Origin: Anolis carolinensis | Lineage: Eukaryota | NCBI RefSeq assembly: GCF_035594765.1 | Contig: NC_085842.1 | Location: 121,533,036 to 121,597,035, forward strand | Direction: 5' to 3' | Length of the DNA stretch: 64,000 nt | Shown here: positions 1 through 64,000 of the stretch, piece after piece | Position numbering within the stretch: the first letter of the stretch is position 1 | Layout: every line of letters begins with the position of its first letter | Program-made: the position numbers and the translations under genes | Notes under the pieces: generated by a model | Databases searched by the model: none | The model's input: the letters and a program-made list of their open reading frames with translations, nothing else | Told to the model about the DNA's origin: nothing

Positions 1-220
1 ATGAATTTTAACTGGTTAACCAAATCCCCATGAGTGTCCACTGAAGTTTATCTGTCTTGAGTGTCGACTAAAATTCATCAATGGAGCCTGATTTCTAAAA
101 TATTGCACGTTATGGAATTAACGTCATGGGCTGGCTTAAAGTGAGCTTCATAGCCTCTTCTGCAAGAACTGCTGCAGCAGTGACAGCTCTAAGACATGGT
201 GGCCACCCTTTTGCTACCAA

Positions 221-669
221 GGTAGAGTCTCACTTATCCAACATTCTGGATTATCCAACTCAGTCTGCCTCCTGCCCGGATCCACAGCTGTTTCTCTAGG
301 CAGCAAGGACTGAACTTTTTATGCATTTAATTTCCAACAATGTTGTTACTGCAAGTTCATTTTATGCAATTCTATCTGTATTTGTAATCAATTTGTTAGT
401 AGCCAATGTTTTTGCAGTCAATGTTTTAAATACATTTTGATGTTTTGGTGCTAAATTTGTAAATACAGTAATTACCACACAACGTTACCGTGTATTGAAC
501 TGCTTTTTCTGTCAATTTGTTGTAAAACATGACGTTTTGGTGCTTAATTTGTAAAATAACATAATTTGACGTTTAAAAGGCTTTTCCTTAATCCCTGCTT
601 ATTATCCAACATTTTTGCTTATCCAACGTTCTCCCAGCCTGTTTATGTTGGATAAGTGAGACTCTACGG
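221..669. mobile_element. Tc1/mariner-pogo (Tigger-like) MITE
   Basis: Terminal inverted repeats gtagagtctcacttatcc ... ggataagtgagactctac. Same family as 1104-1426 and 51585-51907. Confidence 0.8.
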
Positions 670-879
670 TATATCTAATTGCTTTGAAAGATAGGCCACT
701 GGCCTGGGCCAAGTTTCTAATAACTGAGTTAATACTCCCATGGCAATGCCCTCTCTTTCTACCTCTCATTCCATATTCCTGAGGTACAACAGAACTACTC
801 TTCATGATTCGCTAAAAAAAAAAAAAAAAAAGTTTCAACCTTCCCTCTGGCTAGGGCTCTGGCTCATCTCAATTTGTAA

Positions 880-1080
880 ACCGCAGAGCGGAGCCGGCGT
901 TGTCCGTAGATGCCTCCAGGGTCATGTGGCCGGCATGACTGCATGGAGCGCTGTTCCCTTCCTATTGATCTACTCAAACTGGCATGTTCTCAAACTACTA
1001 GGCTGGGAGAAACTGGGGCTAACAGTGCGAGCTTGGCAAGTTCAGCAGCTCAGCGGTTTAATCCGCTCTGCCACAGGGAG
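880..1080 (-). mobile_element. Sauria SINE fragment
   Basis: Shares ggtcatgtggccggcatgactgcatggagc and gcaagttcagcagctcagcggtttaatccgct with the copies at 20330 and 43293. Confidence 0.8.
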
Positions 1081-1103
1081 TTCCATTCACGGAATTACAT
1101 ATA

Positions 1104-1426
1104 CAGTAGAGTCTCACTTATCCAACATAAACAGGCCAGCAGTATGTTGGATAAGCGAATATGTTGGATAATAAGGAGGGATTAAGGAAAAGCCTATTAA
1201 ACATCAAATTACATTATGATTTTACAAATTAAGCACCAAAACATCATGTTATACAACAAATTTGACAGAAAAAGTAGTTCAATACGCAGTAATGCTATGT
1301 AGTCATTACTGTATTTACAAATTTAGCACCAACATATCACAATGTATTGAAAACATTGAGTACAAAAATGCGTTGGATAATCCAGAACGTTGGATAAGCG
1401 AGTGTTGGATAAGTGCGACTCTACTG
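1104..1426. mobile_element. Tc1/mariner-pogo (Tigger-like) MITE with TA TSD
   Basis: ta-cagtagagtctcacttatcc ... ggataagtgcgactctactg-ta. Confidence 0.85.
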
Positions 1427-1457
1427 TATAGATAATATGTGTGTGTGCGTGTATGTG

Positions 1458-1458
<1 letters not shown>

Positions 1459-1498
<40 letters not shown>
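1459..1498. repeat. (TA)n microsatellite
   Basis: Direct observation. Confidence 0.95.
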
Positions 1499-1503
<5 letters not shown>

Positions 1504-1569
1504 ATGAATATTTTGTAAATCAAGGTTCGTTCAACAATTGCCCATTCGCTTTCTGGGACACCCTATATG

Positions 1570-2700
<1,131 letters not shown>

Positions 2701-2974
2701 TTGGGCTGAGCGTTGTTTGTTGGGAAGGACCTCACTTTTTGATGTGTCGTCGAAGGCTTTCATGGCCGGAATCACTGAGTTGCTGTGAGTTTTCTGCGCT
2801 GTATGACCACGTTCCAGAAGCATTATCTCCTGACCTTTCGCCCGCATCTATGGTAGGCATCCTCAGAGGTTGTGAGGTCTAGGCAAAGTGGAGTTTATAT
2901 ATCTGTGGAAAGTGGGAGAAAGAACTCTTGTCTGTTGGAGGCAAGTGTTAATGTAGCAATTGGCCACATTTAAT

Positions 2975-3250
2975 GGCCCCAGCGGCGTAGTGGGTTAAAG
3001 CCTTGCCACTTGAAGGTTGGGTTGCTGACCTGAAGGCTGCCAGGTTCGAATCCCACCCGGGGAGAGCGCAGATGAGCTCCCTCTATCAGCTCCAGCTCCA
3101 TGCGGGGACATGAGAGAAGCCTCCCACAAGGATGGTAAAAACATCAAAACATACGGGCATCCCCTGGGCAACGACCTTGCAGACAACCAATTCTCTCACA
3201 CCAGAAGCGACTTGCAGTTTCTGAAGTCACTCCGGACACACACACACACA
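2975..3250 (+). mobile_element. tRNA-derived SINE
   Basis: B box ggttcgaatccc. Near-identical to the copy at 29627-29895. Confidence 0.8.
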
Positions 3251-3304
3251 AAAACTCAAGGCCTGGCTAATTTCTGCCTGGGGGAATCCTTTGTTGGGAG
3301 TTGT

Positions 3305-3397
3305 CAGGGGTGTTTTGAATGTGATTTTCCTGCTTCTTGGCAGGGGGTTGGACTGGATGGCCCACGAGGTCTCTTCCAACTCTATGATTCTATGATT
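3305..3397 (+). mobile_element. CR1 LINE 3' end fragment
   Basis: gggttggactggatggccc...tcttccaactctatgattctatgatt, matching the CR1 3'UTR at 33805-33897. Confidence 0.8.
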
Positions 3398-3754
3398 GTA
3401 AATCGGGGGAATTCCAGACAGGAAACAATCAGGGCCAGCTAACACCTCCCAACAAAGGATTCTGCCAGGCAGTTAGCAGCCAAAACTTGAAGTTGTACGG
3501 CTATTCAATGCTAATCAAGGTGGTCAATTGCAACATTCACACCTGCCTCCAACAGACCAGAGTTCTTTCTCCCACCCTGGACATTCCACAGGTACACAAA
3601 CCCTACTTGCCTAGTTTCCAACAGACCTCTCAGTCTCAGAGCATGCCTGCCATAGATGCAGGTAAAACATCAGGAGAAAATGTTGCTGGAACATGCCTGT
3701 CCAGAAAACGCACAGCAACCCAGTGATTCCGGCCATTAAAGCCTTCAGCAATAT

Positions 3755-4165
3755 ATATTTTTTATTTCCCCCCGCTCTATCTCAGCTCTGAAGGGGACTT
3801 AGAGCAACCTCCAAATTGGCAATAATTCAATGCCACATTAACATAAGACAAACAAAAAACAACAAAAATGTCTTAAATCATGAAAATAATAAAACACTAA
3901 TATATCAATAAATAAATAAGTTGTTGAAACATTATACATAGACCAAAAATCATAATCCAGAAGCCATTCCAATCACATTGCCATTCACTTTGTAGCTGCA
4001 TATAGCCTTGTGCTACTCTCCAAACGCTTGGTTCCATAGCCAGGTTTTAACTTGTTTTCTAATGGATAGGAGGGAGGGGGCCAATCTAATTTCACTGGGA
4101 AGGGAATTCCATAGCTGAGAGGCCACCACCGAGAAGGCCCTGTCCCTCGCCCCCATTAGCCACAC
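3755..4165 (-). mobile_element. L2-clade LINE 3' fragment
   Basis: Typical L2 3' end (cgctctatctc...ggggacttagagc) followed by ccaccaccgagaaggccct ORF2 C-terminal sequence. Confidence 0.6.
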
Positions 4166-7100
4166 CTATATACATACACATAGACAACCCACCACCCACA
4201 TTAATGTTACCCGCTGTCCCTCCCCCAGTGCACCCGTCACCTAGGCTTCCATCACTAATCATCACAGAGCTTATTCTCCTTTTATTTACCTCTCTATAAT
4301 TCTAGATTAATAGATTCCTCTAGTCTTTATGGCTTAATTTCTCCTGTCAAATATGCTATGGCCAGCTTCTAGTTTCTTTCAAAAACTTCATGACTTTCAT
4401 GTTTCAAATTGCTAGATGTCTTGGCCATCTGTGTATGATCCCACAATTTGTCCCTTCCAATGTTTTATGCTTAGTGGTTTTTATTTTTTTATTTTTTTTA
4501 CCTTTACAGTCTTTATAGCCGTGAAACTGAACTGAAAAATTTCTCTTTTCGGCTGCTCTAGATTGTCTCTGAATAAACCTAATAGGCACATCCACTTTAT
4601 TTGAACCATTTTATTTGTTTCCTTAATAATGTTTTTCTAATAAGCCACCACATGGGAAAGAAGGTCCCTTTCTGTGTTTTGCACCTCCAGCAGAATCCTG
4701 TGGGAGTTGAGGTCCAAAACACCTGGAGGGCCAAAGTTTGCCCATGCCTGGTATAGGTGCATCCTTGGCAGCAGGTGGAGAAACATGTTAATTATTGACC
4801 TGGGGATGAGGGGAAAACAGGCCTGAGGAATAAACTTTAAGCTCCCATAGCTCAATGGTATAGAAATCTTGGGAGTTCTAGTTTTACAAAGTCTTTGGCC
4901 TTCTCTGCCAAAGAGTGCTTGCTGGTGCCTCATCAAAGCACCAATCTCAAGATTCCAGAGCATGGAGGCATGGCTCTTAAACCTGTGTCAAAAGTGTTGG
5001 AACCTCACCAAACTGCAGCTCCCAGGATTCCATTGCCTTTTGCTACAGCAGTTAATGCGGTGTCAAGCTGCATTCATTCTGCAGTGCAGATGCACCCAAA
5101 GACATCACCTCCCCAATGCCCCAACCACCTTGGCCACAGTTTGGAATTCAGAAAGGTGAAGATCAAACTTTGTGAAATATTTCAGTCTTCGCTTCTACTT
5201 TTCAGTGCTGTTTTCTTATCTCCACAGCTCTTGGAGCTGAACAGGATTTTTTGGGACTATCACACCTACAAAGTCTTACACTGTCCCCAACTCACACAGT
5301 GATGTCAGTAACTCATGGTTCCTGTCGCCAACATGGACCACCTCTTGTATTAGAGCATACTCGAGTGTTGCATATAAAATACATGCAACACTGCATAGGA
5401 AAATTGTCAAAACCAGTGACTATAAAAAGCCAGCAGTGCATGCTTCCAGCCTGTGCAGATGAAACCATACCATTTGAAGCATCGTAATACCAATAATTGG
5501 GTAATGACAGCTCTGACCAGAGCACAAGCCCATTAGAAGGTTCAAAAGTTAACCTTGTATGTATATTGAGACAGTTCATGTAAGCTGATGTGACAACATG
5601 TTTCTTGTAGTTATATCTAACTACAGGGGTATGTTTGTAAAATATAAATTTTTGCACAAATTTTACAGTCATTTTGGTGTCATCTCTTCTGAGGGTTCAC
5701 ACCTGTCCTACAGCCAGGCCAACCATTCTGTGGCTTTGTCAGGTGCTGTATAAAGCAGGAAGGGTAGGATTGCTATGGCCCTGAATTGCAGTCCCATAAC
5801 CCATCACAATTGCTTCTCCAGCCTAGGGCTGCTGAGAGTTACAGTATGACAATAGCTGGAGGACACCAGATTCCTGTCTCTATAGTTCAAACTACTCATT
5901 ACTTAGTGAATGGGACAAGAAAAAATGACAAAAGTGAGTGTGCCTTAGGCTGGCCTCCACATTGCCTGTATTCAGCTGTCCATGCTGCCTGAACACAAAG
6001 TGAACATTAAATCTATGAACAAGTTCAGCAAGTCTGAGGGCCAATTTCTGGGTCCTGGAATTTACAGGGTCTGCAGAGGCTGCCAAAAATGTGTCAAAAC
6101 AAAACCAGGAGGGGCTGTTTTTTCTGAAACATTTTTATTTGAAAAAAATGTATTAAATAGTGCAGGAATATCTTGTGTTTCACTGCTTTTTAAACTGTGG
6201 GTTCTAACCCCAAATAAGGTCCCCTTAGCTCAGTGTTGGGGTCACAAAAATCTGAATATAGTAAAAGGTTTCTGGAAGACACTCACATAAATATGTTAGC
6301 AACAATGTACAGTGTTTACAGTGGAAAATGCTTCAGCTGTACTCCACAGGAAGTAAAATCAGCCTGTTTAGCAAGCCTTTCAATGTTGGAGATTTAATAA
6401 ATGAACTTTGGAGCTGCAGCATATGTTAGTTGCTGAGGCCATGCAACTTCAGCAATGAGAAAAAGACTCATGCAGAGGGAAACCTTCAATACTGGCCAAT
6501 GAACTTTGTGAGGATGTGCAGCTTTTGCCAGGTGCCATTTCAGTTACTAACCTTGGAGATATGGTGACTGGAATGTTTTCATATGAAGTGGGAAATTAGT
6601 GTTGACATCTTATTGGACTATTCAGGAAGGCTATTCATGGCCAGTAGTCCCATTAGATAAGCTACCTCCCAGAGCTCTGAATGCTGGTCACTTAAGGATA
6701 GCAGTAGGTGGGGAGATTGATCTCATGTGTTTATTGAGACGGTCATTCATTTAGTAACCATGGGAAATAGTGGGATGCCAGTCTAACTGCACTATATACC
6801 TTTTAAAAATGACAAAAAAATAAATCTAAAAAACCTGGGTCTACTTATTTACAGGTCAAAGCAAAATCCATGATTTTGAACCTAAAACCTGCCTTTGATT
6901 TATACATGAGGTCAACTTATACACAAGTACTTGTGATAAATTGGTCTGATCCTACCAATTTTCTAAAGCCCATATACACATATAATTGGACTCAAATGTT
7001 GCACTGAGTACATGTTTTCATGCTACAAACACCTGCCTATCAAATAAAAAAAATCTTTCAGCACTAAGAGAATTACACACACACACACATTTTATTTAAT

Positions 7101-7851
7101 TCATTTATGCTAATGGTATAAGAAATAATGTTTGTAAAGATATATATAAGAAATATTGATCATAGCATTGTTAATGTTCAGAGTTTCTTTCAATAACACA
7201 TCTCTGCCTAAAAGTGAATGCTATTTTAATTTCTCCTAAGTGAAATTTTAATATTAAGTAAAGTTTTTCTGATGGCTGTTGTCTTCCATTGCTTGTTTAT
7301 TGAGGAGTAAAGCTTGTTGTATGTAGTGCATTGGATTGCAGCCATAATCAATCATCTTATCTCTGACACTCATAACAAAGGAATTTGATGTTTTCAAAAT
7401 ATGTTTGAATTATGAAGTAATACGACAGGTGACTCTTGAATAAATAAGGAGGAGGGAGGATGATTCATAGGTAGTTTTTACCACTGGAAAAGGGAGTGTT
7501 GTTTTATTGTACAGAACAGAACTCACAGTGAATTCCTAGCAACTTGTCACCTTATATAATTCTGGGTTGATTACCACAGTATGAATGGAAGGGTCTGAAT
7601 AGGCAACCTAGAATCACTGAATTGTAGCTGCCATTTCTGATTTACATATTTTCCATCAAATTATAAAGAGGCTGATGCCTTTGTTCTCTAGGCCAAGGTT
7701 TTTGTATTTGCTTCTAAATTTGTTGTGTTCAAGGACACTGTAAATTACATATGCTGTAGTCTGTTCAGACGTGGGTGCTGCATATAGATTAGGCTAAATG
7801 TGGGTAAATTGTGGGAAAGTTACTGTTTAGACTACATCTCCCAGAATCAAC

Positions 7852-9528
7852 TGAAGTCGAGCTAGAATTTGGAGGGTCTTCCCCTGAATTTCCCAAATAA
7901 ATCTCACCAAAGCTGAAGAAAATGCCACCGAGTTGTTTATTGCGATCCAGCTAGAAAGGATGTCAAACTGCGATTATTCGTCAAGCAGACATACCACACA
8001 AAGCATTACAGCAGAAAAACAGGGTGGTCAATTTTGAATCTCCCGCTCCCCCCCCCGGCTTCGTGCTGATTGGTTGTTGTCATCATCTGGAGAGGAGGCG
8101 TGGACGCCTCAGCCAATCAGGGAGCCAGTGCCACTTTCGCCTCTTGGCCAATCGGGAGTAAGGAGGCAGACCGAGTAGGAAACAAAGGACCAGGAGTGGG
8201 ATTTGAGTGGATTAAGATGACTTAATGGGTGTCCGGCAGCTGGCGATAACCCCTAGGGGTCCTCCAAGCCAGCTAGGTATTCCAGTAGTGTGAATAAACA
8301 TCTGAGTCTGACGTAGCCATCAGGATCTGGATTTTCCGGGGACTGGATACAGAAACAAATAGGCGAGATCTTGATAGCAGTTTCGGCCAGGGTGCGGAGA
8401 CAAAGGAAGAGGCAGTTGGGACAATCTCAACTTTTCGAAGGGGGATTGTCCCTCATTGGAATATGACAGGATTACCAGGGGGCATTCTTCTCCAGGTGGC
8501 CTTGCTCCAAAGCCTGGAGAGGATGTCCATTGTTCTTGTCCATGCAAGGAGTTTTTTGGTTCAGTCCTTTTTGTCAGGGGATTATTCACCCTCGGAAATG
8601 AGAAGGTTTTCCTGAGGGCTGGAGTGCTAGGGTCACACAAAGGTGGCATTTCATATTTTTATAGTTTATATAGGGGACATGGGGAAAGGGAGACATATGA
8701 GGGATACATTCATGAAAGAGGAAATCATATCAACCCATCCCACCCACCAGGACAAGTTCATAAATCACATAGGAAAACATAAGATCTGGGGGGGGGGGGG
8801 GTGAAAAAAGGTTCCAGCAAGTTTCTAGATAACTTGGCGAGGTTGACCAGAGTCCTGAAGGAGGTCTGGGGTATAGGGAAACATCTGGATGACTCCATCG
8901 AGTTAGTTATGGAGTCCAAATTCCTTAGGCAGTGAAAAACAGACGGCAAAAGGCAGCACGGCGGCGGAGAGCCGCGGTTGACAATCAGCTGTTCTTTCCC
9001 TTTAAATTTGATTCCTTGGAACAAAAGGTTATTTCCTGGAGCGTAGGAGTCCAAAATGCAGAAAGTGAGATAGCAGTTAGTCTTAGAATTAGCCTAGGAA
9101 AGTGTGATGCCAAAATGGGGCCGATCCGTTGATGCATGGATACCGGGGCCTAATGGTTCTCAGTATCCATGGTTCAAAGAGACGCAATTTCAGCCCACGC
9201 TAGCAGCTGCTGGCAGTTCGGGAAGGGAGTGTTGGAAGGCTGGGGTCAGTGGAAAGGAAAGGTTCATATGCTAGTATCAGTAAAGAGGCACACAGTATCA
9301 CTATGAGAGGGAGAAAGTTAAAATGCAACGATACTTTTATTTAGGATTAGTTACAATGTTAGGGTTGAGGGAAGAAGCAGAGGAGAGAATAGTCCCGGCT
9401 CGTTGAAGCTGCTGCTGGGGTGTGCATTTCATGAGTGGCTGGCCCAACAGGGCTTGCTGGATCCGCAGAACTCCCTGCTGCAGGTCAGATCAGTTTGAAC
9501 GCAGGGGTCCTCTGGGGGCTCAACCTCA
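7852..9528 (-). mobile_element. Long solo LTR (1677 bp), ERV-like, 4-bp TSD
   Basis: TG...CA termini with imperfect inverted repeat (TGAAGTCGAGC vs TGAGGTTGAGC). TSD caac at 7848-7851 and 9529-9532. CCAAT boxes at about 8068-8153. AATAAA on the minus strand near 7940 gives the orientation. Confidence 0.75.
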
Positions 9529-9653
9529 CAACCAGCGTAGCCAGCTTGGTTTCAAATTCTGAAAGTGGGATTTTTGGGCATCTCTATGTTCTTGCATGGC
9601 TGAGAGTTGGACTGGATGACCCTTGTAATCATTTCCAACTCTGATACTAAGTA

Positions 9654-9730
9654 CAGGGTGTTTGAAAAAGAACTCCCTATTCACCATTTAAATTAAATGG
9701 TGAATAGGGAGTTCTTTTTCAAACACTCTG
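9654..9730. mobile_element. 77-bp near-perfect palindromic Tc1/mariner-type MITE
   Basis: ta-cagggtgtttgaaaaagaactccctattcaccattta...taaatggtgaatagggagttctttttcaaacactctg-ta. Confidence 0.8.
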
Positions 9731-12700
9731 TATTTGAGACATCAGCCCTCCATAGCTGCAGACACCATGGCAAATTCCAAGGGAAGAGAAATTGTAATAT
9801 GAAAGTGTTTTGCTCCCCCCTCCCAGTGGATGTTATTTATCTGAAAGGTAAAAACTGGGTGACCTCTGATTCCTTGACAGTAGGGTGGATTATGCTGCTC
9901 TTCAAATACGATGGAATTGCAACTTCCATCTTCCCTCACTCTTAGCTGTGACTGTAGTTGCTAGGACTTGTAGCAACCATATTTCATGATATTTTTTGTT
10001 CTAGGTAGCATGGTCTATTTTTCTCACACCACCATGACAACAGTACTCCTGAACATTTAGTAGGATTTTAATCATAATTGGGTAGTAACACCACCAGACT
10101 ATAACTAATCACTATATTGTAATCAATTACAATATCACTAATTGTAAACTTTCATCTTGGATTTCTTGCCATCAAGTACAGTAACTAAGTTTTCTGAAGA
10201 AATTCCTGATTACTGTACTGTAAATCCTTTTGAGTTTGGATGCCACTCCTAACACATTACTCAGCTCACATGATATGGTAAACTGGGGATCAGTGGGAAT
10301 CCTGATTTTATCATTTATGAGCAGTGTGCTCACAAAAAAACCACAGAGCTTTACATGAGATCTCAACAATGGGCCAGCTCCTTCTCAATAGTTTGTTTCT
10401 CCCCCAACAAACTGCAGAACGAAATCTAAAACAAACATTGGATTTCTTCTGTGGATTGTTGGGGGAGAAACAAAGGTTTAGGAATTCATTGCTCCAGTGA
10501 TCCTGTTTGGCAGTTCTTTTCAGGTAGCAGATCTGGGGAGGGAGAGCATAGTGACAGCCTCATATCTTTTCTATCTGAGTTCCTAGGCAATCTTGAGGAC
10601 AGAGTCGGGTGTTCTAGGGGAGCCTATCCCTTTGCTGGTATTAAGTAAAGTTCAACTGACATTCAAGCTGGCTTCTCTCCATGGCCTGGAGTAAGGAACC
10701 ATCATAGCTTTTTGCCTCAAGCAGCAAAATGTTTTGGCAGGCCCTGCCACAGGCAAATTATCTATGATACAGGATAACTTCCATGGTGTAAAATGCACTA
10801 CCACAAAGGAGGGAGAAAGGAAAGGGTTAAGATTAAAGTGGTAGAAGGGGAGACAAGGTTACCCCTGTGCTCCCATTCCCTGGTCATTTTTCTAATTAAA
10901 AATCCCATCCGTTCCTCTGAAGCTGCAGCTTTGACCCATGAGCAGGCAAAGCACAATGCTAACCTTCATCTTATATCTATGAAGGACCATCTAGGAAGGT
11001 ACTCATGCCAAAATGAAGAGATGCTGATGCATTATTCTGAGTTATAAAGGGATAGTATGTTGGCTATTGTGTTTGTTGTACTGGACTATTCTTAGCTTTG
11101 GACTGATTTATCAATGCTGAGAGGCACTTGGCAATGTTTACATAAGGGAGGGGCATCTGAACCTTGTATTGTTCAATGATTTTTTTCATTAATTTTTTCA
11201 CAATTTTTGTAACCACAACTCCCTGAGAGAATAATCTTATTTTCTGTTTTATGGGAAAGTGTATACCAAGCCCATAGTTGCTTAATACCAATCCCATAGT
11301 TGCAGAGATCTTGTTGAACACATGTATGCCAGCTCTCCCCAAAGGTTCTCTAGCTGCAGAATTATTGGGGATGTAGATTAACATGCTTTGAAGGCCACAG
11401 GTTGGGAAAGGCTACAGTATGCTTTAAGATTACTGTGGTTAGCATGTTGCAAAATCTAGCTTGATTGTTCAACTTTAATCATATTCTGAATTAATTTAAT
11501 AATACTTTTGTTTGTGTTTTTAAAAAGAATGACAGCATCAATGCTAGCTAAGGTTCAACATAATGAGGCATGAATGCTGCATAAGGACCAGCAGCAAGCT
11601 AGGTGAGCTTGGGTTATGTGTAATGCTTTTGTCTCCTTAGAAACTGTGTAGTACCTGAAAGAACTGCAGATAAGAATGAATAATACTTCTGTTTGCTCTT
11701 CTCTTTGTTACAGAAAATGAAAAGCGACTGGCTATTTCCTCAACAACTTTGTGAAGTGGAAGGCTAGTTCTTCTACAATTGCTGGTCCTTTGGTTTCTGG
11801 CAATATAAAAATGTTGTTCTATAACACACAACTGCACCATACTCCCAAATTTCCCAATTTAGCAGACAGTCCTTCTTAATCCGAGCCACAGATCCCCACC
11901 GGCTTGGCTGAGGTGGTTCAGGACTGCTTCGGAAATGAGGGAATACAGTTTCACAAAACTCTGGATTCACTTAGGCGTCTTTCAGAAAAAACTTATTGAC
12001 CTAATTTGAGTTGATTTAGTGAAAAGCTCTCAGTGGTACTGGGAATGGGATTGAAGAGGGAGGGCCCTAAAATGCCCTCCCTTCTAGCTCATACTGCATT
12101 TGAGAAAAATAGCAATAAAATGCCTGGATAAAAATGCTTAGCAGTAATACAAAGCCTGGAATGTTGCTTTTCAAATGTTACATTATTTCTTACTACAGTC
12201 ACCTAACTGCTTGTTACTTGTTAATGTTACTGCAGTCCAGCAAGGTAACTCAGACAGTTACCCTTTGATTTGCTGTTATTACTACTGCATAATTAACAGA
12301 GACATACATAAAACAACAACAACCAGGAACTACAGTTCAATGCTCTCACTCAAGTGGCAATTAAGATATTACACTTTACACTTACAATTTTTTCAAGGCA
12401 GAATCCAGTTCCAAGTTCCAACTGTATCCTTTCAATTAGCATCCACTTGAAGTTTTTGGAACCCCTATGAACTGAGAGGCAATATATAAATACCACAAAC
12501 AATTTCCCCTGGCTTGACTATACAGTTTTGTGGAAAGTTGACCTGTTAATTTCTAGATACTAGGTAAGTGTTTACATCTAGCTTTTAAAATTATTTAAAA
12601 TATATTTTAAAATCATATTCAACACATTTTGCACATCAGTCCCGGAGTTCCAGTGGGAAGAAAAGCAATTAACTAATGCTGTAAAAATAAAGATGACAAA

Positions 12701-13474
12701 AATGAAAAGGGAGAGGAATTTTGAAAAGGATATATGGGGAATTAATAAAGTAAAAACAATGGAGCATAGAAGCAGTGTGGCTTCCCTGTCAGAGGAACAG
12801 AAGCAAGTTGTGTGGAACAATAGAGAACATCTATTATCCTGTCGATTCAGACAGACATCACTGTGCGCGTTGAAGTCTTTCCCCATATGTCAAGTCACTG
12901 CATTAAACCAAATCCAGGTCTCTTGTTCTGGGACTCTGTCATGGGGATTATAATTTTATGTGATAGGTTTGCTGTGTTGTAGAGCACTGAGATAGAAATG
13001 ACCTATATTTTTCAGGTTTGATCAGAGAAGTTCCACATTTCCAAGGCTTATTCTCCTGGTCCAACTGTGACTCAAGTGTTTTATTCTCTAGCTCAGTATT
13101 GGTCAAGTTATAGTGGAAGCTTTGAGTCCCCCCTCCCTTCCTCCCTCCCCCCTCTCTCTCTCACATGTGTGTGCGCATGTGTGTGTGTGTGCGCACACAC
13201 ACACACACACACATTACATCTTGTTTGTGAGGGGAAACTAAAGTAACTGTTTTATTGACCTCCTGTGTGATCTAGAAGATGTTCTGTCTCCACCCAGCCC
13301 AGACTGTTCTTTAGAAGTGTGAAATATCCTGGTATTGTTCTTTAGTCAGTCTCATTCTTCAACATTTAAGGGCAGTTCAAATTGCATCCCTTTTACTAGT
13401 TCCGTGAAGACCAGGGATTTATAATGAATTGTCTCCTAATTGGCTAGTCTTACAGTTCCTTTCCCTGTTTTACT

Positions 13475-14168
13475 ATTTATTTATTGTATCAGAAGTGAAC
13501 CGAGGGTACAGTTGTAATGTATTTAAAAACACAAACAAAGTTAAAAACTTGGCATTATACTAAATGTCCTTTGACCAGTAGCTGGCCACCTGGAGAGCCT
13601 CTGGTATTACTATAAGATGGTCCTCCATTGTGCACGTGGCAGGGCTCAGGCTGCATTGTAATAGGTGGTCTGTGGTTTCCTCTTCTCCACACTCACATGC
13701 CGTGGACTCCATTTTGTGTCCCTATTTCATAAGGTTGGATCTGCATCTTGTGGTCCCAGAGCCTTCGAAGTCACCTAGTCTTCTGTCTGCCCAGGAGGGT
13801 GTCTCTCATTTGGCTTGAGGTTCTGGGTTTTAGCCTGCCACTTTTGGACTCTTCCTGCGAATATCTCTGTAGATCTTAGAAAACTATTTCTTGATTTAAC
13901 ACATTGGTGTGCTGGCTGATATCTGAACAGGATGGGCTGGAGATGTCACTGCTTTGGTCCTTTCATTATTGATTGTCACTTCCCGGCAGATGTCAGGTGG
14001 TGCAGTATATGTGGGGCATAGACATCCTGTGATAATGCAGCATGTCTTATTAAGAGCTACATCCACTGTTTTAACGTGGTGAGATGTGTTCCACACTGGG
14101 CATGCGTACTCAGCAGCAGAGCTGCAAAGTGCAAGGTCAGATGTCTTCACTGTATCTGGTTGTGATCC
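13475..14168 (-). mobile_element. Vingi-type LINE 3' fragment (degraded)
   Basis: ORF 13896-14150 encodes ALCSSAAEYACPVWNTSHHVKTVDVALNKTCCIITGCL, typical of the Ingi/Vingi ORF C-terminus. (TAAA)n tail near 13475. Confidence 0.7.
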
Positions 14169-16721
14169 CCTAGTCTACAAATCCTGCTTAGATAAGTTGT
14201 CAACTATTTTAGCAGATTCAGATGTGAGTGATTATAGAGCTGGATCTTTCACCTTGAATTCAAATTTCTGCTATCAGAGGATGACCTGGTTCAGTATGTG
14301 TTTTGAATGTGTGACTCTTGAACTCTGCACAGTGAAACAAGATTATCTTTCACCAACCATTTTCTGTTTCCTTATTTTATCATTTTTAGAAACCCTCTTA
14401 TTTGAGTATATTTTTTTTTAAAAATCAAGTCTCAAGAGACTCGAAGGGCATGTAGAGCAATGTTCTTGTTTTCAAAAATAAATGTTGGTCCTCAGGGAAG
14501 GCTTTCAGGCTGGGAGCAGAGCAGGAAGTTAAAGAGAAACTCTGACTGCAAGATATTTCTTACAACCAGAAAACAAGATTTGGAAACCTCTGTTTCTCCG
14601 AAGTATTACCTTGCTGTCCTGCTGCTGCTGTAGAATGGCTTCTTCATAGAATGCATTGATGAATGAATGTTTAGGAAAATCTGGCATTTCTTCATTATGC
14701 TCACTTTGCTGGGTGACAGATAAGAAAAGCACTGACAATTTGCAAACTGTTCATCTGTCTTGGCCTTGAGAGGATTTCATTATTAATCCATGGGTTTAGG
14801 AAAACCATCTGGTTAGGAAACCTATACCTAGGCTATGTATGTGCCTTTCAGTTGCCAGTTGATGACCCCATGAATTTTATAGGATTTTCTTAGGGAGTGA
14901 GTACTCAGAAGTTGTTTTGCTAAAGCCAAGACAGCCAGCAGCCCGAGGTCACAACTCCAAACATGGATGTTGCTGCCAGCAACAAGCTGCCACACTACAG
15001 CTCCACATATGCTAAGTTCTCAGGTATTACCTACTGCTAGCTCATTTCTCTACTAATGTAGAGGAACTACAAAGTTGAGCTCTTCCTCTTTGGAGGTCCA
15101 CAAAAGCTGGAACACTTAACCCTTTATCTGCCTGCTCACAGGGGGTTGTTTGCCCTTGCTCTGCAGTCTGGGAACCTCCATAAGCACCTCTTCTAAGCTT
15201 GGCTGAGGGAGCTTCTGGGCTTCAGCTCTAAAGCTGGCCCTTCAACCAGCATCTCCCCAACCTCGCTGTCTGAGGGCACATCCAGACAGCTCGCAAAATG
15301 CGAACCCCTTCAGACTTTTACCTGAGGTGTCCAAACAATGCCTCAGGTAAAAACAAATTAATTTGGGACAAAGCAGGAAAACCCTGCTTTGTCCGAAATT
15401 AATTAGGCACTGAATTAGACCTGGGTTTTCATGAAAGACCTGGGTCTAATCCAGGATAGCCCCTGTCTAGAGTGTCTCCTCAGAAGTTCTGGGACTTCTG
15501 AATGGGCAGTCCACACAGCCCTCTTGCGTTTTCTGGGCTCCATCAGCTAGGAAAACCCAGAGGGCTGTAGCCCCTCCCCCAAACCTCTTAAAAACCCCTT
15601 AAAAAGTGAAAATTACTTTTGGACTCCAATTCCCAGAAATCCCAGCCAGTTTACCAGTTTTAGGGAGTTGAAGTCCAAAACACCCAAATGTTGAGAACCA
15701 CTGCTGTAAGCTATATTTCAGAGGAAAGAACTGGCAAATATGCTTACCCTTTGTGTAAGCAAACCCTATGAAATTTATGGGGTCACCACAAGTCAGCAGG
15801 TGACATGAAGGCACATATACATGCTCTCAGTGCATTGTTCCAGTTCTCTTCGCCTTAAGTCCATAGCAGCCTTGCAACCTGGCAAATATGCTTACTCTCT
15901 GGAATGTAGGTCAGGCAGTCACCTGTTCTAGGGCCATGACTCATGTGGAATGTAAGTGACACAAGGCTGGGCTGGTGATTATAAGTAACCCAGGAGTGTG
16001 TTTGTTCTACATCACCTTTGTAATCTTTAGCACCTTGTACACCTACAGTGAATGTCTATTGCTCAACAATTAGATTGGTAGCAAACGGGACGGGAAAGAA
16101 TTCTTTATGTCCATCATCTCCACAGGCTGGAAGAAAGCCAGCTTTTTCCACCTTTGGTATTGGGCCACATTTGCAATAACATTGGGGTGGAGTGAGGGTA
16201 GAGAAGAAACTGATTTGATGTTTAGTGTGGTTCAAAGTATTGACTCAAGTTTTCCTATATAAACTTTTTATTAAGGAACATTTGAGATGGTGGGAGGGAC
16301 TTAGAAAATGAGCACATTAGAGTTTTCTTAGGACCTTCCTCAATGCACAATTATAACACTATGATTCCACTTTAACAGACATGGCAACATCCTATGGACT
16401 CCTGGGACTTGTTGTTTAGGGACAGAAATTTTGAATTCTGTGCCAGAGAGCTCTGGTGCCACTGGCAAAGCTACAACTCACAAGATTCTATAGAATGGAG
16501 CCACAGAAGTTAATGTGAAAACCATAGTGCTATATTTGTGTTGTATTGTGTGAAAGGATATCCCATTCACACACAAACACTCATATATCTGGAACATTTA
16601 TCATTCTTACTGCATGTTTTCCATTTACCAATTGATATTGTTAGTAAAATTCAGAAAGAAATGGTTGGAATGAATTGTCATTCATATTTGATGTGAAATT
16701 AATCAATTTATCATCTCTTCT

Positions 16722-16722
<1 letters not shown>

Positions 16723-16759
<37 letters not shown>

Positions 16760-16765
16760 CAACAA
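16723..16765. repeat. (TAA)n/(CAA)n microsatellite, tail of an L2-type 3' fragment
   Basis: Direct observation, followed by gtatcccacctccatctc...gggactcggggcggct. Confidence 0.85.
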
Positions 16766-18204
16766 CTTTTTTTGTATCCCACCTCCATCTCTTCGAAGGG
16801 ACTCGGGGCGGCTAACATGTTTACCTCCCATGATGTCTTTTTTCTCATAGTAGATTTGCCCTGTTATATGTTCAATTACAAGTGTAAATCTCTTAAAACA
16901 ATGACATTCAGTTTTGAATTGCATGAAGCCTTGGCTTTGGAAAGAACAGGATAGTGCACATAAGGTATTATAATAAAAAAGTCTCAAAATGTTGTAACTT
17001 ATTAATATAGTTGGGACTGACCCAAGGCTTTATGCTCCCTGCCTGTGTGATTTGGCTGTCAGTTAAACCTTTCAAAATAGTAACAGAACTACATTTTCTA
17101 CTTCAGAAAAATATAGTTAAGAATTCTTCCATTACAGTTGATCACATTATTTGCATGGGACGACGCCCTAGAAGAACTACATTTGTACCAAGGAGTGAGG
17201 ATGAAACTAAGCACATGAGATCTCTTCCAACTCTATGAGTCTATGATTCTATGACCCTGAGTTAAGGCATGGGTTGAGGAAGAGCAGTTAGGATTTGGCC
17301 AGGTAAAAGCAGATCTTTGCATTTGGAATTAAGATGAGGTCAGTGACTCTCTGGACTCCTGTAGGTGTGACATACACTGGCATAACTGGGATTACATCAG
17401 TGTGTGCACTTTTTGGATCTTTGCGGACATAAGTGTCCCATACCTCCTTGTTCAATGCTACCTTGGCAGTGCTTGGGCTCACTCTTGTGGCCTATTAGCA
17501 GATGGGAAAGGAGCAGTCAGGTGGCATCCACCTGCAATTGTGCAGGCAGGAGAAAGGAACAGCTATGCCCTTTTTCAGTCTCCAGTAAATGCTTGAATAT
17601 AACCTGTGAAAATCTAGGAGCATGATGGTGATTTTTTTTCCTCCTGGCTGCACAGTACTACTGAACACTTTTGAGTGCTACCCTAATCCCCTGCCATCCC
17701 AATTTCTTGGCTGATTTTAAAATGTTCTGGTTTTTTTCCTGTTCTTCCCACTTTCCTCTCAGTTTACTTCAGTTGTTGTAAACTGAGTTCCAAGTATAGT
17801 AGTGTTTATCTCATTAGGAGAAGACATTGGGTGGAATGGGGGGAATCTTGCAATTCTTAAATTCAGTAGATAATTTTCAGTGTTTTGCTTAAAATAGTAG
17901 TTTTTGTATTCTCCCTCATTAGTAATGTTTGCCTCCTTGTTCCCTAGCCATATCCTTTTGTCCAAACTCTGATGTGACTGAGCTACATGTGTCCTAAGGT
18001 TCATTTGTGAAATATTGGAGGCTTTCAGTATCCTCACCCTTGGGTATATTTCTTCTTCTATCCCCATAGCCTTGGTTCCTTTTCTGGACTCTGTTCTATA
18101 TAAGCACCGTTAAGTTTTACAATGCTAAGAAACTGGAAAATTTGCAGGGAAAATTAATATAATCTCAACCAAATTACGGACCAGATAGTGGATCCCTATC
18201 CCTT

Positions 18205-18315
18205 CAGGCCCGTGGCCAGGATTTTGATTCGGGGGGGGGGGGGGCTGAGTCTGCACGAGAGAGGATCTACCTTAAAGCCCCTCAAGCCCCCCCCCCCCCC
18301 CCGGCTACATGCCTG
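18205..18315. mobile_element. hAT-type MITE (111 bp)
   Basis: TIR CAGGCCCGTGGCC / GGCTACATGCCTG. 8-bp TSD tatccctt / tatcccat. Internal polyG and polyC arms. Confidence 0.75.
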
Positions 18316-19439
18316 TATCCCATAGTTTATTCTTGAACCTTGGCCTGTATTGCCAAGGCTCAGTTAGAGGGAGAAATGTTTAAGTGTGTGTGTTTCAGAT
18401 TTTTTTGCTGGGTCATAAGCATTATGGGCAACAATACTGCTGGAATGATCCTTGGTTTGGCTCTGTTTCTGTTGTCTGCTGGTTCACTGCATTTGCTCTG
18501 AAGTTAATGGGGACTTTTCCCAGTAGGAAGTATCTTTCTGGAATGCTAGGATACTTTTCGGTTGGATTGTGTATGTGTATTCACACACACAGGAACGTTC
18601 ATGCCCTGGACACCAGCAGAACAGACCTCCTTCAGCCAATGCAACTGATTCCCATTAAAGTAGATGATGGGTGATTGGAAATGTTACATAGGGTGCTTCA
18701 TTTTATACTGTGGGAAGAAATATTGTGTGCTTGAAAGGCTGGTTTCTTCTATACCTTGTTCTCTGACTCTTGAGGTGCTGATAAGGCAGATAAAAATGGA
18801 TGCATATACACTGTAGAATGAATGTAGTTTGATACTACTTTAACTGCCATGGCTCAATGATATGGAATCCTGGAAGTTGTAGTTTTAATGAGGCATCAGC
18901 ACTATTTGGCAGAAAAGGCAAAACTACAAGTCTCAGGATTTCATAGCATTGAGTCATGTCAGTTCAGGTGGTGTCAAACTGCATTAATTCTGTCGTTGCT
19001 CTCTTAGCTATACAAGCCTAATTAAATGTTCAGTGTAGAATATGGGCCATTATCTATTGTGCCCATTTGTTTAAAAATAAAGTTGTCTTACCTTTGTTTT
19101 AAAATAATAGAGACATGGAACTAGAGATAACGTAAAGAGTGAAAAAGCATTTTCATCAAGGAGGTCTGTTGAATTCTTTCTGTTTCCATTTGTTGCAATG
19201 TCCTGTCCCCCCGTCCCCCCTCCACCCAAGTTCCATTTACAGAACTGAGTCCTGTCTTGGAGAAGCTACAATGTAGATGGGGAAAAGATAAGAAATACAT
19301 ATTTGTTTGCTATTATTGTTGTTGTTGTGTGCCTTCAAGTTGTTTCTGACTTATGGTGACCCTATCCTGAGGTTTTCTTGTATGGCTGTAAGTTCTTCTA
19401 ACTCTCTCAGCAAACTGCTTAAAGGGAAATCTTTACATC

Positions 19440-19569
19440 ATCCTCAACCTGTGGGTCCCCAGATGTTTTGGCCTTCAGCTCCCAGAAATCCTAACAGCTG
19501 GTAAACTGGCTGGGATTTCTGGGAGTTGTAGGCCAATACACCTGGAGACCCACAGATTGAGGACCACTG
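19440..19569. mobile_element. hAT-type MITE
   Basis: ctcaacctgtgggtcccc ... cccacagattgaggaccactg. Same family as 52809-52929 and 53704-53818. Confidence 0.7.
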
Positions 19570-20329
19570 AACTAAATGATTAAAATTAATGAATTATTCT
19601 TTTCAGAAATTGACAAGGCATGTATATTTGGGAACAGTTTAACTATATCAGACTAAATTCATTATCCAGAACTAGAGAAACATAAAGAATACACAAATGA
19701 GGTCTCTGGACATTTAAAAAAACTTGAAACAAATACATAGTTTATAATTCATGAATTTGTGGACAAACCAATAATGGCAAGGCAGAGACTGAGCATTAGT
19801 CACATTGTTGACAGTAACTAGTATTGCTTTGAGTGACTGTGTTTTAGTTTAAGCAGGCCATCTCTGTGAAAAGCTGATCTTTATTCAGAAAAAAACAAAG
19901 ATGGTCCTTAAGTAAAGATTTCACAGGTCAAAATGCAGAATTGTGTAGCGACTTGAAGTAAAACAAACATACTGGTTATAAAAATCATAAACCCCGATGC
20001 CTTGCACTGCACTCAGCATGGATTGATTTCTAACACTTGATTACAACTCTATGTGGTCTCTATTTGAAAAGCTGGCCCAGGCTGTGTTTTCTATGAGACA
20101 GCAGGCTTCACAACCTTTAATCGCTTTTTCCTGTAACTACCATGTACTGCAGAAGGTGTGAACTGATATAATGTCACAGGTGGAAATGCTTTCAATGCTG
20201 GTTATCAAAGACTGCTCCAAAGCTAATTGTGGAGTATTTGTGTCTGATAATTCAGATAGGATACACTGAAACCACACACTTTTGTCCTGTGTTGTCCCGC
20301 ATATTATTACCAGCTAAGAACCATAGATA

Positions 20330-20656
20330 AAGTAAAGGTTTTCCCCTGACATTAAGTCTAGTCATGTCTGACTCTGGGGGGTGGTGCTCATCTCCATTTC
20401 TAAGCTGAAGAGCTAGCATTGTCCATAGATGTCTCCAGGGCCATGTGGCCGGCCTGACTGCATGGAACACTGTTACCTTCCCACCAGAGCAGTACCTATT
20501 GATCTACTCATATTTGTATGTTTTCGAACTCCTAGTTTGGCAGAATCTGGGGCTAATAGCAGGAGCTCACCCCACTTCCCATGATTTGAACCACCAACGT
20601 TTCAGTCAGCAAGTTCAGCAGCTCAGCGGTTTAATCTGCTGCGCCACAGGGGGCTC
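20330..20656 (-). mobile_element. Sauria SINE, near full length
   Basis: taaaggttttcccctgacattaagtctagtc tail through the tRNA head gcgccacagggggctc. Confidence 0.85.
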
Positions 20657-21400
20657 ATGGCAGTACAGAATTCAAAATGACTATGAAATCTACTTAGTGG
20701 GTTGAATCCACATTTAAATGTGTTTGGCACAGCTTATTTTCTTCCCTTTTTGTTTTCTAAAAATGTTATAAGATTGGCCAGGGAGCCTTCTTTAACTCTT
20801 GGAAAGTGCTTCTGTTTGATATTTAGAGAAGTCCTACCCACACAATCCCGTTTGACTGGTCCCCCAACTCACATTGTAGCATTTTCAGGAGTCTGCCATT
20901 GTGGCAAGCTAAGCTAAACAAAAAGAGCAATCACAAACACAAAAAATGAAAACAACTTTTCTTTTTATTACTTAAAATTCTTCTACATTTGTAAATACAG
21001 TTCTTTTTGTCACAAGTCATCTGGAATATATTAGTTGCTCTATTTAATGACCCTTCACAATCATGTTGACATCCAGTGCAGTCTTTTTCCTACAATAAAA
21101 CACAGGGCTTATCTTAAGGATTCTCCTCATAACATTTCCAGCCATAAAACACACTCGTTGCATTGTTTAGTAAGATCATTGTTTTTCTGCATTTGATTAG
21201 AACGTTGAACTAAATGGCAAGTTGCAGTAAAACTTTTTGTTTTCTATATGCGACGTGCTATGCCTTTATTGGTAGGGAAATAGCTGCAGATTGAGATTTT
21301 CCCAACCTTTCAAAGGTTTTGAGTTCTGCTTACTATGACCACATATTGCAAGATCAATTCATGTGTAGCTTGCTAGAAAGCTTTGGGAAAATGTAGAGCT

Positions 21401-22340
21401 TGTCACGACCCGGCTGCAGGGCACCAATAACCATACACAGAGGCCAGAATCTATCTAATATCTTTATTGAAGGAGTATATAAAGTTAATAAAAACAAGTG
21501 TAGAAAATAGTCCAGAATTAGACCTTTCAGGAAAGGTCAAAATTAGTCCAAAGAAACAATGTCCAATATGAAATATTAAGGTCCAAAGTTGTAATCCAAT
21601 AACCGAAACACTCACTTTGCCAGGCAAAGTGAGGGGAGATGACAAGGTCCTTTAGTCCAAGAACTTGAACGAGGCTAGGAAATAACTTGACTCTCGGAAA
21701 AACAAGGCTTGAATACAAGACAGCAAGGAACAAGGAACAAGAACAAGATCCGTGGTGTTTACTTGGCAAAATCCGGGAAACAAGGCAAGGCTGGGTCTTG
21801 GAAAGCAAGGCAAAATCCGTGGAAGAACAAGGCTGGAAAACGAAGGCTTGAATCAGGAACAAAGGCTTGGAAGCGGAGTAGCTGTCCACACACACTACTC
21901 CAGTTGCTGACGAATTGACTCCGCAAGATCCCTCCGGGAGCAAGGAACCTAAATAGGCCTTGTTTTCCCCACCAGAGAACACTTCTCTGGGGAACCAGAA
22001 CCGAAAGTCAATCTCTGTGTCCAGATGTATGACTCCCTAAAATTTCTCATGGGAACAGGCTTAATCATCTGAATGCTTTGCTGCTATTCTCAAACTCCTG
22101 CGATTAGCCTGTTGCACTCCTTTCTGCTGGAGAATGTAATTACGGCGCGAAAAAGGGGGAGAACTCGACTCCGGGCTTGTTTGGGAGATTTCTGGAAGAC
22201 AAACCTCCTGCAGGTGCAAAGGCTCAATTTCTGGCTGAAATGGTTCCCTTTCTGGCTGAAATGGAGGAAAACCCAAGTTCTCCTCTTCGTCAGTCACAAC
22301 AGCACTAGGAATGGGACTACAATGCCCATGAGTCATCACA
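21401..22340 (-). mobile_element. Solo LTR (940 bp), Gypsy-like, 5-bp TSD
   Basis: tgtcacg...catcaca termini. TSD gagct at 21396-21400 and 22341-22345. AATAAA on the minus strand near 21465. Short acidic ORF at the LTR 5' end. Confidence 0.88.
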
Positions 22341-23529
22341 GAGCTGCACTTACAAAAATGGTTCACTAGCACTCAACTCTGATGCCAATTTTTACCTGAG
22401 GAAGAAAGGGAGTTGGGACATTTGACCCTGAAAACTGTTTGCAGGCTGGAGCTCCACAAAAGCCTGTCTCCCTCACATACACATACACACCAGTGGTGTC
22501 CCATATGTGCAAATGAGTTAATATTTTGTCACACATGGAGGAGTGAAACTTGACAGCACTGACTTAGTTTGGATAAATTTAAAAGTAAAGGATCTCTTTG
22601 TCCTTCAGGGAGGTTTTGGATTAAACAATGAGCCCAGGAAATTTGTTTTTATTTCCTTCTTGTTCGTTTTACTTGGGTCTCCTTTTGCATAGTTTGTGCG
22701 CAGGTATCCGTCATCTTCCTTTTCATATTCACTGATCCACAAACCCCTCCCTTCTTTGGTGGTCCACTTACCTTTTGATGGCTGACAGCCAGCTTGATGG
22801 TCCCTTTCCACTTCACCATAACCCACCCCACATTACTTGGTGTCCTGTTGGTTTGCTATCACCATAATTCTGTCCTGGAACACTCTCACAATGCACTTTT
22901 GATTGAAAACACTTTGAAACATTTCAGCTGAAACCACATGAGCACATAACCAGGGGTATACTTGGTTCAGGTTTCTTCTGCAGTAGTGGGTGTTTCATAT
23001 ATAATAATTTTAACAGCATAACATGTTTAATTGTTTTTAAAAATTGAATAGTTTCTTTTAATATGATTGTATTGTTTCAAATGGCATGGTTTCATAGTAA
23101 TTTGTAGCTGCTTTCATTGGTAACTCCCCAGCAGGATTCAAGAGTGGTAGCTTCTCTGCTATGTACAACTCTGATCTGGAATGAGATGGGAAAACAGCGA
23201 TTAAATACACATTTGCAAATACTTTTACACATATTAATAGTATTAAAAGAGATAGCTATGTTCAGACCAATGTAATCATAAAGGAATCTAGTAACACCTT
23301 TGAGACAAACAGAAAAAAGATGTTTCTGATAGCATCATCACCATCATCATAGGTCTTCCAGAAGTAGAGTCTTTGCGGTAGGTCTGTAAGTGACTGTAGA
23401 GACCTGTTCTGAATCCACATGGTCTATCGTAGTAAGGATATAGCTTTCAGATGGAAGGCGGTCACAACAAGGGTTTACTTGACACACCTTCCACTTGGCA
23501 TGTTTCTCCCTTTTGCTCCATCGTTGTGT

Positions 23530-24870
23530 CTCACTGGGTTGTTGTGCATTTTCTGGGCTGTATGGCCATGTTCCAGAAGCATTCTCTCCTGGCGTTTCGT
23601 CCACATTTATGGCAGGCATCCTCAGAGGTTGTTAGGTATATTGGAAAACTAAGCAAGGGAGGTTTATATATCTGTGGAAGGTCTAGGGTGGGAGAAAGGA
23701 CTACCCTGTTTCCCCGAAAATAAGACATCCCCAGAAAATAAGACCTAATAGAGGCTTTACTGAATTGCTAAATATAAGGCCTCCCCCAAAAGTAAGACCT
23801 GGCAAAGTTTTTATTTGGAGGCATACCTGCCGAACAGAACACCAGAGCATGCAGGATCAGTAAATGTATGTACCATAGATTGTTGTACATTGAAATAATG
23901 GTAGTAACAATAAATTCTTGATAGGATTCACAGTTTGTCTGGCTATGCTGGTTTGTGATGACAACTACTGTACAATATATAATAAATGATCTTTTTTTTG
24001 GTTTAACAATAAATGTGAATTCTTCTTCATGGAAAAATAAGACCTCCCTTGAAAATAAGACCTAGTGCATCTTTGGGAGCAAAAATTAATATAAGACACT
24101 GTCTTATTTTCAGGGAAACACGGTATTGTCTGTGTGAATGTTGTAATTTATCACCTTGATTAGTATTAATGGCCTTGCACACTTTATTCCTGCCTGAGGG
24201 AATCCTTTGTTTGGAGGTGTTAGCTGCCCCTGATTGATTCATGTATGGAGTTCCTCTGTTTTCAGAGTGTTGTTCTTCATTTACTGTTTTGATTTTAGAG
24301 ATTTTTTAATACTGGTAGCCAGATTTTGTTCATTTTCATGGTTTCCTCCTTTCTGTTGAAATTTTCCACATGTTTGTGGATTTCAATGGCTTCTCTATGT
24401 AGTCTGACATGGTACTTGTTAGAGTGGTCCAGCATTTCAAAGTTCTCTAATACTATGCTGTGTCCAGGATGGTTCATCAAGTGCTCTGCTATGGCTGACT
24501 TCTCTAGTTGAGTTAGTTTGCAGTGCCTTTCATATTCCTTGATTCGTGCTTGGGCAAGGCTACGTTTGTTGGTGTCTATGTAGACTTGTCCACTGAAGAC
24601 TCCTGCAGAAGTGAAAGGATCCCTCTTGTCCTTCGCTGAACGTAGCATTTGTTGGATTTTCTTAATGGGTCTCTAGATAGTTTGTAGGCTGTGTTTCTTC
24701 ATCAGCGTATCTATGCATTTGGTGGTTCCCTTGATGTATGATAAGAACACTTTTCCTCTGGGTGGAACTTTGTCTTTACTCTCATGGCTTGTTTTTGCCC
24801 TTGCAGCTCTTCTGATGTCTGTGGTGGAGTATCCGTTGGCCTGTAGAACCCAGTTTAGGTGATTTAGTTC
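23530..24870 (-). mobile_element. Penelope-like retroelement, 5'-truncated, with degraded GIY-YIG endonuclease and pLTR
   Basis: ORF 24295-24648 encodes QVYIDTNKRSLAQARIKEYERHC...SAIAEH...RLHREAIEIHKH...FNRKEE, the Penelope GIY-YIG signature. The pLTR has a hammerhead-like core near 23589-23629. Confidence 0.88.
23704..24123. mobile_element. Tc1/mariner-pogo MITE inserted in the Penelope element
   Basis: ta-ccctgtttccccgaaaataagac ... gtcttattttcagggaaacacgg-ta. Confidence 0.85.
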
Positions 24871-26424
24871 AGGAGTGGTAGTTGTTACTGTTGGTAACAG
24901 CTGGTCTCCAGTTACAATGCTCAAGTGTCCACCCATATCATTAGAGATACAACAGTGGCATTTTTAATAACACAAAAGCTTTTACAAGAAAGGAAAATAT
25001 TTAAAAATAAGTTCTGTTTTGTTGCTGCACTTAGTGAATGGCTGGAAATATTTTAAACACATCCTTGGCACTTTGTGGATTAAAGATTAAATAAACTCTA
25101 TCTAGAAATAAAACGCTGCAGTTCTTCTGGAGACCTTGACAAGCCCGCCATCCTGTGGCTTAAGGGTAATAGTACAACATCAAAAAAAGAGGAGGGGGGA
25201 GAGTCCCTCCTATCTTCCATCTCTCTTTGCAGAATAAGGCATGCTCATTTTCAACCTTATGTTTGAAACACATATTCTCTTTTGCTGTTGATATATTGAA
25301 CACAAAGAAAAGAACATTTTAGGTTGCGTGATTCAGGAGTCATTAACCATGAAACTAGATTAACATTTGAAAAGAAAGCTTAATGCTAAAATAATTGTTG
25401 CTCAAAAACGTAAATGCTACAGCCGTGCCTGGTAGAAAAGGTGAAAGATTGTTTTCTGATCCCAGTCTGATTTCCACTGAAACATCTCAGATTATGACAA
25501 CTGAATTTGAAGTATCAGATGCGGTTCACCTAATGTAGATGTTTGAAGACGCAGATGTGTTTCTCTTTAATGACTTATTCAGATATTGTTAGGAAGCAGT
25601 TTTATGAAGAATATATTATCTGGAAACACTCCTCTCCAGCATACAGAATAGTTTGTTGTTTCCAAGGCCAAGAGGGAACACCCAATATCTTTTTTAAAAG
25701 TCTTTGGTATAAATTACTGTTATTCTTTTCATTGTTCTTTGTGGAGCAGTTGAGATTTAACCTGAGAAGCCATATGCATATATTGCAATTCCATTATCAC
25801 AGAAAAGAAACATTAACAGAATTCCACATCCATATAGCCAGTCTATTCCATAGATAAACTTTCTGACACTAATTTCTAATACTTAAAATTGTGCAAAAAG
25901 ATACAGACAGCCCTTCAATGAATTTCAACAAATAACTCTGCAAATGAGGACTTTCAGCAAGGTTTGTGCCCAAGGTTCTTTGCCCAATCTGCAGAAATCA
26001 AATACATTATGTAGATTAAACAAGTCACAAAATCCCTGTTTGTTGGCATAGTTCCTCTCATTTTTGTTTGTTTTGTTATGTGAATTCAAGTTATTACCAA
26101 TTTATGCTAAAATCACTAGGTTTCCCCCCAAGGTTTATTCAGAGGGCTTTTTGCTTTTCCTTTCCTTTAAAACTGAGAGAATGTGACTTCTCTAAAATCA
26201 CACCACAGAGCTCCAGGACTGAATAGGGAACCCTGGTTTCCAGTCGTAAATCAACATTCGCATCATTGTACCACTCTGGCTATTTTTCTGTTTTGTGCTC
26301 GTTTTAGCACCTGCCATTCTTCTAACTGCAATAAAGTTGTGATGTCTGTTATATCACAGTGAATGCCTAATGGATCTGTGTTATATTTTGGAAATATGTA
26401 CTATTCCAGAATGGGCTGTGACTA

Positions 26425-26864
26425 GCACAGCGGGTTAACAGCCAGCTACAGAATATCTTGCCGACTGGAAGTTTGACAGTTTAAGGTGAGGTGAGCTCCC
26501 ACCGTCAGAATAGCTTCTGCATACTTTGCAGTTTGAAAACAGCAGAAAAATAGGTGCAGTTTGAAAACAGCAGAAAAATAGGTACCGCTCTAGTGGGGAG
26601 GTAAAAGGTGCCCCTGAAAAACATGCTGGCAATTCGCTCAACAGGTTCCTCAGCATGGAAGAATGGAACAAGAGCACCTCCCCATAGCTGAGTCAAGCAC
26701 TGCCTCGAGATGCCGGAAATGAAAGAGGGAAGACTGCCTCTGCTTATGTAACATCTGTCTCTGTCAATTGTATAATGGCATTGAATGTTTGCCATACATA
26801 TGTACTGTATTTGTAATCTGCTCTGAGTCCCCTTGGGGAGATAGAGCTGAATATAAATGAAGTA

Positions 26865-26901
<37 letters not shown>

Positions 26902-26912
26902 ATTATTATTAT
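26425..26912 (+). mobile_element. SINE with Sauria-like head and L2-like 3' tail ending in (GTT)n
   Basis: cagcgggttaa head, internal tandem duplication of tgcagtttgaaaacagcagaaaaatagg, and tail gtaatctgctctgagtcccc...aatataaat. Confidence 0.65.
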
Positions 26913-27239
26913 TACAGTAGGGCTTTAAAGGCTCACTAAAAGGCTAGAGTTAACTTTAGCCAGATATTTTTTTAAAAGCAAAATGTAAACGTCAGAGTCT
27001 TGATGCTTGGCATGGAGCACATGGTGATCTTATTTGGGCAAGGCTTAAAAAGAGTAAGAATAATGAGCTTCTGTTTTGGCAACACATTTTGTGTTACTAA
27101 AATAATGCCACAGATGATTTACATAACGTTAAAATAAATGATGAAAACATTGAAATAAAGATTTCCTATACTTTCCTGTCTTGATTCCCCATGGGAAGAA
27201 GGCGGGGTATAAATAAAGATAATAAATAAATAAATATAA

Positions 27240-27620
27240 TTTGGCTTAGTCATTAAACAAGATGAGGGCTGTCAAGAAATCAGAGGACTTGGAAGGAAGA
27301 GCTAGACAAGATCCTGAAGTGTAAAGATATGTCACTGAATACAAAAGCCATTATAATTCAGATTCCTATGTATAGTTGCAGGAGAGTTTTGTGGATACCC
27401 TGGGCTGCCAAAAAGACAAATAAATGGGTCCTAGAGGATATCAGTCTGGAACTCTGCCCAGAAGGCAAGATTATTAAAATGAGATTGGGATACTTTGAAT
27501 ATATCATAAGAACACATGACTGATTAGAAAAGACAACATAGAAACCAATGTGAAAAGAGGAAGACCACTTTACAGGTGGATAGATGCAGTCTAGAAAGCC
27601 ATAGCCTCAAGTTTGCAAGA
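27240..27620 (+). mobile_element. RTE-clade LINE remnant
   Basis: Translation CRRVLWIPWAAKKTNKWVLE...LGYFEYIIR resembles the RTE/BovB RT C-terminus. Confidence 0.65.
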
Positions 27621-27812
27621 GCAGGGCTGTTAACATCATGACGTGAAGGCAGAGCCATAACTAGCATATTTGATAACCAATGCAGACAGGGAAAATTATC
27701 TTTAATTGAACTTTTTAAGTACTGTTTGCTAGTGAAAAATAATAAATAAGTAAAAAAAAATGTTACCAAAAAGTAAAATGGGTTAATAGGTTTTAATTAC
27801 ATACATACATAC

Positions 27813-28042
27813 CCGGGCTGTGGCGCAGGCGGGAGAGCAAGCCAGCTACAATTACCTGCAATGAATCACTCTGACCAGGAGGTCATGAGTTCGAGGCCCG
27901 CTCGGAGCTATGTTTGTTTGTCCTATGTTAAAAGGCATTGAATGTTTGCCTATATGTGTAATGTGATCCGCCCTGAGTCCCCTTCGCGGTGAGAAGGGCG
28001 GAATATAAATGCTGTAAATAAATAAATAAATAAATAAATAAA
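27813..28042 (+). mobile_element. tRNA-derived SINE with L2-like tail and (TAAA)n
   Basis: A box tggcgcagg, B box gagttcgaggcc, and tail gatccgccctgagtcccc...gggcggaatataaat. Confidence 0.75.
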
Positions 28043-29626
28043 TATGAAAACATGCCAATGTGAGTAGATCAATACGTACCGCTCCGGTTTTTCTGGAACA
28101 TGTACCAAAAGGTAATTTGTGTGGAAAGTGTGTGGCTTGTAACATCCCTCTCATCTAGTCTTGTGTGGCAGAAAACAAAAGACACTGAAGAAGAATTATA
28201 ATTCCCATTTGAGAATGAATGAAAAGGAAGAAGGTAGGCGGAAAAGGCATCTACAACCTTTTTTAAGACTAATTTATACTTTAGCATGAGCTTTTGTGGG
28301 TATGTAACTCCATTTTTTCAGTCATTAAATCTGAAGAAATGATTGTTTCCCACCAAAGTTCATGCTAAAATAAATCCCAGGTAGTTGTAAAGGGGCTGAT
28401 TGATTCCTCTCCCCCTTCATGCTTGCTTCTTTTCTAATGGGGTCTTTGGACTTTTCTACACAGACTTAAAAAATTGTATTTACCTTGTAGCTGCTGCAGT
28501 CTAGATATACAATTTTCTTCATTATTTGTTTGGATGGTAGTTTTTAGGCTTTAATCAGATTAAAAATAAAACCCTTGCTTTTACTCTTCAGTTTTACTGA
28601 AAATCTGGATTATTTTTGTGTATGTGTGGTCAGTCCTCTGAGGTGGCTTCATATAACTGTGGAGTTGAGGAGGAATTAGTGAACTGGACCACATATGAGT
28701 CTTTCAGAGAGTGAGGGAAAGGGGGAGTGTTGGGAAAGGGGGTTAAAATCAGGTGTGAAGGGAGGATGTTGATTGTTTAGAAAGGGGGTTAAAATTTGGC
28801 AGCAGAAGAATTGGTGGTGGCAAGCAGTTAAATGAAAAGCGGCTGGCATGTTTTGGCATTAAATGGAAGGGCAGGTAAAGGGACAGCTGAAGGAGCACGT
28901 TGAGCTAGTTAAATAGCAGCTACAAACACATGATTAAGCTAAGATTTCCACTTAACCAGAAATATGTATATTCACAGTCATGTGGGGAGAAAGGGAGTCC
29001 ACCTGCAAGAAATATTTGGCTGGTTATAGTGATGTGTATGATAAAGTTCAATGCAGATTGGGAAAATATGGTGCAAAACATTATTTCTTCTGTCAGTGTA
29101 GACAGGCTCTTTGAGGACAAAAGGTTTCATTTTCAAAAGGAAGGAGTGCCTACATCACTCCACCCCAACCCCTCGCTTCTTTTCTGTCTTACGAGGGAAG
29201 GAGGTGGGAGGGTTGGTGTACCTTGAGGCAGGTTATGAGTGTCTACTGACCAACTCAGATTCCTTGCTGCCAATCCCTTCTCCATTTTGGCACCTTTGAG
29301 AGGGAGGGAGTGCACCCTTCTTTTTCTATATCTGGGTTGGAGTGCTTCCCTTTTCTACTGCACTGCTTCTAAGTATCTTATTCATTGGGTCACCATAAGT
29401 CAATGTCAGTATCAATAATTGTGTTTCTAAGCATCCGTGAAATGTTGTTACACAATATATTAGCACAAAACATGTACGTACAAAAACATTGAAAGAGTCC
29501 CAGCCATTAGAAAACATGGGAAGGTACTAAAGCTTTCTAATAGTTAGGGGGGCATCATTTTATTTGTTAATTTAATTCATGGTTCTAAGAGAAAAAAATA
29601 CCATTACAATAGAAATAGCTCTCTTC

Positions 29627-29895
29627 AGCCTCCGGTAGCCTAGGGGATAAAAGCCTTGTGACTTGAAGGTTGGGTTGCTGACCTGAAAGCTGCCAGGTTC
29701 GAATCCCACCCGGGGAGAGTGAGGATGAGCTCCCTCTTTCAGCTCCAGCTCCATGCGGGGACATGAGAGAAGCCTCCCACAAGGATGGTAAAAACATCAA
29801 AACATCCGGGCGTCCCCTGGGCAACGTCCTTGCAGACGGCCAATTCTCTCACTCCAGAAGCATATCCGGTTGCTCCTGACATGAAAAAAAAAAAA
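29627..29895 (+). mobile_element. tRNA-derived SINE with polyA tail and 10-bp TSD
   Basis: TSD agctctcttc at 29617-29626 and 29896-29905. B box ggttcgaatccc. Confidence 0.88.
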
Positions 29896-29934
29896 AGCTC
29901 TCTTCCAACTGCAGTACATCACAATTACTTTTCA

Positions 29935-30080
29935 ATGTGTTGTTGAAGGCTTTCATGGCCGGGATCACAGGGTTGTTTTATGTTTTCTGGGCTGGATGCC
30001 TGCCATAGATGTGGGCGAAACGTCAGGAGAGAATACTTCTGGAACATGGCCATACAGCCCGGAAAACATACAACAACCCA
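29935..30080. mobile_element. Miniature inverted Penelope pLTR insertion
   Basis: gggttgttttatgttttctgggctg is inverted relative to cagcccggaaaacatacaacaaccc. The hammerhead core is truncated. Confidence 0.75.
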
Positions 30081-30952
30081 ATTACTTTTCATTTTGAATT
30101 TCAAATTGAACATAAGAGCAGAAACACTAGATTAAGGTGACAATGGGTATGATTTGATTTGATCCTGACCTGTTGTAGGAACATCCTGTTTCATAAAGCT
30201 GTTTGTATTTGAGGGAGTTGCCATTCTTTTGTGGGCAGAACTGCTGTCCTCATGTGCACTTAGCAACCCGAATGTATAATTTAAAAAATCCAACAACCTT
30301 CATTAGAACACATAGATCCAGCAACAGAGAGACTCTCCTAACTGTTTTCAAGTCTTGAATCCAATACATTGTTCTGTAAAGTGCTTATCTGTTCTGTATG
30401 TTCTTAAAAGTAAAGGATTGGATCTGGATATAGACAGAGACAACGAAGTTGGCAGAAGCAAGACATCCCAAGTCCCTGTCTCACAGTTCCATCACACACA
30501 CACACACACACCACCACCACCACCACCAATATAAATTATACAGAGCAATAAGAGACTTTTGCATCACACATGGAAAGTGAATTTGATGACTTTTTAGGAA
30601 TTCCCCTAATCCTAACCTCATTATGCACAGCCATCTTCCACTCAGGAGGGTTCCTCAGCTTCAGTATTTGGGATTGTGGGAAAGAGAAGACAGGGAGGTC
30701 TCCCTCTTTCAGCCCAATTTAATGTGCCTAAGTCGGGATTTAATTCAATTACCAGTTAGAGAACCCCCAGTGGTACAGCGGGTTAAACGGCAGAGCTGCT
30801 GAACTTGCGGACCGAAAGGTTGCGGTTTGAATCCGGGCAGCGGAGTAAGCTCCTGCTATCAACTCCAGCTTCTGCCAACCTAGCAGTTCGAAAACATGCA
30901 AATGTGAGTAGATCAATAGGTACTGCTCCAACGGGAAGGTAACGGCACTCCA

Positions 30953-33897
30953 AACGGAGGGCTGCACAAACACAGCAAGGACCAAGTACAGAGAGCACAA
31001 TAATCCCAAATAAACAGTTCGAGGGGAGGTCACAGGGGCTTACATGTCTTTACACTAATGCTCAGAGCATGGGAAATAAGCAAGACGAACTCCAACTCCT
31101 AGCACAGCACCACACATACGATGTCATAGGCATCACTGAAACCTGGTGGGATGACTCCCATCACTGGAATTTAACCATTGAGGGCTATAACCTCTTTCAC
31201 AGAAATAGAACAAAGGGGAGAGGAGGGGGAGTAGCTTTATATGTCAAAAACAGTTACGTTGCAGAAGAAATGCAAGACTGTAATCCGGGAAACCAGCTTG
31301 AAAGCATCTGGATAAGAATCAAGGGAACCGGGACTCAAAAAGATCTTGTCGTGGGTGTCTACTACAGACCTCCGAGTCAGGATGAAGGACTTGATGAAGC
31401 CTTCTGTCAACAGCTGACCAAACAGGCACAAAGAAGAGATATAGTAGTCATGGGCGATTTCAATTATCCCGATATCTGCTGGAAAACAAACTCAGCCAAG
31501 AGTACAAAGTCCAACAAATTCCTCACTTGCCTTGCAGATAATTTTATGGTCCAGAAGGTAGAAGAGGCAACAAGGGGATCAGCAACTCTTGATCTAATCT
31601 TAACAAATGTGGAAGACCTGATCAATACAGTTGAAGTGGTTGGATCCTTAGGGGCAAGTGACCATGTGCTCCTGCAGTTTGCAATACAAAGGAATGCTGA
31701 AACTAAGACAAGTCAAACACGCATTCTGGACTTTAAGAGAGCTGACTTCCAAAAAATGAAGGAATTACTGAGCGGCATTCCATGGACGCCGATATTAAAA
31801 AACAAGGGAGTTAAGGATGGATGGGAGTTTTTCAAAAGTGAAATACTCAAGGCGCAAATGCAAACAGTGCCAACAAAGAAGAAAAATAAGACAAGTGCAA
31901 AGAAGCCAGAATGGATGTCCAAAGAACTTCTAACTGAGCTAAAGCTCAAAAGTGACATGCACAAGAAGTGGAAAAGGGGAGAAATCACCAAAGAAGAATT
32001 CAAACGTATAGCCAACACCTGTAGGGAAAAGGTTCGCAAGGCTAAAGCGCAAAATGAGCTCAGGCTTGCCAGGGACATAAAAAACAACAAAAAAGGCTTT
32101 TTTGCTTACGTTGGTAGAAAAAGGAAGAAAAAGGAGGCGATAGGGCCATTGCAAGGAGAAGATGGGGTGATGGCGACAGGGGACAGGGAAAAGGCAGAAC
32201 TACTTAATGCCTTCTTTGCCTCGGTCTTCTCAGAAAAAGAAAGCCATCTTCAACCTCAGCAACACGGAATGGACGAAGGATTGGGGGAAATCCAACCCCA
32301 AATAGGGAAACAAGTTGTCCAGGAACACTTGGCCTCTCTAAACGAATTCAAGTCCCCAGGGCCAGATCAGCTACACCCAAGAGTACTGAAGGAACTAGCG
32401 GAAGTTATTTCAGAACCACTGGCAATTATCTTCGAGAGTTCTTGGAGAACGGGAGAAGTCCCAGCAGATTGGAGGAGGGCGAATGTGGTCCCTATCTTCA
32501 AGAAGGGAAAAAAGAACGACCCAAACAATTACCGTCCGGTCAGCCTCACATCAATACCAGGCAAAATTCTGGAAAAGATCATTAAGGAAGTGGTCTGCGA
32601 ACACTTAGAAACAAATGCGGTCATTGCTAATAGTCAACACGGATTTACCAAAAACAAGTCATGCCAGACTAATCTGATCTCTTTTTTCGATAGAGTTACG
32701 AGTTGGGTCGATACAGGGAATGCTGTGGATGTAGCGTACCTGGATTTCAGTAAGGCCTTCGACAAAGTCCCCCACGACCTTCTGGCAAACAAACTAGTAA
32801 AATGTGGGCTAGACAAAACTACGGTTAGGTGGATCTGTAATTGGCTAAGCGAACGAATCCAAAGGGTGCTCACCAATGCGTCGTCTTCATCATGGAAAGA
32901 AGTGACAAGTGGAGTGCCGCAGGGCTCCGTCCTGGGCCCGGTTCTGTTCAACATCTTTATTAACGACTTAGACGAAGGGTTAGAAGGCACGATCATCAAG
33001 TTTGCAGACGACACAAAACTGGGAGGGATAGCTAACACTCCAGAAGACAGGAGCAGAATTCAAAACGATCTTGACAGACTAGAGAGATGGGCCAAAACTA
33101 ACAAAATGAAGTTCAACAGGGACAAATGCAAGATACTTCACTTCGGCAGAAAAAATGGAAATCAAAGATACAGAATGGGGGACGCCTGGCTTGACAGCAG
33201 TGTGTGCGAAAAAGACCTTGGAGTCCTCGTGGACAACAAGTTAAACATGAGCCAACAATGTGATGCGGCTGCTAAAAAAGCCAATGGGATTCTGGCCTGC
33301 ATCAATAGGGGAATAGCGTCTAGATCCAGGGAAGTTATGCTCCCCCTCTATTCTGCCTTGGTCAGACCACACCTGGAATACTGTGTCCAATTTTGGGCAC
33401 CACAGTTGAAGGGAGATGTTGACAAGCTGGAAAGCGTCCAGAGGAGGGCGACTAAAATGATTAAGGGTCTGGAGAACAAGCCCTATGAGGAGCGGCTTAA
33501 AGAGCTGGGCATGTTTAGCCTGCAGAAGAGAAGGCTGAGAGGAGACATGATAGCCATGTACAAATATGTGAAGGGAAGTCATAGGGAAGAGGGAGCAAGC
33601 TTGTTTTCTGCTGCCCTGCAGACTAGGACACGGAACAATGGCTTCAAACTACAGGAAAGGAGATTCCACCTGAACATCAGGAAGAACTTCCTCACTGTGA
33701 GAGCTGTTCGACAGTGGAACTCTCTCCCCGGGGCCGTGGTGGAGGCTCCTTCCTTGGAGGCTTTTAAGCAGAGGCTGGATGGCCATCTGTCGGGGGTGCT
33801 TTGAATGCGATTTCCTGCTTCTTAGCAGGGGGTTGGACTAGATGGCCCATGTGGTCTCTTCCAACTCTACTATTCTATGATTCTATGATTCTATGAT
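30953..33897 (+). mobile_element. CR1 LINE, 5'-truncated just upstream of the ORF2 domains, young
   Basis: Intact ORF2, 3'UTR, (TTCTATGA)n tail, and short tcca duplication at the insertion site. Confidence 0.95.
31069..33804 (+). CDS. CR1 ORF2: APE endonuclease and reverse transcriptase (911 aa from the first ATG)
   Basis: Endonuclease motifs ITETWW, GVYYRPP, MGDFN and SDH. RT motifs [19 protein letters not shown] and FADDTK. No stop codons. Confidence 0.95.
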
Positions 33898-36800
33898 TCC
33901 ATGCAGTCATGCCGGCCACATGACCTTGGAGGTGTCTACGGACAACACCGGCTCTTCAGCCTAGAAATGGAGATGAGTGCCAACCCCCAGAGTCGGACAC
34001 AACTAGACTTAATATCCGGGAAAACCTTTAACCTTACCTACCAGTTAGAGAATTATCCATATTAAATTACCAGTATTATTCATACCTACTCAGCAGGCAC
34101 TTTATTTCAATGACCTTTCTGCCCAGGTCTTTTACAGCACTTGTTAATGACAGAATTTACTTTGTTATTTGATTGGTGTGTGTTTATATTTTGTTTATAC
34201 TGAATGTCTAATGACGATATTGGGTTGGATATGTTAGATCCCATCAAAATCAGTTAGACATATGTGACCTAGTTTCCACTCTGATCAGTGGAACTAGTGT
34301 GCAACTCAATGTCAGACATTAAGGTGAATACGTGTTTTCCACAATTAATTTCTTTCCCCTCCTGTGATGGGATTTCCTCAGAGACACCTATCTTAACAAT
34401 CAGACTTACAAATGAAGTCAACATGGAAAATATGTAAATGAGGGGAATAGGGATAATCTATGACATCAAATGTATTGTTTTAAATCAGGATTAGGAATTG
34501 TGCTGCCTTCCAGATAATGCTGATCCATAACGCCCACTGTTCCTCTGTGCTGAATATTCTGGGTAGAGTTCCTGGCAGTTGCAGCTGAGAAACATCTGAA
34601 GAGCTGAAAACCACCCTCACCCCAGTTTTGATCAGTATGTGGGAGATCCCTTTGGGACTATGGAGCAGAAAAGTGGAACATTATTTGCCACAATCAAGTA
34701 AAACCAAACTTCTTTTATCTCTGTTGATCTTGATTGAGAGTTTAGTTTTATGAGGGCCCTTCTGGCATAAATGAAAAGTAGGGCTTTCTCCCCCTTGCTC
34801 CCAAAAGAAGGCAAAAATACATGCTCAGATAGCTGGTTCAACAAGGAAATGCAATGATCATTTGTCATGAAGCTCTAATATCAGTGGTGTAGAAATATTT
34901 TTGTAAGAATAGCAGTTGTTTCAAATTCCTGATAGGGCCAAGGTAGTTCTTCGCATCCTTTGTGTGCGTCACAAGAGACTCTGCCATTACATCCTGCTGT
35001 ATCCACTCCAATGAATTCACCCAGCATGAAGTGGTAAAAGAAGTAAATAAGATAGAATAAACCAACACATTCCTCTCCTGAGTATAAATCAATTTAAAGC
35101 AGAATAACATTGAAAAGAATAATAGTTTCAGTTCTTTTCTCCTGATAGCGCAAAGTGTTCTGATTTACCAAAGAAAGCTGTATCTTTATTCCTGCAGGGA
35201 GATCTCTCTTGGTTTCCACCTGTATTAGAAAGACGACCAGCTTCATTCTAACACTGCAAGCACCTGCCACCTGTTTTCCTTACCTGTGCAAGTAAGAGGC
35301 TGTGGCCAGAATCCCTGCTTAAGTTTAGCAGCCTTACTATGTGGCTTAGTGTATTTGGAAGGCAGCATTGACGTTGTTGGAGAGGGAAGCAGGTAGAGAT
35401 ACATAGAGCACATTCCTGCCACAATATCCTCTTCAGTGAATTGCTGCAGCATTTTGCTCCCCTCTGTTTGTGTCACCTGTTTGTGCTTATCTGGTGCTTA
35501 ATGGCCACACAGGATAGACTCCATACAGTTTCCCCGCCACAGAGCCTTCTCCTGCTTTCAGAAACAAACTACAGGTAGACAGAAGGTACAGTCCAGCCAT
35601 TTCCCTTTACAGATGATTTCACACATTCTCCGCCAACACTCTTTTCAGCTGCTGTGGCAGATGGCCCGATATTCTGAGGGAACACAGTGTTTGCAAAGGT
35701 TATGGGCCCTAGAAAGCACTTTAGGAAAAGGAAAGAACGCATCTGTACTTAGGTGAGCCCATTCTGAAATCCCTGTCAATAGGTGATTAGTGTAAGGCAA
35801 AAAAATGCCTCCACATGTGGGGTCAGAGTAAGTCATGCTGAACAGGCAGATCCCGCTTGAAGGTAGGAGAATATCCCATGGTTTCTGTAAAAGCAACCCA
35901 GATGGTGTAATCCATTAAACAACTTTATCAGGAAAATGGTCTGCACAATTATAATACCACGATACCACAGTAATTGCCATCACTGCATCCTATGGAATCC
36001 TAGGATTAGTAATTTTGCCATAGGCACTTGAGCTCTCTGGCCCAGAATGCCAAAAACCACAGGAAGCTACAAATCCCAGGAGTACATGGGATGACGCCAT
36101 GGCAGTTGAAATGGTATCAGAAACCATTTTCCCTAGAAGTCCTGGAAACTGCAGAAATCTTTAAAAACAAGAAATCCTGAACTCACATTCCCAGGATTCC
36201 TTGGGATGCCAAAGCACTGAACCAATGAATATATGTGGCAAACAACATCAGGTGTTCAAGACAGCAAAAATGAGTAATGAGGAAGAAAAGACAAGTGAGG
36301 AGAGGCTGTAGCAGTTTCCTTTTGCCCGAGTCTACAAGGAAGACAGACTTAATTGAATGCAAACTACTTTTGCACTTCAAACTCAGCAACTGAAACTGAG
36401 GACAAAGGGTGAAAGTGGGAGGAGAGAGACCAGTGGGACATTTGAAAAACAGCTGAGAAGGTGGGCCAACAAAGAATCAATTAGAACTCCTCTTGCCAAA
36501 GTAGGTCAGTTGGAGGAGATGTGACAATTAATTGAGACTCTCCTGCTAAATTGGGACAGTATGGGTTTATAATGTAAATACACAGCCTATTGAACATTGT
36601 CAAGAACATGAGTTTTGCCACGTTTTTCTTCATTTATTGTATGTACTTGCTTGTCTTGACTATATATTATGTGCAGTGAGTGAGGAGTGTGTAATTCTTT
36701 AACCATGCTAGTATTTGCTTGTTAGCTAGGAAACGTTTGTCTTGTCTGGTAGAGTTCTGCCATGCATCTGTACGGAGAGGCAGTAACAGGCACGTAGTTT

Positions 36801-37904
36801 CAAGGCTTTTCTTGTGGAACATTTCAAACATTTTCTTTTAATAAGCCAGTCTGGGGGAAATTCACACAAAAGGGATTGGCGTTGCCTATTGATAAATGGT
36901 ATGAAAGCTGGAATAGCTTTACCTATAAATGTATTGTGCTGTTATTTACTCCTCAGATCTAACTATGTGTGACATGCTATACTGTGATCAGCCCTCTTGT
37001 CTTGAATAAAGCTTCTAGACTAGGAGAGCTTTATTTCCTGAACTGGATTTTGCCTGTACATGACATACAGTAGCATTTACTAAATATTGCTGAATTGCAG
37101 ACAGATTTGTTCTGTACTGAGCTGTTAAATCGCATTTTTGCCATTACAACTACTCGACAACAAGCCTCTTCAAAAGGCTTTGGAATAAAAGCTGAAGTTT
37201 TGCACTTGATAGCAACTGCACAAACAAAGGAGAAGTTGCAATAAGTGGAAAGTGATGTTTGGATTATTACAATGGACTGGTTGATGCATTGCACTGCAGC
37301 AGACTCATGTTGGGAAGCTGCGCCTAAGCCCAGCACCCTGAAGGTATAATACAGACTTTTATTTACAGTAGTATTTCCAATTCTGGTGTTCGCTAGATAC
37401 ACTGAAGTAAAACACTCACCATCCACATATGACTATTTATTAACCATGGATAACATAGTGCAATATATTTGGAGGGTGCCTATTTGGAGAGAAAGGTTGG
37501 TTCCCATAAACCACTTTCATTAGTACAAAAATGAATGAAGGGGTGACATGTGTATGGAAGATTTCTAAATGAAGACATTATTATTTTGGTAACAGTCTAG
37601 TGAATATTATGGCAAGAGAGACACTCAAAGGAAATTTAAGAGCTTAGGTCAAAATCTAATTGTGAGCCCCACCTATAACAGTGCAGCTTAATGAAGCTGA
37701 TATAAATGCTGATATACCAACTTCACACTGCTTTCAATAAATCTACCCTATTTTCATCCCCAATGTAATACCACCATTCAACCTTCAATATATATTGTTC
37801 TTGTGCTATCTTCATTTCCTTTTACACAATTAGTAATACATTTGAAATCTTGGTGACTAGTTTTCCATTCACTTTTATCAGAGCATTTCTAGAAAGGAAG
37901 ACAT

Positions 37905-38076
37905 NNNNNNNNNNNNNNNNNNNNNNNNNNNNNNNNNNNNNNNNNNNNNNNNNNNNNNNNNNNNNNNNNNNNNNNNNNNNNNNNNNNNNNNNNNNNNNNN
38001 NNNNNNNNNNNNNNNNNNNNNNNNNNNNNNNNNNNNNNNNNNNNNNNNNNNNNNNNNNNNNNNNNNNNNNNNNNNN
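37905..38076. other. Assembly gap (N run)
   Basis: Direct observation. Confidence 1.
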
Positions 38077-39098
38077 TTATTAGACTTGTTTTTATATTTT
38101 TTTAAATATTTTTCTCTCTCTCTCTCGGTGACCATAATGTGATTGTCTCAGTTTCTCGACCAAACAAACACACTAATATTTTTTTTTCTTTTTTTAAAAT
38201 CTGAAACAGTGATTGTGCCTTCTGGCTGATGTATGTACAGGGTGATCTGAATTGGTGCCCATTTGCAATAGTGTTAACACAATGCCCACAGCTCTACTAG
38301 AACTGATACCAACAAACTACTGAATCTAAACAGACTACACCCTGTAACTGTGTTATACTGTCCACAATGGAATCTTCAAAGACAAACAGAGTATGAAATT
38401 TATCAGTAGTGATTTATAGCCACCATTTTGAATTCAACTTTACACTCTGCCCTCTTTGAATAAATTAACTTTAGGCCAGACAAAAGCAGGGTCGGAGTGC
38501 AAGTGCAGGTTTATATTCCTTAATATATTTCTGTTACTATTTCCAGTGCTCTGTTGCTCCCGTTCTCCTCATTTCTTCCAGTTGCTACACACAAATCACC
38601 CCAGAAGTCATGTAATAAATGAACCTGTATTTTGCTTTTTAAATGAAAAACCTCTAGAACGTTTATCAAACAAGCAGCCTGAAGGATCTTTATTTCTCTC
38701 CGTCAGCTGGTCTAGTGGAGGTGGGTGGCCCTCTTGGATTTCTTGAAAGTTTGCTCACATGTGAATGGAGTGAGGTAATATAAGATGAGGCCTTCTCTCT
38801 TAATATTTTTGTTTTGATTTTTTTTTCTTTAGACCCAGAACAAGTGGGTAATATTTATGGGGTACTTTTGAATTTGCACGGTTTAAAGTTTTCAGTCTGG
38901 CTTTAGTCCACTTCAGGATGTGGTTTGTAATCACTTGGACAGCAGCATTTAACTCAAAAAATGTGAGCTTTCTTGCCACTTATTATCCCAAAGTAGCTCA
39001 GCCGAGTGCCCCCCTGTTGGTCTTCATCTCCTTAGGAGAGGAGATAACAGTTGTAACTACTGATTCATCCAGGCAAAGGATGACAGCAGGTTAATTTG
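38077..39098 (-). other. TENM2: Probable TENM2 3'UTR
   Basis: Transposon-free AT-rich segment after the stop codon. The minus strand runs into ...caagtctAATAA at the gap edge. Confidence 0.6.
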
Positions 39099-39860
<762 letters not shown>

Positions 39861-42104
39861 CTAAAACCAAGGAAAAGAAGAAAAAAGTAAGTTACTTTCT
39901 TTATAGATAAGCAGTTCAGCACAGACTCCAGGTTACAAACAAGTCTTTTAATAGTCATTAAAAGCTTCATGTGAATTAGAATTGAAATTGGGGAGAAATA
40001 CAAGACATGTTCCTTATTTCTTTTAGCAATGGACATTATCATGGGAGGATCTTTAGCAAATAATTGTTTTGCGAAGACTTTGGATGGATCAGGAAGCAGG
40101 GCTTGCTTTTTCCTTTCTCTTTGCACCATAGGTTATTTGCCAAACTGTTTTTTTTTTGAAAAGGTTAAGATGAGCTAGACTAGAGGCTTACTCTAGTTTA
40201 AATCTAGAAAGACAGGCAGATAGTTGAGCTGCAGCACATTATGAATCAGACAAATTGCAATTTTTTCAAGTATACTGGGTACAGTATTTTAAAATACATA
40301 AACTGCTTCCCTTGCTCATCCTGAACTGATCATAATCAGATCAGCTGAACTTCTGATTTTTCTTCGAACAGCCTGCTAGACAAGTCTCTTTTTGAAATTG
40401 ACAGCACAATCCTTTGAATGCCAAGTCAGAGGTAAGTCTTACTGAGTTAAAGCAAATATACACCTAGCTCACACAGTCTTGATGGTATGTTTCAGCATGC
40501 TTATCTGCTGTTAAGAATATTGATACATCATAATTCTCGATGCACATAAAAATGATGGGATACTGCATTACCTGGTGTAGTCCTACAAATGGAATCTGCA
40601 ATGGCTCCCTACTCCCAGGACTCATGGTTGTGCTGCGCTAACCCCCTGAACAACCATTTTGTATTTGGTGGAAAGTCTTGTTGAGAACAAAATAGCATCT
40701 GGTTGTGCAGCGCGGATTGATAATATCTTCCCTTGAGATGTACCAGGGTTTTGTTTGTGCTTTTCCTGCATGGAAGCAGGTTGGACTAGATGGCCCATAT
40801 GGTCTCTTCCCACTCTGTTATTTTATGATTCTGTTATTTGGTGGATGATGTCATCTGTTTATGTTTGTCTATGGGGCACAGCCAGCTCCTTCTGTGAATC
40901 CTTGCACTTACCATTAGTTGTGGAATGGCAGTTCAGAAGGGTTATTTCACAATACCATATGTTAGGGAAGGTTGGTCATTGTGAAGGTGGAAGATAATAC
41001 CAAACCTCTGTAATGACCAAAGAAAGTCACTGGGCCTACAAAAATGCAGATGCTCAAATTCAAATGGGACAACAGTGGAGGTGGCATCAAATTCTGTCTG
41101 CCAGATGTGTTGGGCAAAGTGCTGTACAGACTTATATTGTGTACATTTAAATCTGCAGATCATAAGCTGGTGGATATGGTAGGCCCATGTACCTTTGTGG
41201 GCTCTCTAGATACCTCCTTTTACTCAGTTCTTTTTACTGCAAATAACAATTGCTGACATAATCAAACAGGAGGTTCCAACAAAATGAGCATGTCTATGCC
41301 CAATAGAAGTGTAACTGTTTTGACACTCCTGTGACTTTCTTTAGACCATACAGTATGTTTTTTTACACAAGCTACAGGGTAAATTGTGCACAAAAATACA
41401 ATAATATTGTTAACATGGATGTGACTGAAGGTTGGAGTAATCATGAGAAAATTTATGTTTCTCTTTTTAATGATGCATTATCTGAAGTGTGCCTGCAGAT
41501 GAAAGAGTTTATTATATTTTATTCTGACACAATGCTTGTTAGATTAGTAAATAGAAGCCATTAGGTTAAATACAGCAACAATTTTATTAATGGGAACAAA
41601 TTAGTCAAGATTATTCTAATGTTTTAGTTATAATTCATTACATTAATCCAAAATAAAGAGTGCCTTTAATTTTATCTGAAATTGTACTTGGATTTATATT
41701 GAACAAGAGCTCAATTAATGACTTGGAATAGAAACAGCAGTCAGCCCTCCACACTTTTTAGGGTTAGAGCTACAGGACCCTTGCAAAACTGGAAAACTGT
41801 AAACAAAAACACTGCCATTATTTTTCCTCTTTTAGAATCTCTGTGTTCTGCAGTACAACTCTGTTCTTGCATTGGAAAACCAGAAATATTTTCTCTAGAA
41901 ATCTGTAGGTCCTTCAACACAACTCTACAGTGCCTTCTACCATGTTGCACTGTGGGATCTAGAGATTCCCAGGGAACATATTAATCAAATCAACAAATTA
42001 GATCTGCAAAAGTGAAACTTGCAGTGTGGAGCACAGCTGGATAGCAGTCCCCCACTACCACATATAATTTCAGGTCATGTTTGTAACAGGGTCTAAATAT
42101 TCTA

Positions 42105-42270
42105 GAGGCACCAGATCCATTCTGATCTTGAAAACTAATGGGCCAGCACTGGATGGGAGATCACCAAAGAATCTCAGTGGAAGGAACTGGCAATTTTTCC
42201 TCTTAGTATTCCTTGCCCATGAAAACTCTATGAAATTCATGGTTTAGTCTTAAGGAAATTGAAGGCACCT
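42105..42270 (+). mobile_element. Degenerate 5S rRNA-derived SINE
   Basis: ctgatcttgaaaactaa...ggatgggagatcacc, 5S-like and homologous to 52478-52660. Confidence 0.5.
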
Positions 42271-42821
42271 ATACACAAAATGTCTGACACATGATATTCC
42301 CAAATTAAAGTACATTAACACCAACTGTGCCCCCTCTCCCAAGAATCAAAATTTCAACACTGTATTTACTTGAGTCTAATACTCACCTTTTTTGATTAAA
42401 TTACATTGCCAAATGCTTCAATGACGCATTAGAATCATGTACATAATGAATTGTGTGAAAAGGCCCATTGGAACCTGAAGCCCCAGAGGCCAGATGGGGA
42501 GGTATGAAGAGATTGTTCCCAGAAGTGGCAGCAGCCCCAGGGCTCCATGGTGCCTTGAGAAGGAGGAGGAGTGTTCAGCTGGTGACACAGTCATTCCTGC
42601 CCATTACTTTCAGTCAGGGATCCCTAGGAATCTGATGATGTCAAGGTGCATAACTGCGCCTTTGGTGACAGGAGGATAGCCATGTTTTCTGATATTTTCC
42701 TGCTTGCATAGTGCCTGGGATAACCCCTCTCCCTATTTCATTTTCTCAATCTCACATTTCCTCACTCTCCCCATTTCATTTCCTCTTAGATGATCTAAAG
42801 ATCATCTAAAATTACATATAG

Positions 42822-42970
42822 GTACCTTCCACACTACGCCTATATCCCAGAATCTGATTCCAGATTATCTTCTTATCCCATATTATCTGGCAGTGGAGAC
42901 TCATATAATCTATCTTAAATCAGATAATCTGGGATCAATCCTGGAATATAGAGCAGTGTAGAAGGGGCCT
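42822..42970. mobile_element. Palindromic MITE (Harbinger-like)
   Basis: Inverted termini ccttccacact ... agtgtagaagg. Internal ccagattatct / agataatctgg. Confidence 0.55.
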
Positions 42971-43292
42971 TAGCTGAACTGCTTAGTAGTGTCTCCTTGA
43001 CTTAGTAGTGCTGCCCTTCTCACTCAACTCCCAATTCTGACTTACAGGGCAGTGACTACTGAGAGCAACAGGAAACTGTTCTGATCAGTATGAAGCAGAC
43101 TGACATTTCTACCTTCCTGTTACTAGCTGTCTATGGCATGAAGAGAATATGCAAGAAATATCCTGTTTCTGACTCTTGCAATGGATATTGCGCATTGGAG
43201 CAGTGGAAATGTCAGTCTTCTGCAACCTGACTGACAGGTGAACAAATCCCTGTTGTTTGCAGTATCTACTGACTGGTAAAGTTATTACTGGA

Positions 43293-43614
43293 GTAAGGTA
43301 AAGGTTTCCCCTTGACATTAAGTCTAGTTGTGCTGGACTCTGGGGAGTGGTCCTCATCTCAATTTCTAAATCAAACATTGTCTGTAGATGTCCAAGGTCA
43401 TGTGGCCGGCATGACTGCATGGAGTGCCTTTACTTTCTTGCAGGAGCGGTACCTATTGATCTACTCACATTTGCATGTTTCCGAACTGCTAGGTTGGCAG
43501 AAGCTGGGGCTAACAGTGGGAGCTTACCATACTCCACAGATTTGAACTGCTGACCTTTTGGTCAGCAAGTTCAGCAGCTCAGCGGTTTAATCCGCTGCAC
43601 CATCAGGGGCTCCC
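43293..43614 (-). mobile_element. Sauria SINE, full length, in a TENM2 intron
   Basis: 9-bp TSD attactgga at 43284-43292 and 43615-43623. Confidence 0.9.
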
Positions 43615-43882
43615 ATTACTGGATTCCAGCCAATATTAACTAATTTGGAGATTTGCTTTATTGTTATTAATTAAAAATATTTCAAGGGCAAATGCTGAAA
43701 AATAATGCTAGCAATGATTTTCATTGACAGCTAATAAAGAAGATAGAGTTTGGGACAGCTGATTCAGTTTACTTCATATTTACCTTACTGACTTTGTCAA
43801 TAAGACCTGTTGTTATTACATTTACAAAATAAGGCTAAATGCAAACAAATTCATAGTGTGGATAGAGAAAACTTCTGCTTAC

Positions 43883-44013
43883 CTGTCCATTTTCACAGGC
43901 CTGGGACTCTGACAGCTCAAAAGGAGGTGGCACAAAGTACATTTTGGCTCTTGGGAAACCAGGAATAATGTTGCTGAGTTGAAAACCAAACATCACTAAC
44001 CAGCTTTTGACAT
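43883..44013 (-). CDS. TENM2: TENM2 penultimate coding exon
   Basis: cag|AT GTC AAA AGC TGG, translating as (D)[43 protein letters not shown]|gtaagc. 131 nt, with phases matching the flanking exons. Absent from the ORF track. Confidence 0.95.
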
Positions 44014-46668
44014 CTGAGAAGTAAAAGTAAATACATGTGTGAATTCTGAAAGTGCATTAAACATTGAGAGCACTGAACATTAATTCCGAATTACAAGATA
44101 GGACAGCATCTTCAGAATTTTGCCATGTACACACACACACACACAAACACACACACTAGCCAGTCTCTGTAATAAACATGTCCCTGCAAATATGAAAACC
44201 TTGTTGTGAATGTCTTTTTTAAAGAAGTTGACCAGTGGTAGGAAAGGTCCCTCCCTAGGAATGGTTATTCACTTTGTAGGAATCAGAAGAAGTAACTTGT
44301 TTATGAATCCTCTAAAGCAGTGCTTCCAAAAAATTTTTAATCATGGAACCCTTCAGAAGACATTTATTCTTTGTTTATTCTTTATGGAACCTTACGTCTA
44401 TCCCTGATTTCTTTAATCAAAATATATTCCAGATCATTTTACACTAATTCAAATATGTCTCCCAATTTACTATATAATTAAAAAGAGAAATGTGGAATCA
44501 ACATGAAAATTTTACTACACGTGAATCATTTGTGTTCAGGTAGCAAATAAAATATTTAAATGTGTAGCCAGTAACTACATACTTGACAGCAATAGTTGTA
44601 GGGCATAATAGCTATTATTGAGACTGTAGATCAAATAGTTGGCCTTGTGTGGAAGAAGAGGAGGGGGAAAATAGCGTTTCATATTGTTAATTTTGGCTTG
44701 AGGAATCCATGGTTCATGAAAAGCTGTGGGAACTGCTTAGTGACAAAGCTATATTGAGCAGCTAAGCCACAAATGGTATAGCAAATGTGCTGTAAAACTG
44801 GTTAGCTGTTGTTTTCTGCATGTGTGAAAAACTCTACAATTAAGTATTGATGCAATGTATAAACAATAAAGGCCAGAAGAACCAAGTGTTGCACTTTCGC
44901 TCTGTTCTTTTTCTCTTTAACCAAAACTTGAAGGTTTCAACGTACATAGCATATTTCTGCTTATCCATTTTGGCAATTATAATGCTTCCTCTTCACAGCT
45001 GCTTTTTTATCTGCAGGTGGAATTTGACTCAAGGCTTTGGGGATACATGTCAATTCTTTCTATTCAAACCTTATTGCAATACCCAAGAAGTATATTAAGA
45101 TACAATACATATTCAACAATCCCACCCTCTTAAAACATAATCATTTACATTTCAACTTTCCTGAAATATATTATTTCTTGTTTTAACTACCTCTGAAATT
45201 ATAGTAGCTGCATGGGGTGGAGGGGTTCTTCCTCATTTTAAAAAATGCTGGGATTTTAATTATGGCATACTGCACATCTAATCCTGAGAAAGTACATGTT
45301 GAATAGACCTTAATTGCCTTTCTTTTAAAATACAGTTAGTGACTAGTTCAGCACTGAGTGATTCTGCTAAGAAGAAAATGAGTACCAGTGGAACGGAAAT
45401 TAGGACTTCCTCCCAAACATATAGAATACAGAATTTCTTATGAAAATGCTTTCAGATTCATTTTTCAAGCACAGATTTCCTGCTTGAAACACATAATAGT
45501 TTGGGGCACTTAGATTGTGGTGCTTTTCACTTGTAACACTTGCGGGCCCCCCATCTTCTTCCTTTCATTTTGTTTTTTATGAGAAGAATTAGGGTTAAGG
45601 TGGGTGGACGGAATAGCTGCCTGCTGTCTTAAATCCTTTGCTAGTTCTGACTAGAGTAGACCTCTTGAATCAATAGGTTTTAACTGTTGATACTTGATTT
45701 AACAAATTGTTACACAAGTGTACTTGGGATTAACCAACAAAGTGCTTACCAATATCTTGAACTTACAGTGCAATGAGCTGCCCAATGGAAATTACCTCGA
45801 CTATCTTCAAACATGTCTACGGAGTTGTCCATAGGTACAGGAGAAAAACTGGATTAAATCCAAAATTAGTTATACTAAGGTCAAACATACTAAAATTAAT
45901 GGAATTTAAACTGGTAGCAACTCAATTGTGCACTGTTCATTTCAGTCAATCTATTTTAAGGACAACTACCTTTGGATTAAATTTGTTATTTCAAACTTTA
46001 AGGCCCTCCTTGCATAAGCTAGACTTTCATTTTAGGTCCTACTAGAGTTGACCGTATTTTTAAACCATTTTAGGATGCTAATATTGACTTGATTTATTGG
46101 GCACTAGATTATTTGGGAGGAATCTGGCTTCAGTTTTTGGTGTTGGCATGAGTTTGTTTAATTGACTTTTGCATAGCATAAAAAAATCTCTCAAGGGTAT
46201 AACAAAACCTTACTGAATTAAATGGCTGCAATGGGGGAAGCAACAGTGTTTAATCAGATACCTACTTGTAGTGTGTTACTAAAAAACTATTAGACTCTAT
46301 TAATCACGAAGTTTTGGTTTATGATTTTTCTGATTCTTCTAGCAGGCAGCTAAGAAATGAACCCTCATGCAAATAATGGCCCAGTTTTCATCCAATCTTG
46401 TGTGCACAAATATAATCGATCTCAACACACCTTAATCCCACAGAAAAGGGTAAAGGATTGCATACCCAATTTTACAAGAACACAGGAATTGGACAGTAAC
46501 CACAAAATCATGAAAGCCCTCCCCCTTGTACAGCTAAGTAATCCCTGTAATTAGACTGAAGATGAGCTTCCATAGTTAAAAAACTAAAATTCATATAGGA
46601 TACTAAATGTAAAATCTCAGCCTTGACATCTCTCCACTATGTTCCTTAAATCTCTAATGTATCTATCA

Positions 46669-48291
<1,623 letters not shown>

Positions 48292-49338
48292 CTATTGCAA
48301 AACAAATAAAGAAAATAAATTAGATGCTGCACGGTCAAAAATGTGCCAAATAGGTTTTAGAATTACAGTCTGAGAACACATAAATAAAGATAAAAATGAA
48401 CATGGTTGACAATTCCATCCAGTGTTGTTGACATATAGCTAATAAATATGTTCAATAATAATTTAAAACCCTCCAAAATTTCAAATATAAAATCAATATG
48501 AAAATCTTAAGTAGGTTTTGCCAAATTCTCTTTCATTTTTCTTTTATTTTAAAAAAGAAATGTTGATTCATTATGATGCTATTTCCACTGGGAATTCCCT
48601 CCTCCCTTCTAGACACTTTAATAATAACAGTATTTAGAGAACAATAGCATTAGTAAACCTATTTTAGATGGCCTCCTGAAAAGTTAAATAAGCATCACCA
48701 AGAAAATAGTTATGTAAGGCCCAGAGATGAGCTATCTACTGCTATTCCATCTATTTTGGTCTGTGATAATAAGTAAAAAAGTACCATTTTCTTATCATAA
48801 GGTGACTTCATGGCAAAATTTAATCATACATCTTGTTACCACATCAGTATGTATTTACAACCGAAACCAGATTGTGGTAAAAACATTCATTTTAAGAATG
48901 GATTCTTTGTATTCTCAATGACCGTTGACTGCTGTAACAGTTGCCTTTTTCCACATTCAACTAGAATTAATGAGGCTGGTCCCCAAGACAACTGAGTTAA
49001 GACTACAGAATCATCAGTTCATGTAATGATAATACAGGCAGTCCCCAAGTTACAAACATCCAATTTACAAATGACTCATAGTTAAGAATGGAGGTAAGAC
49101 AACAGGAAGTGGGAGAAATCTATCCCAAGGAATGGAAATTCACTCCAGGAAGATTTATCATGGGGAAAAGGAGTTTTATCACCAATCCTTATCTCTACAA
49201 CAAGCCAAATTGTTCAAAATCCAATTATCACAGGGTCAGAAAATGAGGTGAAATCTTCTGAACTGGGGCACAGATAGTAAAACAAAAGCCACAGGGGTGT
49301 TAACCCTTCCCTATGCAGTCCAAAGCTCTATCTATAAT

Positions 49339-49390
<52 letters not shown>

Positions 49391-49570
49391 TTTAAATACC
49401 CCACCACCATCTCCCATAGGGACTCGGGGCGACTTACAAAATAGCACACAAAGATGCCATACATAAAATACATAATACATAAAATGAAATACATCAAGTT
49501 GCAAACAACAATAACATTGGGTTGTTGTATGTCTTTCGGGCTGTGTGGCCATGTTCCAGAAGCATTCTCT

Positions 49571-49611
49571 CCTGACGTTTCGCCCACATCTATGGCAGGC
49601 ATCCTCAGAGG
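49571..49611 (-). ncRNA. Minimal type I hammerhead ribozyme motif (Penelope-associated)
   Basis: CCU-CUGAGGA-U-GCCUGC(CAUAGAU)GUGGGC-GAAAC-GUC-AGG: intact catalytic boxes, GUC triplet and palindromic ACGU mini stem III. Confidence 0.75.
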
Positions 49612-50087
49612 TTGTGAGGTATGGATAAACTAAGTAAGGGAAGGAATGAATATATATATCTGTGTAGAGTGTGGCAAGAGTCCTTTGTCACTGGGAGCCA
49701 GCATTAATGTTTCAGTTAATCACCCTAATTAGCATTGGAGATGTTTTTGTCTCTTGCCTGGGGGCATCCTTTGTCCGTCAAGCCCTCAGAGTTTTGGTTT
49801 CTGTTGGTTTCAACAGAAAGGAAGAAACCATGAAAATGAACAAAATCTGGCTACCAGTATTACAAAACTCCAAAATCAAAACAGTAGATGGGAACCAAAA
49901 CTCTGAGGGCTTGACTGACAAAGGATGTCCCCAGGCAAGAGACAAAAACATCTCCAGTGCTAATTAGGGTGATTAACTGAAACATTAATGCTGGCTCCCA
50001 GTGACAAACGACTCTTGCCACACCCCGGACTCTACACAGATATATATATTCTTTCCTTCCCTTACTTAGTTTATCCATACCTCACAA

Positions 50088-50128
50088 CCTCTGAGGATGC
50101 CTGCCATAGATGTGGTCGAAACGTCAGG
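50088..50128 (+). ncRNA. Minimal hammerhead ribozyme motif, second pLTR copy
   Basis: cct-ctgagga-tgcctgccatagatgtggtc-gaaac-gtc-agg, with one stem II mismatch. Confidence 0.65.
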
Positions 50129-50597
50129 AGAGAATGCTTCTGGAACATGGCCACACAGCCTGAAAGACATACAACAACCCTGTGATCCCGGCCATGAAAG
50201 CCTTCGACAACATATTGAATAATATTGAACAATAACATTATATTAACCAGGTATATAAATTGGATAAAACAACTGCTATTAAAATAGAATCAGTTAAAAG
50301 ATCCATGTAATCAATATTGCAGCCCAACTGAATGCACAGAATGTAGATATAAAGTGCTAAGTGATAGGCAATCAGTTCTGGTTACTGTCTAAACATTATC
50401 AAATGCCTGCTGGAAAAACCAAGTTTTTAACTACAGTGTTGTAGTGTAGGGGCTTGTCTGAGTTCCCTGGGGAGGGTGTTCCAGAGCTAGAATGGTGGTG
50501 GGAGGAGGGAGGGCCTCCCCAGCAGAACACACCTCCCCAGCATGAACACGCTGGTTCATAGGGAGAGATACGGTCACAAAGATAGGCTGGACCCGAA

Positions 50598-50606
50598 CTA
50601 TCTATC

Positions 50607-50665
<59 letters not shown>

Positions 50666-50692
50666 ATCTATCTATCTATCTGTCTGTCTGTC
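50598..50692. repeat. (ATCT)n microsatellite
   Basis: Direct observation. Confidence 0.95.
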
Positions 50693-50986
50693 TAGAGTTA
50701 CACTTTAAAAACATACCTGTTTCCACTTACATACAAATTTAACTTAAGAACAAACCTACAGACCTTGTTCATAACTCAGGAATTGCCTGTACTTTATTAC
50801 TGATTCCAATTCAGCTTACATAACTGTTCAGTGATATGTTCTGCATTGTTGCAGGTCAAAGATGCTAAAGTTTCTATGATTTCTGTAATGCTAATCAATT
50901 TTACTAGGAAGTAAGCTTTATTGTGTTTTTGTGTGTGGCTAAACATGCACAGGTGTTTGCAATTAGAAATTAAATGATTCTAGTTA

Positions 50987-51418
<432 letters not shown>

Positions 51419-51584
51419 TTACAATACATAGACATAAGAAGAGTAATGTAGGACAGCATACATTGTTCACTCACATACTATTTCATAAAATGTATTCAAG
51501 AATTTTGCTTTCATTGGTCTTGCTTTGTGTAGACATCAGAAGCATGTCCCACAGTGTTCAGTGACACTTGCTCCCTTACAAATA

Positions 51585-51907
51585 CAGTAGAGTCTCACTT
51601 ATCCAAGCCTCGCTTATCCAAGTTTCTGGATTATCCAAGCCATTTTTGTAGGCAATGTTTTCAATATATCATGATATTTTGGTGCTAAATTCGTAAATAC
51701 AGTAATTACAACATAACATTACTGCGTATTGAACTACTTTTTCTGTCAAATTTGTTGTGTAACATGATATTTTGGTGCTTAATTTGTAAAATCATAACCT
51801 AATTGGATGTTTAATAGGCTTTTCCTTAATCCCTCCTTATTATCCAAGATATTAGCTTATCCAAGCTTCTGCCAGCCTGTTTAGCTTGGATAAGTGAGAC
51901 TCTACTG
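51585..51907. mobile_element. Tc1/mariner-pogo (Tigger-like) MITE with TA TSD
   Basis: ta-cagtagagtctcacttatccaagc ... gcttggataagtgagactctactg-ta. Confidence 0.9.
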
Positions 51908-52477
51908 TATATTTAGAATTGTGTGCTTAGAAAAAAAAGAAGAAATTACTTATTAACAATTTGTACTGAGATTAATACTTTGAATACAAATATTTACAGA
52001 AAGAGCCACACAATTTTATAAGATATTCAACACAGCGCAGAACATTACTTCTTAAACCTGTTTTTGGTTATTAGAGTTGTTGCTCATGATAAGTGAATTA
52101 CTTCATTTATTGATATTATATTTTTAAAAATCACTTAAAACATAAGAGTGACCTCAAATAAATAAATAAATGACCCTCTCCCAAATATTTTAGGAACTAT
52201 GGTGGTGGTGGTGGTGGTGAGAACAGTGATACCACTTGTTCCATTACTTTCCAAAAAAAATAACCCAAGTAATATTACTTCACCACTTATCACATGTTCC
52301 TTCTTTTCAGCACCGGAGTAGGGCATGAGGTGATAGTCCTGAGGAATGTTTTAGTTTGAGTAGCTGAATACAGACCCCTGCATTAAGCAATGAACAAATC
52401 TCTTCCTGTGGTTTCAAAGCAGTGTGTTGTGCCATTTCTATTCAGAGCAGGTTCTAACTATCCTAAGGTACTAGCTT

Positions 52478-52660
52478 TGCCTGACCCTGGAAGCCAAGCA
52501 GGATCAACTCTGGCTAGTTTTTGGATGGAAGACCGTCAATGAATGCCAGGTGCTATTGGATATATTTCCAAGGAAGGAACTGACAAAATCACCTATGAGT
52601 ATTCCTTGTTTAAGAAAAACCTATGAAAATAATGGGGATGCCATAAGTCAATAGGTAACA
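52478..52660 (+). mobile_element. 5S rRNA-derived SINE (5S-Sauria-like)
   Basis: ggaagccaagcagg...tggctagtttttggatggaagaccg...gaatgccaggtgct aligns to the 5S rRNA A/IE/C boxes and is followed by a non-5S body. Confidence 0.65.
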
Positions 52661-52808
52661 GAGAACAAAGCATACTGAATGTATTTCTAATCCAATAACA
52701 ATGGTGCTTTCTCCTCTGCAACATTATGTTTGGCTATGTCATTATCATGAGGCAACTTCCTACATTAGCAGATGCTGATGATCAGCAATCCTTCTGTACC
52801 CTCTAGTT

Positions 52809-52929
52809 CAGTGGTTATCAACCTGTGAGTCCCCAAATATTCCCAAAAATCCTAACAGTTGATAAACTGGCTGGGATTTCTGGGAGTTGTAAGCCAAAAC
52901 ACCTGGGGACCACAGGTTGAGAACCACTA
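52809..52929. mobile_element. hAT-type MITE
   Basis: cagtggttatcaacc ... ggttgagaaccacta. 8-bp TSD ctctagtt / ctctagct. Confidence 0.75.
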
Positions 52930-53139
52930 CTCTAGCTCATTCCCCTATGTATGATAATGATGGAATTTGTTGAGTCAGATAGATTGCTTTGAAACATCAT
53001 TTCCACCCATTTAAGTTGCCATTCTGTATTTCAGTTTTGGATTCATAACTTAGATTCTTAGAGTTACAGCACAGAAACTGCTGTAACTTTCTGACATGAT
53101 CACTACGAACTAAAATGCTCTCCCAAATCTACAGTAGAG

Positions 53140-54062
53140 TGTAGTGGTTTGAGCATTGGACTGTGACTGGAGGCCTGGGTTTGCATCCCAGTTCAGCCAT
53201 AGAAATCCACTGGGTGACATTGGCAACTCACATTTTCTCAGCTTCAATGGCAAGCAAAGGCCCCATCTGAACTAATCTTGCTGACAAAACTCTGTGATAG
53301 ATTTGCCTTAGGGTTGAGATAAGTCTGAAATGACTTGAAGGTACATAGCAACAACTGAGGTGCAGATCAAATTTGTTGGCAACTGGGACACAGGAGGATT
53401 ATTTTTCCACCCCTCACCCATGAGAGTGGGACTGCTATTGTAATTCATAAGTTGAAGTCTTACTCCTCTTGTAATTCATAAGTTAAAGTCAACGGGGAAA
53501 AAACAGGAAATAATTTAAGGGGCATATTGTCCTATCATCAATGTTGAAGTAAACTTGAATTGTCAGTTCACTTTGTTTCTGTATGTGGATTTTTTTTCCT
53601 TGTCCTTATGTTGTAATCTGTCCCTGGTCTTGCCCTCCCTTCCCATTATCCAAATCCCAAAGATTGAGATGATGAATCCATGACAGGCTGTGAGCATCTA
53701 GGACAGTGATTCCCAACCTGTGGGTCCCCTTGTGTTTTGGCCTACAACTCCCAGAATCCCAGCCAGTTTACCAGCTGTTAGGATTTCTGGGATTAGTATC
53801 ACAGATTGAGATCCACTGATCTAGGAGAATCAGGCCTAAGGAAAAAGTGACCTAAGGTGAGCTAAACATGTTACAAGCAACGTTTACACATACTTGTGTT
53901 CAATCAGTGCAGGCCAGGTCTAGTAAATGCAGTACTGAGATCTTCATGAATGTTATGAGTGTCCAGACAATGTATAGTACATATGGAAAGCTGGATATGG
54001 AGAATATGTGCTCCTGGTGAGAGCGGGAGAGGGGAAGGTGGGTGGAATCATGACACAGGATG
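53140..54062 (+). repeat. Local duplication copy A (SINE plus unique intronic sequence)
   Basis: Collinear with 59240-59626 plus 61621-61946. Confidence 0.9.
53704..53818. mobile_element. hAT-type MITE with perfect 8-bp TSD
   Basis: atctagga-cagtg...cactg-atctagga. The empty site is at 61710-61717. Confidence 0.9.
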
Positions 54063-55474
54063 GTATAAGAACTCTGAACAAAAATGGAAAGAGACGTTTT
54101 AGGCTTGTTTATCCTGAAAAATCAAGCTCTATTTCCCCTTCTCCCCTCTTCAATTCAAACCACTTTCCACAACAGCATCTGTTATTTTACATGCCCCATG
54201 CTTTTTAATAAAGGTCTGTTCAGCCAGATGAATAGTTTTGGTTTTAAGAGAGGTATTCCACAAGGTGCTCTACAGCCTTAGCATTGGTTATGCTTTAAAC
54301 AATTTTTGACTTCCCTCCCAGGAAAGACAATGAAGGATGAGAAGGGAATGAGCTTTCACATCAGCGCAGGGTAGAGTTTAAAGCCATGGGTATTCTTGCT
54401 CCTGTTGAACAGGCTGTCTGTCTGATGAACTGAGGCACAGCCAGGAAGCGTTTCCTGCATTGTTTAATGACAGACCAGGGAAGCTGGGATCAACCATGAA
54501 CATAGCTGGAGTTCATGAGTCCACAGGGCCTCACTCATTTTTTGGGAGTGTCTTCATAGGAAAGAGAGCTTGAAAAGAGAGGCTGTTAGCATCCCTGCAG
54601 AAGCTGTGCAGAAATAGAGAGGGAATATACAAATAGGTATCAGTATGGGAAAAAGAAAAAGTCCTCATTGAGCATCCAAACCTGGTGGAGATGGGTTTTT
54701 TTTAATTGTTTAGCATTTTACTAAGGGTTTTGGTTGAAATAATAAATGTGCTCTATGGTAAAATAGCTGAACATGGGGAAGTGGTCTTTAGGGGGTGGAT
54801 ACAATCAAACTCTTAGGATTAGTTATATTATACTTGCCAGGAAAATGCTCCCCTATGTGAGGAGAGAATTCAGTTAAAAGTTTTAAATCGAAAAATGGCA
54901 CAAGATAAAGGAGCATTTATTGTAAGGCATGCCTATTGTGTCCTCGACATCTCCAAGGGCTGATAAGTTCTAAAGGCAGCATTTAATGGGACTTCTTTCC
55001 TTTTGAGGGAGGAATCACATAAACCTTTGAGAGGTTCTGTAGTGTTTGCTTCATTAGTTCTTGTGTGCCTTCAAGTTGTTTCCATATTATGGTGATATTA
55101 AGGAAACACTATCATAAGGTTTTCTTGGCAGGATTTATGCAAAGAGAGTTTGCCATTAGCTTCATCTGAGGGTAAGAGAATGTGATTTATCCAAAATAAC
55201 CAGCAGGTTTTCATGACTGAGTGGAGATTTGAACTCTGGTCTCCAGGAGTCCAACACCTTGATTATAGAGTTTTGTTAGCAAGTTAGCTCTAATCCATAA
55301 GTCTAATGTACATCCAATAATAAGGAAGGGGAAGGTATTGTTATAAATATTATATATTTTTTAAAAAAGCAGTTCCATTCACAATGTCTTTTGCTTAGGA
55401 AAAACAAAAATAATTAGTTTTTTCCCTTTTAAAAAATTCCATTTGTCTTTCTCGTTGATCTTTCTTCTTATATT

Positions 55475-56087
55475 GTCCCAAGCCAGTCTTCAGAATCACG
55501 TACAGGAAACCCAATGGCACCCAGCAACACCTTGCCACACTCAAAGCATAGTGACCAAACATCCCCAATTTATTTAGGTTTCCTTGGGCATCCAAACCTC
55601 TAACGCCCTAGGATCAGGTGTCCCAAACTCCTCATCAGAATCTGAGCTCCAAACAGCCAACACCCTTGGATCAGGCATCCCAAACTCCTCATCAGAATCA
55701 AGATCATCCTGTCCACACCCAACTCTGTCCACACCTGTGGAACTACCCTCATTCCTCCAGGCAGACCATGTGGGATCTGCTTCTGAAGATACCCAAACCT
55801 CTCCAGCATCTACAGAATCCATGGACCCAGATTCCTCCCCAAGATCCTCCAGAGCCCGTGCCCAATCTATGCCAACTTCCTCCATCACCACTAGTTCCTC
55901 AGCATCCATTTCCACCTCAAGATCCCCTCCCAAATCCTCACATGAATCTTCCTCGGAAGACTCCTCATCAATCTCCCTGATTCTCTTCCTGTATAAATCT
56001 TCCAGCGAGCCCTCCTCGCGAGGGTTCTTCCTTCCTCTCCTGATCCCACCACTATTACTCACAGCCTCAGAAGACTCATTCACAACA
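55475..56087 (-). mobile_element. Partial LTR with acidic ORF
   Basis: Starts TGTTGTG. Carries an open, very acidic ORF (55574-56086) with an internal SDEEFGxPDPRxLxVW repeat. No second terminus or TSD found. Confidence 0.55.
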
Positions 56088-57180
56088 CAATGTCTTTCTG
56101 AGCAGTAGATTCTGCAGATTAATTTGCTATAGGGTTAAAGTTAGTCCATCTCCACAATTTCTAAGACTTTTGTCATTGGTGTAACTTGTTGTTTCCACAA
56201 TTTTGCATATTCAATTTTTGCTGCTGTTATCATGTAGAAAAAGATTCTTTTTTTGGTGCCTTGGTATCTGCTTATCTAATAATCCTAATAAAAAGATTCT
56301 CATTTCAATGTTATTTCCATTTCATTATGCATTTTTATATAGGAATCTTTAATCTTTGGACAGGCCCACCATATCTGGTAAAAGGTTCCTTTCTTCTGTT
56401 TACACTTGCGACACAAGTCCGAACTTTTATATATTTTTGTGAGTTTTTGGGGGGTTATATACCATCTATAAATCATTTTGTAAAAGTTCTCTTTTATGGT
56501 ATAACATCTTGTAAATTGGATTTTTTTCTTCCAGACTTGTTCCCATTCTTCTAGGTTTATTGCTCATTCTATATTTTTTGTCAATTGAATCATGGGTTCC
56601 TTTTCCTGTTTGTCCATTGTAATTTATATATTTTCCTGATTTCTTTGGTTTTTATCTGCAATAATAAATTTCATTGATTCTTCAGCTCTTGTATTCCCTT
56701 TTTATTATCTAATCGCCATCTCTGTTGTAGTTGAATCTTCTTTTTGTAACTCTTGTAATTTTACTGTTCCTTTTTCTAATAATTGTTTGTAAGCCAAATG
56801 TTTTCTCCCAGCTGTTCTTAATTGTGGAGATGCCTCTTGTGGTTTAGTTTACTCAGGTATTTCTCTGTAGATGACTTTCTTATATTCATTTCAAACTCTG
56901 AGTAGTGAATTTCTTATCTTATGTTTCTTAAAATTGGAATCTACTTTCATTTTATCATAGATTAAAATATTCATATTTTAAGTCCAATCCTTCTAGATAA
57001 AGTAGTATTTTTATTTAAAAAATCCATTATTTTATTCAAATCCAGGCTGCTGCCTCATAATATAGTCCCAAATTAGATAATGCCATTCCACCTCTTTCTC
57101 TTTAGTCTTGCAAATTCTAGGTTTTTGTTTTTCCAAATGAATTTTGTCAGTTCTTTATTCCAAACTTGAAAAAGCTATTC

Positions 57181-58846
57181 TGTTATATCCCAGCTACCTT
57201 TGGCCCCTGTACCTGACCCTGGGTTTGCCTTTGACCAGGATGAAGAATATGTTGATATTTCTCCAACTCAGCAAGACCCGATGAATTTGCAGCTGCCACT
57301 TGTTGACGATACACAGCCAGCTCTAATTGAAAGGGAGAGTGTTGTGGATAACTCTACTCCCTTGCCAGATGTCTCTAGCTCACCGGAGTCTGTGTCCTTC
57401 AACCGGAGAGAGTATCTAAATAAGCAGAGATCTGAGAAACAAGCACGGAGGAGAAGTGCCCGCTTGGCTGAGCATGGAGACTCTCTCTAGAAGCCTTTCC
57501 CTTGGGAACTTTGGGGAGGAAGGCCCCCTTTTTTGCGGGGAGACTCTGCACTTCAATAAAAGTTTCTATGCTCTAGGCGATTTACAAGATAAAATTGTAA
57601 AGGATAAAAATACATACATACAAATATTGATAAAATTAACATAGATTAAAAGCTCTAGTAAAGAGCCAGGTCTTGAGTGCTAGGGTAAAAGCCCCTAACT
57701 CACGCATGGCTCTCATATAGGGTGGCAAGGCATTCCATAAGGCAGGGGCAGAAATAGAAAAAGCTCTGCATCTGGTCCTTTCCAAGTGCACTTCTCTAGG
57801 ACCCGGTACATAAAGTAAGTCTCGTTGGGATGGTCGTTGCGACCTCCGATGATGGGAGAAGGAGAGACGGTCCCTAAGGTACGATGGGCCCTGGCAGTAA
57901 AGAGTTTTAAAGGTCAGAACTAGCATCTTATATAGACCACGGTAATCAGTTGGAAGCCAATGCAGATGCTGCAGCACTGGTGTTATGTGGCATTTCATGC
58001 GTGTTCTTGTGAGTAGCCTGGCTGCCGCATTCTGAACAATACGGAGCTTTCGGGTCGTGGACATCGGAAAGCCAACATACAGGGCGTTGCAATAGTCCAG
58101 CCTAGATGTGACCGTGGCATGGATGACTGTTGCCAGAGCCTCATCAGATAGATAGGGTGCCAGTTGCCTCGCTTGTCATAGGTGGAAAAAGGCCTGTTTG
58201 CTGGCAGCAGCGACTTGAGCTTCCATTGTCAGCTGCGAATCTAAAGCGACACCCAGGCTCTTAACAGTAGGCGAAGGAGATAGGGCAGCACCATTGAAGG
58301 TGGGTAGCAAGTGGGTCAGACCAGTCGAGCGGCCATGCCAGAGAATCTCAGTCTTCGCTGGCTTCACCTTCAGTCTACTAGCTCGTAGCCAGTTCGACAG
58401 AGCCTCCAGACATAACGTGAAATTGTCTGGTATTGACGTTGCTCCAGGCTCCAAGCACAGAAGGAGTTGAGTGTCGTCGGATTTAAGTCTACTTTCCTGT
58501 CTTTTCATGAACCAAGATTTATTTCCATTATCTCATGTTTCTGCCTTGCTTCTAAGAACTATTCTTGAACATTTGGACCTTGATCATGTGCCTAGCTTGC
58601 TGACTTAATTCCCCACTCAAAGGCTATCATCAGTTTGAGTGTGTTTCGGTTCCCGGACATTGGACTCTAATACTGGACATATTCCTTGACATTTCTGGAC
58701 TATCTTACACCTTTTCTTAAAAGGCTATTGTTTGCTCAACTTTTCCACCATTTCATTTTTGGATTATTATTTGCTTTAATAAAGATATTAAAAGATTATT
58801 GGTCTCTGTGTCAGTTTTCAGTGCTCTCGCTGCCTGGACTACAACA
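57181..58846 (+). mobile_element. Solo LTR, Gypsy-like, 5-bp TSD, interrupted by L2
   Basis: tgttata...tacaaca termini. TSD tattc at 57176-57180 and 58847-58851. The AATAAA-containing 3' region resembles the LTR at 21401. Confidence 0.85.
57570..58478 (-). mobile_element. L2 LINE 3' fragment (RT C-terminus)
   Basis: DDTQLL...KTEILW...VKSLGVALDSQL and VQNAAARLLT...HITPVLQHLHWLP...AFSISAPALWNALP. Boundaries approximate. Confidence 0.88.
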
Positions 58847-59239
58847 TATTCTGTAGACACAATCCGTAATGTTTGGAATAAATATACTACCTATAGTATG
58901 TTCATTTTGATTGTCAATATTCTGTCCAATAAAGATAACTCTAGTTTGTACCATCTTTATAAGTCTTTTTGTATCTCTTTCCACATTTTTCATAATTGTT
59001 TTTGAAAGAGTCCGAACTGTTGTTTGCCAAATAAATTCCCAAGTATTTTCTTTTCTTTACTGTATCTATTTTTACCTCTTGTGACTGTTTCCTGATTCTT
59101 CTTGCTCATGTTATATGTCATACATGTCTTTTCTCTGTTTATAGATAAGACCATGACTTTTCCAAATTCCTTAATTATTTCTGGAATCTTTGGTATATTC
59201 TTTGAAGGATTATGAATAAATATCACTATATTGTCTGTT

Positions 59240-61946
59240 GTGTGGTGGTTTAAGCATTGGACTATGACCGAAGGCCTGAGTTTGCATCCCAGTTCAGCCA
59301 TGGAAGCCCACTGGATGACATTGACAACTCACACATTTCAGCATCAGTGGCAGGTGAAGACCCCATCTGAACAAATCTTGCTGACAAAACTCTATGATAG
59401 GTTTGCATTACGGTTGAGATAAGTCTGAAATGACTTGAAGGTACACAGCAACAGCTGAGGTGCAGATCAGATTTGCTGCAATTGGGACATAGGAGGATTA
59501 TTTTTTTACCTCTCACTCATGAGAGAGACTGCTATGACCACAAAAAAGAACTCCTCTTGTAATTCATAAAGTTGCCATAAGTTGTTCACTTTGTTTCTGT
59601 AGGTGGATTTTTTTTCTTGTCCTTATAGAATCATAGAATCATAGAATCATAGAATAGTAGAGTTGGAAGAGACCACATGGGCCATCTAGTCCAACCCCCT
59701 GCTAAGAAGCAGGAAATCACATTCAAAGCACCCCCGACAGATGGCCATCCAGCCTCTGCTTAAAAGCCTCCAAGGAAGGAGCCTCCACCATGGCCCCGGG
59801 GAGAGAGTTCCACTGTCGAACAGCTCTCACAGTGAGGAAGTTCTTCCTGATGTTCAGGTGGAATCTCCTTTCCTGTAGTTTGAAGCCATTGTTCCGTGTC
59901 CTAGTCTGCAGGGCAGCAGAAAACAACCTTGCTCCCTCCTCCCTTTGACTTCCCTTCACGTATTTGTACATGGCTATCATGTCTCCTCTCAGCCTTCTCT
60001 TCTGCAGGCTAAACATGCCCAGCTCTTTAAGCCGCTCCTCATAGGGCTTGTTCTCCAGACCCTTAATCATTTTAGTCGCCCTCCTCTGGACGCTTTCCAG
60101 CTTGTCAACATCTCCCTTCAACTGTGGTGCCCAAAATTGGACACAGTATTCCAGGTGTGGTCTGACCAAGGCAGAATAGAGGGGGAGCATAACTTCCCTG
60201 GATCTAGACACTATTCCCCTATTGATGCAGGCCAGAATCCCATGGCTTTTTTAGCAGCCGCATCACATTGTTGGCTCATGTTTAACTTGTTGTCCACGAG
60301 GACTCCAAGGTCTTTTTCGCACACACTGCTGTCAAGCCAGGCGTCCCCCATTCTGTATCTTTGATTTCCATTTTTTCTGCCGAAGTGAAGTATCTTGCAT
60401 TTGTCCCTGTTGAACTTCATTTTGTTAGTTTTGGCCCATCTCTCTAGTCTGTCAAGATCGTTTTGAATTCTGCTCCTGTCTTCTGGAGTGTTAGCTATCC
60501 CTCCCAGTTTTGTGTCGTCTGCAAACTTGATGATCGTGCCTTCTAACCCTTCGTCTAAGTCGTTAATAAAGATGTTGAACAGAACTGGGCCCAGGACGGA
60601 GCCCTGCGGCACTCCACTTGTCACTTCTTTCCATGATGAAGACGACGCATTGGTGAGCACCCTTTGGGTTCGTTCGCTTAGCCAATTACAGATCCACCTA
60701 ACCGTAGTTTTGTCTAGCCCACATTTTACTAGTTTGTTTGCCAGAAGGTCGTGGGGGACTTTGTCGAAGGCCTTACTGAAATCCAGGTACGCTACATCCA
60801 CAGCATTCCCTGTATCGACCCAACTCGTAACTCTATCGAAAAAAGAGATCAGATTAGTCTGGCATGACTTGTTTTTGGTAAATCCGTGTTGACTATTAGC
60901 AATGACCGCATTTGTTTCTAAGTGTTCGCAGACCACTTCCTTAATGATCTTTTCCAGAATTTTGCCTGGTATTGATGTGAGGCTGACTGGACGGTAATTG
61001 TTTGGGTCGTTCTTTTTTCCCTTCTTGAAGATAGGGACCACATTCGCCCTCCTCCAATCTTGCTGGACAACTTGTTTCCCTATTTGGGGTTGGATTTCCC
61101 CCAATCCTTCGTCCATTCCGTGTTGCTGAGGTTGAAGATGGCTTTCTTTTTCTGAGAAGACCGAGGCAAAGAAGGCATTAAGTAGTTCTGCCTTTTCCCT
61201 GTCCCCTGTCGCCATCACCCCATCTTCTCCTTGCAATGGCCCTATCGCCTCCTTTTTCTTCCTTTTTCTACCAACGTAAGCAAAAAAGCCTTTTTTGTTG
61301 TTTTTTATGTCCCTGGCAAGCCTGAGCTCATTTTGCGCTTTAGCCTTGCGAACCTTTTCCCTACAGGTGTTGGCTATACGTTTGAATTCTTCTTTGGTGA
61401 TTTCTCCCCTTTTCCACTTCTTGTGCATTTCACTTTTGAGCTTTAGCTCAGTTAGAAGTTCTTTGGACATCCATTCTGGCTTCTTTGCACTTGTCTTATT
61501 TTTCTTCTTTGTTGGCACTGTTTGCATTTGCGCCTTGAGCATTTCACTTTTGAAAAACTCCCATCCATCCTTAACTCCCTTGTTTTTTAATATCGGCGTC
61601 CATGGAATGCCGCTCAGTAATATGTTGTAATCTGTCCCTGTTCTTGCCCTCCCTTCCCATTACCCAAATCCCAAAGACTGAGATGATGAATCCTTGACAG
61701 GCTGTGAGCATCTAGGAGAATCAGTCCTAAGGAAAGAGTGAGCTGAGATGAACTAAACATGTTACAAACGATTTTTACACATATGTGTGTTCAATCAGTG
61801 CAGACCAGGTCTAGTAAATGCAGTACTGAGATCCTCATAAATGTTATGAGTGTCCAAATAATGAATAGTACATATAGAAAGATGCTATGGAAAATACGTG
61901 TTCCTGGTGGGAGCGGGAGAGGTCGGTGGAATCATGACACAGGATG
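59240..61946 (+). repeat. Local duplication copy B, split by CR1
   Basis: 59240-59626 and 61621-61946 together match 53140-54062. Confidence 0.9.
59627..61621 (-). mobile_element. CR1 LINE, 5'-truncated, with internal deletion and frameshift
   Basis: Near-identical to 31765-33897. Net 141-bp deletion at about 61062, 1-bp deletion at about 60243, and (TTCTATGA)n tail. Confidence 0.95.
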
Positions 61947-62559
61947 ATCATTCAAGCAGATGCAGACAGAAGCCACTCTGGTTCACTTCTTAAAATACTA
62001 TTACACAAGGTCTGAAAAAAAAACCCAAAAACTAAAAGATGCCCTTAAATCTGCTTTACACTTACCAATGTTGCAGACAAAAAATCTCTGCAAGGCAAAT
62101 TGTATTCTTTTTTCCTCTGTTAGAAATTGTAATGATTAAAAAGGATGTTAAATACCCAATTAGTGAAACTATTCTTCAAGAGTGTTCTAAGTCTGCCGGA
62201 TGAAACTATCTGGTGAGACCAACTGCACAGGTTGAAATTTAAATAATTTAAGATCATGCTATAAGAACCATGGGATTTAAAATTGTTTAACATAGCTAAG
62301 AATCCAACAGCCATAACATTCTGGGACTGCAAGGAGCCTCTGGACTGATTCCAAACAAGAAATAAGACAGGAAGTAACCATAGAGATGAACCATAGAGAT
62401 AAAACCATAGAGAAAATTACAGAGAAAACCAAAAAGTTTGAAATACAGAAAACAGGAAAACAACAAAAGGTCTGTAAGCAACTGCATACTAAAAGTGAAT
62501 GTGGCCGAAGGAAACACTAGGACAAATCTTCAAAAATTATCTGGTTTGTTTTTTTAAAT

Positions 62560-63870
62560 AAAAAGTTCAACTTGATTATAGAAATGACTGCAATGTCAAC
62601 AAGGCAAATATTGAAAGATCAGAAAGAAGCGCTCAGGAGAGGAACTTTTTCACAAGAAGATAAAATGAGGGAAATCTTGACCCAATTAAGAAGCATTACA
62701 GATGGAATTAAAAATGTGAAGGTAAGGATTGACAAAAGAATTACACAAGGTGAATATTATTTACATAAAATTCAACAAGAGACGAAGAAAGATATGCAAC
62801 AGATGGCAGACACAGGAACAGCAAAAACAGAAAATAAATGTAATTGAAGAGGCACAAAAGAAGATGCTAATGAATTTCCAAAGAGACCCAGCTCAACTAA
62901 AGATTTGAATATTTGCAAAGAGAATACTCTTTGAAGTTGAGAGGAATACCGGAATCTGTACAGTAACTTGATATGGCAGTAACCAAAGTAGTGGCTGGAA
63001 TCCATGGTAGACCAAAGCAAGTGGTCGAGACTCTAATCAACAAGACCTTTAAGGTCCAATCTCAACATGAAATAAGGAATAAATTTCCAAGAGATAGGTT
63101 TGTGTTGTTTGCAAGAAAGAAAGTATGAGACCAAGTTTTGCAAGCTCATGCCAAAGTACCAGGATTGAAGTATTAAGAGAACTTCCACCTCAGACAATAA
63201 AAAAAAAGAGATTACTTTTTCCTGGCAGATGAACTTAAGAATAAAGGCTACAGATTCAGATAGGAAAACCCAGAAGGAGTGATGGTATCTTACAAAGGAC
63301 AAAGATATTGGCTAACATCAGTCATTAAGGCACAGGATTTTTTTAAATGAGAAATACAAAAAAGACTTAGATTCAGAATAAATATTATAAGACCAAGGAG
63401 AAAGAGAACACCTAAGAAGGCAAGAAGTGATGGGAACATCAATAGATCCTGGATAAGGAAGATGTTCAACAACAGCAACAGGGTACTCCACATGATGAAG
63501 AAGAATTGGATGATTATCTATTATCTCAAGAATTAGGACCCTAAAGATACTTTCTTTAATTATAAATGGACTACATTTGCGAAACAAGAGGAGAAGAGCT
63601 TTTCATTATTTGTGATTACTAGAAACAAGAAGAAATTCTCACTCATGATTTATGGATAACAAAAATGATGGATCTGGCAGAAATTGAGAAATTAATCAGG
63701 TTTATACAATCTCCAGATCATCCCAAATTTGAAGAAGAAATCTAATACAGTAATAGTTAGAGATGGACAAACTGACTAGGATTTTATAATGGCTAGATTC
63801 AAATTTGCAGAAGAATGGCAGCCTTTTATTGACTATTTAAAAGAAGAAAAGAAAATGAAAATGTTAGGTT
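62560..63870 (+). mobile_element. Degraded, internally deleted L1-clade remnant
   Basis: A-rich coiled-coil ORF1-like region, endonuclease start LKILSLIINGL...KRRRAFHYL at 63541, then ORF2 C-terminal-like MDLAEIEKL. Confidence 0.6.
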
Positions 63871-64000
63871 TTCTATAGTATCAAGGGGAAAATAGTAGTG
63901 CAGGGTTGTAGGTATAATAAGAAAAGAACAATAGAGAAGTTAGTGATAAGAATAACAGGAACCCCAATTATATCCAAGGGATCCTGGAAAGTTAATCTGC

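Follow-up and report, generated by a model that had tools for sequence, protein, structure and literature searches.

The 64,000-nt stretch of Anolis carolinensis DNA analyzed here (the window) contains the final coding exons of a teneurin gene, in which Pfam recognizes TEN_YD-shell, Teneurin_ABD and Tox-GHH, and two solo LTRs of different families, hereafter LTR A and LTR B, each flanked by a target duplication (Table 1). LTR A lies about 17 kb beyond the teneurin stop on the same strand, and LTR B is likely situated within a teneurin intron. The window also holds two LINE endonuclease/reverse transcriptase frames and a GC-rich segment, likely a CpG-island promoter, in which both strands have long open frames.

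Table 1. Features of the window (positions from its first letter)
Feature	Position	Strand	Remarks
GC-rich segment, likely CpG-island promoter	~1500-2900		long open frames on both strands
Solo LTR, family A (940 bp), young Ty3/Gypsy chromovirus	21401..22340	-	TG..CA ends, AGCTC duplication
AGCTC target duplication of LTR A	22341-22345 and 21396-21400		5 bp, flanks
U3-encoded C-terminal 92 codons of pol/integrase plus stop, family A	22061..22339	-	codons 22339-22064
Acidic Pro/Ser-rich linker, LTR A	22154..22339	-	62 aa: 11 D/E, 1 K/R, 19 P/S
Basic terminal block FxR..RRSxR[LI]A, LTR A	22064..22153	-	core RRSLRIA 22102-22082
TATA-like box (putative function)	21950..21955	-	LTR position 386, downstream of the frame; found in copy L043, identical letters in the window
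10-nt complement of primer-binding site	21915..21924	-	LTR position 417; likely self-priming, likely R start
Second stop-free stretch, LTR A	21530-22036	-	169 codons, different frame
LINE endonuclease/RT frame	30943-33801	+	953 codons
Teneurin terminal coding exons	39102-39860 and 46669-48291	-
Solo LTR, family B (older)	57181..58846	+	TG..CA ends, TATTC duplication
TATTC target duplication of LTR B	57176-57180 and 58847-58851		5 bp, flanks
U3-encoded C-terminal 102 codons of pol plus stop, family B	57182..57490	+	codons 57182-57487
Family B motif		+	F at 57398; RRSARLA 57449-57469
Foreign insert within LTR B, presumably LINE-like	57566..58477	.
LINE endonuclease/RT frame	60214-61659	-	482 codons

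LTR A is 99.4–99.9% identical to the LTRs of eight full-length elements. The first-pass annotation was right to call LTR B a solo LTR but not in its length, as about 910 bp of foreign sequence, which we take to resemble a LINE, stands in place of about 120 bp, making the native LTR shorter than 1,666 bp. Neither the minus-strand frame of this insert (57639-58175) nor the second stop-free stretch of LTR A gave a Pfam match. Compared by blastn, the two LTRs share a single match with E < 0.01, which covers 39 nt at the 3' end.

Both LTRs carry a frame that is open from base 2 and runs through an acidic linker into a basic terminal block. As the first-pass annotation had noticed, the two frames share a gap-free 24-mer in which 12 of 24 residues but only 34 of 72 nt are identical; the coordinates given there for the LTR A 24-mer are one base off (it occupies 22153-22082). 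By BLASTP, the A and B peptides are identical at 22 of 44 residues (pairwise E 3e-9). A six-frame translation of the window has exactly two instances of RRS.R[LIV], one of them in LTR A and the other in LTR B, and RRSxR[LI]A is expected 0.03 times per window (200 base shuffles). The last 30 residues of the tail include 7–9 Lys or Arg, and the tail of a subfamily, A2, reads RRSARIAA. Allowing E values up to 10, we found no Pfam family for any of nine tail peptides, and the motif block found no match among PDB sequences.

The TATA-like box and the complement of the primer-binding site both lie downstream of the frame in LTR A, the latter likely marking the start of R and likely serving self-priming, as in Tf1/sushi elements. 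By these landmarks, the coding frame of the LTR is located in U3. Because it lies upstream of the TATA-like box and of the probable transcription start, a promoter in the solo LTR would not transcribe it, and in both solo LTRs of the window the frame appears to be a passive leftover. LTR A has an ATG at base 5, inside its terminal TGTGATG, and the first-pass annotation had suggested that it could give rise to a 91-aa peptide. A peptide useful to the host might be imagined, given the teneurin gene ending upstream on the same strand and gene models elsewhere that extend into the tail. This idea is scarcely credible in light of the position of the frame relative to the promoter; moreover, the copy is so close to a young family that it bears no sign of co-option, and families B, B2 and C lack the ATG. 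As to expression, no RNA run was listed as containing the sequence, and contigs from 4 of 24 sequencing runs left the junctions unbridged at 31 letters. Several Anolis gene models (a RefSeq uncharacterized protein, a P-type ATPase and a LINE reverse transcriptase) contain or end in the LTR peptide, in frame, and are either annotation artifacts or exonized solo LTRs.

Searching the same genome with LTR A DNA (40 scored matches), we recovered eight LTR pairs about 5.4 kb apart, all of them full-length copies of 6,352–6,354 bp with paired TG..CA LTRs, a polypurine tract and 5-bp duplications. The two LTRs of each copy differ at 0–4 positions, indicating that family A is very young. Its gag includes a CCHC knuckle, and its pol comprises protease, RT, RNase H, integrase, SH3 and a chromodomain; the chromodomain, which follows the integrase core (PF00385 at residues 1090–1138, 35 bits against a cut-off of 25.1), was missed in the first pass. 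Three aromatic cage residues, which we presume from the HP1 pattern to be F1090, W1111 and F1114, would place it with the type I, methyl-lysine-reading chromodomains. Type I is defined by three such aromatics in PMC3059260. Judged by their coding content, the family A and B elements are Ty3/Gypsy chromoviruses. In seven of the eight copies, a 1,256-codon frame extends across the polypurine tract to the stop in the LTR, with the tail in frame with the chromodomain; the eighth ends early.

Family B is mostly solo, with pol upstream of the LTR in 0 of 23 loci of one set and 1 of 40 of another. L049, considered as a full pair of B LTRs, had no pol upstream and was discarded. A search for the B LTR start preceded by a purine tract gave 0 matches, the actual junction being different. 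L082, the sole B copy found with a chromodomain, has that domain in frame with the U3 frame, and its motif has decayed. Using the chromodomain DNA of L082 as the query, such that presence of the motif was not a criterion, we took the 30 best of 40 scored matches, among them L082 itself, and found the motif downstream of the chromodomain, in some frame, in 28. The path from chromodomain to motif was uninterrupted in 13 of the 30 loci, and the rest have stops or frameshifts, with two truncated. In many of the broken copies, a frameshift within the G-rich polypurine tract, immediately ahead of the LTR, parts the tail from the chromodomain. We conclude from these reading frames that pol continues through the polypurine tract into the U3 region of the 3' LTR, as had been anticipated in the first pass, and that the tail follows the chromodomain.

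To gauge conservation, we clustered natural copies using an anchor that excludes RRS, obtaining 12 clusters. F1, R3, R18, R19, S20, R22 and A24 are invariant, and the block is free of indels, in 11 of these, with the twelfth consisting of a single frameshifted copy; four of the families were retrieved by tail similarity, which favors the motif, and the families retrieved by chromodomain DNA were not. Both CGN and AGR codons are used at the invariant arginines. Pairwise, synonymous sites are near saturation (pS 0.5–1.2 for most pairs). We then compared families B, B2 and C, using 33, 12 and 10 copies without net indels. For B versus C, net dN/dS was 0.16 for the motif block against 0.40 for the linker; B2 versus C, the other of the two deeper comparisons, gave 0.17 and 0.34, respectively. 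B versus B2 gave 0.38 overall, with a motif block value that was not significant (pN/pS 0.56, 95% 0.14–2.24). Shifted frames, used as a control, gave pN/pS of 0.99 and 1.69. Singletons among 18 B copies selected by DNA comprised 44 nonsynonymous and 19 synonymous changes, so the neutral baseline of the method is about 0.7 rather than 1. Pairwise values within families are biased through the motif filter, and we set aside a Fisher test (p 1e-5) that omits 35 multi-site nonsynonymous codons. On these codon comparisons, selection acts on the tail protein, as the first-pass annotation had proposed, most strongly on the end block, with the linker also under purifying selection.

Conservation could in principle reflect constraint on U3 at the DNA level, such as an enhancer or att site, with the tail a neutral by-product of read-through. 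U3 is regulatory DNA, and chromovirus pol of fish often runs about 20–45 residues past a GG[GS]SV junction (14 of 58), so that short read-through seems common. Such a reading is very improbable and largely refuted by the seven residues that are fixed despite near-saturated synonymous sites and two-step switches between arginine codons, by the low nucleotide identity of A and B over the 24-mer, and by the stops found in the other frames of the tail DNA.

To determine how widely the tail occurs, we searched protein collections. The nearest named proteins, UniRef entries for A. carolinensis "Gypsy retrotransposon integrase-like protein 1," already include the tail, and the tails of two UniRef Anolis entries match this genome at 100%. 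A profile of the 44-aa block run against 1.84 billion representatives gave eight matches, namely three Anolis proteins, one repeat protein (matched in the upstream part) and four unrelated proteins in which RRSxR[LI]A occurs in tandem, indicating that RRSxR[LI]A is by itself a common short motif. Metagenomic proteins with 3–5 such tandem repeats are, from their sequences, candidate multivalent acidic-patch binders. A profile search of longer proteins (7,991 candidates scored) gave nine matches, all from Anolis. We also searched with a profile of chromodomain plus tail, taking the best 120 of 636 matches. Among 142 non-Anolis chromodomain proteins compared, RRSxR[LI] is present in one, a pol of Podarcis muralis, and absent from the other 141, fish and amphibian relatives included, so chromoviruses can do without it. 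The Podarcis pol is 54% identical to A pol up to the junction, beyond which its tail is unalignable, consisting of an 80-aa linker (19 D/E, 0 K/R) followed by PRRSARL, without FxR and R11. Of the 15 members of its cluster, five show the linker and PRRSARL, one ends prematurely, and in nine no chromodomain anchor was obtained. We place the Podarcis LTR border provisionally, by the GDGVM/GDSVM junction alone in the protein. Of the 142 non-Anolis proteins, 36 terminate in SP[ED][YF], which, judged from protein alone, may be another conserved C-terminal motif encoded in an LTR.

The conserved core resembles known ligands of the H2A-H2B acidic patch. According to PMC12487698, HMGN proteins bind nucleosomes via RRSARLSA, and in Dsup the motif's first Arg meets H2B Q47 and its second Arg H2A E64, with the Ser placed at E61/E64 and the final Arg at E61/D90/E92; RRSARIAT of yeast Dot5 likewise binds the acidic patch, according to PMC13347269. 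A fold model of the window peptide with H2A and H2B of this genome scored 0.75, against 0.11 for the best control, a pass that may be memory of the HMGN2, Dsup and other arginine-anchor complexes already solved and that indicates likeness rather than binding. In the calibration set, which contained no peptides, 51 of 78 solved pairs and 2 of 108 mismatched ones reach the mark applied (for eukaryotes, 39 of 65 and 2 of 126). The runs share at least 65% of contacts, with partner pLDDT of at least 53, and used no alignment. Confident contacts are limited to peptide residues 29–39, with RRSxR modeled against H2A E61/E64/D90 and H2B Q47/E105/H109 (numbering without Met), and none involve FxR or R11. 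In the model, RRSxR is thus predicted to follow the Dsup/HMGN register on the acidic patch.

Taken together, the LTR frame is a selected C-terminal tail of a chromovirus integrase, and we think it probable that its RRSxR[LI]A sits on the H2A-H2B acidic patch and tethers the integration complex to nucleosomes. This prediction derives from conservation of the residues that matter in Dsup, HMGN and Dot5, in combination with the fold model. The tail would remain part of mature integrase, with the last Arg of RRSxR acting as the arginine anchor and the acidic linker of 60–80 aa providing reach. The chromodomain, engaging a methylated H3 tail, and the motif, engaging the acidic patch, could jointly read one or two nucleosomes, and docking on the nucleosome would precede and aid insertion of the element.

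Two other functions of the tail have to be weighed. The basic end could be a nuclear-localization signal or a DNA/RNA-binding patch whose likeness to HMGN is incidental, in keeping with its high Lys/Arg content, with the basic RGRPR tracts that fish relatives have after the chromodomain instead, and with FxR and R11, which the acidic-patch model leaves unexplained. A role of charge only would allow exchange between Arg and Lys, but R18, R19 and R22 are never Lys, S20, [LI]23 and A24 are fixed in 11 clusters, and the same RRSARL recurs in the unalignable Podarcis tail, making this function rather unlikely. The long low-complexity linker would also suit a tail that is cleaved off by protease to act as a separate acidic-patch tether, like MLV p12 or foamy virus Gag, and the spacing between F and RRS, constant at 17 residues, points to an element of larger size, perhaps a helix, such that the whole FxR..RRSxR block might bind another host protein. 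Gag-derived tethers of foamy virus and MLV employ an arginine anchor on the H2A-H2B acidic patch, as described in PMC11054761. We consider both variants distinctly improbable, having identified no cleavage site and given that Podarcis retains RRSARL alone of the block.

The Anolis elements share with other vertebrate Ty3/Gypsy chromoviruses (Sushi/Tf2-like, Metaviridae) a CCHC Gag, the order PR-RT-RH-IN-SH3-chromodomain, TG..CA LTRs and a 5-bp duplication, but add about 90–100 residues past the junction that end in RRSxR[LI]A. In plants, the 3' LTR of CRM group A elements likewise codes for a targeting motif (CR), per PMC3059260; the likeness considered here, including read-through of pol, is one of coding location, and whereas CR replaces the chromodomain in the plant elements, the lizard elements keep the chromodomain and add the motif. 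With HMGN, Dsup and Dot5, the tail has in common the RRSxR[LI] core with its conserved first, second and anchor Arg, and the contacts of the fold model, which may stem from solved complexes, fall in the Dsup register; it likely works as these HMGN-like motifs do. The full HMGN octapeptide RRSARLSA is matched at six of eight positions in B and five of eight in A, the second Ser being absent and position 7 being Ala in 11 of 11 clusters; moreover, the tail is fused to pol rather than standing alone and has no Pfam HMGN match, and the protein that bears it is not HMGN. In contrast to the Gag-derived tethers of foamy virus and MLV, the Anolis tail belongs to pol/integrase and has its coding sequence in the LTR. 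Searches of the openly available literature turned up no account of a retrotransposon integrase bearing this kind of motif, and the term "open reading frame" is absent from the available portion of an LTR-structure paper that covers the Sushi clade (PMC3601003).

The chromatin choice of vertebrate Ty3/Gypsy elements is poorly known, and a selected, LTR-encoded tail with a four-residue contact motif makes it testable with a short peptide. The finding would extend HMGN-like motifs, represented by HMGN, Dsup and Dot5, to mobile elements, paralleling both the LTR-encoded targeting module of plant CRM and retroviral Gag tethers, and U3 also serves as coding sequence in a vertebrate element. The wider proposition, that integrases of lizard chromoviruses carry a two-part nucleosome reader combining a methyl-lysine chromodomain with an LTR-encoded HMGN-type acidic-patch anchor, either retained or evolved anew in the iguanian and lacertid lineages, we regard as evenly balanced. 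If true, an HMGN-like anchor would here be seen for the first time on a retrotransposon integrase, and a ready-made chromatin-binding module would be dispersed over the genome in thousands of solo LTRs.
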